A stretch of DNA of 64,000 bases from Klebsormidium nitens (GCA_000708835.1 DF237146.1:62001-126000), one strand, 5' to 3'; counted from the first letter of the stretch, positions 1-64,000 are shown. Numbers and translations are program-made. Notes: a model not told the origin generated them from the letters alone.

Positions 1-135
1 TGAAGAGCAACACACTCTGGAAACATGCTTTTTCAGCAGCAAAGACTCAAGAGATGAGCATTAAACCAAAGCAAACAGGGAATCTAAGAACGACGAATCG
101 GAAGTCTAGGAGGACCTAGGGATTCCAATGCTTAC

Positions 136-2606
136 GCCGGCGTTGAAGCATGCGTTGGACGGGACGCCGTTGCAAGAAGGGCACGCGGCACCGCCGTTGA
201 TCAGAGTGAAAGTGATGGGAGGGGGGGGAGGGAAGATGTAGTAGTTGCCGTTCGTGCACGTGGCGCCACCATTGGCGTCCTTGTCACCGCACGAGTCGGG
301 GTTAATGCAGCAGACGTGAGTGGTGCCACCTGCAAGCGACGAGGAGGGCTGACGTCAGCTAGGGATGACGGCAGCTATGGATGACGTCAGGGCGAACCAA
401 GGGACGGAAGGGTGGTCTCAAAGCTTGTCCTGACCAGCTGACACTCAACTGTCAAGGTCGTTCTGACAACATTTTGTTTCGGTTTGACCTGACATGCTAA
501 AGCTAGTCACCAAAAATTGACCGTGGGACCTTACTTTTCGGTGCGCAACTATAGCTGCTCTGTTTAAGGGGCAGGGCAAGGGATGGTTAACGGGAGAACC
601 TGGATTAGATGCAAACTATATGCCTCTACCGACTCAGCTCCACACATGTCCTACTGAAAATGGGGAAGAAGGAAGTGGCCTAGAACAGAGTGTCAGAAAA
701 TAAACAGTGGCAGGTTCTGTTCCAAGTCTGGTGCCCATTCTGAAATTTGAACATGAACTTGAAGGGCAAATGTTTTAGAACAGAGTGTCAGGAAAACTGT
801 GGCAGGTTCTTCTAAGTTGTATGGCCACACAAACATTTTTGGACTTGAACGAGAACAAGAGCTCACCATTGTTGAAGCAGGAGTTGGTGGGGGTGTTGGC
901 GGGTGAGTTGGGGCATGCGGTCGCTGCGGGCACGGTCGCGCCAGCTGCATTATTTGAAGGGGTCCTCAGTCAGTCATGAAAGAAAGTTAGTAACCCAGTT
1001 TTTGAAGTAGAAAGTCAGTCAGAAAGTAAGTTCGTCACAAAGCTTACACTCTGCAAGCTGCATTATTTGAAGGGGTCCTCAGTCAGTCATGAACGAAGTT
1101 TATAACGAGTTAACTGAAGGTAAAAGGCAGTCACAAAGTCAATCAGAAAGTAAGTTCGTCACAAGTCTGAAGGTCCGTCTGAGCTGCACCCTGCAGGGTT
1201 AACCCAGGCGGCAGAAACGTGTCTTAGAGTCAAAGGAGCAGTTACTAAGAAGTCGGTCACAGAGAAAAATGAGGACGCAAGAGAGTTGGTTACAGAATAC
1301 TGGTGGCATACCAGTCGTAAGGGGGGCATTTGAAGCAATGAAAGGCTCATCCTGCGGAAGTATTTGGGCTTGGGGAACGAAATCCAAACCAAAATCATTC
1401 AAGGACACGCTTGAAAGGGATCCCTGAGCTGGGGGGGAGGTTCTTAACGGCAAAGCGCATTCACACCACTCTCAGAGGGACATATAAGGTGGAAAGAGAA
1501 TCAATATATGCCCAAATGCAAATCCTAGAAGGCGGGGCTAAGCAAATGCCATTCTCTTAATTGCATTCAGCGTAACATGACCTGTTGTTCCCCAAAGTAT
1601 GAATTGTATTCTCCCATACTGGCCTCAAAGCAGGCTACTTATTAAGCACATATACAGGAATCCCAGGAAAGGAGAATGTCTAATACTTCCAGCCCCTCAA
1701 AGTAAACTGGACACTACATTAACCCCCTGAAAGCATGCACACAAGTGCCCTAACTTGCCCAACAAAGAAGAACCTTGAAGATTTTGCCCTGGGTTTCAAA
1801 GTAAATTGATGAGACAGGGCTTGACCATATGAGGCCTTTACTCATTGCCACTGCCCATATCTATCCACCAGAACTGAACGACAAAAGCCATGGGAATGAC
1901 AAGTCAAGTTCAGTAATTCTGGTCTTCATGGATGCCCCCTGTAGCTTGGAGCCCGAAAGTCCGTAGCGCAAGTCTAGTGAGCTTGTTAGGTGGTAACTGC
2001 CGATATGGCAAAGGTTGACATATGGCAAAGATTGTATGTCAACGCTCAGTCTCACCTGGGGCGGGAGGGCCTGCACAGTAGATAAAAGAATTGTGTCAAT
2101 AACCTGAATGGGAGTTGGGGGAAGCCTGTAAGCGTTTTCTTGACACAAAGGGCTTACCTTGCACACAGAAAGGGTCAAATTGCAAGCAGTAGACGATGTT
2201 ATTGACATTCTGTCTGTTTCTGTGAGGGGTGGTCAACTAGGGATCCCCTGTCAAAGCTGCTACATTTTGGCACTGGTTTGAGGTGCTCAGCTGAAGACTA
2301 GTCCTTCTCAGCATAGATTCAACCTTTTGTGCCCAAATGCAAGAGTTTTGCTACACACTCAACACTACTGCATCCTCAATTCAGGACCCGATAATTGGGC
2401 AAGACAGGGCTAAGGTGTCACCTTCAGCTCAATGGTGCCAACAGAGCAAAGCTGGCCAGACACAGGCACAGCATTCTGTAGCAGCAGAGTGTTCTCAATA
2501 ACCTCATTCAGTGTCCAATAGTGTCAAGGGATGTCCACTCACCTACAGCCGCCGAGGATGACACCACCGAGAGGAGCACCACTGCGAGGATGAACGTGCG
2601 GGCCAT
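136..2606 (-). CDS. Secreted cysteine-rich protein, 5' part (gene continues beyond window start)
   Basis: Exons 2606-2543 (MARTFILAVVLLSVVSSSAAV, signal-peptide-like, donor GTGAGT), 944-867 (GATVPAATACPNSPANTPTNSCFNN) and 329-136 (GGTTHVCCINPDSCGDKDANGGATCTNGNYYIFPPPPPITFTLINGGAACPSCNGVPSNACFNAG, donor GTAAGC). Splice phases 1/1 join in frame. The internal unit CP-x6-7-N-x-CFN-x-G occurs twice. Confidence 0.75.
943..1164 (-). repeat. Direct duplication of an intron 3' end (branch point plus acceptor module)
   Basis: The 38-nt AGCTGCATTATTTGAAGGGGTCCTCAGTCAGTCATGAA is identical at 943-980 and 1056-1093. A second 26-nt near-identical pair lies at 1015-1040 and 1139-1164. Confidence 0.85.
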
Positions 2607-2814
2607 GATTCTGCAGACTGGTGGAAGTTACTTGAGCTGAATGAAGAAGCGCTTTGTTGCTGAGGAGCTCTGGGGGGCAATTGGAATTGTGGTGAAGAGG
2701 TCGTTGAAAGTTTTGAGCTCGTTGGAGCTTCAAGGGAGATTTTATAGCCAATGCGCACGAGAGTCTTCGCCGGTCTCGGCTTCTCGAATGTTCTCATGAC
2801 GGCATGGGGACGGC

Positions 2815-2945
2815 ATTGACGTCAAAAGATCAGCTGTTATGGGGGAATGCTGCAACGGGACCAACCCGGTTGAAAACACAGCTGCTTCAGCTGCCGGTCA
2901 ACCGTTGACCGCCCCGGTCTTACTGTCTGGTTTACAGCTGTCAAC
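2815..2945. promoter_or_regulatory. Putative upstream cis-element cluster of the Cys-rich gene (inverted W-box pair, four CAGCTG E-boxes, TGACGTCA)
   Basis: GGTCAAC-C-GTTGACC perfect inverted repeat at 2896-2910; CAGCTG at 2831, 2879, 2888 and 2935; TGACGTCA at about 2817. The cluster is 210-340 bp upstream of ATG 2606. Confidence 0.35.
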
Positions 2946-5370
2946 ACTTCCCCCTCAGCGGAGCAGTCAAACGCCGCTGAGCACTCCGTGCTTCCATTGG
3001 CGCATGGGAGCGCGGTTACGATCCTGTGGTTATTGAATCTGAAGCTGAGCTGGTGCTTTTCCAGCTAGACGAATCTGGATAACCTGACGGCACAATTCCC
3101 CTCAGAAGACCCTGAGCTCGCGAGCACGCGAATCCGTGGATGTGCATCGCCAGTCACTCCCTCGTGAATGCTTCCCTCCTACTGGCTGCATTCAGCCCGC
3201 CATGCTCTGAGATGCTTACAGAATCTAGGGAGACCGCCGCCCATTGGCGGGTCACCCCGCGTCGGCCGGGAAATCATTTGGCGCGCGTCATGAGCTGACG
3301 TGTCGCCGGGTACGGACGTCACAGGGCGAAGTTGCGGGCGCCAATTGGCAACCATTGCACACCAGCTGTCGGCAACTGTCCGCAGGCGTCGTCAGATTAC
3401 GAATGGACCCGTCACCCTTGCATTGTGGTACTGCCATGCAGCATGAGCTTTGGGCAGCTAGTATGCAGTACATTGTACAGCCCTGCAGCCCTCGTGGAAT
3501 TTCACGCCTTGGAGCTCAATATCACACGTAACCTCTCCCCCTCGGGGAATAGGTAACCTATACTTCTCCGTCCTGGTAACGTACCGTAGCTTCTCCTGTC
3601 GCAGCCTCTTTGCTATGATTCTCTTTCCCACCAATTTCCGCCGCCTCATGTCACGAGACCTTCGGTCAACCGTCCGACCCGTCAGCACGTAGGTGCTAGC
3701 CAATCAGCTTCAGGAATCAGGTCAGCTTCCCCTTTCGTCTTCACTCAAACTGGTAAACAAAGTTCCCTGTCAACCATCTTCTTCCCTGTCAGCCCGTACA
3801 ATTGTGTATTACCTACTCACAATTTTGACTGACAAAGAGAATGAGAATCTCTGCCAATCACAGAGGCGCTCATCTCCTTGGCTCCAAGTCTCCTAGCTGC
3901 CTGATAGCCTCGACGGTACTGTACGTGCGGTAGTGGCACGGTACATGCAGCACATGGTATACCACGTGGGAGGAGGCTTGCAAAATGCAGACGTCTGCAG
4001 ACGAAGTTAGCCAGGTAGGTAGGTATATCCTAGAGTCTAGACTCAGAGTGTGCCCTCGGGGCGCTATCGTGTCCAGAAGAGCTCGGGTGATGATTGGACG
4101 TACGGAACTGGCTGCCGACATTTCCGACTGGACCGGTCCGACGTGTCATGGGGAACCTCCTGCCGTCGAAAGACAGTCCGTCGAAAACCCGTATCCGGAA
4201 AGTACGCCCTGCACTCCTCCGTTGATTCGATACTAAAAAGCGAGCATGTCTCGACGCCACGTCAGATATTAATTTTATCGACGTGTCGGCTGCATCAATG
4301 ATTGACTGCAAAAGTCTGTACGGAAGTACAGGGATCTACCGGCCAGCAAAACGCTTGACCACAAAAGGGATCCCCAAGCAGCAGGCTGATGCAATGTTGA
4401 TCCAATCTTAGACGGACAGAGCTTCATATTCGAACTTTTTCGAAGGCCGGCGCGCAGTGACTGTCGGTCCACCCGGGCCACATCCATGTTCGCAATCTAG
4501 CGGACTCATGAGCCCAATAACTTATAGCTGCTGCTTCAACGCACTGAGCCAGGCAGTTCTCACTGACATGGCACGTACCCGTGTATAGTCAACGATCGTC
4601 TAGGTTCGACCACAATGATTGGGCTCATTCGTGTTTATGAAACTCTCTGCGGAACTATATAAGCGGGACCGTACTAGTTCTCTTAATTAGCAAATGCTTA
4701 AAATTCTCACATATATGATCAGCATGGACGAATTAGCGCTTTAATACTTTCTGGCGAGTATGCATTCAATGGTCATTTGATCGCGATATTCGAATGATGA
4801 TCGAATCGCAATGAAATGGCCGGACCTGGCACGTTGATTTATGTCGATCGGACATTTGCATGTAGGTAGTACGTCAGCCAGACTTTTGATCCAACAATAT
4901 ATAGCTACGGTAGATTCATGAGGGTACGGGTTGTCGGAAACCCTTGATCTTGGCGTGACCGCCCTGCCCGTTGTTAGTTGCATGTGGCCCAACTAGATAT
5001 CCTGACCGGCCAGCCAACCACTTCAGTCTAGACTTTTGATCGCCGCTAGTACATGTAAGACTCCGCCCCCTGTTTGACAGAGCTAGCTTCTTTTCGCGCC
5101 AGCTCGAACTTGGGAATCGTGTTGGCATTAACTCGGCGCGATATTTACAGGGGCGCTGCCCTTCTTTAGCCAGCGGCCCGTTGGAGGCGACAGGCGTCTT
5201 TGTGCGCTTGTATCTACTACAGATTCCCGACCTCCAGCCACTTGAACATGGATTCGTTCAAATGCATCCTTTCCAATCTTTCGGAATGAAGGTGCCATTT
5301 GTCCGAAAAACCTGACTCAACGTAATAAAGAACGAGGATCGAGCAAGTTTAAGTACTCCACTTACAGATA

Positions 5371-8300
5371 TCAACCGAGAAGGCTCATGCAGTTGCCTTG
5401 CCAGTTGAGATCTGTGACGGCTTTTATCCTGGCGTCTGCTTTATCCAGGGCCAAAAGCATCGTGTTGAAAAAGGCTTTGACGTCCATCTTCCTAGCCACG
5501 TGCACGTTCGGCGGCCGACCGCTCTGCTTCCAAACGTCGACCACGGTTTGCCCCGCGCTCAACTGCAGCCCAGGTAAAAAGGACTCAGGAAACCAAAATC
5601 TTTTCACGGTTACAAAAGCTGCACCAAGTGTCGCCTTTGGCAGTCACTTTTCGCAAGAGTCCGCAGTCTGATCTCCTGTCGGACGTTTTCGCCGGGAGCA
5701 TGGGTTAGTTCTGATCTCGTCCTTGGGACGGCAACACACGAACGATCGACACACATTGAAGCGATGCACGTTTTCGGCTTGAGGCAGTGGGTCGACGATA
5801 AACTCGCTCCTTAACTCATTCAAAACACGACGAACGTCGATGTTGACCGGGGGACCCTTGAACAGACTTTGGAGGGACTTTTGCAGATTCCAGGGGCTTG
5901 AGGAAATTGAAACCTCGAGATTCTTGAAGACCATAGCGTTGACGGATACTACGAATGAAGCATGGCTGGCGCCTTTCTTACCTCGCTACGTGTTTCGATG
6001 TCGACTCGGAGATGGTCCACCTGCAATAGACGAACCGTTCGGTGAGCATTTTCTTGTGTCCTACCGAAAAACATTTTTCGGACCAAACCAGAAGTCCTCT
6101 GAAGAAATCACAAACGAAGCCGCAGGCGAAGCACATGAAATTGCCGTTCTCATCAAGTACTCAAACGAACGGAATCTAATCAAAGTTACCCAGACCGGTT
6201 GAGCCCACTTGCTCGGTGAGACGGTGGCCCAGTTCGACCGCATTAAGGCGCATCAAAAAATAAATGGACACACATCTGAAAGTACTTGCACAGTCTTAGA
6301 GGGCGGGTTTGAAGACGCCGCCGCTTGCAAACAAATGCACTTGGAGAATCAGTCACTACTTTCTGTATTCTTGCCCATCTCAGAGATCCGCACCGGAATA
6401 AGACGTACTTAACAGCATGTTCCAGTCCAGATGCTAACCGTGGCAGACGATATGTTTGATTCAAACGTCCAACTCCGGCGATGATTGCGATTGATGCTCT
6501 TGCCAACGAGCCATTAGACCCCCCCTCCCTGCTCCGCCATTGCAACTATGACTTGAACATTCAGCGGAGGTGACGAGCAAGAAAGACGCTTCACTTTACA
6601 TGTCGGCATTGGTAGTGGACTCGACTGGATAAAGTGACGTCACTTTTACCTTGAACATCTCGGGCTCGATGACGTAAGCGACCGCGCAAGGGTCGTGCAG
6701 GGGCGGAAACTCCTTGTTGAACACCTCGCGGTACGTCTTCTTGAAGAACTCGAGCAGGTGGCAGACTGCGAGGAGGGAACGACACGTGTTCACGGTGTGA
6801 ATTGATAATGTCAGCAGAAGCAGCTTGTTCCATTCGTCAGGAGAGGGACAGACGCCACCGAGGCAATTCCTGTTGCATTGTTTGCTTGGAAGAACTCGAG
6901 CGGGTGGCAGACTGCGAGGAGGGGTGACGAGATTCACAAAGACGTTTGCTGACGTCAGCAGAGGCCAAAGATTTTGCCAGACAGAAGATGCGAGGAGGGG
7001 CGACGCGTCATAGGTGCAAATCCAGTCATTTCGTGATATCGTGACGTCAGCAAAGGCCACATGCTGCTGTCACAAAGGAGCGGCGTAAAGCCCTAGTGCA
7101 TGTTTGAGTGCAGTGCCCCTCAGCTGAAAGGAAGTAAGAGCAGATTGCGAGGAAGAGCCAATCACGTTGCTCAGGTGACGCAAGTGATGGTGACACCTCA
7201 TTCAGCAGGAATGACGTAAGCACACGCCAACAGAAAGGGGAGATGTATGGTGTTGGAAGCTTCGGCAATTGCCTTCCGAGCATTCAAAGCAGCAGGCATC
7301 CTTTGACGTGACCAAGTGTGGCCAGGTCTCAATGGAAGTAACGGTCTAGCATACATCAAAAGAAGCCCTGTTTCAGGTGACTATGAACGTAGTGAAAGTT
7401 AAGGCCCAGTTGCTTCAAGATTTGGGGTTTACTAAAATCTTGACCCAAAAGAACACCCGCTCCGCACCCGTACCCAGCCTAAACCCCCAAGTAACCCCAC
7501 TCGTCCCGGTTACTGCACACTGCCCTTACCATTCTAAGAATCTAGCGGGATTCATTTCAGGCATGACTGCCCTAAGCCCGAAGATGGTCTAAATGGGCGA
7601 CTGAAGGCAGCAAGCCAAATGAAGGGCAGGTGGCAACAGCCAGTGCGGACAGAGTTGAGAATGGTGAGCTTACTGAATTGAAAATGGGGTCTGCATTAGC
7701 GGCAATAGAACAATCGGCATAACGCCTCCCCAACGACGAGCTCAAGGCCGACCGACGTTAGCAAAGTAGTCACTTGCTCTTGAGCGCCGGAAACAGAAAC
7801 CGTCAATGAAAGAGACTCCTGAAGTCCAAAAGCATTGGTAGGTATGGGAGTGGACGTTGGTCTCACGCGCAACCTAAGGATTTCTCGCATCTCAGGCCGG
7901 GATAGACTGCCGAGCAGTTGAGATTTGTCCGCGACTCAAGCCGGAACAAGACTGCCGAGCACTTCTACAGCTTTCCGATACACTTTGAAGTACCTTGCAT
8001 TGGGCTAGATGAGTCCCCAGGCTTTGACCGAACTCAAGATTCAAAGTAAACATGCGCCCCAGCCGTACACACTTTTATAACCGCAAACCAGACTCACCCT
8101 GCCCTTTAGCAGTGACCTACCTCCACGTGGCCGTAAACTGAATGCAAAATCGATGCTATTAGCACTCGCCCGTTGCTTGGAACAGCCATCTCCTACCTGT
8201 TGAAATCTGCTGAGGGGTTCACTCTGTTTTGCTTGAAAGACGTGTGCAATAGGAACTGAGGCGCTAGCTGCTCACTGGTTTCTCGGAAGGGTGTCGGGTT

Positions 8301-11300
8301 TGTGGTACGGATGGCGGATATGACAGCTGGCGACACGTTGGCGGTGTGCGTCACCTGCAACGTCACGTCAGCATCATACGTCAGCATCACAGTTTAGCAC
8401 GCTTTGTCCGTTCGAAGATATAGACAACAAGGTGGTACATTGTAGAAGTGAGTGTGTTGGACAAGTGTGACAAGGAGGGAAGCCACATCGAGCACAAGAT
8501 GCACCACTCAACGGTAGCTCACTTTTCAGGAACAACGGATTGCAAGAAATGACATATGTGCCCGGCGTTATTTGGTGGAGAATGCCTCTTCCTTGCAGAC
8601 ATAACGGCTTCTGCAATCCCTCTTACGGGGCCTCGTTCGTTGATGAGTTAGAGAAGAGCAGATTTCTTGCAGTCAGCGATGCTCTTTCTCGTTTCTGCAT
8701 CAACAACAGCAGCTCCGCAATCTTCCAACTCCAAAATGCAGATAGGTTCCGCAACGGATTCCCCGGCCTTACCTCCAGCGGAACCATGGTCACCGAAACC
8801 CCGGACTCGAAGACCATGCTTGCGGCTTCTGGGTCGCACTGCGAGGGACAAAAAGGCAAAGTGGGTCGTAAATTCAAAACCATAATGACCGACCATAGAT
8901 CTGGTACTGGTGGACTGGTCATGCCACTTCGCATATAGTCGTTAATTCATCCGCCTTGCTCCTGGCCTTACACCCTGACAGCCGTAAGCTGGCTTCAGCA
9001 GTCGAAGCGGAGACGAAAGTGGGAGGAGACTCAGCAAAAGCCCTCAAGATTGATACAAAAGAACTCAGAAGAAACCAAAGGTATACCTGAATGTTGAACT
9101 CCACTACGGGGCCCGTGTTCCCGATCCCCAGGCATCCCCCTGAAAAGCAAGTCAGAATATATTTTCTGTAAAGTCTGAGCGTAATTTCGTTTTGAAGAGA
9201 TTGAGAGATCTGTTAGCAGAGGAGCAGGCTCTTGAATGAGATCCTCATGAACTGTCGGTCAAAACAGTACTGGGCAGAAAGATCACGTGGCTCATTTTGG
9301 AGGAGCGAAGTCTACTTCGGAAAGAGCGCCAAGCACCTAACAAGCATTGGACCGTCAGAAAGGCACTTTCTGAGTATCAAAACACGTGGCTCGTCGCGTC
9401 ATAATCACAGATAAATCCGGAAGGTTGTAGCAAGCGAGTAGCAAGCACTGTGTCGATGCGCTTGTTCGCTCGTGTTTGCAGAAAATAAAAGTGAGTAGAA
9501 GCTCGAGCTAGATGGAATTGCACGGAAGCACCCTGGCTGCCGGCGGGGTCACTCACCCATCATCGTGATCTGCAGAAAGACACAGAGACAAATGGTCGGC
9601 GACAAAATTCCGTTTGTCTGCAAGGTACAGCTCTTTGCGTCAAACCTGCCATCAGGTTCAATGCTCCGATCTTGGTTCCTGATTTTGAACCGTTCGATCG
9701 ACGACATGGCAAGCCTTGGATGGCTCGAAAACAGGAACCCGGCTCAGGGAGTTTGGAACCGATGGCAAGTTTGACGCAAACAGCTGTAACAATCAGTCCG
9801 ATCATTCCACAAGCCATCAGCGCTTTGTACCTCGAGTTTCCGAAACCCATCACTGACAGCCCAGTGGATCCGCAGATAGTCTCTCTATTGCCCCGGATGC
9901 TCGGAACACGTCGTTTCAGTGCGGGTCGCCCCTGAGTCCTTTCGACTGCGACTGGACAGCTAGACTCGTGAAAATCTTCATGCAAGCTCCCTAAAAACCC
10001 TTCGGCGTCTGACAAGCGTCAATGCAACTGTTGCGGTCGCTGCGGTAAACGCAACTCTTTAGCCGACGTACAAGCCACCATCAATCGCCTTGGTACGCTG
10101 AAAGGTGGGCTTGGAACGCACTGGTGCCCTTGTTTAACGAAACAAGCTTGCCGATGCGAGATTCATGATCAGGCAAATTTGCAAGCTCAGTCGGTCGCAG
10201 TTGCGAATTCCTGTTTTACCAGTGCTTGTCTAGCTCCTGTTTCATTGCAGTTGCCGTTCGGCAAAGAAGTCATGCGCAAGCGTTTGCAGAAAAGCGGAAC
10301 CTTCACTAACAGTAACGATTAAAGAAAACATACCGGTTGGACCAAACCCACCTCTATCATTTCCTTGATTTCCGGGTAGACGCTGAGCAGCAGTGCAATG
10401 TTCGTCAGTGCCCCTGTCGCTACAAGGGACACCTTTTGCGAACTGCCGTCGTTCCTGCAGAGTCATCATAGGGTTCAGCGCAAATCCATTGCCGTCTTCG
10501 TCAGATCCCGCACCAGAATGTCCCGAGCTTGCTTAACGGGCTTGAAAAGGTCAAACTGTTTACAGCGATTCATTGCGAAAGGGAAGGCCAAACTCCAAAT
10601 ATCGCATCGGCCCCCGTTGCTGCAAACCTTGATTACAATGACCGAAGACATGGGCAGCCTCGCCTCGAAGCTTTTGCTTAGACGTCTTTCTTTTCGACCG
10701 AGAGGAGGACTCGGGCGAGCATTTGCGCAAAGAAGCGCAAAAAGGAAAAAGGAACATAGCTGAACATAGAACACAAGAGAGCAGGCCAGAACGTAGCCAT
10801 CTGCAAGCAGAAAGGATCGTCTCAGTGACCCACTTGAATCGCTTGCTGATGGCGTCAAACATGACGTTGACCGACTTCCCCAAAAGCGGCCGCACCGTTG
10901 GCTGCGGAAGCCTCGCCCCATCGAGCCCCGACTCCCCGTGGATCTCCGGACACGTGCGCACGGGCCGCAGGAGGGGCTTTGTCGCGCCAGGAACGACACC
11001 TGTTCACAAAAGTGGACCAGCTGAGTTGGATATTGATCTATTGTAACAGCCGCTTTCACACACTGTTCTCGCTTTGAAAGCGCCTGTCCACCCACCCGAA
11101 AGTCTTCAACTGGAAGTCGATCTCATAGTAATATTGCCGCTCTTTACACAGTAATTCTCCCTCGACCGAGAGATAGGCGCTTCTTCACTCTGGCTTCCGC
11201 ACTTGATTGGATTCTTATCGAGTAGTGGCCGCGAGCTTTATTATGAAGGTGAACGCGCTCCTTGCCTAAGCGTTTGTTTCCCTCGTTCAACTCGTTCGTT

Positions 11301-13775
11301 GATCAGCCTTTGACGTCGAACGGCTCGGCCCATGCGCGCAGACTACGCAACGCGCTATTCTGAGAGAACAATCAGCTGTTTAAAAGGCGTCACGAGTTGA
11401 CGAACGTTAGGATCAGTACTGACTCTGCGCTCAAGGAGTCGCTTGCAACTGACACAATTGCCCCATGAAAGCTCTTCATATTGAGGTAGCGTGCTTCTTA
11501 TGTCGAACAGAAGCACGTTCGGAGGGGTCATATGAACGCCCGAGCCCTGGGTGTCGAATCTAAAAGCATGGACATCAACCTATGTTCGATCCAGTACGAG
11601 ACCAAGAAAGAATCATCCCTCAGGTCAATCGTTTGTGCTTCGATTTCATCCAAAGAGCAGTCATCTCTTGAACAGGCGACCCCAGCCCCTGAACACAAAT
11701 TGCCTTAACGAATTCAGAGGTCCCCGTATACAGATCTTACTGGAGCAGACAGCTTGGCTTCGAAGCGATGAATGCAAAAGGCGTCACGTTCGACAAGGAA
11801 GCAACAGCAGAAGGGAACGAGTCAACAACAGATGCGAAAGCACACGTCGTTTTCAGCGGAACAAACAAAGTTTCGAACATTCAGCCCTCTCACGGGTTTG
11901 AGTATCGCACGAAGCATACCTATGTCTTCTCGGTGTATCAACGCTAATATGCGCTGGGCGTTCTCAGTGACCTTTTCAAGGGACTGGTTGCTGGCGACCG
12001 TGCTGATTCCAAGCAGATCGAGGCTGTGTGTGAATGCGGCCAGGATTATGGCCATCGCGTCGTCGTGCCCTGCACAAGAGCAAGTTCACACTCACTGGTC
12101 TAGTAGAGAGCTGGCCAGGTCCCAACAGGGTGTGAATATGGCCATGATAGGTGCAAGAAACTTTATGCGCAGCGGCGAGATATGAGTTTTACTGAACCGA
12201 GCTTGAAAGCAAACGGTCAAACTGGTTATACTAGAAATGACTTGTTGGTGCACCCTTACACATGGATTCAGAGGAGGCAGAGAAGATGCTGTGAGCAGAC
12301 GGAAGCTCATATCTCACTACAGGCAGACCTAAAGCACAGAACGTGGACGCATGCTCCCATGAGAGGCCCAAGGAGGAGAGCAAAAGGTATATTGAGATTT
12401 CTAAGTTCAGTGATCAGGATTGAGGGACTCCTAGAAAGTCGTGTTTCAGCGACAAAATAGAACCTGCACTGGCGCCCCTAAGAAACGTCCTAAAACCATT
12501 CACTCTTTAACGTTCTGAGAATTAGACACAGCTTGCCTTGTCGTTACTAAGCATCTTAAGGCTCATTTCGTACCATTCAAATGTAATCAGATAAGACCGT
12601 TTAAAGATCAGAATCTCCTCCCGAGGCCATGCAGGTTTGGGGGCGTCGCTTTCCTTCCAACTTTCCCAACTATGCTTTGGTTTCCTACCTGGGTCACAGT
12701 CCAGCCACACCGCCTTCTTCTGCTGTACCGGCTCCCCCCTCAGTAACCAATCGATCGCACTCGCCGGCTGCGCGATCCGCACCTCCGCCGCTGTCCTCAG
12801 CGCGAGCCGCTTATCTTTCCCCTCCCTCTGCGCCGCCACCTCCTTGCAGTGCTCGCAGTCCCGGCAGTAGTTCTTCAGGTCTTCCACCTGTGTCTTCCAC
12901 CAGAACCGGTCGACAATGCGCTGACGTGTTACGAAATGACTCGGGTGACCCCCCTCGTCGTGCACCGACTTGAGCACTTGGACTCGCTGCGCCGAACTTA
13001 ACACCAAAAGCTTAACCACCGCCTGTTGCCCCTCCTCGTTCAGCTTTCGCTTTACCTGCCGGTAGCGGATCAGCCGCCCCCCCTGGACGTCGAAGATCGC
13101 CGCCTTATCTCGGATGTTCCGCCGCTTATCCTTCCGCTGCGCCACCGATAACTCCTTAAACTCAGGCAAGTTATTGAACAATAAAAAGTCCACTACTTCC
13201 TTGTCAGCCAGCAACTCCTCAGGGGGGGGCGCAGGGAACCTCTCGAAATCCGCCTCAGTCAGAAGAAACTTATCTACCGCAGCAGCCCCGCCCTCGTCCT
13301 CCTGCCGTTCTGGGGGGGCTTCTAAATCCGGGTTACTATTCAGGTTTGGGTTTGGGTTTGGGGTTGGTGACCCGCCCCGCGCTGCAGCCGCCGGCGTCTC
13401 CTCCACCCCATCCCGCAAAAACCGCAGACGTTCATACCTGGTGCCTCGGGGCAATTCCCCTGAAGGGGGGTCACTTGCAGCGTTCCCTTCCTGAGGCCGG
13501 GGGGGTGTTGCAGCAGCCCTAGCTGTGCCCCCCCCTCCAGCTGCCGCCCTGGCTGGCCCCCCCTCGGCTGCTGTTCTCGTGCTCTCTCTCAGACGTTCCT
13601 GCGCTTGCTGTAGCTGCAAAAGAAGGGCCTGACGTTCCGCAGACGGCGGAGGGGGCAGCCGTGCAAATTCAGAGGGGTGGGGGAGCTCTTCTAGGTTTGG
13701 AGCGGCGGTCGATCTGAGCCGTTGGCTGCTCCTCGGAGGGGCTAGAAAGCCGTCCATTTGCGTTCCAGCCTCCAT
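5371..13775 (-). CDS. Inosine/uridine-preferring nucleoside hydrolase with a long N-terminal extension containing an integrase H2C2 zinc-binding domain (predicted 687 aa, 11 exons)
   Basis: Exons 13775-12689, 12069-11920, 10999-10834, 10454-10352, 9569-9557, 9139-9087, 8838-8773, 8354-8276, 6765-6650, 6020-5982 and 5562-5371. All introns are GT-AG and the total of 2064 nt is in frame. IU-NH motifs: WLDCDPGHDDAMAIILAA, EIHGESGLDG, VATGALTNIA, MGG...GN...EFNIQCDPEAA, PPLHDPCAVAY, SAGQTVVD. The start codon (ATG 13775 or 13757) is uncertain. Confidence 0.9.
6745..7160 (-). repeat. Four serial, progressively degenerate copies of a 3' splice-site module
   Basis: AGAACTCGAGC(A/G)GGTGGCAGACTGCGAGGAGG at 6745-6776 (true acceptor) and 6891-6922. 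Weaker GA(T/TT)GCGAGGA copies lie at about 6987 and 7143. Most copies have a (C/G)TGAC branch-point-like motif upstream on the minus strand. Confidence 0.75.
12843..13200 (-). mobile_element. Ty3/Gypsy-like integrase N-terminal (H2C2) domain relic embedded in exon 1 of the nucleoside hydrolase
   Basis: Translation EVVDFLLFNNLP...KRRNIRDKAAIFDVQGGRL...LLVLSSAQRVQVLKSVHDEGGHPSHFVTRQRIVDRFWWKTQVEDLKNYCRDCEHCK fits the H-x4-H...W...D...Y-x2-C-x2-C pattern of the integrase zinc-binding family (PF17921-type). No DDE core, RT or LTR is seen nearby. Confidence 0.8.
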
Positions 13776-14484
13776 GGAATAGTTCTGAGGAGGTATCTCT
13801 CCCAAGTCAGTAAGAGGTCTTGCCTTCAGTGCATTGGATGCATTCTCTCTTCTCCAAATGAAACAAAGTCAGGCAGCTACCATAGAATGCAGGAGAATGT
13901 TGGGGCTGTGTTTGCCAGACGGAACGTGTAGGGCTCATATGCCGGCTTCACAACTCAATGTGCTCTTGAAATTGACTCGAAGATGTAAACAGTACAGAGA
14001 ATATCAGCGAGCGCCAGAGAATTTTAGCTAGAAAGCCTGCAAATCAAGCATCCGAGTTCAAGCCTCCATGAAACAGTTTCTACATACACTCAGAAACCAA
14101 AACTTTTGAAGGACTGTAGTTTTCCGCAGAATGCCTTTCCAACCACACGATAGGAACATTCACAGACTTTCAACGGTTCGTATCAGTAGTCCGAAGAAAC
14201 TTACGAATTAAGCGAGAAAGAACCAGCCTAGTTGCAGATGCAGCCCGCCTTTCTTTTCAAACAACCAGGCTTGCATGAATTTTGAACAGGCCTGTTTTGG
14301 AGCATGCTGGCAGCCGCCTTCTTCCTCCTCTCATTGGTAGAACAATCTTCTGCGGACCTGCGTGTCTGGACCTCGAGCTGCAGGCACCTCGAGTCAGCTG
14401 TGGCTTCGTTAGGTGATCCATCTCATAGACGGCAGATGCATGTGAGGCAGCTGCAGTTTCCATCTGCAAGCATTGTCTGCCAAC

Positions 14485-17400
14485 ATGGAGAGTCGACCGC
14501 GGCGCGAGATCAAACTGCCTGCAAAGTTCAAAGAGGAGGAAGGAGCAGCACTGGGGAAGAAGAAAGCTTCAAAGGATGCCGAAGACGAGCCCGTGGTCTA
14601 CTGCATATGCAGGAAGCCATACAAGGAAGGGGACTTCATGATCCATTGTGATAAATGCAAGGAATGGTTCCATGGGAATTGCGTGAAGGTCACTCAAAGG
14701 GTAAGTTGACAAAGAGCTTGTTTGAGGTAGTGTGTTGTGTGTTAAGTGGCCGGACTCAATGTGCAGGCAATGAATGGTTATGGAAGATCTTCTAGAGGTT
14801 ACATCACTAACAGCACATCGGACAAAGCACTCTGTCGTATCAATGCATCAGCTCTTCCTACTCCATCAATTGTTAGAACAGTTTTACCAGCTCTTTTTGG
14901 GTCACTGCCTTCTAATTGCTGATTTTTCCTTCTTACCTCTTATTGCCAATAGATTCATGCAGATTGGTAAAACGAGCAAAATTGCTCGTGAATTTTCTGG
15001 AAAACTTTTGTCAAGTAATGCATGTTGCACTTTTGCTTCTTCTGCTGTTTACCCCCCCTTTGTTTTGATGCTCACTCAGGCAAAGCATCGCTGGTTGACA
15101 CAAACATATACTGACATTTTAGCCCTCATTTAGTTGGCCAGAAGATCAGTATTTGTATGCATGATCTTGCTTATGAACTGACCTGCCTCTAAAGGTAAAT
15201 GCACAGGGGCTGCAAAAGCAGATCAACAAGATAATGAAACAGCCCGGCCTGCAATGCATCCGGAAAGAAGCGCAAAGCTGTCTGTCTATAATCATGCACT
15301 TTTGAGAGAGGAAGTTCCAGCATTACCTTCACTGGGTCTCTTATCAAGTTGCCATCCTGTTTTTACCACAAAGCTACACCTTGCTTCAGATGATTCTGAC
15401 TGATCGGTGATTACGGACACACCTTCTTGACAAAATGCATTCATTCCGTCTCTAAGATGTACAATGAAGCTTCCTTCTTATAGGCAGAAAGGTAATGGAA
15501 GAATGCTGTTGCAGGATTGGTCATAATGTTTGGAGCTACACCTAATGCACCTAGTGAAGCCTACTGATCATCTGTCCTTTCAATCAGAACTGCCGGTATT
15601 AAGATTTGAGCAGTGGCGCCATCCATCTTATTGAAACTGGTTGGAAGGATGTCCCATGTGGAATATTTTTTATGCAGGAGGCGGCCAAAATAAAGAAGTA
15701 TGTATGCCCGACGTGTTCCAAGGAGGAGACCCCTGCAGGTAAAGCTGCAATTCTCCATCCTTTTGTGCATGGTGTAGCCTAGCTTTTGAAGATTGCAGTT
15801 GGTCCAATCTAGGAAATTTCAGATTCAGCAAACTCTCTTCGCAATCTTGTGATGTGGCGATTAACTGGCTGCATGGCTTGATGCTTGCGCCTCAGCAAGA
15901 GCAATGCACAGCATAAAGGTGAAGAGGTACAATTCCATAAACACCACGCTTGCTTGGTATAAGGCTTGCTAGCAGAACACCAGGCAAAGATGGGGAGAAC
16001 CTGAGTCCTCATGTTCATTTGTGTTCATTCTGGGAATCACTTCCTTGCTTGGTCACATCAGCACCGATTCCTTCAATCAGACGGAGAGAGGGGAAGCACC
16101 TTAGCTTTCCGTTCAAGGGCGCTTAACAACAAAACCCTAAACCCCTGGATTTTTGAAGACACCACGTTCGCGCATGCAGTGGTTCCTTTGGCCTTGGAGG
16201 AACCGTCCAAGATCCCCAAGAAACATCGATCATTGGAAACTGCCAAGGGGGATAAAGCGCAACCAGCGGCTGCAGCCAAGGCTGAGGAAGCCAAGCCATC
16301 AAAAGCACCTGCGGGTACGAAGTCGTCTGGGGCGGAGTCAAAAACTTCCAAAGCTGCAGAGGCGGCCAAAGAAACAATGGCAGTGAAGCCGAACGAGAAG
16401 ACCGGGAATGGCACGGAACCAAAGGAAAAGGGGAAAACTGCAAAGCGAAAGGTGCCACAGGGCGCTGCCAAGGGGGCAGAGAAGGCGGAGAACAAGGAGC
16501 AGGGGGCGGAGAAAGTCAAGGGGGAGGACAAGGAGCAGGAGAGTAAAGAAGAGAAGGAGGAAAAAGAGGGGCAGGAGGGGAAAGAGGCAACAGAGGGGAA
16601 GGAGCGGAAGGAGGGGGCAGCCCCAGTGAAGGCAAGGCCGAAGAAAGAAGACCTCGTGTGCAGTGCGTGCAGAAACGTGAGTCAACATGCTTCTACCTCT
16701 GCCCCAGCAATCCAGATACCTCCTTGTTATCTCGCCTCCTGCTTTATCGTAATGCGCCGTTCGTTACTTCCTGACTAGGATTATTCGAAGATGCTTACAA
16801 ATAAGTGGCGCTGGAACTTGGTATGATTAGTCAGCTTCGTCTTTCCACATTTGAGATAGGCCCCTGATGACATGCTTTGGTTCACAACTTGGGGCGCCTA
16901 GATCGGGTTTGTGTCATTTTCAATGGCTCAGTTTATGGTATTATTGGATTGCTCGACAATGGGAGTGCATGACACTAACTTTTCAGACGGTTTCGGGCTT
17001 GTGTGCTCAAGTTGTCTCAATGCAGGCAACCAGGTCGACTCGACCGCTTCAGCTGATAGTGTTTAGTTTGCTGTTACTGCTGTTCCAGACCTCAATTTCT
17101 GGAACAGTCTCAAAAGCTTGCGTATTTAGCCTTTGCTGGATGGTGGATTTATAAACGTTCCCTCACATCTCCATACTGCAGAAGGGCCACATCCGGACGC
17201 ATCGGGAGTGCCCCCTGTTCGGACAGCTGCCAAGCCCCTCAAATGGCAAGAAGGCCGGAAGCGCTGTTGCAGCTGATCAGAAGCCTGCTGGCGGAGGTGC
17301 CCCCAAAAGTGAAAAGCACAAGGAGGTCGTAGTGCCCAGCGATGAGGACGAGCCAATCCTGGCACGAAAGAAACCGGCACCGTCACCAAAGGTGAGAAAG

Positions 17401-20400
17401 AGCTGACGCCTCTACTCCATTCTGGCGCGTCATCCAAAGTGATGCAGCTTGCCTTAAAGCAACGGCTTCTGACCTTGTTGCAGAAGGATGTGTTCAATTT
17501 TTCAACGGAGGAAAATTCATATGTCCATGCTCTGACAACTGATGTTGGCTAAGCATTGGGCCAGGGTTGATTCATCATATCTCGGTCTTTTGAATCTCAA
17601 TATTTGCATGCTTCCCTCCCCTGTGCTTTTCAATTCATGAAATTTGTAGGGCAAGAGTTCCGGGTGGACTGTCAAGACTTTGTTCTGCTTGCAAAAGTCT
17701 GGACCTCTAGAAACTATCACAAAACACACTGTCCAAGATTGACGCGCTGTTCTTACAAGGGGCGCCGATCATCATTGATTTTGTAAGAGTCTCTACTCAG
17801 TGCCCCGGAAATTGTGAAATCTATCGCAGCCTCAATTGACGCATTGTTCCACATGTAAAGTCACCGCTTCATGTGGCTACAGGTTGCTGTGGACGCCTAC
17901 CAATCAAATAAGTCAGATTAAGAATGCTCCAAATACAAGCTTTGCAACAGATTGTACTGCGCTTTATATTCATATGACCGACGTCTGTCTCACTCAGGCG
18001 CCTTCTACAAGCGCCGCCCCCCCAGCTTCTGCGCCTGCCACGAAGGATGATCCCCCCGCCACAGACGACGACGATCATGCACATATGCTGCATCCCGTCA
18101 ACACGAGCAGCCACTTTGACACTGGAGCAGCGCTCCTGGTCGCACCAGACAAACCGCCCGCAACCCTGGAGGCGGAAAAGACCGCGCCAGCGGAGGCAAA
18201 GGCCAAAGCCCCCAGTGCAAAACCGCAGGTGAGGAGCCGGCTGGCACTTTGCTTTACGCAATGGATAGATTGTGTTGCAAGCAAACTGGAAGTGCCATGC
18301 TTGGAGGTACTAGGAAGTCTCACGCTGCTCCCAATCAAATCCAAGTAATGGATGGTTTGCCCATCAAATTGTTAAAACGATTGGATCTTCTTGTCTCCAG
18401 CTTGGTTTGCACAGCCAGCCCCTAGCCAAGTAGACAGAGATCATCTGTAACGGCTTGGTCAACTGCTCAATAAAATCGAGCAGTAAGGATGCAAACATTG
18501 GAAATTCTTCCAAAAGGTACCGTGACTGCTTATAGAAGGGTATATAGACGAGTAAGGAAGCCAGACAAGAAGATTATCAAGCCTTTCCTAGCTCCTTCCT
18601 TCTGACAACTTCAGCCGTTGAACCGCATAAGGTAGAAGCAGTCCCGCATGTCGACTCCCCTCCTCTCCTCTCTGCAGAAGCGGAAGCAGCCTCTCTGACG
18701 AGGGGCTGCGCAGGGAGGCACTGTAGAGTAGAAGACAAGCCGTTCGCCCTGTAGGTCTAGTTCTGTAGAATAATTGCCAGCTGGGGGCATTTTCCATTTC
18801 CTAGGGGACAGCTTTAAGTAAGCAACGAGGTAATAAGGTCAACAAGGGCCACTTTATTAAGGGCCGCCAGGAGCCCCGTCATGAAACAGGCCGAAATCTA
18901 AAATCGATCTTGTACGTGTAGGCGGCTCTTTCGGGGGAGAAAAGAAAGATGGAGGTGGGCTTAGAAGGGGCGGAAAGGGCCTCGTCGGATGCCAAGAAGG
19001 CCCGTCCGCTGATCCCACCCCTGGAGGCGGCGTCCAAGCATAGCAGGCAAGGTGTGGCAGAGCCCCGGACCGTAAAAACGCCCGAGTCGGCTCCGTCGGG
19101 TCCCGTTCCGGAGACCCCTAGGACGCCCAAGTCTCCAGCTAGACAGCCAGGCCCTGAGAGTCCAAGGAGAGCGCATGAGGGAGCGCAGGGTGCAGGGGCG
19201 GTTGTGCTCGGGCCGCCAAAGATCGAGCCGCCGAAGAGCGAGAAGAAAGAACAGCCTCCTTCGGTGGGCAGGCAGGAGAGCAGCAAAGGGGCGAAGCGGG
19301 GTTGGGAGGAGATGGAGGGTAAAGCCGGGGGAGTGAAGAAGGGGGGGTTTGATCAGGCTCATGCGGACTATAAAGCGAGAATGGCGTTCAGGAACTCTCT
19401 GGCGGGTGCTCTAGCTACAGACGCGAAGGAAGGGGGTGCGGGACCCCAGCCTCCGACGCCGAAACGTGGGGGCGACGGAAGCCAAGCGGGGACCCCAAAG
19501 CCAGGCAACGCTGCAGAAACGCAGCGTGAAACAGAGGGCATGGCGGGGCTGGCAGAAACGAGCGGGGTTGCAAAGGCGGATCACGTAGAGGGCCCTGGTA
19601 GGGAGGGGAGCGGGGTAAAGAACGAAGGCACCAGCGGGGGCGTCAACAAAAGCGACGGTGGATCCGGTCTGGCTGTGCTGGCCGCAGGCGGTGAGGTCTC
19701 AGCCCTAGGGGTCCCTGGAGCTGGAGCGATGGAGAAAGCCCCGCTAAGCGAGCCCCCTGGCAAAGCGGAAGAGGGAGACGGATCAAAACCTGAGAGCACG
19801 GAAATGGGGACCGGTCCAGGGACAGAAAAGGCGGCTGGTCTGCAAAGCGTAGGTGCGGCAGCTTTGGGCGGGCCTTCGGGCGAGCACACCCTAGGGAAAT
19901 TCAAGCCGGATCTGGGAGGGCAAATCGAGGGGCCAACAGCGGCTACTGAAGATGTCACAGACAAGAGCGGTGCGGCCGCTCTAGATGAGGCGAGCCTTTT
20001 GCGGCTGGCGGAGGAGGTGGCGGGGGAGATTGAGGCGGCGCTCTATGCGCACTTTGGGGGAACTGGAAACCCGTACCGCCAGCAGACCCGCATGCTGGTC
20101 TTCAATCTGAAGAACAACCCGGAGCTCCGGTCGAGGGTGCTGGCGAAAGAGGTCGCGCCAAAGCAGCTGTGCACGGCGACTTCAGACGAGGTGCGTTGAC
20201 CGCCCGTTTCTTTGCAGGATCGTATGTTTTTCGTTTTTGAACCATCCAAGCGGATCGGGTCTTACCCAAGCAATCCTTCAAGTCGTGTTTGGGATCAGTT
20301 TTGAGATGAGTGTCCTGCTGTGATCGTTGCTCACAATTCAACTCTCTTTTCTTTTCTGCTTTCGATCACTATACTCGAGAAGGCCACGTACAAAGATGCC

Positions 20401-23400
20401 GGCCTTCAATGATCTTGCTTTGAAATCAAGAACAGCTGCTGTGTATGGACTCCGCGCTGCGAAAGTTCGCACAGAGATGTCGGCGCCAGAGGCATGGCGC
20501 AGAAGAGTGAACAGGTTTGAAAGCGTCATTCAACGAACGGGAAAAGTTGTTGCGTGTGTAAAGACCACTCCAAGCCCCAACGTGCTGCAGAAGGTAGTCT
20601 TTGCACCTCGCTATACTTGAATAGACTTGTGAAGACAACAACTTAAAATATGCAGAATGTCTTGTCTCGATTCTCCAAGTTCAAGCAAAGCAGTATGTCA
20701 GATAGATGGGCTCAAGAGGCCTCACGGATGTGGAACTCCTGCAGTTCTGGCCGTCGAGACCAATCAGGAACGAAACGAGCGGCCACGGAGATAAATTGGC
20801 TCCTCGCATTCACAATTCACTTCTCGCTGCCAGCTGGCGCGTAAGGAGCTGTCGGACTGGCGCCACGCCAAGGAGGAGGCGCTTTCGGCGCTCAAGGTGC
20901 TGACGGAAGACCCGCTGGAGGCGCTGCGGCGCGTTCGCAAGAAGACCCACAAGGGCGAAGAGGACGTCGAGATGGACAAGGACAGGATGGCCGCAGCGAT
21001 CATGGAGGGTGACAAGGAGGCGCACGAAGTGGGGGAGAAAGAGGAGGCGGGAGGGAGAGATGCGGAAATGGAGGAGCCAGGTAGGATTTGCAGGTGTACA
21101 TTTGCGATATCCCGCTGCGTATGTTGTTGTGGTTGTTTGCTTGGTCTTGACTTGTAAAGAAGTTTGCCACCTTTCTGTTGCATGGAGAAAGTACGATGAC
21201 CAGGAGTCAGCAAGTATGTCTGAGCAATTGCCCCGAACAGAGCAACGATTGTCTAAAAGTGGCAACGTTTGCCAGAAGGAGCGTCTTAGCTGGAAACTTC
21301 GCCAATTGTCCAGCGGATTCGCGGTCCAGCTTTGTTCATCTCTGTTCCACGAGCAGTTCCTTGAGACGCGCATCTCCATGCCTAAAATGCGCTGTGGGCT
21401 TAACATAATCAGATTGTCTTGATATATCGACATATATCGCTGATTTAGCTTGATGGTGTACAACAGAAGGCGACACATAATTCTAGCAATTCTTTTCTGA
21501 CGACCTGTTGGCAGACAAGTCAGTGCAGTCCGTAAGTCAAAGCAGAGAATCACATCAGGGAACAATATGGTTTCTCTGCTTTGAGCATATTCGCTCACTT
21601 CGCTTCCACCTCTTCATCAGGTGGGGAAGAAGACGCAAAGGAGCCGCTAAAGCGCCAAAGATCCGCAGAGGGACCTACCAGGACATCAGCTGACGTTTTG
21701 GGCCAAAAGACTGGGGAGGCTTCCAACGACGGGAAACCGAAGATGAGCACAGAACCAGCTTCGTCTGGGACAGGTGGAGCCGTCAAAGAGGAACACGTCT
21801 CAGCACCGGGGCCGGCAGCTGCTTCGGACCAAGAGCAGAGTGCGGGTGCAGAAGGCGGCCCTACGGGGGAAGGGGGGCTCTCGCTTGAGGAGTATCTGGA
21901 GGCGTGCATGACCGCCGGGGGGGGGTCCGATCAGGGCAGCGAGGACGGGGGGGACGAGAAGATGGGCGAATGGGTTGCTAGCGAGGACGAGGAAGAGAAG
22001 GTGGAAGCGACAGTGAAAGAGGAGAACGTTGCGGCGGGGGGGGAGGAAGATGATAAGGGCATGGACGACTTTCTGTGGGAGGGCAACCTGATGCTTAGCG
22101 GGCGGGCGTGCCCCACGATCGCGTCGTTTGTGGGGGGGGAGCGTATGCAGATCGAGACGTGGCCGATGACCGTGGAGGTTAAGGGGCGGGTTAAGATGGC
22201 AGACTTCCGCGCGTTCATGACGAGCCCGCAGCTGTACAAGCACCGCGTCGTGATGGTCATCGGGCTCAAGTACCTGGAGGAAGCGCACGACTCCAAGAAC
22301 CATCTCGCGATCGCGAGCCAGAACTACCTCGAGGCGAACCGTGTCGGGTACGCGGAACCCGTGGCCAATCTGGAGGTCTACATCGCCCCCCCCAGAGCGG
22401 AGGGCCTCGCCGCCTTTCTCCCTTTGAAAGGAGAATGGGGGGAGTCGGGCGAGCTCTTAGCCGTGGTGGTCAAGCGCCGGTTCCCGCCTGAAGGCCCCCC
22501 CGGTTCGGAACCCCCCGCCCAGACTCAGCAGCGGCAGTCAGGGGGGCCTGCCCCTCAGGGGACTCAACCGAGGGGCCAACCGGCCGCACAGGCTGGAGGG
22601 GAGGACGTTTGGTCACCCCCGACCTCTCCGTTTGACAATCCCGGCGGACCGAAGGGCCCTCAGGCGTGGCCCACTAAGAAAGCGGAGCAGGGGCAAGGGG
22701 GAGGCTCGGGTCCGGCGGAGGCGGCGCCGATGGAACAGGATCAAGTGAGCAAGGCGATGGAGAATTGTGCAGCCCTACTTTTCCTTTTGACTTTTGGGTG
22801 GGTCATTAGTGCGGTGTTGTTTTCGAACTCTTAACATGGTGGATTGGTCTTTGGTGATTCTTTGGTGGTGTGGTACTCTGCCAAGAATGGCGCAGACTTT
22901 AATTCTGGGTCTGCCTAGGATGGCGCAGATCTGAAAAGTGGGTCTGTCTGCTGATGACCGCAGGCGAGTCGAGCATCCAATCTGGAAACTGTGACTGGTC
23001 GTTTGGAACCCGGAGGAGACTGCCCTTCACGTGGGACTAGCTTCTGACTGCAGATGGACTGTGCGTCCCTAGTTGTCGACTGAACTGAGATCTCCTGTGG
23101 CTGTTACGACCACTGGTGCAGAACCTGCGTGATAAGCCCATTTTTGGGTGCTTTGCTGCTCACCACAAATGCTCAAATTGAACGACCGCCGCTCCGTCTC
23201 AATTCATGCAGGCATCAATGCAGCGCAAGAGACGGGACCCCCGCCTGCGCGTCTTCCAGCCCCCCGCTTCCTCCCCCTCCCNNNNNNNNNNNNNNNNNNN
23301 NNNNNNNNNNNNNNNNNNNNNNNNNNNNNNNNNNNNNNNNNNNNNNNNNNNNNNNNNNNNNNNNNNNNNNNNNNNNNNNNNNNNNNNNNNNNNNNNNNNN

Positions 23401-24984
23401 NNNNNNNNNNNNNNNNNNNNNNNNNNNNNNNNNNNNNNNNNNNNNNNNNNNNNNNNNNNNNNNNNNNNNNNNNNNNNNNNNNNNNNNNNNNNNNNNNNNN
23501 NNNNNNNNNNNNNNNNNNNNNNNNNNNNNNNNNNNNNNNNNNNNNNNNNNNNNNNNNNNNNNNNNNNNNNNNNNNNNNNNNNNNNNNNNNNNNNNNNNNN
23601 NNNNNNNNNNNNNNNNNNNNNNNNNNNNNNNNNNNNNNNNNNNNNNNNNNNNNNNNNNNNNNNNNNNNNNNNNNNNNNNNNNNNNNNNNNNCCCATTTCG
23701 GGGGGCCGCTCCAGCCAGAGCTCCGTCGCCCCCGGGGCCGGGGCTGCGTCACCAGGACGATGATCTGCCGGACGTAGAGCTGCCACACCTGGGATCGTAC
23801 CAGCCGGTGAGCAAACCTGACGAACACTCCCGTTCAGGCGGTTAGTCTCAGTTAAAAGAGAGACTCGTTAGAGCAAATTGTTGCAAAGTTTGCAAGCGCA
23901 ATGGGAGACTGAGGCCGGACTGACCTTCCAAGCAAAGCGTTGATTATAAGATTCGGCAATAGTCTGCACTGTCAAAATTGGCTCAAGAAGCATGAGCGTG
24001 TGGACCGTCGGAGCGCATCAGAAGGAGCGCCGCAAGTGAATCCCGCTCAGGCAAGGAGGGACTCCAGAACCGCACAGCCGTCCAATCTTTTCTCAAAGGG
24101 TTCAATGCATCGGCCAGATTGAGAGCGATTCAGCATCGTCAATCTCAAATTCATCGAACGTATTGAAAATGTGGCCGGCCACATTGTGTGCATGTTCGCT
24201 GGCGCAGACCACTTCAAGCTTTCTGTGCAAACTGAAGCATTCGATCGTTATTTTCATCGAATGGCCTTGCGATTCGAGAGGCGCCGACAATTATGCGGCG
24301 CACCTCCTGGCATGCAGTATCTTGCTTCTTAAGTGTTGCCTTAGCAAAGTCACGAACCTGAATCGCACAGTAAAGTCAAGCATTAGATCTACAGACCCTA
24401 CATACTTTCAAGCTCGTCTCCATAGCCCGACACTTTAAGCGAAGCATCCCCTGCACGTGGGTCGAGCTAGGAGACAAAGTTGGTGCATCGGAAACGGACC
24501 CTCAGACTGGCACTCACGGTGCGTTCCTATGTTGCAGCTACGGCCGGCTCCCCGGCCTCCTGGAATCCTACCTCCTTTACCCCGGGGGCCTCCTCCAGCC
24601 CATGTTCAACCCCCCTTCCCGTACATGGGCCACACGCCCCCTCGGGGCCCACTCCCGCCCCTTCCGCCGGGCCCCCCTCCGCCCCACTTTCAGCAGATCG
24701 AGGGGCGGCCCGGCCCAGCGCCGTACCTGCCCCCACCCCCTCCCTTTCATGGGCCGTCCTCGACCCTAGGTGGAGCGCCGCAAAGGGGTCCTGAAAACAA
24801 CAGAGGGCGGCGGAGACGGGGGGGACGGAACCGGAAGCAAGGACCGGTTCTTGGAGGGGACCAGATGGGAGAGCGGGGGATGGCGCAGTGGCTGCAGGAA
24901 GAAGCGGGATCGGACTCGGATGGGGGAGGGGGCGAGCATGACGAGGCATTGGGCGAATGGCAGCCCCCTGGTAACGAGCGGTGA
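14485..24984 (+). CDS. PHD finger / zinc knuckle / TFIIS central domain / SPOC protein (PHF3-DIDO1-BYE1 type; plant BORDER-related)
   Basis: Exons 14485-14700, 15678-15738, 16180-16676, 17182-17391, 17998-18228, 18922-20190, 20834-21080, 21621-22744, 23212-23806 (contains the N gap) and 24538-24984. PHD: YCICRKPY...[16 protein letters not shown]...YVCPTC. TFIIS_M: EIEAALY...[23 protein letters not shown]...LARKEL...KKTHKGE. SPOC: LWEGNL...[11 protein letters not shown]...RVGYA...EVYIAPP. The C-terminus is Pro-rich. Confidence 0.9.
23282..23691. other. Assembly gap (410 N) inside a GC/Pro-rich exon
   Basis: Run of N. The reading frames on either side do not match, so the true gap length differs from 410. 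Confidence 1.
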
Positions 24985-26426
24985 AGTGCGCCAGGAAACG
25001 TGCGAGCACAGCACATGTATTGTAAAGATGCGATTTTAGCCATTTGGGAGGAATGGTCCGTGAAGAAGACTATAGATAGATTTTTAGCGTCTGTGAATGT
25101 CAGAAAGTCTTGTCCTTGAAAACCGGTCTTAGACAAACGGTTATTGGATACACTTGGTAGCTCGAAGTGTTTGAAAACCTAGAAAAGCAGCGATCTACCC
25201 ACGGTCTTTGAGATCCGTTGGGCGTTTAAGCCAGGATCTGGCACCCCCGGCCTGCCGAGAAGCGGCACCAAAATCACGTGTATTGCATGCATGATACCAG
25301 CTTGGACAACGGTCACGTCCAGCCCACAAACTAAGGCTGTGCAACATTATGAAAAATTAACCACTCATATGCATGAGTGAGTTACGGCCTCGGCCGGAAT
25401 TCGGCTGCGTACATCTGGCAAGCATTGAAGGCCGCCTACCAGAGCAGTGACTTGCGGCAACGGTGATGACCTGGGATTGGCCATGAGGCTGCCGGCTAGC
25501 GGTGGGGGCGCCGCGCGCGGCCCTGCCGACGTACTGCATGTGCATATACGGGAACTTGAGCTGCATACAAGTATACAACAACGTCGGGCGTGACCGGCGC
25601 GGCCCGGCCCGCCCGCGTTCCTGATGTGGTATTAAAGTTTGAGAAGCTATATGCATGCCACTGGGATGCCAGAACGAGCCATTTGATCCGATCCAATCGT
25701 GTGCAATGGAAGCCCGAGTCGGACTCATGTATAATGTGCATATACGCCCGCCGGAGCTAGAGATCTTACACAGCAGTCGACAGCGGCTACGCGCCGGTAC
25801 CACCATGCATACGTATCATGTCAGTATCATGCATATGTCACATATACAGTGATCGGACTCCGACGTATCAATGAATGTCAAATATCATCTATTGTAAAGG
25901 CTTTTACAATATATCTAGCTCGAATATATAGCTAGTATACGCATGCGTTCGGACTAGCTGTCTAAGTTCGTATATAGGCATTCAATTCATCAACCTACTA
26001 GTAAGTCACAGTCGGAACGTATACTGTGAGTCCTGGGCAGCGGGGACCCATTGACACCATCATGTACACTATTTAGTATAAACATACACCATGAATGAAT
26101 ATGTTCATGTGTCAGTCACACTGCGCAATGCACCGAAAATCTAATTATATATGTGTCTAGCTGCATGCACCAACTTGGCAAGCAGCCGCCCGCCAAGGTC
26201 TTTTTGCCAAATCGATCGACCGTACGTGAGACGCCGCTCAACACGATCCCCAGATCATTCACGCGTGTCGTTGGGTTCGTTATAGCATCAATCATGCATA
26301 TTGCCCTGTGGTGCTCGCTGTCGATCCGCAATATCTGGAGTAACAATAAGTCCTGGACTTGAACTACTTACCCACAGAGCATTGTAAGGCTGGGTTGGGT
26401 CACGATTCGCTGGTTCCCACCAAGTA

Positions 26427-29400
26427 TTACGCACTCGCCGCTTGGAAGAGGCTCTGCATGGGCTGCTTGTCCATGCCTTGCGCGTTCCAGTCTTCTTGGA
26501 GCATCTCGAATAGCGGCGGCCGCTCGGGCACATTTGCAGAGTGGTCGGTCGCCTTCTGTTGGAAGAGAAAAGGTTGGCGGGGTTAAGCAAGCTAGCGTTG
26601 AGGATCCATAGCATCGTTTCCAGCGGGCTTCTGCCTCATGCAGATTCACGTCGCAACACTCAACCGGATCTGACCAGCTCATATCTGGAGACTTGAGCTA
26701 CTAACAATCCACTCCAGGCCGCAACAAAGGATAGGATATGTCCATTGTGGACCGAATAGGCGTAGCCCACGAAGTGTAGGATTATGGTTCTTTCCATGTG
26801 ATTGATCACGTTGTCTCTTTTTCTCCTGTTCCATCGAGGAATGCAACAATTTCTTGGCTGGTTCCAACTGTGCGGTCATTGGAAGTTTTCAGACCTCTTT
26901 TGGAGTGGATACGACGTGCGCATCAGAAACCAACTTGCGAATTTTACGACGTAGCCTTTGCAGAGGGTCGAGCATTTTGAAACTTTTTGATGATGGATCC
27001 GAGTCACACCCGCTGGAATATCTCTTTTACAAGGGTTGGCATCTGCTTGAAGCCCATCTCATTCTAACACCATCGACGTGTTCTTTTTGAAAGTTAGCAA
27101 TAACATATGACGTCACTGTGAAAAGCCTGTGGAAAGGTTTAGGAGCGGGACGCATCAAAGTCGTCGGCTTAACGACTGAAACCTACAACGAAGAACGGCT
27201 AATGAATTCCAGAAAAAACATCAACGATCAACGGGCAGCGATCCAAAGCGACTGATTGATAACGTGTCACCAGTCAGAAAACTTTCAGAAGCCGCCACTC
27301 AGTCCCGTTGACGGTTTCGGTGCGCTTGCCTTCTGTGGCGGTGTAGGCGCCCGCCCCTCTAGTTGTGGACAGTACAGCTTCAGGTCCTGCAACCGGGGGC
27401 TATCCCCGAGCGCTACTTGCGTGAGCTGGTCGCTCCAGACCATAAGCGTTTTCAGCTCGGGGCATTTCTCCAGGTGCAGGGTAGTCATGCCCCGGGCTTG
27501 AATTAAGGCGGTGGTTAGGTTGGGGCAGAGGGACAGGTTGACACTGACGAGTGTGGGGGACTGCGGGAAGAGCAGGACAAGACTCAAAGTGTCAGTCATG
27601 ATTGTGAATTCGATAACGGATCAAAGATGCAAATGAAGTAGAAAACGGAGGAGCCCAACGCTGGAGGAGCCGAACGAAGCGAAAACAATCGATTTCAGCT
27701 ACCCGTTCCGAGGACCCGTTTGCATACCGGCAGTGAGCTTCATCTGGTGCAGTATCTGATCTGCGTCATTCTTTAACCTTGTGAATCATGTTAAGTCCTG
27801 TTGGTGGAAGTCTCACTACGACGCCTCTCAAAACTCTCGCCACTCAATCTTGAAGTGTCGCGAAGCGTACGACCAATGCCGAGCCATCAGAAAGCAATCA
27901 TTTGAGGAGGGTGGGAGCGTTCAGAAAAGTAATTCTAGCAGCCTGAACTGGTGGGGTGGGTCGGGGAAATTCGAGTGGAACGTGTGCAAAGCAGACTGAC
28001 TATATTGTTCTGAAAGTTGCTAAGGTAACACCAACCCCAACCCAAATCGTTACTTGCTTCGTCTATCGACCCACCCTAGACGCCCAGATCAAATCGACGA
28101 ATCATTCCAGTATCCGTGAAGCTTTCTACGCTTGAAATTGAAGAGTTTTGTGAACAGCTCATCGCTCACCTGGACAAGGACGTACGACAGATTTGCGCAT
28201 GCGGACAGGTCGAGGTCCGTGAGGGCGGGGAACGGCGGCGAGAGGACGACACGTGTCAGCAGAGATGAGCCGCGCAGGGACAGACGGGTCTGCAGAAAAG
28301 AAGGAGCATCACGTGCTTGTCGCCGCAAAAGTGTGCGTAAATCAGTACTCTATCTTCGTCCTTTGATTTTCAAGTAACGTAATTCTAGGTTACGAGAGCG
28401 CAATCTGCATGTGCGCCGGATGACAGGTCCGGACAGAGTACTGACGTGAGCAAGTTCGTCGCTCGTTGGACTGCCTATATGTGCGTTGCTAGCCGTGGCT
28501 TCACCTGTCTGCCCAGCAGGATTGAATCTAAATGACGTGGTGATGAGATGACCTTAGGCGCCGTTAAAGCACCCATCTCTCATTTGGAGATGAGCCTTTC
28601 AATTTTGTTACCTCAAAATAGCATGTGCGAATGCGGGGACGGAGTCAAGTTGGTGGGTTTCAAAACCAGGGACGTTGCGGATATCGGAAGAAGATAGACA
28701 GAGCCCGTGAAAGCTCACCAGCTTAGGGCTCGCCAGCCGCACGAGCTCCGCTACGAAAGCGTCCCCCAATTTGTCGTCCCAGTGCACATGAATCTGCGGC
28801 GTCAGAGATGGGTGCACGTTCTGTCCGTTCTGAAACTTACCCAGAAGAAGAAATCCTTCTGCGCGGCGTCTACCGGCGCAAATTTGATTGTCAGATCGTT
28901 TGCCGTTGGGTTTGACTGAGCGTATGTTACTATGATTTCTTGGAACCATTGAAATTTGATAAGATAAAGGTTGAGAGAGGCCAGAGACGGTAAGGTTGGA
29001 AAAGCTTCAGGGGATTGCGCAGCTGGTAAGTACAGCCGGTAAGGAATCTGCTGAAACTAGTTCGGGAAGCTCTCCGGCTCTAAGTTCGGCGACGTAGCTG
29101 GTCTATTTTTAACACTACCCAGATTATCCTGCTCGGTCACACGAAAGCTACCTTGCTTGGCTTTGGAAGGGACCCACAAAATCAAACGGACTTCCAGCTG
29201 GCAACTTCTCCTAGCTGACCGGTAAATGCACCCATCCAGCCGGGAGTACTGCTCACTAGTTGGATTACCGCAAGGAGCGCAGCAAGGTAAGGAGCTACAC
29301 GCCTTCAAGATGTAAGCGAAATGCATTACACCGACCGAGATTTGCCTCCGAGGTCGGCGACGAGTCAGTTTTTCCCAATTTTACCTCTGTGCACGCCCCC

Positions 29401-30221
29401 AGGACTTGTTCCCTGAGGGCCTGCCACGTGGGCCAGAGCGCGGGGTCGGGGAGGACGGAAACGGACCGCTCCCAACGACCGGTAGCAATTGCCTGCGCGC
29501 CAGAAAACATAAGCAGCAACAACGACTTCAGATGTGTGGACTAAACTCTTGCGAGACGGGTCTTGCTGTTTGCAACCTGCAAGTCCGTAAGGGCAGAGCC
29601 ACTCGATCTAGCTCTTTGCTTTCGAAGCTGTGGCGAACACAAGGCGCTGATACCGCACCAGCTGTGAAAGCGACTGGACTCAGGACGTCTCAGGGGTGAC
29701 CATAGGATGGTTGAGCTCAACGGCCTCAGCTGTGCAAGAGCTAAGAGGAGCGGCTGGATACATGTTTATGGTTTCGAGACACACGTAGCTGGGCTGTTCT
29801 TTGCTTCATCATTTTCAATCTGGTCAAAATCAAAGAACACATGCAGATACCTTTCACCAACTCATCCTCAAGTTCGTGAAGTCATACGTAGATGTCGGAC
29901 AAAACTTCGCCAGATTTGCCCAGAAGCGGAACAGACGTTTCTTTCTGATTGTGCTGAAGGGCTCTGCCCTGAGTTCGCACTCCAGGCTAAAAGAACGGCC
30001 TACTCTCGAGCAGCATTCAACAAACTCAATCGACCTCAGCTTTTCAAGCATGTCCGCTCACAGAAGGTGTCCTCCTTCATTAACGCTTGCAAATTCCGGC
30101 GCGCTTCCAAGAGAAGCCTCACCTTTTCCCAGCCCGCGTCCCTACTCGGCTCTACGGGTTCCGCATTCTTCTTGCCTTTCTTGCCTTTCTTGCCCTTTCT
30201 CTTCTTCTCCTTTTTCGCCAT
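26427..30221 (-). CDS. Small leucine-rich-repeat protein (Cys-containing LRRs) with Lys-rich N-terminus, predicted 253 aa
   Basis: Exons 30221-30123 (MAKKEKKRKGKKGKKGKK...), 29492-29385, 28793-28719, 28289-28170, 27560-27330 and 26555-26427, all phase 0. LRR-like segments: LTRLSLRGSSLL, LTDLDLSACANL, LVSVNLSLCPNL, MTTLHLEKCPEL, LQDLKLYCPQL. The last intron needs a GC donor. Without it the ORF ends at 27285. Confidence 0.75.
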
Positions 30222-31581
30222 CCTTTTGAGTGTACAATAGCACGAACGGTTACCTCCAGATTGAGCAATCAAAAGGAGAAGAATTCTAATAGTATATCTT
30301 GCTCAGTTGGAAAGTTCAGTGATGCAAACTCGAATGCTCCTACGTTGAATCTTGAAGCAACTTCGTCACGGTGTGTCTCATGGCGCCTAGCGATTCCATC
30401 TTGGATGACACCCGGTGCTCTCAAGCTGTACGGTGTAGTATACGGCTGGTCCACCAGAACGAGAGCAGATCGACTGCCGTTACTAGAGGGCCGTTAGTGG
30501 GCTTGAAAGTCACACTGTCACACTATGACACTATCTGAAATTGGTTATGGATGATAAATCAAGATAGATTCAGGGCGCTTTGCGGCGCATTCATCTGTAG
30601 CAGCTTTATGCGCCGACTAGCTACCATGTTCTGATCTAGTAGCTCCCGAATGGGCGTGCTGGCGAAACGAGCGCAGGAAGCTAGCGACAGGTCACAGTAG
30701 GCCCTTCAACCGTGTGAAACCCAAATATAGGTACTGCCATAAGGGGGTCGTTCAACGGAAGATCCGATGCAACCGCTCCTTTTGTAAACACGAATGCCGA
30801 CGCTCTGAGCAGGCGGCCCTTTCCAGTCGTCGGTGAATGATCACGTCATCGTACCACTTTTGAGCGACGTCTTATATGACGTCAGGCTCGTCCCGGGCGC
30901 AGTTAGCAGACCCACGTGCCCTTGCCAAATCACTGCCGAGCCACGAGGCAGTTCCACGTGTCAATTGCGACCTCGTCGGACATTCGAATATTCGCATTCT
31001 GCAGCTGTGCCGTCTGCATGTTGCTCAATGATGCTTTTGCGGCCCGGGATTTGATCCTGATTTGCGCACACCGCAGCCAGACTGGGTATAATATGAAGTG
31101 ATCAGCAAAACAGACTGGAACGTAGAGAAGCAAGGTGGTGCTAGCCAGCTTGCCCCTGGCTGTAGGCAGGGGCGGCTGCCGCTACGTAGGCACTGTTGAA
31201 GCAGAGCGTCTTTTTGGCTGCATTGGGGTTTCTCTGATTGATGTAACCTTCCGGAGCCCATCTTGGTAAGCACTCACATTGATCAGAGCCGGTTCGGGAG
31301 GAGAACAGTGATGAATGCGAGCATTATAATTGCGTCAAACTTTTGGTACAGCAGTTGTCGTTTGTCATCAATAGGGGCTCTTTGTTTTGATCTGCGCTGT
31401 CAGTGTTGCTAGATAAAGTAGATTCTGTGGATGCACGTGAGCGGAGGAGCAAGGATCTCTGAGTTAGCTAACCAAAGCAGCCTTTCAAGGAACCCTGCAC
31501 TGCTCTTTGCGCTGGCTGAGCTGACAGCTGTCAGTTCCCATCAAAGTGCCCGTCATCAGTGCCGCGTGCACGTCATAAGCT

Positions 31582-34500
31582 ATGGCCCCCACCAAGCAGC
31601 TCCTGGGCCTCGCAGCTGTGCTCCTGCTGCTGAGTGTTCCGCACCTAGTTGCGCCAGTATCAGCGAGCAGCAGACTCCTGAAAGACAAAGAGTTGGCAGA
31701 TGTGGCGCCGGCGCCGTCCAAGCAAACACCACCGGCCCCTACACTAACTCCCACTTCAAACCCCGACCCCAACCCCGACCCCCTCCAGTAACCCAACATC
31801 GGGGCCTGCTGGGGTCTTTGCTAAGACCCCCTCTGCACCCCCAAGCCCAACTCCAAAGAAAACCCCCACATCGGCGCCTGCTCCGACGCCCGCTCCGGCA
31901 CCCACTGCGTTTAGTTGCAGTGTTCCGGGGGCCCCGGCAGGCTGCAATGTCACTCAGTGCTGCACCCCCCAGGGCAGGACAGCGTGAGTTGCACCCCACG
32001 TCTGTAGTATGTTGCCTTTTCAAGGAGCACTGCGGAACTTCGTTGGATTTGCTCAGCAATGCGTAATCTGAGTCGGTGTGTCCTTGTCAATCTGCATTGA
32101 GGTGGAGTGATGGCCATTGATTGGTGATTGTTGGTGTGCCCTGCCGGCCATGACGTCGGCATCGAGTGGGTGAGGCGGCAATCAAGTGTCGGCTCAACTG
32201 ATGAGAGGGACATACATCACAGCTCTGATTCGCTGGTGACCATTTGCCTTTGATGTGCCCATGCACTTCGAGAATAAGGTCATGCATACATGTACAGAGC
32301 TACAAGTTCTGTACTCAAGGAGAACATTCGTTTGATGTCTCTTACTAGAATACAGGAGCGTTCTGTCTCTGTGTCCAGGCCCACTCTCGAGCCTGGTGGT
32401 AACTGCTCTCTTCTATGTTACAATCACATTTTCCCGTGAGGCCCCTCAAACTCCTTGAAAAATGCCACTCACTTCCTAGTACAGCTCGGTAGCCACACGA
32501 TCAGAATACAGTCACATCACTCGCACCCGAAAAATCGCTGATCGCACTCTCCCATTATGTCGCAGTGGGGTAAGCAGTACGAACCCCCCAGGGTATGCTG
32601 TTGAGGGGGATCCCAATGTTGCACCACCCTTCAATCCCAATACGCCCTGGCAGATTCACACTCAGATTGGAGGTAAGGCTAGGAAAGGTTGTGATGGTCC
32701 ACCTAATTTGTTCCTGCTTCCTTACATGCAGCTATGCCCCGTAAGCTCTTCAGGCTGCAGTATACTGCTGAGTCTACAGGGTTTGCGCTAATGCATATCA
32801 ATCAGATAGGCTGAATTTCTTTACTCCTCCGCTATTGTGCTTGCTTGGCTCTGCAGACTTTGACCTGGCAAAGCGTTGCTTTCAGAAGCCATGTTCATTT
32901 GTCGAAAGTTTCTTACCCAGACAATTCATGGCTTTCAGCAACATCTTATGTCGATCTCTGACATGCACAGTTCCTTCTTCTAGCGTCTTACATTATGTGG
33001 CTGAAGCTTCTCAGGACGACTCTGCTGTCCATCAGTGTCCATTAGCCAATAGCTGACCTCCTATGTGCTTGCCTGAAGGCTTGATACGAAACAGAACGAT
33101 CTAAAACAGAACTTTCAATCCAACCCTGTCTGCAGGCTCGGCCCCTAACACTGCTCCCCAATCAGACCTTGGTTGCACTCAAGTCCGGTACGTTTGTCAG
33201 CTTAGCGGTGCACCCTTGATCTGAATGAAAGTTTTCTATCCTGTTCCTGTTTGCAGACTCGTCCTCAACCTCCATTACCTTCCTTTGGGCGACTGGGTCC
33301 TATGTGGCAGCCCCCTCCGCCGTTGACCCACTGCATGTTTGCCAGACCATTCCCTACAAGATGCAGATGGCTAGTAAGTGAAACGATTTCCTTTGCTCTA
33401 CAACACTGCCAGTTGAACATTAACACCAGTGCCAGGTGCCGTATAAGCAGGCGCCACATGGCAGCAGGTTGCGCACCGAACTGCCTTCATTCTGTCTGCA
33501 AAAGTCTCGTCAACACTTCAACGTTTGTGGCGCAAGCTAAAACTTGGAATATGTAGTATGAAGGGAGGGCGAGGGCTGGGCAACGGACGAATTCTGCGCA
33601 ATCACAAGGAGAACAATACTGGCAGCCCGGGAGCTCGGTCATTTCTCCGCTTGTTCAACCCCCTGACATTCCTTTGAGATTTTTGAGCAGTATGAGTGAA
33701 AGTGCGCAGAGGCTGCTGAAATATCCGCATCGCTGGATATCCATCAAAATGAGACGTTCGCCCCTGGTTAGCCATTTCCCTCTATAGACTGCTTGTTGCA
33801 TCATCATCATCATTACGCCCCCTGTTCGACGACGTTGTCGCACCAGCTGATGACATCAACCGTGCTGCTGCAGATCCAACCGCTTATCCCTTCGCCACGT
33901 GTGGGCTTGTTAGCGACCCCCTTGCCACCGCTGCGGACCCCGCAACCGGGCCGGGATCGTTCGTGTACTACAGCAGTTCGGACAGCAGTCTTCGGACGTT
34001 TAGCACGTCTGTCGCCGGCACCGCCAAGGTTTATCAGCAGGTAAGAGCGCTGAAGTCTAGAACCAAAGCTGGAAGAAGCTCAAGAGAGAACTTAAAAAGG
34101 CAATTTGCGTGTTTGGAAGTTCGGGGAGAGTTCAGGCATTGGCATCTTCTGGTCGCCGATCTAGAGTCGTATCGCGGCATGAGGTAGAGTTGCTGCGATG
34201 TGTCCAGGCATGCCGGGTTATTGAAGGGCCGCAATTTTAAGGTATGAGAATATTAAACTCGAGGTAACTTAGCGCTGGGTTAACAGCCAACTGTCGGCTT
34301 TGTGTGCAGCTCGGTGGTCTGGCTAACCAGGCCGGCCAGCAACCCGGAAGCAACCCTGGGTCAACCTACCGTTCCCCACTGCTTCACGCAGTTACGGTCC
34401 GGGGTTTCGCACCGGGTACCACTGTTTACTACAAGGTGAGGCATTCTCTTGAAGGCCCCTACTCGTGAGACCAACTGGGCGCTGTGAAACAGCCCACGTA

Positions 34501-37500
34501 GCCAAATTTGAGAGAGTTTGTGGTATTATACGAACCCAGAAACCACGTCACTCTGTCAGGAGCTCCAAGGAAGTGGGTCGAGAAGGAAAGACAGGGGTCT
34601 CGAGTCGGAGTCTTGAATGATGAAAGTGCCTAGGCTTTGGGTTAAAGAGCGGCGCAAAAGCTCGACTCTACGCTCAACAGAGCCATCCGCGTTTCACAAG
34701 ACCGTGTGGTCTGTGCTCGTTGTAAGGGCGTCAACCCACATCCAGGTCCGCTGAAAACTGTCTTCTCCACAGTCATAACATGCAGTTCGAATGTCCGAAC
34801 GCGCGCGCTCCTTTCTCCTTCGCGAGCTCGGCCGCCAGGTCTGTAGATCGAAGGAAAAGCGCGGCTCAGCCGACTCTCGCATGAGCTCTCTGTTACTAGG
34901 CCTGAGCCGGAGCAGATGCGAAGAGCATCCAAACGTTGCGCTTTCACTAAATCAGCTTTCAACAGATTCAGAATGTAAAGCCGCTGGAAGTAAACACGTT
35001 CCTTTCACCTCTGCCGTCCGCAGGTGGGCGATGCCAGCCGCGGCGCTATTTCGAACGTCCGGAGCGTGACGCTCCCGTCGCAGGGCTTCCCGTTCGTTAT
35101 GGGCGTCACGGCTGACGTCGGCCAGACCATCTACAGTGAGCAGACCATCCAAGGACTGCAGGTGAGGTTGCCGGTCATATCAAAGAATTTCGGCTGGTCA
35201 CAAAGTTTATGTGTGGATCAATGTCCTGCATGCTTACTAATGAAGAGTGCGGGCAGCAGGGCGGTCAGCTCGAAAGTCGGTGTTGAGCGCGGTAAACGTA
35301 CTTTCTTGCAATCAAATGGTTTGCCAAGTCGCCGGGGTTTTGGTTGACCTGAAACGATTTTGCGATTTCTGGAAAGTGAGCATAACCTGTTTCCGTTTTC
35401 TCTCGCGTCCTGCTGCCTTGAGTCCTCACCAGATTGCAAGATCCAATGCAACTATTGAACTCGGGCTTACTGGATAAGGGCGAGCTGCGGTTGCCATCTA
35501 CCGGTCAATCTGAGTCTTCAGAGCTTACCGGTCAATCTGACTTTTCAGAGCTTATGGTGTCAAGAGGTTGGACCGTTCCCGGTTAATCTAGTCGACGCTG
35601 ATCTGATGGTCTTAGCGACTGCGCTTCACTATGGGACAGGGCATTGCTTATGAGGAAGGGGTTGAAACTTAACGAGTCAACGGAAAGGCGGACTTGCGGA
35701 GTGTGTTCCGCTAGGACCGGTGGGCTGTCTTTACTGTTAGCACCAGATTAGCTCTGTGCGGATTGAAAACCGTCCCTCCTTTGTGTCTTAGGGACTGGGC
35801 GCACAAGCAATTGTCGTGGCTGGAGACCTTGCCTATGCCGATGGTGAGCTCGAACGTTTGGGGTTCAGAAGTCGGGGTTCAGTAGCACGAGCTCCTAGAT
35901 ACGTGTATGGTATTGAGGAAATTTAGCGGTTAAGGAAAACCTTGGTGTTTAAGAAACACCAGGGTTCGCGATCGTTGGCGCTGTAACGGAGACCGTCGGC
36001 TTCAATCTAGTAGAGTCAGCGGGAATGAGCAGGACCGTCTTCAGCAGAAGGACGTCTCATCGAATCGTGCACTCGATTGACTGCTTATAAGCTGGATGGA
36101 GGTCCTCCAAAAATTGTTGTGGCCGAGCGCTTCAGTAGCGTTGACAAAAAGCGTTGGAAGTTAGCTTTTCTGGCGGTACCATAATGTCCTTAACAGAGAC
36201 GTGTGGGATCAGAACTGCTGTTCAAGAGACAGCCCGACAGCTCTTCCTTCTCCACAAGCCCCCCACGTTACGGATCAGATTGCAGTCCAGTGTTTGGACT
36301 GGAGATCCGGCTGAGCTTTGGAAATTGATAAGGGGATTTAGACGCCCTATGTCTCTTGCAGACTACAACGACATTCAGCGCATCGGATGGCAGCCGCGCC
36401 GGTGGGACATTTGGGAGGTGCTCATGTCTCCGGTCTGCTCCGCCATCCCGTGTATGACCGCCATGGGTGAGGCATCCGGAACCATCCAATTTCTATTTTT
36501 CCGTTTTTGGTCCTACCGGGTCCAATCACGTCCGTTTGATTTCGCTAGAAGTCTCTGACTTTCAAGAAGTCAATACCCGTGCATGACCGCCATGGGTGAG
36601 GCGTCCGAACCCGTCCGATGTCGGGGACCCGTCCCTTTTTCATTGTCTGCGTCCGCTCGATCCGTCCGTTCTGCCGGAGTCGTCCAATTCCGATCGACTC
36701 CGGTTGACTTGCCTCCATAACGTGCATGACCGCTTTGGGTGGAGTATGCGAAACCGTGCGGTTTTAGGGATCACAAGGTTTGAGGTCTCTGGTTTCAAGG
36801 GTTTGGGTTCTTCGAAACCATGTTAACAGCCGTCTTTTCTGGGGACTCGTCCGCTTCCACTCGCGAACTTAGCGAATCTTACCAACTTTTTAAGTGTCTT
36901 TTTTGGTTCCTAATCTTCGTCTAGTCAGGCAGACTCTGGATGCTTCAGGGTTTACCGAGGTGTTCTCTGTGGACCATCTGGTGGATGTGAACCCAAGATG
37001 CGTCGAAACCTGTCACATGCGCTTGAATCGGTCGAAATCATGCTTTGCTCGTCAGACAGTGTTTGAAGTGAGTTTAGAGGAAGTTGACCCATTGTTTCAA
37101 GAGTCCCTTCAGTCTGCGGAGGCAAGTTCCAGGGCGAGACTAACCTGGCAAATTGGTCCTTTGCAGGCAATCATGAGGAGGAGTCGGAGTTCTACTATGG
37201 TGACGACTGTGAGTAGAACAACCGACCCGCTCTAGTTTTTCACGAATGCAATTTCATGCCATTTCATATCAGTCCATGACCTAGACTCGGCGCGTTTCGC
37301 ACCTGAAACCACTCTTGGTTCCAATGCGAGCAGCCATACAGCAGAATGAACAATTCTGCTTTTCTATGGCTTACACTCTTAGACAAAGATGCCCTTGGAC
37401 TTAAGCAAGTTTGGACCTTGTTTAGACGACGAATGACTTACTTGACGTGCCGTGCTTTCTGGCGTTGCAGACGTGCCGACATTCAACTGCGAGACGTCTG

Positions 37501-40500
37501 CGGCCGCCGGAGGCGACGTGCCGCAGTGTGCTCTCAGCTGGAGGTAAGTTTACGTCATCAAAGATGAATTTGACAAATCTGTGAATGCTTTTCAGGACGT
37601 TATCTTGTCATTTCCGATGTCGGGAAAGAAAGTCGACGACTTGGAGGTCGAAACCTCCAAAAGCCGGCGAAGAAGGAGGGGGTAAGTTGGATCTGACAGA
37701 AAGAATAAGCCAGTTATGTTCGCGAATACGATCGAAGGAGCGGAAGTAGCAGACGATTGGCATGCGGCATTCAAGTCTTATCCAACGATCATGGCGCGAT
37801 CTTGCACGCCCAATTCTTGAGTTCGTTACCAAGCTTGATGCGTGCGAAAGCAATGCATTTGAAGATTTTCGACGGCTTAGAGTAACCACGTCGGCCGTTG
37901 TGAATTTCAAAGAAGCGTCGACCATTGATAAGCCTGAAAGATGTTGCAAGGTCGGCATGAACCTCAGAATATTACATTCTAAGCTGCCGCCAAAACTATT
38001 CCGGTTCCGTTGCAGGACCCGTCACCCGGTGGTCCCCGTCCCCTCCATGAACTTCAGCTTCCAACTCCCCGGCGGGGATAAGCTATACTACTCCGTCAAG
38101 ATCGGCCCCGCCCGGTGCCTTTTCGCGTCCTCGTATGCGCAGAGCGCCCCTGGATCCGCCCAGTATAACTTCTTGCAGCAGGAGTTGATCAACTACAAGA
38201 ACAGCCGCCGCGAGAACGGCGCCAACCCGTGAGTGCCCAGTAATCTCTTCCGACGACCTGTTGGTTCTCTTGTTTTCAGCACTAGCAAATTAGGCATTCA
38301 GGTGCGTGAGTGCCCGGTGCTTTCGACCGGATCGGTAAGTCTCCATTTTTACCCCCGCTATTTTTACCAGCAGCAATCCGAGAGTCCCCACCTGAAAACC
38401 TTGAAGTGCCCTTTTCGATCGGGGCGGCCTGTGTGATTTGCCCGGTGAATTATCATGTGTTTCTTCGCTGCATCGCCGTCATTTCGACGCCCGGTGCTCT
38501 GTACCGACTGCTAATTAAGGCCCCCGTGAAGGCGACGCCTCTCCAACCCTCGGTACTTTTCGCCGTCCAACTCCCCCTGCCCTTGCATTTGTGTGCTAAC
38601 TACGTTCCGACATCGGTCGGCTGGCCAGTGCTTTTTAACAGCGCGCCACCAATTACTGCGCGCGCCACTTCCCAAGCGTCTGGTGCCCTCCGCTGACCGA
38701 CTCTGCCGTTGCTTTCCGCGTCTGCTCGCGGGTGGTGGGCTCTCATAGTCCACTCCCCGACTCAGCGATGATTTACCGAGTGCTTCTCTGCCCCTTTCTA
38801 GACACCGGTCCTATTCCAACTCGCACTGTCGCCCGTCGAAAGGTTCTCCATTACAGGATACACGTTTCTTGCAGGTGGCTGATCGTGGTAGTCCACGAGC
38901 CCCAGCTATCATCCACCCCCGGGCAGGCCTCGCAGCTGCAACCGGTCACAACTGTGACTCCTCTTTCACCTTCCTCTGGACGGCCCAGCATATTCCACTA
39001 ACGATTTTGCAAACCCAAAAGTGGACAATTTTCGCAGTTGGCTGATTGTAGTAGTCCACGAGCCCCAGCTATCATCCACCCCCGGGCAGGCCTCGCAGCT
39101 GCAACCGGTCACAACTGTGACTCAGGCCCAGGGCGCGGTTCTTCTCCCCGGGCAGGTCCTCCCGAGCAGTCCGACGTCACCCTACGGCAGCGCCAAGGGG
39201 TACTACTTCTTCAACAACCTGAACGACCTCTTCTACCAGTACGGAGTCCACTTCGTAAGTTTTCAGCAAGGTTGTTTCCGCGTTAGATAGCTCAGCTGTA
39301 CCGCTTGAAATTCAGACGCAAGCCTGGTTGTCGGTCATTTATTAACATTCATTAGCATTTGTGGGCTGTTTTGTTTCGCGAGATCTTGTACGCTGCCGTA
39401 TTATGCATGCCTGTCTTCTTGTTGATGAGCGTTTCGAGTGGGACGACTAGTGCGGTTTAACGATGCGTTGCCGTCTGAACGGTCCAGCAACACGGAAGAT
39501 TCTCGACTTGGTGCTTCGTGCTCTGGTCTTTCTACTTCGTGAATCATTTGGTACAAGGCCCAGCCTTGTGGTGATTATTCCAGAACAGAGGCTTTGCTTG
39601 CTGCCGTTCCGTTGACAACAAACGTTTCAACCCGCAGTTCATCACTGGGCACCAACACGATTACGAGCGGAGCTACCCGGCGAAGGGCTACGATGTAAGC
39701 TGCCCAGTTCTGCAATGATACTTGTTCAGGACCAAAGCTGCGTGCGCTTATGAGGAGTGGTGCCGTTCTATCCGCCCACATGACTGTGCTTTTTCCAAGT
39801 CTTCCTCTCTGGTTTTGTCAGGATTCCGAAGGCGAAGGTGCCACTTTTGGTTGCTAGGCTGCGCCTCTTTTGGGCAGAGTGCCGGTTCTCCTTTCGCCGT
39901 TATTGTATCTCCCTTTGATTAGACGCCCAAGAAGAAGGTGGGGGTAGCTTGGGACCGGCAAAAACCAAGTGCGAGTACCGAGCGCCTTCAAAATCCGGGC
40001 TGCTTTTGGAAGTAAACTGCTCGCGTATCCACCAAATCACCGGCACAACGTTGGTCAGGCACACGCTAAATATCAGTCGGGCTCATGCGCAGCTTATCAT
40101 GACAATATAAAATGCGCGCGTTCATTCCACATTCTCACGCTCTCAACACAGAAGCGCAGGGGGATCGGCTCAAACCATTTCGTCCCAGTCTTGAGGTTGG
40201 ACCACCTTCCTTTGCGATCGAGAGGGCGCCAAAACGACGATTGGTTCCATCAAAATGATCTTTTTCCTTTTCTGCTCAGAACGACAACTGCGGAGCGGTA
40301 ACGCTCGTCGTGGGCGACGCCGGTAACGAGGAGGGCGCGGAGGCCAGCTTCGTGGACCCTCAACCTAGTTGGTCCGCCAAGACGTCTTCGCTGTTCGGCT
40401 ACGGCAAGCTGACGTTCCAGAGCGCATCCGTCGCGCTGTGGCAGTGGATGGCCGACGACGGCTCCGCAATTGTTCAGGTGAGCACTTATGCCCTTTTCAG

Positions 40501-41155
40501 GATTCCTTCTTACTCAGATAATGTAAGTGCAGAGAGGGGATTCGTTGCCACTTGGCTGACGTGTGGATCGTAGACGACGCGTCGGCGATTTATTTCGAGT
40601 ATGGTCGACGTTCAGCCAGTCTCTCTTGCTCTTACACACTGTCAGAAATCCATGGCTCTCATTTTGCCACGTGGCACCGGATGGCATATGACCAGCTGCG
40701 TTGGAATATGGTATCCGAATTTTGGTGGTACAACGTACGCAACGATCGCAACGCAGCAGTGAGCTGGTAACGACGGCTCGGGGACTGGATCGACAGCCTA
40801 CGAAGTGCTTTTCAGAAGGCGCAATCGCAGGAATTGAACGGCATCAGTAATGCAAAGTCACTGTTTTGTCGACAGGATGGAAGCGTATGCTTTTTTAGAC
40901 TCCTTCCGACTGGGAAATCTCGATTCCGTTCATTGCATCTGCTCAAACATGCCATCAGCTGAAATGTGTCCTCTGACAATTGGCTCCGCTTCAAAGACAG
41001 TGTCTGAGCGTGCCGTGTCGAAGTCAGGGCTACGAGTTTCTTGTTGCCGCTCCGCAGTTGCTTTCTATACTTCTCCCATCCTCACGCGGAATGGCCCGCT
41101 TTTGCTGCAGATGACCTTCACGAGGAACGCCGGCTGTCTCAACCAGATGTACTAA
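31582..41155 (+). CDS. Purple acid phosphatase (FN3-like N-domain + metallophosphoesterase + C-domain) with signal peptide and AGP-like Pro/Ala/Ser/Thr-rich region; one apparent 1-nt frameshift in exon 1
   Basis: Exons 31582-31983, 32566-32672, 33257-33373, 33874-34040, 34310-34435, 35024-35161, 35792-35843, 36362-36466, 37167-37208, 37471-37543, 38016-38228, 39038-39254, 39638-39694, 40280-40477 and 41111-41155. All five PAP ligand motifs are present: ADVG, GDLAY, GNHE, VVVH, GHQH. Also YRSPLLHAV and VGDAGNEEG. The model gives 685 aa after removing 1 nt at 31758-31760. Confidence 0.88.
36447..36744 (+). repeat. Three serial copies of an exon 3' end plus 5' splice site
   Basis: CCCGTG(T/C)ATGACCGCCATGGGTGAGGC at 36447 (true donor) and 36576; degenerate CGTGCATGACCGCTTTGGGTGGAG at 36721. 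Confidence 0.85.
38860..39123 (+). repeat. Tandem duplication of an acceptor plus the first 86 nt of a PAP exon
   Basis: 38875-38960 versus 39038-39123 match at 83/86 nt (both encode WLIVVVHEPQLSSTPGQASQLQPVTTVT). Each copy is preceded by GCAG. The upstream copy runs into a stop. Confidence 0.92.
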
Positions 41156-42834
41156 GCTTGCGGCCCTGGGCGTTTAGGTTACTGAGAACACTTTGGAATC
41201 GATTGTTTCTAAGTTGGATTAGTTGCTGGAAGGTTGAAATTACCTCTGGTAAGCACGCAAACATATATTCGTAAGCTGCAAGCGAAGCGCCTGTAACAGG
41301 CGAGCATCCGCGTTGGCACGTCTTTTGAAAACTCAGTAACGAAGTTCGTCATCAATTTGCTCGCGAATAAGAGAAATCATTGCGCCGCGGTTCATTATTC
41401 CTAAGAGAGTTGAGAGAACTTGAAAAGTATTTTGCGTACATGAGAGGTGAAAACAGGTTATAGTATGGAATTAGTCGTGTAAGTGATTTGGAGCTCTGCC
41501 GATTTGAATTGTAGAGATTTTTAAGTCTCTGCGCGTTCGGCGCGTTCACGAGTTGGGCCGTCACCAACGTACTCAACCGTATGTTCCCGAGGGAGAACCA
41601 AAGTCGTTCGTTTCCTTGTTCCGGAAAAGCTGCTCGCATCTAGGGACCATCTGTCACTTGACATGTAGCGCTGAATGTACTTCAGTAGTCAGCCATGCGT
41701 GCGGCAGTGCAGAAAAGAAGGCGCGCATTGAGGCATACACAGTCACTTAGCCATTGCGCGCCATTTGCTGGATGGTCAGACTGTACCTGCGAATGATGGT
41801 CACGACCGTCCTTGATCTAGCTTCGTAAGTTTGATGCACTCGTTCTTTACTTCATCGAGCATGCACGAGCTAGTATACGCGAGTTGCACTCCAGATGCAG
41901 GCTGACGGGCGACTGTTAGCGCTGACTCATCGCTCAGGATTCCACTAGCTGCGCCCCATGCACGGCAACATAATTAATGGGCTGTTGATCGATTTGTTTA
42001 TAAGAAGTATTGGTTAATTTCAGTTGATAGTACATCATTGACGGTGAAACATCTGATTTCCACGAATCAAGCATTGCATAATTGTGGATTGCGAAACGAG
42101 ACTCATGGGCTATCGGTACACATGGCATGCTGAGTCGGGGCACGCGCTGCCGCGCAAGCGCAGTGGTTAGATTGGCTGACCATGCAATCACGCGGAGGCG
42201 GTGAGATAACATTATAGTATCTATATCCAGAAACAAATTCAGAGTCCAACGGCGGCCCCGGCTAGTCAATGAGGTTTGGTGTCGTTTCAGAGAAGAGTCT
42301 AGTAAAGTAGAACGTAGTCAAAGTTGAATGCAAGAGCTGCTTACACTCTCTTGAGTCCGAGCGGCCGGAGGGCAGGCTTGATTTAGCACTGGGCACGAAG
42401 ACTCAATTTTATACCTCCGCTGAAGCCATTATTTCCCAACACTATGCGCCGAAGACCGTGTCTGGTAGCTCTTTTATACACGCAGGTAGGACGTGGATTC
42501 CGCCAGGTTGAACTCATCAGCAATCCCGTCCCAAGATAGGTCAGCACGCTTTAAAGTAGTCTGCTTGTTGCTTGATGAGACGACGGACTTTAATTCGGCC
42601 GACTCCGCGTACCACTGCAGTCTGAGTACGGTACGCCGGGAAACGCAATAAATAGCTCACGGCGTGACATGATTTGGAGACAGATAAACACGTACTCGCT
42701 TAAAATGGAACGAAAGCGAGATCTGCGTCATGTGGAACAGGCAACCTCAGTTGGAACAAACAAGAACTAGGCTGATGCGCTCGTCTTTCCACGGGCGAGT
42801 ATTCTTAATCCGTTACATCTAGGATCGACATAGA

Positions 42835-43738
42835 TTAAATAAGTCTTTGTCCTGCTTCCGCAGACGAGACGTCTTCTACTTGACCAACTATGGGGCTGAA
42901 ACCCTGCTTTCCTTCAGGAACACAATACACGGGAACTTTGCAATCTGGAAACTGATACTCGGTTCCTTTGGAGTCCTTGAAGGTTAGGGTGTAGATCCTA
43001 TATATTGGCGTGCACGTCGCGGCCGAGACGTCCCCTTGAATAGTCACGTAAGCGTAGAGTTCTATAGAAAGTCTGTCCTTGACTAAGCGGGTGCCATCAG
43101 CCCCTGGTACTGTCTTCTCCCACTCTTTGAACATCTCACTGTAAGTTGCTCCTAGAAGCTTCTGGCCAAACTCGGTAAAGGCCATGTCTAGAGCCACATG
43201 AGTAACCTCGGTTGATAAATCATCAGGGTCCCCTTCATGGCACGAATGTTCCTCGGGAACAATTTCAGTTTTATGAAACAGCCTCCCTCGAAGCCTGAAA
43301 AGGTACACGTATCGGGCCACATGAATCTTAACATGTCTGGTGGGCTTTGGCGCTCCGCCTCTTGAGAACAATTTCTTACCCGGGAGCAAGAGGCGCTTCT
43401 TGAGTTGTTCAAAACCAAAACGTTTTGTGTTTCGGGTTTGTTCCAAACCCTCCTGGTTTGCCCGCTTCTTCATGACTGGCTCTCACTAACGCTAACTTTT
43501 TGTACCCACCTTGCTCTGCGATCCCCGCGTCAAGCTTTGCCACATCGTCACTCCGGATCGCGCCCATCTCTCTGCGATAGAGCGCCAGAAATTCTTCCCT
43601 CCAGACGGCAGGGTTCTTCTCCGCCATTTCCAAGATACACTTGCAGGCGAAGGTAGCTCGCAGCAAAGACAGAGGGTCCTGCACCGCTAGCTTCTTAAGG
43701 ATGGCCAAGACTGCGTCGCTTGGGAGGCCGGCCTCCAT
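42835..43738 (-). pseudogene. F-box-like family member 1, intronless, single frameshift
   Basis: MEAGLPSDAVLAILKKLAVQDPLSLLRATFACK...VWREEF...GGYKKL. One extra base in the run at 43423-43426 shifts the frame into ORF 42835-43473 (RFGFEQLKKRLLL...YLFRLRGRLF...RLSIELY), colinear with member 9. Confidence 0.75.
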
Positions 43739-43857
43739 CAGGCTGATGAGAACAAAACCAGAGGAGCTAGCGCGCCAGTGCCTGGTACTACAGCAAAAGT
43801 GTTTACCGAGAGCTGCGCTCGACGCGCTGCGTAAGCCGATGGCATTCGTCTGGCGGC

Positions 43858-44045
43858 ATTGTCGCGGCCGCGGCGGTCGCTTGCGACTTTATCATATGGG
43901 CAGCGCAGGCGCGCCGCGCGGCGCGTGGCCGCGTTTACTTTCAAATCACACCGCGCAGTGTTCCTTGTTGACGCGGCCGCGGATGCTTTCATCGCGGAAC
44001 CGCGGCCGCGCCGCACGGCCGGCCCAAAGGCCAAAGCCCGACGAC
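43858..44045. promoter_or_regulatory. CGCGGCCGCG-rich GC island upstream of member 1
   Basis: Three GCGGCCGC sites and many CGCG within about 190 bp, 120-300 bp upstream of ATG 43738. Confidence 0.5.
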
Positions 44046-44856
44046 GCCGTTTGTGCCAGTGACTATTCCCAAGGGAATGAACTTTAGCATTCCTTTCTTT
44101 ATTCTAGTGAAACGTCCAACGTCAGATGGATGGACGGTTTGGGGCAAGGACGGTCAGGGTTCGCTCTTCTGATGCCGCACTTCTCGGGTTGCGGCATAGG
44201 GGCGCTTATACGCAGAGGTTGCGTATAAGCAGATGAACACCTTCGGTGAGCGAACCGTGACGTCACCGCTGGACGTTTCTTTGAAAGCCGTTGATACTTT
44301 CTTGATTCAAGGGACAGGATGATTTTTGCGGACGACTCATGCCTGCCGTTGATCAAAATAAAACCAATCTGTATGGTCGAGAGATGGTTCGTGAAATAGT
44401 GGTGAGTCACTGACTAGCGCCTGAACAAAGCGTTGGTACTGTCACAATTGCAATTGTTTAGTTGATAAGGATGGCGCACGCTAAGAGCGCTTTTCAGCCA
44501 TGGAAGAAAGCGAGATACCAGGCAGTGGGCTCTTCTAGTGATGTGCCCTCTCTGGCGCTGGAGGTTTCCACTCCTCCTTTTCAGGGCTATGACCGGAGGT
44601 GAGTCTTGTTTCATTCTTTGCTTGGTGATGAGGGAGGTGGGTGGGAAGAAAGAAAAATGGCGCCCTCTTAGCAGCGCCGAGACGCGCTGCTGCTGCCGCC
44701 TCAACTCACAGTGAAGTGAAGAAGATTCGACTGCAACTGAGGTTTTGTTCACAATCTTGCTGAGGCTGCCGCCTAGTCAGCAAGTTTCGATTTCGAAGAG
44801 GCCAAACCCTGAGGGGAGGGTTTGGCCGCCGCGGTCGCGCGCGATTCGCACAGGGT

Positions 44857-45570
44857 TTAGGGCTTTGCCCGGCAGTCTGGTGCCTTAAGGCTTCTCGAGC
44901 ATCTGATGGCCGTCCACAGATCGGACGGACGGCCCGCATTCCTTAGGTAGAGGTCCCGCCGGCCGTTTCTGTCACAAACAAAACCTCCGACGTGGCCGGG
45001 CCGGGTCCGAGCAATCCCCCTTGCAATCGCCTGGAAATCTACAGAGTGCACCGGCTGAAGCGAAACGCCCAAGAAGGTTGTGTTGGGGAAAATCGAGTTC
45101 GCAACACTGTCCGCAACTTTGTTCTGGGGGTAGATGCCCCACAGCCAAAGGCTCCCCCGCAAGCGAACAAACGTTATGACCACCCCCCCGGACATGAGCC
45201 GTGACCGAAAGCAGCAAACAGCGCATCTAGACTCCAGCACAGCGGCTTCCACCCCCTGGCTTTGTTCAACTAGCTTTTTTTTCCGTGCCGCACAACATCG
45301 AGCCGCCAACAGTCGTTTGTAACCACCCAGAGCTTCTACCGCTGCATCAAGCTTGGCGACCTGTTCTGGGTGATAAGTTTCGGATTCCGAGTCGCCTTGC
45401 ATATCCTCTGAGACATTGCGAAAGAAGGCTTCCTTCCAGATTCCTGTATTCTCCGCCGCCGCGCGGTGCAGGGGCGCCAAAGCGCACGTGCTCCGCAGCA
45501 AGAACAGGGGATCCAGAGCAGCCAGCTTGCGAAGGATGATCAGGATTATGTCTTGCGGAAGGCGCTCCAT
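44857..45570 (-). CDS. F-box-like family member 2, intronless, 237 aa
   Basis: MERLPQDIILIILRKLAALDPLFLLRSTCAL...IWKEAFF...LGGYKRLL...FVRLRGSLWLWGIYP. Close paralog of member 4, with a divergent C-terminus. Confidence 0.7.
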   Translation of the reverse strand: MERLPQDIILIILRKLAALDPLFLLRSTCALAPLHRAAAENTGIWKEAFFRNVSEDMQGDSESETYHPEQVAKLDAAVEALGGYKRLLAARCCAARKKKLVEQSQGVEAAVLESRCAVCCFRSRLMSGGVVITFVRLRGSLWLWGIYPQNKVADSVANSIFPNTTFLGVSLQPVHSVDFQAIARGIARTRPGHVGGFVCDRNGRRDLYLRNAGRPSDLWTAIRCSRSLKAPDCRAKP

Positions 45571-45624
45571 GCCTGCGTTTGAACGACTGCCAGATAAACT
45601 CCACCCACTGGGCTGAAGGCCGAG

Positions 45625-45865
45625 TCTCAGTGCGGCCGCGGGTCCGCAACGCGGCGGCTCGGCGGCCGCGTGTCCAACCGCCGGGCGTGCTTGCTGCCCC
45701 GGTCGGGGTTTATGATGCGAAGTGTCCGCACCAGCGGCCGCAAGTCACGTGCGCGGCCGGGTCCGCGCTCGTGGTGGTCCGCGGCCGCCTAACGCGTTGC
45801 GGCCCTGCGCCACCCGGCCGCGCGATCGACCACGGCGCACGCGCGGCGGGCCACGGCGCGCTTAC
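45625..45865. promoter_or_regulatory. CGCG-rich island between divergent members 2 and 3 (putative bidirectional promoter)
   Basis: GCGGCCGC at about 45632, 45663 and 45781, lying between ATG 45570 (-) and ATG 45903 (+). Confidence 0.5.
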
Positions 45866-45902
45866 AAGCACGCAGAAGTGAAAGAGGGCAGGAAGGGCGG
45901 AC

Positions 45903-46650
45903 ATGGAAGCTCTTTCTGGCGACGTGAATCTGATGGTCCTGCGCAAGCTAGCGCCGCAAGACTCTTCGTCCCTCTCTATGCAAGCAATTTGTGCCTGCCA
46001 TTCAATTTATTCAGAAGGGCGAAAAAAGACCCGGCGTCTCAAAGGAAGCGTCCTTTGGAACAGCGGGGATAGCCTGAGCCCAGCAACGACGAGAGCGCGT
46101 TAAAGCGCACTTCAGCTCCTGTGGTGGATATAAGCGACTGGTCGAGGCGCGGTGTGAAGATTGTAATCGTTGGAAACCTGACTCAATCTGAAGAACGCGA
46201 AGCGCTCGCCAAATAAGGTGCTCTCGTCAACTTTGAAAGCAGTACTAGAAAGGCTGGTCATTCTGCGAGACGGAGGGAGATTGCTTCTGTGGCGCCTAGT
46301 CTTAACCCGAGAGCAGATGCTGCCCTGCCACCGGCGTCAGCTGGGCGATTTCGCGGGCCGTTGGGGACCAGATTCTACTTTGCCGACTTACTTCTGATCA
46401 CATCTCCGCTTGGGCAAGTCCTTTAGAGACAAGGGCGTTCGGTCTTCTCAGATGTCATTGGAAGCGGACGCGTCGAGCGGAATCGTTTTCTTTTTTGAAC
46501 GCTACAGCTTCGTGCAGGCAAGGTCGCAGCCAAGAGTCAACTCATAGAAGCTGGGCCTATAAACTGAGTGCGCCGTCTAGATCTCCGAGGCGTTGGGAAA
46601 TGTTTCTCAGGAAAAGCTTCACAAGGTCTACCAGGACAAGAATCCTCATT
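45903..46650 (+). pseudogene. F-box-like family member 3, degenerate
   Basis: MEALSGDVNLMVLRKLAPQD...AICAC, then frameshifts. GGYKRLVEAR is recognisable at about 46121-46150 and LVILRDGGRLLLW at about 46255-46295. The 3' limit is approximate. Confidence 0.7.
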
Positions 46651-47428
46651 AGTAGCTCTGAAGAGGCTAATTTGAGACTGCAACACCGCCCTTTCTGCTA
46701 TACTTACAAATCACCCCTTCCAAGCCACGGGTAAATTGTATGGTCGGGCTTCTAAATATCGAAGTCGCGGAAAGTATTGTGCGCATATGATGCAAATTGC
46801 TGGCCAGGCAGATCACGTCGGACGTGCTGGCTCCGAGTGCTTGGCTGCATGGCCGATATATTTAGGCCCGCAATTTCAAACTCGTACCTTAGCAACGGAA
46901 AATTTCCGAACATGATGCGCATATTATGCATTGCCGAGTCTTTCTTACGTCATGGTGGTCTTGTGAAACGAAATACGACAGTCTGCAAGAGAGAGTAAAG
47001 ACGAATTTGGAACCAGTTCAAACAACGTCGCTATCATAATGCAGACCGTTCAATCAGGCAGCGCCCGTTGCCATACTCTTTTCGCAGGCGTCCTAAAGAT
47101 CTCGCATTTGCTACGAAAGGGTGAAATTAGCTAAGCAAGTTGCACATAGCTGTACTGGATTTCAGCCCAATTGTTCCGGATTGCAATTGAAGAATTCGGG
47201 TCTTGCGGAAGAGGTTCAGGACAGAACGCAATTGTTGTTTCTTGCATAGTCGGCATACTAGGAACGGGATGGGCGTTGAGCCGACAAATTTCAGAGAACG
47301 GTAAAGTAAAAGTCGGAGAGTTCAACGAAGCTGCTTTGTCTTTTACAGATCTGGGCAGTCGACGTTTCTTTCAATGCTACCCCTGCCTTGTAAACAGTGC
47401 TGTAGAGCATGACGCCTTGACGCCTTGC

Positions 47429-48352
47429 TTACTTGGATAGCGATTCGAATTTAGATGGACCATTCCCAACCGAGTCTCCAGTTGGGCTGACTCTTTCCCC
47501 CGAATATCTCAGATAGGAATGCACGTCACAAGTTAAGTTCTCCTTATGCGGTTCCAAATGCGAACACAGAACGCCCCGCAAACGATACCATGTAATGGAT
47601 CCGCCGACCGCCCAAGGTCTCTTCGGACGGAGAATTTCACAGCAGGCAAGTTCTGTCAAAGCAGGTGATCTTGTCTCACAGGGTGGAAGTGTGTAGAGTT
47701 CTACAGACAGGGGCCCCGGCGGATCATTCTCGACGCTGACTCCGATGGATTTGCCAGCAACAGAAGCGTTACGAGTCTGGCTTAATTCTTTCAGTATTGC
47801 TTGGGAACTCAAATATCCAGCTGCCGGGTACACCGGCTGGAGCGAAACGTCCGCAAATCTGTAAGACGCTGAGGTCGTATATGCAGCGTTGTCTGCTACT
47901 GTGTGTTCCGGGTAGATGCCCCACATCCAAATGCTCCGCCCTAAGCGAACGAGGATCAGGATGATCCCCCCAGAGAAAAGACGCGCCCGAAAGCAGCATG
48001 CAGCGCAAAATCCATCCTCTCGTGTAGAGCGTGCCACCCCTTGGCTTTGTTCAGCACGGTTGATTTGCTTTGCCGCACAGCATCGGGCTATCAACAGTCG
48101 TTTGTACCCACCCAGAGCTTCCACCTTTGCATCCAATTTTACACCTTCCTCTGACTTGTGAATCTCAGACTGACAACTGTCTTGCACAGCCGTCGCTGAG
48201 CCACAAAACGCTTCCTTCCAAACGTCTGGATTTTCTGCCGCGGCGCGGTAGAAGGGCGCCAAATCACACGTGCTTCGCAACAACGAGAGGGGGTCCAGAG
48301 CAGCCAGCTTGCGGAGGGTGACCAAGATCAGCTCGTTCGGAAGGCGCTCCAT
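47429..48352 (-). CDS. F-box-like family member 4, intronless, 307 aa, intact
   Basis: MERLPNELILVTLRKLAALDPLSLLRSTCDL...VWKEAF...LGGYKRLL...LVRLGRSIWMWG...GPLSVELY; uninterrupted ORF. Confidence 0.8.
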   Translation of the reverse strand: MERLPNELILVTLRKLAALDPLSLLRSTCDLAPFYRAAAENPDVWKEAFCGSATAVQDSCQSEIHKSEEGVKLDAKVEALGGYKRLLIARCCAAKQINRAEQSQGVARSTREDGFCAACCFRARLFSGGIILILVRLGRSIWMWGIYPEHTVADNAAYTTSASYRFADVSLQPVYPAAGYLSSQAILKELSQTRNASVAGKSIGVSVENDPPGPLSVELYTLPPCETRSPALTELACCEILRPKRPWAVGGSITWYRLRGVLCSHLEPHKENLTCDVHSYLRYSGERVSPTGDSVGNGPSKFESLSK

Positions 48353-48419
48353 GCCTGCGCTCAGAACGTCATGGGAGAACAGTACAAAGACTAGTAAACA
48401 TCATCTGATGGTCGATACT

Positions 48420-48625
48420 CAGCGCGGCCGTGGGTCAAACCGGCGCGACTGGCCGCTCGTCGACCCAACGGGCGCGGCCGCGGGTTCTCTGGCGCGGCCG
48501 CGGCCGGTTTAGACGCGGCCGCCAAAGCCTCGCCTCCCACTCGTCGCGCGGCGGCGCGCGCGCACCCTGAGCCTTTTGCCGCCCAAGTGCGAATGTCGCT
48601 TTGGAAGGCGCCGCGCGCCTGGCTG
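48420..48625. promoter_or_regulatory. CGCGGCCGCG-rich island between divergent members 4 and 5
   Basis: GCGGCCGC at about 48474, 48494 and 48514, plus GCGCGCGC, between ATG 48352 (-) and ATG 48716 (+). Confidence 0.5.
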
Positions 48626-48715
48626 CGTAACCAAAGGACGAGCGAAGGGCGCAGCAGAAGACTCAAATGGCTCAAGCACTTTGTGGATGTGGATAAAGCG
48701 GGAGTATAGCTCGTC

Positions 48716-49496
48716 ATGGAGGATCTACCAAGCGAACTGGTAAGGGTCATCCTGTATAAGCTTGCGGCGCAGGATCTTCCCTCCTTGTTGCGGGCCACGT
48801 GTGCGTGGAAAGGTTTTCACCTGGAGGTAAAGGGAAGTCCTGAGATCTGGAAGGAAGCCTTTTGCGGCGGAAACTCGGGGCTTGCAGACGAGAAACCGGA
48901 AGCTGAGATCATGTTGTTGGGTGGGTACAAGCGGCTGGTCAAAGCTCGGTGGGAGAATAGCCTTTGTTTGAAACCTGAACAAACACAAGGCCTAGGATGG
49001 GTCGCACCAAGTGAACCCAAGTTCTCATATCTCGATTTGACCAGGAGTACTCACTACAAGTTCCTTGTCTTGATGAGAGAGCAAAGCAGGATCCTGTTAT
49101 ATATGGGGGTTGCTGATCCGCACGCCGTCAAGGCAGAAGACGCTCGGGGATTTCACCTTCAGATCCATAGTACATAGCCCTTATTCTAGTAGACTGAGAA
49201 AACCATCTTCTGTTGATCTCGAACTTTCTTTGTCTACTTCGGGGTTAGAGTCTCTCTTTTTCCAAGCACGCCCGACTTGCGGGAAGGGTTCGAAAGGACA
49301 GAAGAGCCTCAGGGTTGGAAGCGACCAGGTAATGCAGGGTCCTTTATTCGTGGACCTGTACCACTTTCGCCAGCCGCAAAGTAACCCAAGCTTGAGAGAC
49401 GCAAAGACCTGGTTGTGTGAAATATATCGTGGGCGAGACGATGCAGACGTTCCGGCATTTACGTTCGATGGACGTTTAATTTCCGTAGTTCTTTGA
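48716..49496 (+). pseudogene. F-box-like family member 5, single frameshift
   Basis: MEDLPSELVRVILYKLAAQDLPSLLRATCAWK...IWKEAF...GGYKRLVKARWE. The frame switches near the TATATA at 49098-49104 into ORF 49110-49496 (KTLGDFTF...QGPLFVDLYHF.QPQSNP...KTWLC), colinear with member 6. Confidence 0.75.
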
Positions 49497-50329
49497 TGTG
49501 AGCGAACGTTCTGAAAAACAATACAAACCTCAATATTTGGCAGCTCTGGTCTCCACGTGTGCGCAGTCAAGGACAACGCCGGCGCCTAATTGGATAAGCA
49601 GTGGGACAGGACAGTCTCGCCTTAAAAGTGACATGGAAGACCCGTTTGTCACGGCGGTTATACATATTTGAACAAGGTCATGTTGCAAGTGGAAAAGTTT
49701 TGCGCGCGACTCGAGCCTCGATTCCTGATAGAACAGGAAGACCTGAGAAAACGTTTTGGTATTTTGTATCAACTATGATATTATGCATTCTTCCTACGCG
49801 CGTCAAAAAAGGAGTCAGGATAAAATACCCGTCCATGAAAAGCGTGCATAACTCATCCGAAAAAGATGGTTCAGGCTGTAAACACGATTCATCATGCAAA
49901 GCAGAAGTTGCATGTGTTCCGACACCCGATTACTTCTGCTTCTTTATGCAAGCAAGAGACTAATTAAGACTCCAAGAAAAGACGATCGTACTGTAAATCT
50001 GAATTAAGGAATCTAGATGCTAATAAATCTCTTCGTCCCTCTTCTGGAAGTCGCACCATGTTCCAGACTTCGTTTTCATGATCAGCCCGGCAGCTTTACC
50101 ACCCACTTGACACTTGTCGTCAATCGCTACCTCTGCATGGCATAGGGCAGGCCGCCTGGTCAATAGGAAGATCAGACTCATGATTAACCAAGGCCTTTGA
50201 TCATTCACCCTCTCTCCAAAAATCTGCAAAACTCCGTTGCGTTTGCTCATGGGCGATCATATCAAAGATGGGCGCAGGCAGAACGCTTTAGCCCGCAGGT
50301 CCTAACTAGCGAACGGGGCCGTGAGCACG

Positions 50330-50500
50330 GTTCCTTGGGCGATACCGCGTTTGATTTTGACCCGCGGCCGCTGAAGCGCCCTCCTGGGCCAGGCGGCCGC
50401 CCAACGTTTTGTCCAGGCGTGGCAAAAGCGGCCGCATGACACCGATAAAACCCCACGTCGCGTCGCGGCCGCGGACGCGCTTCGAAGGACGCGCAGATCA
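50330..50500. promoter_or_regulatory. GCGGCCGC-rich island upstream of member 6
   Basis: Four GCGGCCGC sites (about 50364, 50393, 50428 and 50465) ending about 65 bp before ATG 50563. Confidence 0.5.
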
Positions 50501-50562
50501 GCAACATCTCAATGGCGCCCTGCAAAAGTGAACAGAGTTTCGAGCAGAAGCAAAGCGCGACA

Positions 50563-51318
50563 ATGGAGATTCTGCCAGGCGAACTAGTGCGGGTCGTTCT
50601 GTCGAAGCTGGCGGCGCAGGACCCTCCATCATTGCTGCGGGCCACGTGTGCCTGCAAAGCCATTTACCGGGAGGTGGAAGGAGACTCTAAATTTTGGAAG
50701 GATGGATTCTTCGGCGGAGATTCAGATATTGGAGAGCACTGCAAAGACGAGAGCCTGGAAGCTGAGATTTTGTTGGTAGGGGGGTACAAGCGGCTAGTGA
50801 AAGCTCGGTGGGAGGTGACAGAGTCCTCGGGTTTTGAACGAAGCCGGGAGTTGCTTTCACCGTGTAGTTCCAAGACTTCCAGTTTTGATGGAAGTAGAGA
50901 AATTAACGTCAAATACCTTGTCCTGGTGAGAGACCAGAAGAGGCTCATCTTGTGGGGCTTCTTAAAGTTCACGCCATCGGGGGACGTTAATCTCGGCGAT
51001 TTGACACTCACTGCTGTGAGTCTCAGAGCTTCTACTCGGGGCGACGTTCGACTTTATCTGAGTACTTCGCGGATCGAGCCGCTTTGTTCAAATACTTGCA
51101 CGAGTACCGAAGAGGTGTGGGAAGGACAAAGCAGGATGGTCGGTAGCAACTGTATACTGCAAGGGCCAGTCTCCCTGGAAAGATACGATTTCCAGGAACC
51201 TCAAAGTAATCCAAAGAATCCTGAAAGCTGGTTATGTCACACATATGTAGGACACGGTAAAAAAGTCTGGTCAGTGGACCTTTCTGGACGTTTCCTTTCC
51301 GTGGGTCCTGCGCTTTGA
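50563..51318 (+). CDS. F-box-like family member 6, intronless, 251 aa, intact
   Basis: MEILPGELVRVVLSKLAAQDPPSLLRATCACK...FWKDGFF...GGYKRLVKARWE...LVLVRDQKRLILWG...QGPVSLERYDFQEPQSNP. An alternative in-frame ATG lies at 50512. Confidence 0.8.
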   Translation: MEILPGELVRVVLSKLAAQDPPSLLRATCACKAIYREVEGDSKFWKDGFFGGDSDIGEHCKDESLEAEILLVGGYKRLVKARWEVTESSGFERSRELLSPCSSKTSSFDGSREINVKYLVLVRDQKRLILWGFLKFTPSGDVNLGDLTLTAVSLRASTRGDVRLYLSTSRIEPLCSNTCTSTEEVWEGQSRMVGSNCILQGPVSLERYDFQEPQSNPKNPESWLCHTYVGHGKKVWSVDLSGRFLSVGPAL

Positions 51319-52609
51319 GGAGACAAAACGTGAGGGCATACGTTGCCCATACGTTGGGAGGATTCTTCTGTAACTCGGAGATCAAGTGGTAAGACTTGGA
51401 GTTGTTAAGGAAGGCGGAGCCTCAAAAGATTGTAACAGATTGCGAACAAAAAGCACAGAGGTCTTCAGCTTTCTATCTTGCCTTTTAAATCCGACAACGG
51501 GTTTAAGAGGAGTTCTGATTCCCAAACTTAACCAGGCAGGATGCTTTAGAGTGCCACTGGAATTGCATTTCCACTCATCTTCAAGAGGTCTGGCGCTGGC
51601 TATGCATAAGAAAGTCGTCAAATGTGCTTTGACATTATGTCGCAAGACGTGATCGAGATTTGGAAGCCTTAAGAGAACGGCTGTCCTCTTGATTTGACGT
51701 ACTCTGGGGTCATGATATCCCATGAGACTTGCGGCCCACTCTTAGTTTCTTGTAAGTATACTAATCAAAAGATCGAGGCAGCGCCTTCGTTGGCATGGTG
51801 CAATGGGGCAGACAGTGGCCCAAGGATATTGCGCGTTTATGTGTAACCAAGACGATTAGGCAATGCGAAGCTTCTCATTTGCTCTCAGCTCTCAACCTTC
51901 TATTAGCTTAATGCATGATTGCATGCGGTTGGTTCGAAGGGCTGCGCTCCGAACACATTCGGGTCGAACAGAAGCGGCCCAACGGCTTCAGCCATGACAT
52001 TGCTACAATCAATGCTCTCGCGCGCATGAATGGAAGCATCTGTACTCTTAGGATAAGTGCCAGAGCTATCCGTTTCTGCGTTCATACTACTTTTTAAACG
52101 GCAACTTGAAACATGCGTACATCTTCCAATTCGCCCTGATTGGAGAGTCCGATTCCGTATCTCGCGAATAACTCTTTGATTCGCAATGATCGATGTCCAA
52201 AAGATCCAGGGAAGGCGCGTACTCTAGGAGCGAATTCTGCAACCCATGAATAGTGACTTGCCAGTATGGATATCCTTGTCGGTTGCCCGTGCCAGTGCAG
52301 TGGGCCCTTCTGAATTGAATCTGAGCGCGGTGCATGATATCGATTTCGACGTGACCAGGGAAAGAGAGAGCATGTGATATTTTGTGTGTGTATTGTATGA
52401 CCCGCCGCACACTCTCTTCACAGCTGTCGTCAATCGGTACCTCTGGCGTTAGGGCAGGCCGCCTGCCAGATGAGCTAGAAGATCGGTCTTTAATTTTCGA
52501 GGCTTCTCATTCACTCCCTCTCAATAATCTGATAACAATCCCTGGCAATCAATCATGACAGTAATATTTTAGACGGGCTGCACAGGCAGAACGCTTTCGC
52601 CAGCAGGTC

Positions 52610-52805
52610 CGAAGCGGCGCGGCAACGAAAGCGGAACCGAAAAAGCGAACGGGCCGTGAACGCGCGCGCGGTTCCATGGGCGTTTACTTCGAACCGCGGC
52701 CGGAGCGCCCTCGTTTTGCCTAGGCACATCTTACCTCCACTGCGTAACATCCACAAAACCCCAAGTCCGGTCGCGGCCGCGGCCGCGCTTCGAAGGCCGC
52801 GCAGA
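52610..52805. promoter_or_regulatory. GC island upstream of member 7 (paralog of 50330-50500)
   Basis: CGCGGCCGCGGCCGCG at about 52772 and CGCGCGCG at about 52661. Confidence 0.5.
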
Positions 52806-52864
52806 TCTGCAACGTCTCATGGAGTGCGAAGTCAGCAGAGTTTCGAGCAGAAGCAAAGCGCGCT

Positions 52865-53636
52865 ATGGAGACCCTACCTGGCGAAATAGTGCGGGTCGTT
52901 CTGTGGAAGCTAGCAGTGCAGGACCCTACGTCATTGCTCCGGGCCAGGTGTGTTTGCAAAGCCTTTCACCGAGAGGTGGAACGAACTCCTAAGATTTGGA
53001 AGGATGCATTCTTGGGCGGAGACTCAGATCTTGGAGAGCACTGCAGAGACGAGATCCTGGAATACGAGATTGAGATGATAGGGGGGTACAAGCGGCTGGT
53101 GAAAGCTTGGTGGGAGAAGACAAATATTTTGGATTCTGAACAAACCCAGGGGGTGCATCCATCGTGTGCATCGATATCATTCTCTTTTGTAGGACGTAGA
53201 GATATTCCCATCAATTACCTTGACTTGATGGTTCGAGCAAAAGAGGCTCATCTTCGGGGGCTTGCTCAAGCATACGCCATCAGCGAATGCGGATCTCGAC
53301 GATCTGACCCTCAAGTCTGTGAGTTTCAGTGCTACTCCTCCTGGAGACGTTAAATTTTATCTGGTTACCTCGGCTCTGGTTACCCTAGAGCCGCTCTCTC
53401 CTACAGCTCTCACGAGTCCCGGCGAACTTGAAGCGTTGGAGGGGCAGACCAGATTTGCTGGCAGCAATTACCTTGTGCAGGGGCCAGTTTCCCTGGAGAT
53501 ATACGATTTCCAAGAATCTCACAGTAATCCGAAGAAACCGAAGACCTGGTCGTGCAAAATATTCGTAGGACAAGATACTGAAGATTTAGCATTTGAACTT
53601 TCTGGACGTTTCTTTTCTGTGGGCTTTTCACTTTGA
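52865..53636 (+). pseudogene. F-box-like family member 7, single frameshift
   Basis: METLPGEIVRVVLWKLAVQDPTSLLRARCVCK...IWKDAF...GGYKRLVKAWWE. A 1-nt deletion near 53233-53240 relative to member 6 shifts the frame into ORF 53262-53636 (QGPVSLEIYDFQESHSNP). Confidence 0.78.
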
Positions 53637-54809
53637 GGAGACAAGGCCAGTTATTTTGCATACTTCCTGACCGTAGTTCTAGGTTTTTGTCACAATTCAT
53701 GACAGAGAACGGGGCGTGGTCAGGGAGTCTCATGAGAATCTTGGCAATCAGCCAGCTTGGCAGGCGTCTTTAAGGGCGGGCTGCGTAAGAATTTGAAAAC
53801 CTGGTCCGCGCTGTAGAGTGCAAAAAAGACTTTCAGATTATGAGTTTTTCACATCGGAGCCGTCACTGAAATTTGCAAAAGCGCATCCACCTTTTTCTCA
53901 AACCCGGTATGCTACTTCGCTTTCATCCGTCGACGGGGTCCTTGAAAATGTTGTGAAGCAGACTTGGACAAGAGAGGCGTGCATGATCACTATGATGCGA
54001 CTGGGTCAGATTGCCAATTGCTCATCTGAGATGTGAAAACGAGCCATCTATAGCTAGAAAACTGCGATCGCGTACTTCGACTGACGTCGCAACTCAATTG
54101 TTTGAGCGCCAAAATGATTGGTACCACAACTGTCAATTATCTGGAAGGGCTCTCTCTTTCAGTCGAAGTGGATGCATTCCGATCCTTTTGCTTTCTTTGG
54201 TGCCTCTGTCGGACCGACTCTATGAGGCTGGCAATCCCAGCGGACACGACGTCAAATGTTTTTTAAACATATAGAGAGGCGATTAAGAGATAAATATGAT
54301 GGTGATTTAGACAGTCACGGTAGTCTAGTAGTACCGTTCCGCCATTTCTCCAGAGACGGATGAGGCTTAAGCGGTTTATATTCCGGACGGTTGCGGGCGG
54401 AACGTCGCATCCGCTTTGGTGCGCGTCGAATCGAGACGGATCAAAATGGATGAATCCACACGGACTTGTTAGTAGATAAATGTAAGTTTGTATTCTTTCA
54501 ACGACGTCCTGATCCGCTATCCAATTGTGCCTCGACAGTGCTCTGCTATTGGCAACAATGACTAGCGTTCCACTAGCGTACATCCTCAAGATAGATTAAC
54601 GTCTGGGGTGCCCTGTCGTACCTGCTTGATGAAAATCAATCGCTTTCAAGCAATGATCAACGTCATTCCGGCAGACTTTTCTGACATGTAGCTTGACGTG
54701 ACCAGCTTGCCGGAACGCAAACAATATTCTGTACGCAATTTAATATGTGCATAGGTAGTGTGACCAGCTTTAGAAGTACGAAAGCAGCTGGCGGTGGGTA
54801 TATTCTGAC

Positions 54810-55035
54810 GGGGCGCGCCGCCGCCGCAAACATTCGCGCGCGCCGCGCGGCCTGGCCGCCATTGGCAGGCCCGGGTACTACCGCGCGGCGCGCGGCCGGC
54901 GACAGGCCCGGGGCGCGTGTGCCGGCCGACCCAAACCGTTACCAAACCCCTGGCAAAACCGCGCGGCGCGTCCGCAGCGCGGCCGCGCGGGTGTACGTTG
55001 GCCGCCGGTCCGAGCGGCCCGCGCGCGACGACGTC
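54810..55035. promoter_or_regulatory. CGCG-rich island not adjacent to a recognisable F-box-like gene
   Basis: Dense CGCG/GCGC and one GCGGCCGC (about 54980). It lies about 600 bp upstream of the membrane-protein gene and 220 bp upstream of minus-strand ORF 54263-54589. Confidence 0.35.
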
Positions 55036-55628
55036 TCCGCCATCCTTTTACTTCCAACTCTTGAACAAAAGCAGTCCTTTAGTCCTCGGAGTGTATTTCT
55101 TGCCGCTTTCACCACCGGTTAAAGAGGCAGATTTTGGTAAGAGGAAGGATGGCGTCCGGCATGCAAGGGGGAAAAGGAAGGGTTCCGCTGGCGCGGTACT
55201 GGAGCCTCGCTCTAATGACCTGCTGTTGGACAGGTTCGGTTATGGCGACGTTCATTCTTTGAAAAGCATATGCATGTGAATATCACTTTGAGGTCAACTT
55301 TAACTTTTGCCCTTTGACGTGATAACATCAATCTTCATCAGAGATTCACTCTTTTCTGTCTCACTTTGTGTTGCATGTAAGCTACCTGATCATGGTCAGA
55401 TCCGTTATACGGATCAGGGTAGGGGCACTGCCACCAAGCTTTTCAAGGACTCATCATGGACAGTCAAAAGATTCCAGACGTTTGCGCAACTGCAAGTTTT
55501 TGGTCGACCCTGATATTTGTTCGGGACCAGGTTTTCAGCGAAACAAACGTTCACAACATACTAAAGGTGACTTGCAGCCGTCTCAGGATCTTAAAACCTA
55601 GGCTCATGTTCAATAACGGGGTAATTGC

Positions 55629-57696
55629 ATGATATTTGCACTTATCGTTGCTTCACTAGTCATGTTTGGTCAGTCTGCCGCTCGAGGATGTATGATCAGG
55701 AAACCAAACTTCCTTTCCTTGTCTGCAGTTCTCATTTGTCCCAATGTTTCCAACGCCCAAGCTCTCCCCGCCAACCAGTCGCTTCCGGAGCCGACCCTGG
55801 TGAATGAGTTCCTGCTTAGCAACCAGTTGAACTGGACCAATCCAGTGCTCGGGAAACCTCCCCGACCGCTCCAAGTGATCAAGTGCCAATCGCTGACAAA
55901 ACCGGTGTACGACTTCTATCGAATCGAGGCACCCACGAATACTTGTCAGATCCCGCCTCCTGTTGTGAACGTTCTCCACCCCAAGCACACTCCCAAAGTG
56001 CTCCGCATCCTTCTGGGCATAACCATCTTCCTCGGCGTTGTCATCGACGGCCTGGTATTTTTCTGGATGGTTTGGGGAGCGTTGCTCTTCGCTTTGTTCG
56101 GGGCTCTCACAATCCTATTCTCACAATCCTAGCGCTAGTCGGTGGCCTCCTGATTTTCCTGCTGAGTTGGATCTGCTGTTGCTCTTTCCACTTCGATAAG
56201 AGCGAAGACTCTCTGGAGGCCCCAGACGTAGAGCCACCGAGACTTGCGCCAATCAGGGACAATGACGTCACCAGTGGCAATAAAGCGGTTGATGATTGGG
56301 CCCGAATCGAGTCATTGAAGTCCGAGATTGGCTGGTCGAACCATAATGACAGTGCAAAAGCAGAGCACACTTTCAGTTGGGAACCGGCCAACGAGTTCAA
56401 CCCCTTCAGTCTCAGCTACACTAGCGAGCTGCAAGCAGAGGCTGCCAGCACGCAAGGACACGTGGCAGCTTCTCCGACAGCCGCAACTGACGTCAGACCT
56501 CAACCGGTGACTCTTTCCACCGGCCAGTCCGGGTCGGGATCGAATTCAGACCAGCAAACGCCCCCGGTGGTCTGCTTTAAGACCAAAGAAGGGAAGAAGG
56601 CCAGAAAGCGCAACCCACTCTGTCAAGGACTTCTGATTTTGACCTATGTCGTCACCTTGCCGGTGCTCGTTTACCTTATTATTTCGGTTGCTCGCATGGT
56701 GCCGGGAGGGGTCAAGTGCTTCACCACGGATACCAGAGTGGAGCGACTGGGGCCGGTGCCTCTACCCGATCCCGCAAAAGGTATGATCTTTCCTGATGGG
56801 CACATTGTTTTCTGAAATCAACGCGGTGAATTCGCAGAGGGTTCTGCTGAGACCTCCTTTTGTTAGCCACGGCCTTGGCCAAGACTTTCGCATACCAGAG
56901 TACAAGCGGGAGGTTCTAACTCCTGAGCTCGTTGTTTGTTGAAAGTAAAGACGCGTCGTCACGTTCTGAATGACGTCTTTCCGTCCTTTTTCGATCTTAC
57001 CTTGGTTAAAGGAGCACCGTACTGCTAAAGGTGATTGAAGTGAATAAACCTTCATGTATCTGCTGGACGTCAGAATTTCGATAAATTCATCAGGCGAGTC
57101 GAAATCAGCACGAGTTCGCACCTCAGGTTGCAGCAGCTTCTCCCGCGGCGTCTGAACAAAAGTGGTGGGCTTAAAACCGATCATCTGGTTGAGAAGTATT
57201 GAACCCTGCAGATGCATCTCTAGCCCAGATTTGGACATTGGCAGATTCATTCTCTACTTTAAATACAGTAGGAGCCGTAACTGACATCCTGTGCATGACT
57301 CCTTGCCCAGGTTTGAACCAGTACCTGGCGTCTAGGTCCAACGGGACCAGCCTGACTCTTCAGTCCTGCAAGAACGACCGCTTGCAAATCTACGCTCTCG
57401 CTCCGGACGGCTGCGGACGTCTGGCGGATCCGTACGGCGGCCGCTCACCGGACAACGAGCTGCCGGCCCGTATCCGCGCCATGTGTCCAAAGTTACTGAA
57501 CGCGTGGAGTGCGAAGGATTTGGTTTATGGCGCGCTACCGTGCTTGGCGATGGCGATAGCCAGCTGGTTTCTGGTACTGGACTGCTCGTTACCCCTGTGC
57601 GAGTGCGAGGAGTGTAAGAAGAAGCGGCAGAGGCGGGCGGAAGTTGCGACACAGACGGAGGAAGCTCCGCGTCAGCAACCTGGAGGGGCTGTCTAA
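55629..57696 (+). CDS. Uncharacterised multi-pass membrane protein with signal peptide, interrupted by a 14-bp tandem duplication
   Basis: ORFs 55629-56132 and 55883-56815 join as ...GALTILALVGGLL... if one copy of TCTCACAATCCTA(T/G) (56105-56118 / 56119-56132) is removed. Intron 56781-57268 (GTATGA...TACAG, phase 1) joins to 57269-57696. This gives 521 aa with several hydrophobic segments. Confidence 0.65.
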
Positions 57697-58348
57697 CATC
57701 CGCGGGCAGTGAGAAGAGGATATTGTCTGAAGAGGATAAGTGTGCGTAGATCTTGTTTGTGTGTCAAGGCTTGGACGTCGCGGTCGGGGTTCGTTACAGC
57801 AGTGACGGCATTAGTCGTCAGAGTAGTCGTTGCATAGTCCTCTGGAAGTCCTGCCTTGCAGAAGTTGCTGTAGTAGATAAACGGTTTTTCCATTACTCTC
57901 TGTCGAGACCTTCTGATTCGACTATTTCGTTCTCCAGAATTCTACTTTGGAAATGGACACTTGCGGCAGTATGTTTATCCAATAATCATCCCACTAGGCA
58001 TTCTTTTAAGTCTTGATTGAAAACGCGCTTATTAATCACGACAAGAAGCTGATTGCTGGAGGATTCCAGGAATGCCGATGGAGGCTGCAGCCATGTTCGA
58101 CGATTGCAATTTTCAACCAGCATGGGCGGAATGGTTGAAAGGTAATCCGGCTTACTCAGAGGCATGTCCTTGACGTTTTCCAACCAATTTGAAACGCGGC
58201 CAGATTGAAACGTAGGTCAAAAAAAGCGCGCAAACTAACACGGCCGCACCTTCAGCCGGGATAGCATCTCGAGCGCCCATCATCGTCGAACCCACTAACA
58301 ACGTCATCAGAACCAAATCACCTTCGCGAGCGTGGAAATGACAAAAGC

Positions 58349-58512
58349 ATGAGACCCGTCTGCCATTTATACTCGTGGCGTTGCTTCAAGAATCCTCAAG
58401 ACCAAGCAAGCGGTCTGAGGCTCAGGCCCCATCTTTCTCTGCGGATTCCGTGCCCCTGCAAGCTTTTCTACGTGCAATTCTAGAGAATCCTGTCGTCTGG
58501 AAGGAAGCGTGA
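58349..58512 (+). pseudogene. Short decayed F-box-like fragment
   Basis: CTCAGGCCCCATC...CCTGCAAGCTT...GAGAATCCTGTCGTCTGGAAGGAAGCGT closely resembles member 8 (QDPI...CKL...ENPIVWKEA). The upstream CTCGAGCGCCCA is shared with members 8 and 10. Confidence 0.65.
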
Positions 58513-58554
58513 GAAGGCCTTGCGCCGCTTGAAAATCCGCACCAACCGCAGAGC

Positions 58555-58895
58555 CTCGGACCGGCCGGCCGACGGCTGGCCGCGACGTCGTCAACGCGCG
58601 GGCACGCTACCGAAAGGACATGACATCAAGCGCCGCGCGTGGCCGCGTTCTGGCGCAGCGTGGAAGGGCCGTCGCGAACGCGCAGCCGCGCGCGTCGGCG
58701 TCGGCACTGCCTTGAAATGGCGCCGCCGCGGTTATCCGGTCGCCGGGTAGTAGCGCGCGCTAGACGCGGCCCCCACTTTCCCACCGCGACTGCACTCGCG
58801 GCCGCTCGAGCGCCCACCAGACTAGATCGACCCTACCTAAGTTGGCGACGCGCTAGAGCAAACAGGTTTAAAGCCTGGCCTCGGGCCGCCTGCTA
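58555..58895. promoter_or_regulatory. CGCG-rich island upstream of member 8
   Basis: Dense CGCG. GCGGCCGCTCGAGCGCCCACCA at 58798-58819 is identical to 63610-63631 upstream of member 10. Confidence 0.5.
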
Positions 58896-58944
58896 AACAA
58901 ATCGAAGCGTTGGCTTTTGCCAGGCAGCTGGGACAGCGCCAAAT

Positions 58945-59871
58945 ATGGAAGATCTTCCCAGCGACTTACTTTTGATCGTCCTTCGCAAGCTAGCGGCTCA
59001 GGACCCCATCTCTTTGCTGCGGGCCACGTGCGCCTGCAAGCTGATTCTTCGGGTGACTGAGGAGAACCCAATCGTCTGGAAGGAAGCGTTTCTTGGGTCG
59101 GCGCCCACTGAACAAAACACGGGCGGTCTTGATGCTTACGTCACGTGTGCTGAGCTGGATGAGCGGGTGGATCGGCTGGGAGGGTATAAGCAGCTAGCGC
59201 TGATCAAAGCAGGTCGTCAGGGATTGTCCAATTCAAAAGTGGGGTCTGCTCTTCAAGAAAGCATCAGCAGCAAATTAGATGCCGACTTCGAGAGCAACCT
59301 TTTCCGGTTTCTGGCTGTCTTTAGACAGCGAGGCCATCTTCTTTGGGCTGCCGGTTACACTGAGAAGCCAAAGTCACTCACCGACTATTTAGCCTTTGTT
59401 CAGCTACCAGAGAAAGGCGACGGTAATTCTGGTGGAGCCTGTAGAATTCAAACTTTGAGTGTTCTCGACCTTGTCCCAGTCTACTTACCTGCTTCATGCA
59501 ACAAGCTGGCAGCAAATCGGTCAGCAGGTACACGAAGAGGCATAAACGCGGAAGGAGAGAGTCTGGAAGATTTCAAGAATGGGAAGATTAACGTAGAGGT
59601 CTTTATATCGCTAAACAGAGGTTCCGTCCATCCGAGCAAGGTTTTCTCGCAAAGCTTCAGGCCTTGGCCATGGGATAGCAGAATTCTCATCGACCGCGAC
59701 GCCTCTACCAAATCTGTGGCAGTAGCCGAAGCACAGGGGTTCTTCATCTTCGAAGACCCTGACCGACTTCAAAATGACTGGCTGTTCAAGTTTACAGTAA
59801 TGATTGCGGCGGCTGGGATCCTTGGCAAGGCGCTACAGCATATGCGGGGGTGGATCTTGGGACATCCGTAA
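58945..59871 (+). CDS. F-box-like family member 8, intronless, 308 aa, intact, with a hydrophobic C-terminal segment
   Basis: MEDLPSDLLLIVLRKLAAQDPISLLRATCACK...VWKEAFLG...LGGYKQL...FLAVFRQRGHLLWAAG...GKINVEVF...WLFKFTVMIAAAGILGKAL. Confidence 0.8.
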   Translation: MEDLPSDLLLIVLRKLAAQDPISLLRATCACKLILRVTEENPIVWKEAFLGSAPTEQNTGGLDAYVTCAELDERVDRLGGYKQLALIKAGRQGLSNSKVGSALQESISSKLDADFESNLFRFLAVFRQRGHLLWAAGYTEKPKSLTDYLAFVQLPEKGDGNSGGACRIQTLSVLDLVPVYLPASCNKLAANRSAGTRRGINAEGESLEDFKNGKINVEVFISLNRGSVHPSKVFSQSFRPWPWDSRILIDRDASTKSVAVAEAQGFFIFEDPDRLQNDWLFKFTVMIAAAGILGKALQHMRGWILGHP

Positions 59872-60879
59872 TCTGTTCTTAGCTCCTTGATAAGATAAGA
59901 TTAGTTTCAAGAAAGGTGCTGTGTTCATTTCTGAGCGAGCTCTCATGACAGATTCAATCTGCTCTTTGCTCCGTTGAGCTCAATCGATAGAACTTGGATT
60001 CAAGACGTACATGTGATATTCTGATGACTGGACTTGTTATCTGATACACGAGAGTTCTTGACGAGTAAAGGAAAAGTGGCACTATTCTCCGGGCATGGAT
60101 GCGACAGGAAAACAATGGGGATGTTTGCAGCAGCCTAAGTTAAAATGTGCCCAATAATACTGACCGTTCGTACCCGTCCGCTTTCAGCGGTAACGGGCCG
60201 AGACTTGGTTGGTGTCCCAGTGAATCAAATATTTACATGAGCGCTTTTGCTGCTAATGGAAGTGCATAATTGAGGAGCAGCCGTTTGGTACTGCAGAACA
60301 CGCTTCTCAACAAACATCAAATGCTCGATCGCGCATATTCTTCCCTCGTTTTCCCTCTCAGCAGCTCGACTAATTGTTTGTCTAGCTCGCGCAACATCGA
60401 TCGGTGGGCGACAGCAAGATTTGTGACCATCACGAAATTGCACGTTGAACGGATTTCTTTCTGTTTTGCAACATTAGGCGCTTGGCATCTTCCCGGAAAA
60501 TTGTACTGCGCGTAAAACGAAGAAGTTCCTTACATCTAGCTCGCCCTTTTGACATTCGCATCCAATCCTGCATGTTTTATGTTTTGTGGGCAGTATCGTA
60601 CCATTACGCATGCGCAACATGACGAGTGTGAGATCTTCTGCTATCGACGACCGTGTGACAGGCTACTGAGGGTGACAACAGCAGAACACCGATCCACATT
60701 CAACACCTATATTAGTATCTGTACTGGCACGATACTGTTTGCTTAGCCTCAAGCAAAACACAGTTTGGCACCTTGGAAACAGGTTCGTCGGAGGCAAAGG
60801 AATGAGAGCCGAATGACAGCAACTTAGGCGCTTCGTCTTTGCTCTCAGACGAGTGAGAGTGAGCCTGTCTGGGAACGTG

Positions 60880-61065
60880 CTTCGCGGCCGCGTGCCAGCT
60901 GGCGGCGGCCGCCGCGCCACTGGTCCGGTCAATCACGTCCGACCGTGACGCGGCCGCGCGGACGCGCGCATGCAACTAGTCACACGCGGAAAGCGCCCGC
61001 CGCGGCCGCGCCGCGGCCCTACGTGTTCCGCCCGACGTACTGACTCTCTCCCACCGCGGCCGCGA
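60880..61065. promoter_or_regulatory. CGCGGCCGCG-rich island upstream of member 9
   Basis: About five GCGGCCGC sites (60885, 60905, 60950, 61000, 61056), 150-330 bp upstream of ATG 61212. Confidence 0.5.
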
Positions 61066-61211
61066 CAATACCAGAGCGGCGCTGTTTTTCAGTTGACAAA
61101 GATGCACGCCATCAGACTCAGCAGAAGGGTAGCCGCACTCACGCTTGCGTGGAGACTCTGCTCAGTAAGGTGGGCTTCTTATGATCCGCCACCAGGTCAT
61201 ACATCCAAGGC

Positions 61212-62260
61212 ATGGAGCGCCTTCCAAGCGACGTGGTCCTGGCAATTTTGTTCAAGCTAGCGGTGCAGGACCCCCTTTCTTTACTGCGGGCGACCCTAGT
61301 CAGCAAGTCGATCTTTGAACTGACGAATAAGACTCCTGCCATCTGGGGAGAAGCCTTCTTTGCGCCTTATCGTCAAGACATGACAACGATTCCGTTTGTA
61401 GATATGGAATATCTGGACGCTGCAACTGTTGAGCACGGCGGGTACAAGCCGCTAGTGTTAGCGAAAGCCAGGCAATCGCAATCAGCGGCGAAACAAGGAG
61501 GTTTTACAACAAACCAGAAACATTCACGTTCTGGTTTTGAACAAATCAGGAAACGCATCTTGCTCCAAGGAAGGTGTACCTTGTTCCCCAAGTCAAAGGT
61601 AGTCCATCAGAAGAAAGCTAGACTTTTGTAGCTGCAGAGTCAGGATAAGAGTTTGTTCAAGGCCAGCAGGTGGGTCCGCATGACAGCACACGCCCTTTCG
61701 ATCGATCCTACATGCTTCATTCTCATATGTGGATCCTCGCCGTCCGTTCGTCCCTTATGGAAGTGCTACGTTGATCTGCATGTGACAGCGTTCCTCGAAG
61801 TAACCAACCTGCTGTCACTTCAGTAGCGATGTGTTGTTTGGGTCCCCGTATCCGGTTTGAAAAAAGTACAGTCTCGTATCTTGGGGACAAGGGCCGTGTT
61901 GCGATTGTAAGCGGAAGTCTAGGAGCACGCGCGCAGTTACCCGTTTCGATTACTTTAAGATACGCATCCGTGAATGTGCTGGACGAGGTCTTCAGCATTC
62001 CTTTCCTTTCTTCAGTATCTCAGCACGGTATCGACTTACGTCGTTCATGCTTAAAACCCTTGAGCGGCCCCAGACTGTTTGTTATCATCAGGTTGAACTT
62101 GCACACGAGAGGGTTTGAATTTCACTTGACTTCAAACGCACTGAAAGTTTGCCAGCAAGCCGCTCTGCCGCGTTTCAGCTCGTTTCCTAATTCACACAGT
62201 TCATTACGTTGGAATTCCACGCATGCAGAATCTACTTTCGTGGGCAGAAACCCAATCTAA
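61212..62260 (+). pseudogene. F-box-like family member 9, premature stop at 61629-61631
   Basis: MERLPSDVVLAILFKLAVQDPLSLLRATLVSK...IWGEAFF...GGYKPL...GFEQIRKRILL, closest to member 1. Homology appears to continue past the TAG (ARLL*LQSQDKSLF versus ARYVYLFRLRGRLF). The 3' limit is uncertain. Confidence 0.7.
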
Positions 62261-62379
62261 TAGAGTGACGGGAGTAGCACCCTAAGATAAATCAGCGAGT
62301 CATGTATGGAATTCGTCAACAAGGGGTCAACAAAAACGCGCCTGTGGTACCATCAAATTACAGTTGAATAGAAAGTCAC

Positions 62380-62488
62380 ATAAGGCGTTTTGGCATCTTG
62401 AAAGGCGGGAGAAGAAAGGAAAGCGAGGCTGAGTTCCTTTTCATGCTTATGGGTCAGTATAATAAGACGTCTTTGGAAGGTTGGCGAT
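62380..62488 (-). pseudogene. Possible highly decayed F-box-like relic next to GC island 62515-62595
   Basis: Minus strand GGCATCGCCAACCTTCCAAAGACGTCTTATTATAC...AAGC resembles GGCATGGAGAATCTTCCGAACGACGTACTTTTGATC...AAGC of member 10. Confidence 0.35.
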
Positions 62489-63090
62489 GCCAGACGTTGA
62501 GAAAGGAGGTGCCCGAACGGCGCGCGGCCGCGTTCCTGGGGCGGCAGCTGGCGCCGCGCGCGAGCCCCAGATGCAGGATCGCAAGCGTGCGCGCAACCAG
62601 GCGCGAGCGTCCCCGCAACTAAGACGTACTACTCAGCTATACATAAACCCGCGTAGCATGTTCCAGTGGGCATTGCGAGATACCCATGATCAATCCGATT
62701 ATAATTTCCAGCTACATATTCAACCATTATGCGCTGCTCCGTCACAACTGGATGCATGTCTGTCGCGTGTTGGATTTGCACTTTCAAGCTCGACAACCTA
62801 TAGGTACATGATTGGCACTGTTTGAATCAAAGCGGTTCTATAGCTTGAGGCTTTGCGTCGCCCGTTCTTTATTCCGAGCGCTACTGTTTCGAGTGACCAG
62901 TTACCTGCCAACGCTTACGTTTAAGTGGCGCAAAGCGGATACAGCAACCGTCATGAGTTTGTTTCTCGGTCTTTCCCAACGAGCCGTCAGAATCTGTGGC
63001 AGCCCGGCCGCTTTGCAGAACCTCAGTGAGAAGCTTCGTAAGAAGCTTCGACCTGGGCCATGTTCATGCCACCGCGGGGGCGGCCGGACG

Positions 63091-63190
63091 ACCAAGTGGC
63101 TTTTACAATAACACAAAGTAGCTTTTTCACACCGACCACAAGTGGCTTTTCTACACGGACCACAAGCGGATATTCACACCGACCACAATC
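63091..63190 (+). repeat. Degenerate minisatellite, about 4 copies of a 23-25 bp unit
   Basis: Units resembling ACAAGTGGCTTTTC(T)ACACCGACC repeat in tandem without unique spacers. Confidence 0.7.
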
Positions 63191-63548
63191 AGGGACCTGA
63201 AGCCGGGCTGCAAGTCGCCTCCACTTCCGAGCGGCTTTTGCAACTTTAGCTAGCTAGGATTAAGAGCTGGGTCTGCGAACTCGTTCTCTAACTCGGCACT
63301 TGCGTAGTTAAGTGTTGATGATTGAAACTTCCTCGAAGCGGCAAGTCGGTGACCGACGATTAGGCTTGGGCTTTGCAGACCTCCGAAAGCCTTAAACTTG
63401 TATCTTGCTTCGCAAGCTGAGCGGCCGAGGACCCAAGTCGGAATCCTTGTTTCAGGCTTCGGCACCTGCAAGCTCTTCATTTTGAACGGCAGTTATTTTT
63501 CATCCCCAGGCACATGCAGGAACGGCGTGTGTCTAAGAAAGCGCGCTG

Positions 63549-63606
63549 GACGCGGCCGCGTTTTCGGCCGTGGTCGTGACGCGGCCGCGTTTTCGGCCGT
63601 GGTCGT
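63549..63606 (+). repeat. Perfect 29-bp tandem duplication containing CGCGGCCGCG, upstream of member 10
   Basis: GACGCGGCCGCGTTTTCGGCCGTGGTCGT at 63549-63577 and 63578-63606, followed by a third CCGCGGCCGC. Confidence 0.9.
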
Positions 63607-63783
63607 ACCGCGGCCGCTCGAGCGCCCACCAAACTTATTCATCTTCAATATTGCAAGACGTCATGTGAACAAACCGCACTGCCAAGCGAGACCTTATAGC
63701 GGGTGCCACATGTGGCGACGATGCTTCAAGCACGGTGCTTCAAGTAGACAAGTTGTCTACCTTGAACGTCAGCGGGGCCGGGC

Positions 63784-64000
63784 ATGGAGAATCTTCCGAA
63801 CGACGTACTTTTGATCGTCGTTCGCAAGCTAGCGGCTCAGGACCCCGTCTCCTTGCTGAGAGCCACTTGCTCCTGCAAGCATTTACTTCGGGTAACGGAG
63901 GGGAACCGCGTCGTGTGGAAAGAGGCGTTTCTTGGGTCGGCGCCCACTGAACAAAACACGGAGGTTCGCGATGCTTACGTCACTTGTGCTGAGCTGGATG
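63784..64000 (+). CDS. F-box-like family member 10, 5' part (runs off window end)
   Basis: MENLPNDVLLIVVRKLAAQDPVSLLRATCSCKHLLRVTEGNRVVWKEAFLGSAPTEQNTEVRDAYVTCAELD; near-identical to member 8. Not listed in the supplied ORF track. Confidence 0.85.
   Translation, partial: MENLPNDVLLIVVRKLAAQDPVSLLRATCSCKHLLRVTEGNRVVWKEAFLGSAPTEQNTEVRDAYVTCAELD

What the first reader, a model, noticed from the sequence alone, without database searches (positions are those of the whole stretch)
5371..13775. Retroelement integrase H2C2 zinc domain fused in frame to a nucleoside hydrolase
Seen: exon 1 reads without a break from a Pro/Ala/Gly-rich region through a complete integrase-type zinc domain (H-D-E-G-G-H...FWW...D...YCRDCEHC) into KKAVWLDCDPG, the first catalytic motif of an IU nucleoside hydrolase. 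That motif is completed across the intron as DCDPGHDD. The DNA just upstream of AVWLD is purine-rich with no polypyrimidine tract, so a hidden intron there is unlikely. Established: this domain normally precedes the DDE core of Ty3/Gypsy and Ginger integrases, and the IU-NHs I know start near the DxDxxxDD motif. Inference: the integrase core was replaced by a salvage enzyme, giving a domesticated chimera in which the zinc domain may oligomerise or target the hydrolase. I know of no described example of this architecture.
Basis: partly seen in the sequence, partly recalled or inferred. Interest (0 to 1): 0.82.

Follow-up and report, generated by a model that had tools for sequence, protein, structure and literature searches.

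The report
Retroelement integrase head fused to hydrolase
In the alga Klebsormidium nitens, a normal-looking nucleoside-splitting enzyme carries the non-catalytic front end of a jumping-gene integrase at its start; the fusion is transcribed as one spliced mRNA, is kept in related algae and is under selection, but what the added part does is untested.

Summary
The window is from Klebsormidium nitens. An 11-exon minus-strand gene (CDS 13775..5371) exactly encodes a public protein (P0001, 681 aa from the second ATG). P0001 has Pfam Integrase_H2C2 (E 1e-13) ahead of a full-length IU_nuc_hydro domain (E 5e-96).

Spliced transcript contigs from four studies run unbroken through exon 1, from at least 14029 to 12689. 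They join to exon 2 at the GT..AG intron that completes DCDPG|HDD. No splice enters upstream of KKAVWLD, and there is no in-frame ATG after codon 17.

The captured piece is larger than the zinc domain. It is the two-domain integrase head, NED plus HHCC NTD (Ty3 integrase Z 9.5; foamy-virus integrase Z 8.2-8.6). Its nearest relatives are Ty3/gypsy integrases found in the same metagenome as an orthologue of the fusion. No RT, RNase H or rve remnant lies in the 64 kb.

The same exon-1 layout occurs in at least two diverged relatives. dN/dS is 0.05-0.12 for the module against 0.11 for the enzyme exons. Of 553 long nucleoside hydrolases found, the 120 best are listed, and only P0001 among them carries the module.

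Function is inferred only: an active hydrolase with a tethering or self-association module. It is a lineage-restricted variant of transposon-domain exaptation.

The parts
13776..14040 (-). 5' UTR of exon 1. The transcript contigs of three runs end at 14029-14046 and one reaches 14248. It holds short uORFs with ATGs at 13938, 13883, 13843 and 13834.
13254..13775 (-). Coding start (ATG 13775; second ATG 13757) and a low-complexity Pro/Ala/Gly-rich N-terminal region. It has indels between orthologues and weaker constraint (omega 0.19-0.38).
12996..13253 (-). N-terminal extension domain (NED) of a Ty3/gypsy-type integrase: helices followed by a small beta-sheet. omega is 0.07-0.09.
12834..12992 (-). 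HHCC zinc-binding N-terminal domain (Pfam Integrase_H2C2). Ligand codons: H 12960-12962, H 12945-12947, C 12855-12857, C 12846-12848.
12720..12833 (-). 38-aa linker, predicted largely helical and conserved among the fusion orthologues. It has no detectable homology to integrase or to the hydrolase.
12689..12719 (-). First strand of the nucleoside hydrolase (KKAVWLDCDPG) at the end of exon 1. The first half of the DxDxxxDD motif lies here.
12070..12688 (-). Intron 1 (GT..AG), spliced out in the transcript contigs of all four runs laid.
11920..12069 (-). Exon 2. It completes the motif as ...GHDD (IU_nuc_hydro profile positions 8-66).
10834..10999 (-). Exon 3 (HGESGLDG region).
10352..10454 (-). 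Exon 4.
9557..9569 (-). 13-nt microexon (codes ITMM). It appears in the transcript contigs as 12 letters lying between the 10352 and 9140 sides of a joint.
9087..9139 (-). Exon 6.
8773..8838 (-). Exon 7 (EFNI..DPEAA region).
8276..8354 (-). Exon 8.
6650..6765 (-). Exon 9 (PLHDP, the catalytic His-Asp region).
5982..6020 (-). Exon 10.
5371..5562 (-). Exon 11 with the stop codon (5371-5373).

Best explanation
This is a genuine, expressed, conserved chimeric gene of Klebsormidium nitens and its close relatives.

Shown:
- Architecture, N to C: a disordered head of about 170 aa, then the non-catalytic N-terminal two-domain unit (NED plus HHCC zinc-binding NTD) of a Ty3/gypsy integrase, then a 38-aa helical linker, then a complete IU/RihA-type nucleoside hydrolase.
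- The whole is translated as one polypeptide, because the only in-frame ATGs lie upstream of the integrase piece.
- The integrase catalytic core is absent.
- The module is under purifying selection as strong as that on the enzyme.

Inferred:
- Origin: a fragment of a resident gypsy element became part of the first exon of a vertically inherited green-algal hydrolase gene. This happened in the Klebsormidium lineage.
- Working: the hydrolase domain keeps every motif of active enzymes and splits ribonucleosides. The NED-NTD acts as a non-catalytic interaction module. It would either tether the enzyme to a partner (protein or nucleic acid) or promote self-association, as these domains do in integrases.
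For: Transcription as one unit:
- Spliced contigs from four runs in four studies are continuous over 12688..14029-14248.
- They are joined 12688|12068, 11918|10997, 10833|10453 and onward, all GT..AG on the minus strand.
- The frame stays open across the joints.
- The only in-frame ATGs are codons 11 and 17 of the ORF.

Domains:
- P0001 has Integrase_H2C2 at 256-308, E 1e-13.
- P0001 has IU_nuc_hydro at 350-651, covering profile positions 1-297 of 297, E 4.6e-96.
- Against RihA (4wr2, E 9e-72) the motifs DCDPGHDDA, HGESGLDG, EFNI.DPEAA and PLHDPC are identical.

Module identity:
- hhalign against gypsy integrases gives E 7e-30 and 38% identity over 139 columns, ending just after CxxC.
- The AF2 model has pLDDT 84.
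- Structural matches: Ty3 integrase Z 9.5 (rmsd 1.8 A over 84 aa); foamy-virus integrase NED+NTD Z 8.2-8.6; MoMLV NED-NTD Z 6.7; the next unrelated hit has Z 3.4.
- The HHCC residues are invariant or nearly so across 43 sequences.

Source:
- The nearest relatives (P0123, E 1e-20; P0277) sit in elements with the order gag-RT-RNaseH-spacer-H2C2.
- They come from the same JGI sample as the orthologue L004.

Not a resident transposon copy:
- Transposon proteins hit only 12843-13304 in the whole 64-kb window.
- The neighbour is a PHD-TFIIS-SPOC gene.

Conservation:
- L003 (94% aa) and L001/L002/L004 (74% aa) all end exon 1 at AVWLDCDPG|gt, and hydrolase exons follow.

Selection (dN/dS):
- Module: 0.053 at dS 0.47, and 0.12 at dS about 1.5.
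- Hydrolase exons: 0.106.

Late addition:
- Exon 1 has about 1.09 kb of intron-free coding sequence at GC about 0.58.
- The hydrolase part is in ten exons of 13-192 nt at GC about 0.50.

Precedents for an interaction role (literature):
- The Ty3 NED binds TFIIIC subunit Tfc1, and the DGLT-A NED binds Tfc4 (PMC6101501).
- The MoMLV NED-NTD crystallised as a dimer with zinc held by HHCC (PMC11054761).
Against: - No experiment or prediction here shows what the module binds. The homodimer prediction gave no verdict.
- Contig-level RNA data cannot exclude a minor internal transcription start or a non-AUG start that would make a hydrolase-only product.
- There is no protein-level evidence.
- dS against the more distant relative is saturated, so that omega is approximate.
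- The relatives are unnamed (SRA and metagenome contigs), so the age of the fusion is not dated.
- The upstream neighbour is not shared with L004, so orthology rests on gene structure and identity, not synteny.
Confidence: 0.8

Rival explanations
1. The integrase piece is a neutral, recently exonised transposon fragment. It rides on the hydrolase without contributing any function.
For: - It derives from a Ty3/gypsy element.
- No function has been demonstrated.
- The distribution is lineage-restricted.
Against: - omega is 0.05-0.12 over 193 codons, equal to the enzyme's 0.11.
- HHCC and about 130 of 193 residues are invariant across five orthologue sequences despite saturated synonymous divergence.
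- The module models as a confident fold.
Confidence: 0.07
2. The long ORF is transcribed, but the working enzyme is a hydrolase-only product. It would be made from an internal transcription start or a non-AUG start just upstream of KKAVWLD, so the integrase-like part would act mainly as a leader.
For: - Assembled contigs cannot show minor starts.
- The 5' UTR carries several uORFs, which suggests translational control.
Against: - There is no in-frame ATG between codon 17 and the hydrolase motif.
- Strong amino-acid-level constraint on the module is not expected of a non-coding leader.
- No alternative joints or separate contig ends appear inside exon 1 in any of the four runs.
Confidence: 0.08
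3. The fusion is an assembly or annotation artefact that joins a transposon remnant to a neighbouring gene.
For: None was found. This was the null hypothesis to be excluded.
Against: - The same continuous exon 1 occurs in transcript assemblies from four studies.
- It also occurs in independent genomic contigs from three other samples.
- No difference from the window was listed in the transcript contigs (tables 3-4).
Confidence: 0.01
4. The module is a defence device against the alga's own gypsy elements. It would bind the integrase or pre-integration complex of those elements, acting as a decoy or as a tether that brings the hydrolase to them.
For: - The nearest relatives are integrases of gypsy elements co-resident in the lineage.
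- NTDs act in trans within intasomes (established knowledge of retroviral intasome structures such as PFV 3l2q, which the model matches).
Against: - Identity to the known resident integrases is only 31-39%.
- A ribonucleoside hydrolase has no evident anti-retroelement chemistry.
- Nothing here tested this idea.
Confidence: 0.04

Closest known systems
Ty3/gypsy and spuma/gamma-retroviral integrase N-terminal region (NED + HHCC NTD; Ty3 intasome 7q5b, PFV intasome 3l2q, MoMLV 3nnq)
   Same: - The same two-domain fold: Z 9.5, 8.2-8.6 and 6.7 respectively.
- The same HHCC spacing, and a Pfam PF17921 match above the cut-off.
- Profile-level homology to gypsy integrases, E 7e-30.
   Different: - No catalytic core (rve) and no C-terminal domain follow.
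- No RT, RNase H, gag or LTR lies nearby.
- The downstream domain is a metabolic hydrolase.
- The gene has introns, orthologues and host-gene-like constraint.
IU-preferring / RihA-type nucleoside hydrolases (Pfam PF01156), including green-algal homologues (Nannochloris, Scenedesmus, Chlorokybus)
   Same: - Full-length domain with identical calcium-binding and catalytic motifs.
- 50-60% identity to green-algal enzymes.
   Different: - It carries an N-terminal extension of about 350 aa that includes the integrase NED-NTD.
- None of the other 119 long homologues listed has PF17921.
Domesticated gypsy-integrase genes of animals (GIN1, NYNRIN, KRBA2 and SCAN-domain proteins with integrase remnants). 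This comparison is from my own knowledge and is not tested here beyond the SCAN and C2H2 partners seen.
   Same: A host gene retaining part of a Ty3/gypsy integrase under selection.
   Different: - Those genes keep the rve core or pair the remnant with transcription-factor domains.
- Here only NED-NTD is kept, and it is joined to a small-molecule enzyme.

Membership tests
Integrase_H2C2 / integrase HHCC N-terminal domain | Match to the family HMM above the curated cut-off | tested here: met
   52 bits against a cut-off of 25.5, E 7e-14. On P0001 the E-value is 1e-13.
Integrase_H2C2 / integrase HHCC N-terminal domain | His-His-Cys-Cys zinc ligands with canonical spacing | tested here: met
   H-x4-H-x29-C-x2-C. 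The residues are invariant or nearly so in the 43-sequence alignment. Zinc binding itself was not measured.
Integrase_H2C2 / integrase HHCC N-terminal domain | Three-helix NTD fold preceded by a NED, as in Ty3 and PFV integrases | tested here: met
   AF2 pLDDT 84. 7q5b_A Z 9.5 and PFV Z 8.2-8.6 over model residues 14-142.
Functional retroelement integrase / LTR retrotransposon | DDE catalytic core (rve) after the NTD | tested here: not met
   No rve hit on P0001. The hhalign match stops after CxxC. tblastn with gypsy pol proteins finds nothing else in the 64 kb.
Functional retroelement integrase / LTR retrotransposon | Adjacent gag, RT and RNase H | tested here: not met
   One search found none. 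The flanking genes are host genes. LTRs were not looked for.
IU nucleoside hydrolase (PF01156) | Full-length HMM match | tested here: met
   Profile positions 1-297 of 297, 322 bits, E 4.6e-96.
IU nucleoside hydrolase (PF01156) | N-terminal DxDxxxDD calcium-binding motif and the catalytic Asn and His-Asp | tested here: met
   DCDPGHDD is completed across intron 1. EFNI and LHDP are identical to RihA in the alignment.
IU nucleoside hydrolase (PF01156) | Nucleoside hydrolase activity and substrate preference | not testable with these tools
   Needs an enzyme assay.
Domesticated (exapted) transposon-derived coding sequence | Orthologues in other genomes with the same gene structure | tested here: met
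   L003, L001/L002 and L004 share the exon-1 end at DCDPG|gt, with hydrolase exons downstream.
Domesticated (exapted) transposon-derived coding sequence | Purifying selection on the transposon-derived part | tested here: met
   omega 0.053 and 0.12, against 0.106 for the enzyme exons.
Domesticated (exapted) transposon-derived coding sequence | Expression as part of the host mRNA | tested here: met
   Spliced contigs in four runs from four studies.
Domesticated (exapted) transposon-derived coding sequence | Conserved synteny | tested here: not met
   The PHD-TFIIS-SPOC neighbour of the window is not found within 10 kb upstream in L004. Only one relative was tested, so this weighs little.
Domesticated (exapted) transposon-derived coding sequence | Demonstrated host function of the derived domain | not testable with these tools
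   Needs deletion or mutation, localisation and interaction experiments.

The most novel reading that the evidence does not exclude
The NED-NTD is an addressing device taken from a retroelement. It would deliver a small-molecule salvage enzyme to a specific partner, either chromatin or transcription machinery (as the Ty3 and DGLT-A NEDs bind TFIIIC subunits) or the alga's own gypsy integration complexes. That would be a kind of transposon-domain exaptation, targeting of a metabolic enzyme, for which I found no described precedent.
Probability: 0.15. Interest if true: 0.75.

Novelty: new variant of a known kind. Interest (0 to 1): 0.55.

Why it matters
Exaptation of transposon proteins is well known for DNA-handling functions such as transcription factors, recombinases and centromere proteins. 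Here the non-catalytic head of an integrase is kept, under selection as strong as that on the enzyme, on a nucleoside-salvage hydrolase.

The case is clean and experimentally tractable for asking what an isolated NED-NTD module can do for a host protein:
- the mRNA is confirmed;
- orthologues are in hand;
- the likely source family of elements sits in the same lineage;
- the host is, to my knowledge, a culturable alga used as a laboratory model.

It also shows how an intron-free retroelement fragment can become the first exon of an old, intron-rich gene.

Its reach is limited. It is known only from the Klebsormidium lineage, and no function is shown.

Tried and rejected
**Tried without result**
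- Complex prediction of two copies of the module (residues 1-170 of A1) gave 'no answer', score 0.00, and the controls were not run. This is evidence neither for nor against self-association.
- A MAFFT alignment placed the fusion's IDWLL/LDLL under the integrases' GFDLL, which holds the first DDE Asp. That suggested the captured piece might run into the first strand of the core. Neither hhalign nor tblastn extends past CxxC, so I do not claim it.
- Literature searches found no description of the fusion: Klebsormidium + nucleoside hydrolase; nucleoside hydrolase + integrase + domain fusion; Integrase_H2C2 + domesticated.
- A search for the SRA run numbers of the relatives, to name them, found nothing.
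- The metagenome scan with the orthologue alignment found only two distant (27%) loci and no further fusion.
- The Rfam scan of the window found no family.
- Earlier findings by place gave nothing.
- Synteny with L004 was not found.

**Considered and rejected**
- Horizontal transfer of the hydrolase, because bacterial RihA is the best solved match. The nearest sequences are green-algal at 50-60% identity.
- A Ginger DNA transposon as the source. The nearest relatives have gag, RT and RNase H.

- I sent no hand-joined spliced protein to any search tool. Exons were searched by reference. For the whole protein I used the database record P0001, which the exon model reproduces exactly.
- Exons were joined only inside local scripts, to check frame and to compute dN/dS.


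Full report
**1. What is in the sequence**

On the minus strand, the ORF window:12522-13805 (427 aa) has no stop. It reads, in order:
- a Pro/Ala/Gly-rich region;
- a segment with HDEGGH ... FWW ... CRDCEHC;
- about 40 residues later, KKAVWLDCDPG.

Pfam places Integrase_H2C2 at residues 272-324 (E 7e-14, 52 bits, cut-off 25.5). The ligand spacing is H-x4-H-x29-C-x2-C.

The ORF leaves the gene at a GT donor directly after DCDPG. An AG acceptor 619 nt downstream resumes with HDDAMAIIL, which completes the DxDxxxDD motif. Further minus-strand ORF pieces match consecutive parts of the IU_nuc_hydro profile.

The only in-frame ATGs in the ORF are codons 11 and 17 (13775 and 13757). Any AUG-initiated product that contains the hydrolase motif must therefore contain the integrase-like part.

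**2. Identity of the genome and of the protein**

A word-index search with the integrase-like region returned a 100% match. It is P0001, 681 aa, 'inosine-uridine preferring nucleoside hydrolase family protein [Klebsormidium nitens]', with PF01156 and PF17921 precomputed.

A script found an exact 11-exon, all GT-AG model (13757..5371) that reproduces P0001 residue for residue. It includes a 13-nt microexon at 9557-9569.

On P0001, Pfam gives:

| Domain | Residues | Profile coverage | E-value |
|---|---|---|---|
| Integrase_H2C2 | 256-308 | - | 1e-13 |
| IU_nuc_hydro | 350-651 | 1-297 of 297 | 4.6e-96 |

. So the architecture already sits in public databases, but only as an automatic annotation. 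Three literature searches found no paper describing it.

**3. Is it one mRNA?**

The look-up of sequencing runs listed 20 runs from 7 studies that hold the stretch. Many hold the same 0.59 share of its words, which is close to the exonic fraction.

In each run one contig runs unbroken from 14029-14248 down to 12688. It then continues across these joints:
- 12688|12068
- 11918|10997
- 10833|10453
- 10352|(12 letters)|9140
- 9087|8838

Except for the one carrying the 12 letters, each is a CT..AC skip on the plus strand, which is GT..AG on the minus strand.

Because the contigs are spliced they derive from RNA, although the runs' records do not say so. No joint enters exon 1, and none lies at 12720-12760. 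No letter differences from the window were listed.

The limit is that contigs cannot show minor transcription starts or RNA levels.

**4. What the integrase-like piece is**

*Sequence relatives.* An exhaustive HMMER search of the 193-aa module against 1.84 billion representatives found 246 hits at E <= 1e-3:
- two strong ones, P0002 and P0003, which are orthologues of the fusion;
- a small group at E 1e-20 to 1e-10 (P0123, P0124, P0125, P0127, P0129);
- then ordinary retroelement polyproteins.

The small group are integrases with H2C2 followed by a weak rve core. They lie in elements with a Ty3/gypsy order:
- L005 has RVT_1 and RT_RNaseH, then H2C2 and rve.
- L006 has gag-like, RVT_1, RT_RNaseH, a spacer, then H2C2.

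P0123 and P0277 come from the same JGI sample (3300060284) as an orthologue of the fusion gene. The source family therefore plausibly lives in the same algal lineage.

*Extent of the homology.* Profile-profile comparison of the fusion orthologues with these integrases gives E 7e-30 and 38% identity over 139 columns. The match runs from about 90 residues before the zinc domain to just after CxxC, and stops there.

*Fold.* The AlphaFold2 model of the module has mean pLDDT 84. It consists of helices, a small beta-sheet, a three-helix bundle and a long helix. Structural comparison gives:

| Solved structure | Z | Detail |
|---|---|---|
| Ty3 integrase in its intasome (7q5b_A) | 9.5 | rmsd 1.8 A over 84 aa |
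| Foamy-virus integrase | 8.2-8.6 | model 14-142 on chain 8-100, i.e. NED plus NTD |
| MoMLV NED-NTD (3nnq) | 6.7 | - |
| Next, unrelated | 3.4 | - |

The ESM Atlas searches agree.

*Conclusion.* The captured unit is the whole non-catalytic integrase head, NED plus HHCC NTD, not the zinc domain alone. The 38 residues between CxxC and the hydrolase have no detectable origin.

**5. It is not a resident transposon copy**

tblastn of gypsy gag-pol and integrase proteins against the 64-kb window hits only 12843-13304. There is no rve on P0001. The divergent upstream neighbour is a PHD-TFIIS_M-SPOC gene.

Exon 1 carries about 1.09 kb of intron-free coding sequence at GC about 0.58. The hydrolase part is cut into ten exons of 13-192 nt at GC about 0.50. 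That contrast fits a late addition from intron-free retroelement DNA. This is an inference.

**6. Conservation and selection**

The orthologue-bearing contigs are:
- L003 (SRR23617307), 94% aa identity;
- L001/L002 (SRR14092360/59) and L004 (a 35-kb contig of JGI 3300060284), 74% aa identity.

All keep the same exon 1, ending ...AVWLDCDPG|gt. L001 and L004 carry the hydrolase exons downstream, at least seven in L004.

Nei-Gojobori estimates:

| Region compared | Codons | dS | dN/dS |
|---|---|---|---|
| Module, against L003 | 193 | 0.47 | 0.053 |
| Module, against L001 | 193 | about 1.5 (saturated) | 0.12 |
| Low-complexity N-terminus | 175 (L003) / 91 (L001) | 0.51 / about 2.0 | 0.19-0.38 |
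| Hydrolase exons, against L004 | 198 | 1.14 | 0.106 |

The module is thus constrained like the enzyme. The relatives are unnamed, and synteny with the window's upstream neighbour was not found in L004.

**7. How unusual it is**

I searched the hydrolase part among proteins of 375-1190 aa, the range that would hold fusions. This returned 553 hits at E <= 1e-20. Among the best 120 listed, only P0001 carries PF17921.

The nearest hydrolases are green-algal (Nannochloris 60%, Scenedesmus 58%, Chlorokybus 51%). The enzyme is therefore vertically inherited, not a bacterial import, although RihA is the best solved match.

Conversely, I scanned 49 mid-length hits to the module with Pfam. Their partner domains are only transposon domains (rve, RNase H, RT, zinc knuckle, chromo, SH3_Tf2-1), or SCAN and C2H2. 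A metagenome scan found no further fusion locus.

**8. How it probably works**

Shown:
- one mRNA;
- one reading frame;
- an intact-looking enzyme, with DCDPGHDDA, HGESGLDG, EFNI.DPEAA and PLHDPC identical to RihA;
- an intact-looking, selected NED-NTD with no catalytic core.

Inferred: the hydrolase splits ribonucleosides as its relatives do. The NED-NTD serves as an interaction module. The precedents are:
- the Ty3 NED binds TFIIIC subunit Tfc1;
- the Dictyostelium DGLT-A NED binds Tfc4 (both from PMC6101501);
- the MoMLV NED-NTD crystallised as a zinc-bound dimer (PMC11054761).

Whether it tethers the enzyme, assembles it, or engages the alga's own gypsy complexes is open. My single complex prediction gave no verdict and counts for nothing.

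**9. Verdict**

- The finding is a new variant of a known kind, transposon-domain exaptation by gene fusion. It is lineage-restricted and its function is untested.

Earlier scan notes only added context. They say that this genome holds gypsy families with unusual inserts ahead of the integrase. I did not test those claims.

Noticed in passing
window 9557-9569 (minus strand): A 13-nt microexon (coding ITMM) inside the hydrolase gene. It is confirmed by the 12 extra letters carried between the 10352 and 9140 sides of a joint in the transcript contigs of all four runs.
   Followed up: yes
window 13776-14040 (minus strand): The 5' UTR covered by the transcript contigs holds four upstream ATGs (13938, 13883, 13843, 13834). 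One opens a 43-codon uORF. This may mean translational control.
   Followed up: partly
window 9111-10381: Low-depth contigs cover the long intron between exons 4 and 6, which could be unspliced RNA. In two runs (X5, X6) there are a non-canonical 100-nt skip (9658->9759) and loose ends at 9626 and 9788 reading a CATCAATA-type short repeat. This suggests a strain difference or repeat-length polymorphism in that intron.
   Followed up: no
window 14473-22834 (plus strand): The divergent upstream neighbour is a multi-exon gene with PHD finger (14473-14709), TFIIS central domain (18949-20199) and SPOC domain (21581-22834) pieces. This is a PHF3/DIDO-like architecture.
   Followed up: partly
L004:2700-3600 (minus strand): Upstream of the orthologous fusion gene in the metagenome contig lie degenerate, frame-broken copies of hydrolase exon-2-like sequence (GHDDALAIILAAF..., STVASNQ, ENAQRILALI). 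This looks like a small duplicated pseudo-fragment.
   Followed up: partly
L006:2766-9305 and L007:1891-4065 (JGI sample 3300060284): The gypsy elements nearest to the module have a long spacer between RNase H and the integrase head: about 280 aa in L006 and about 550 aa in P0277 (L007). The spacer has no Pfam match.
   Followed up: no
P0126 (541 aa, source not looked up): A protein with C2H2 zinc fingers followed by two to three tandem copies of the NED-like plus H2C2 unit and no rve core. This is another core-less use of the integrase head.
   Followed up: no
window 58945-59871 (plus strand): An ORF with a weak F-box-like match (E 1.6e-4, below Pfam's cut-off).
   Followed up: no
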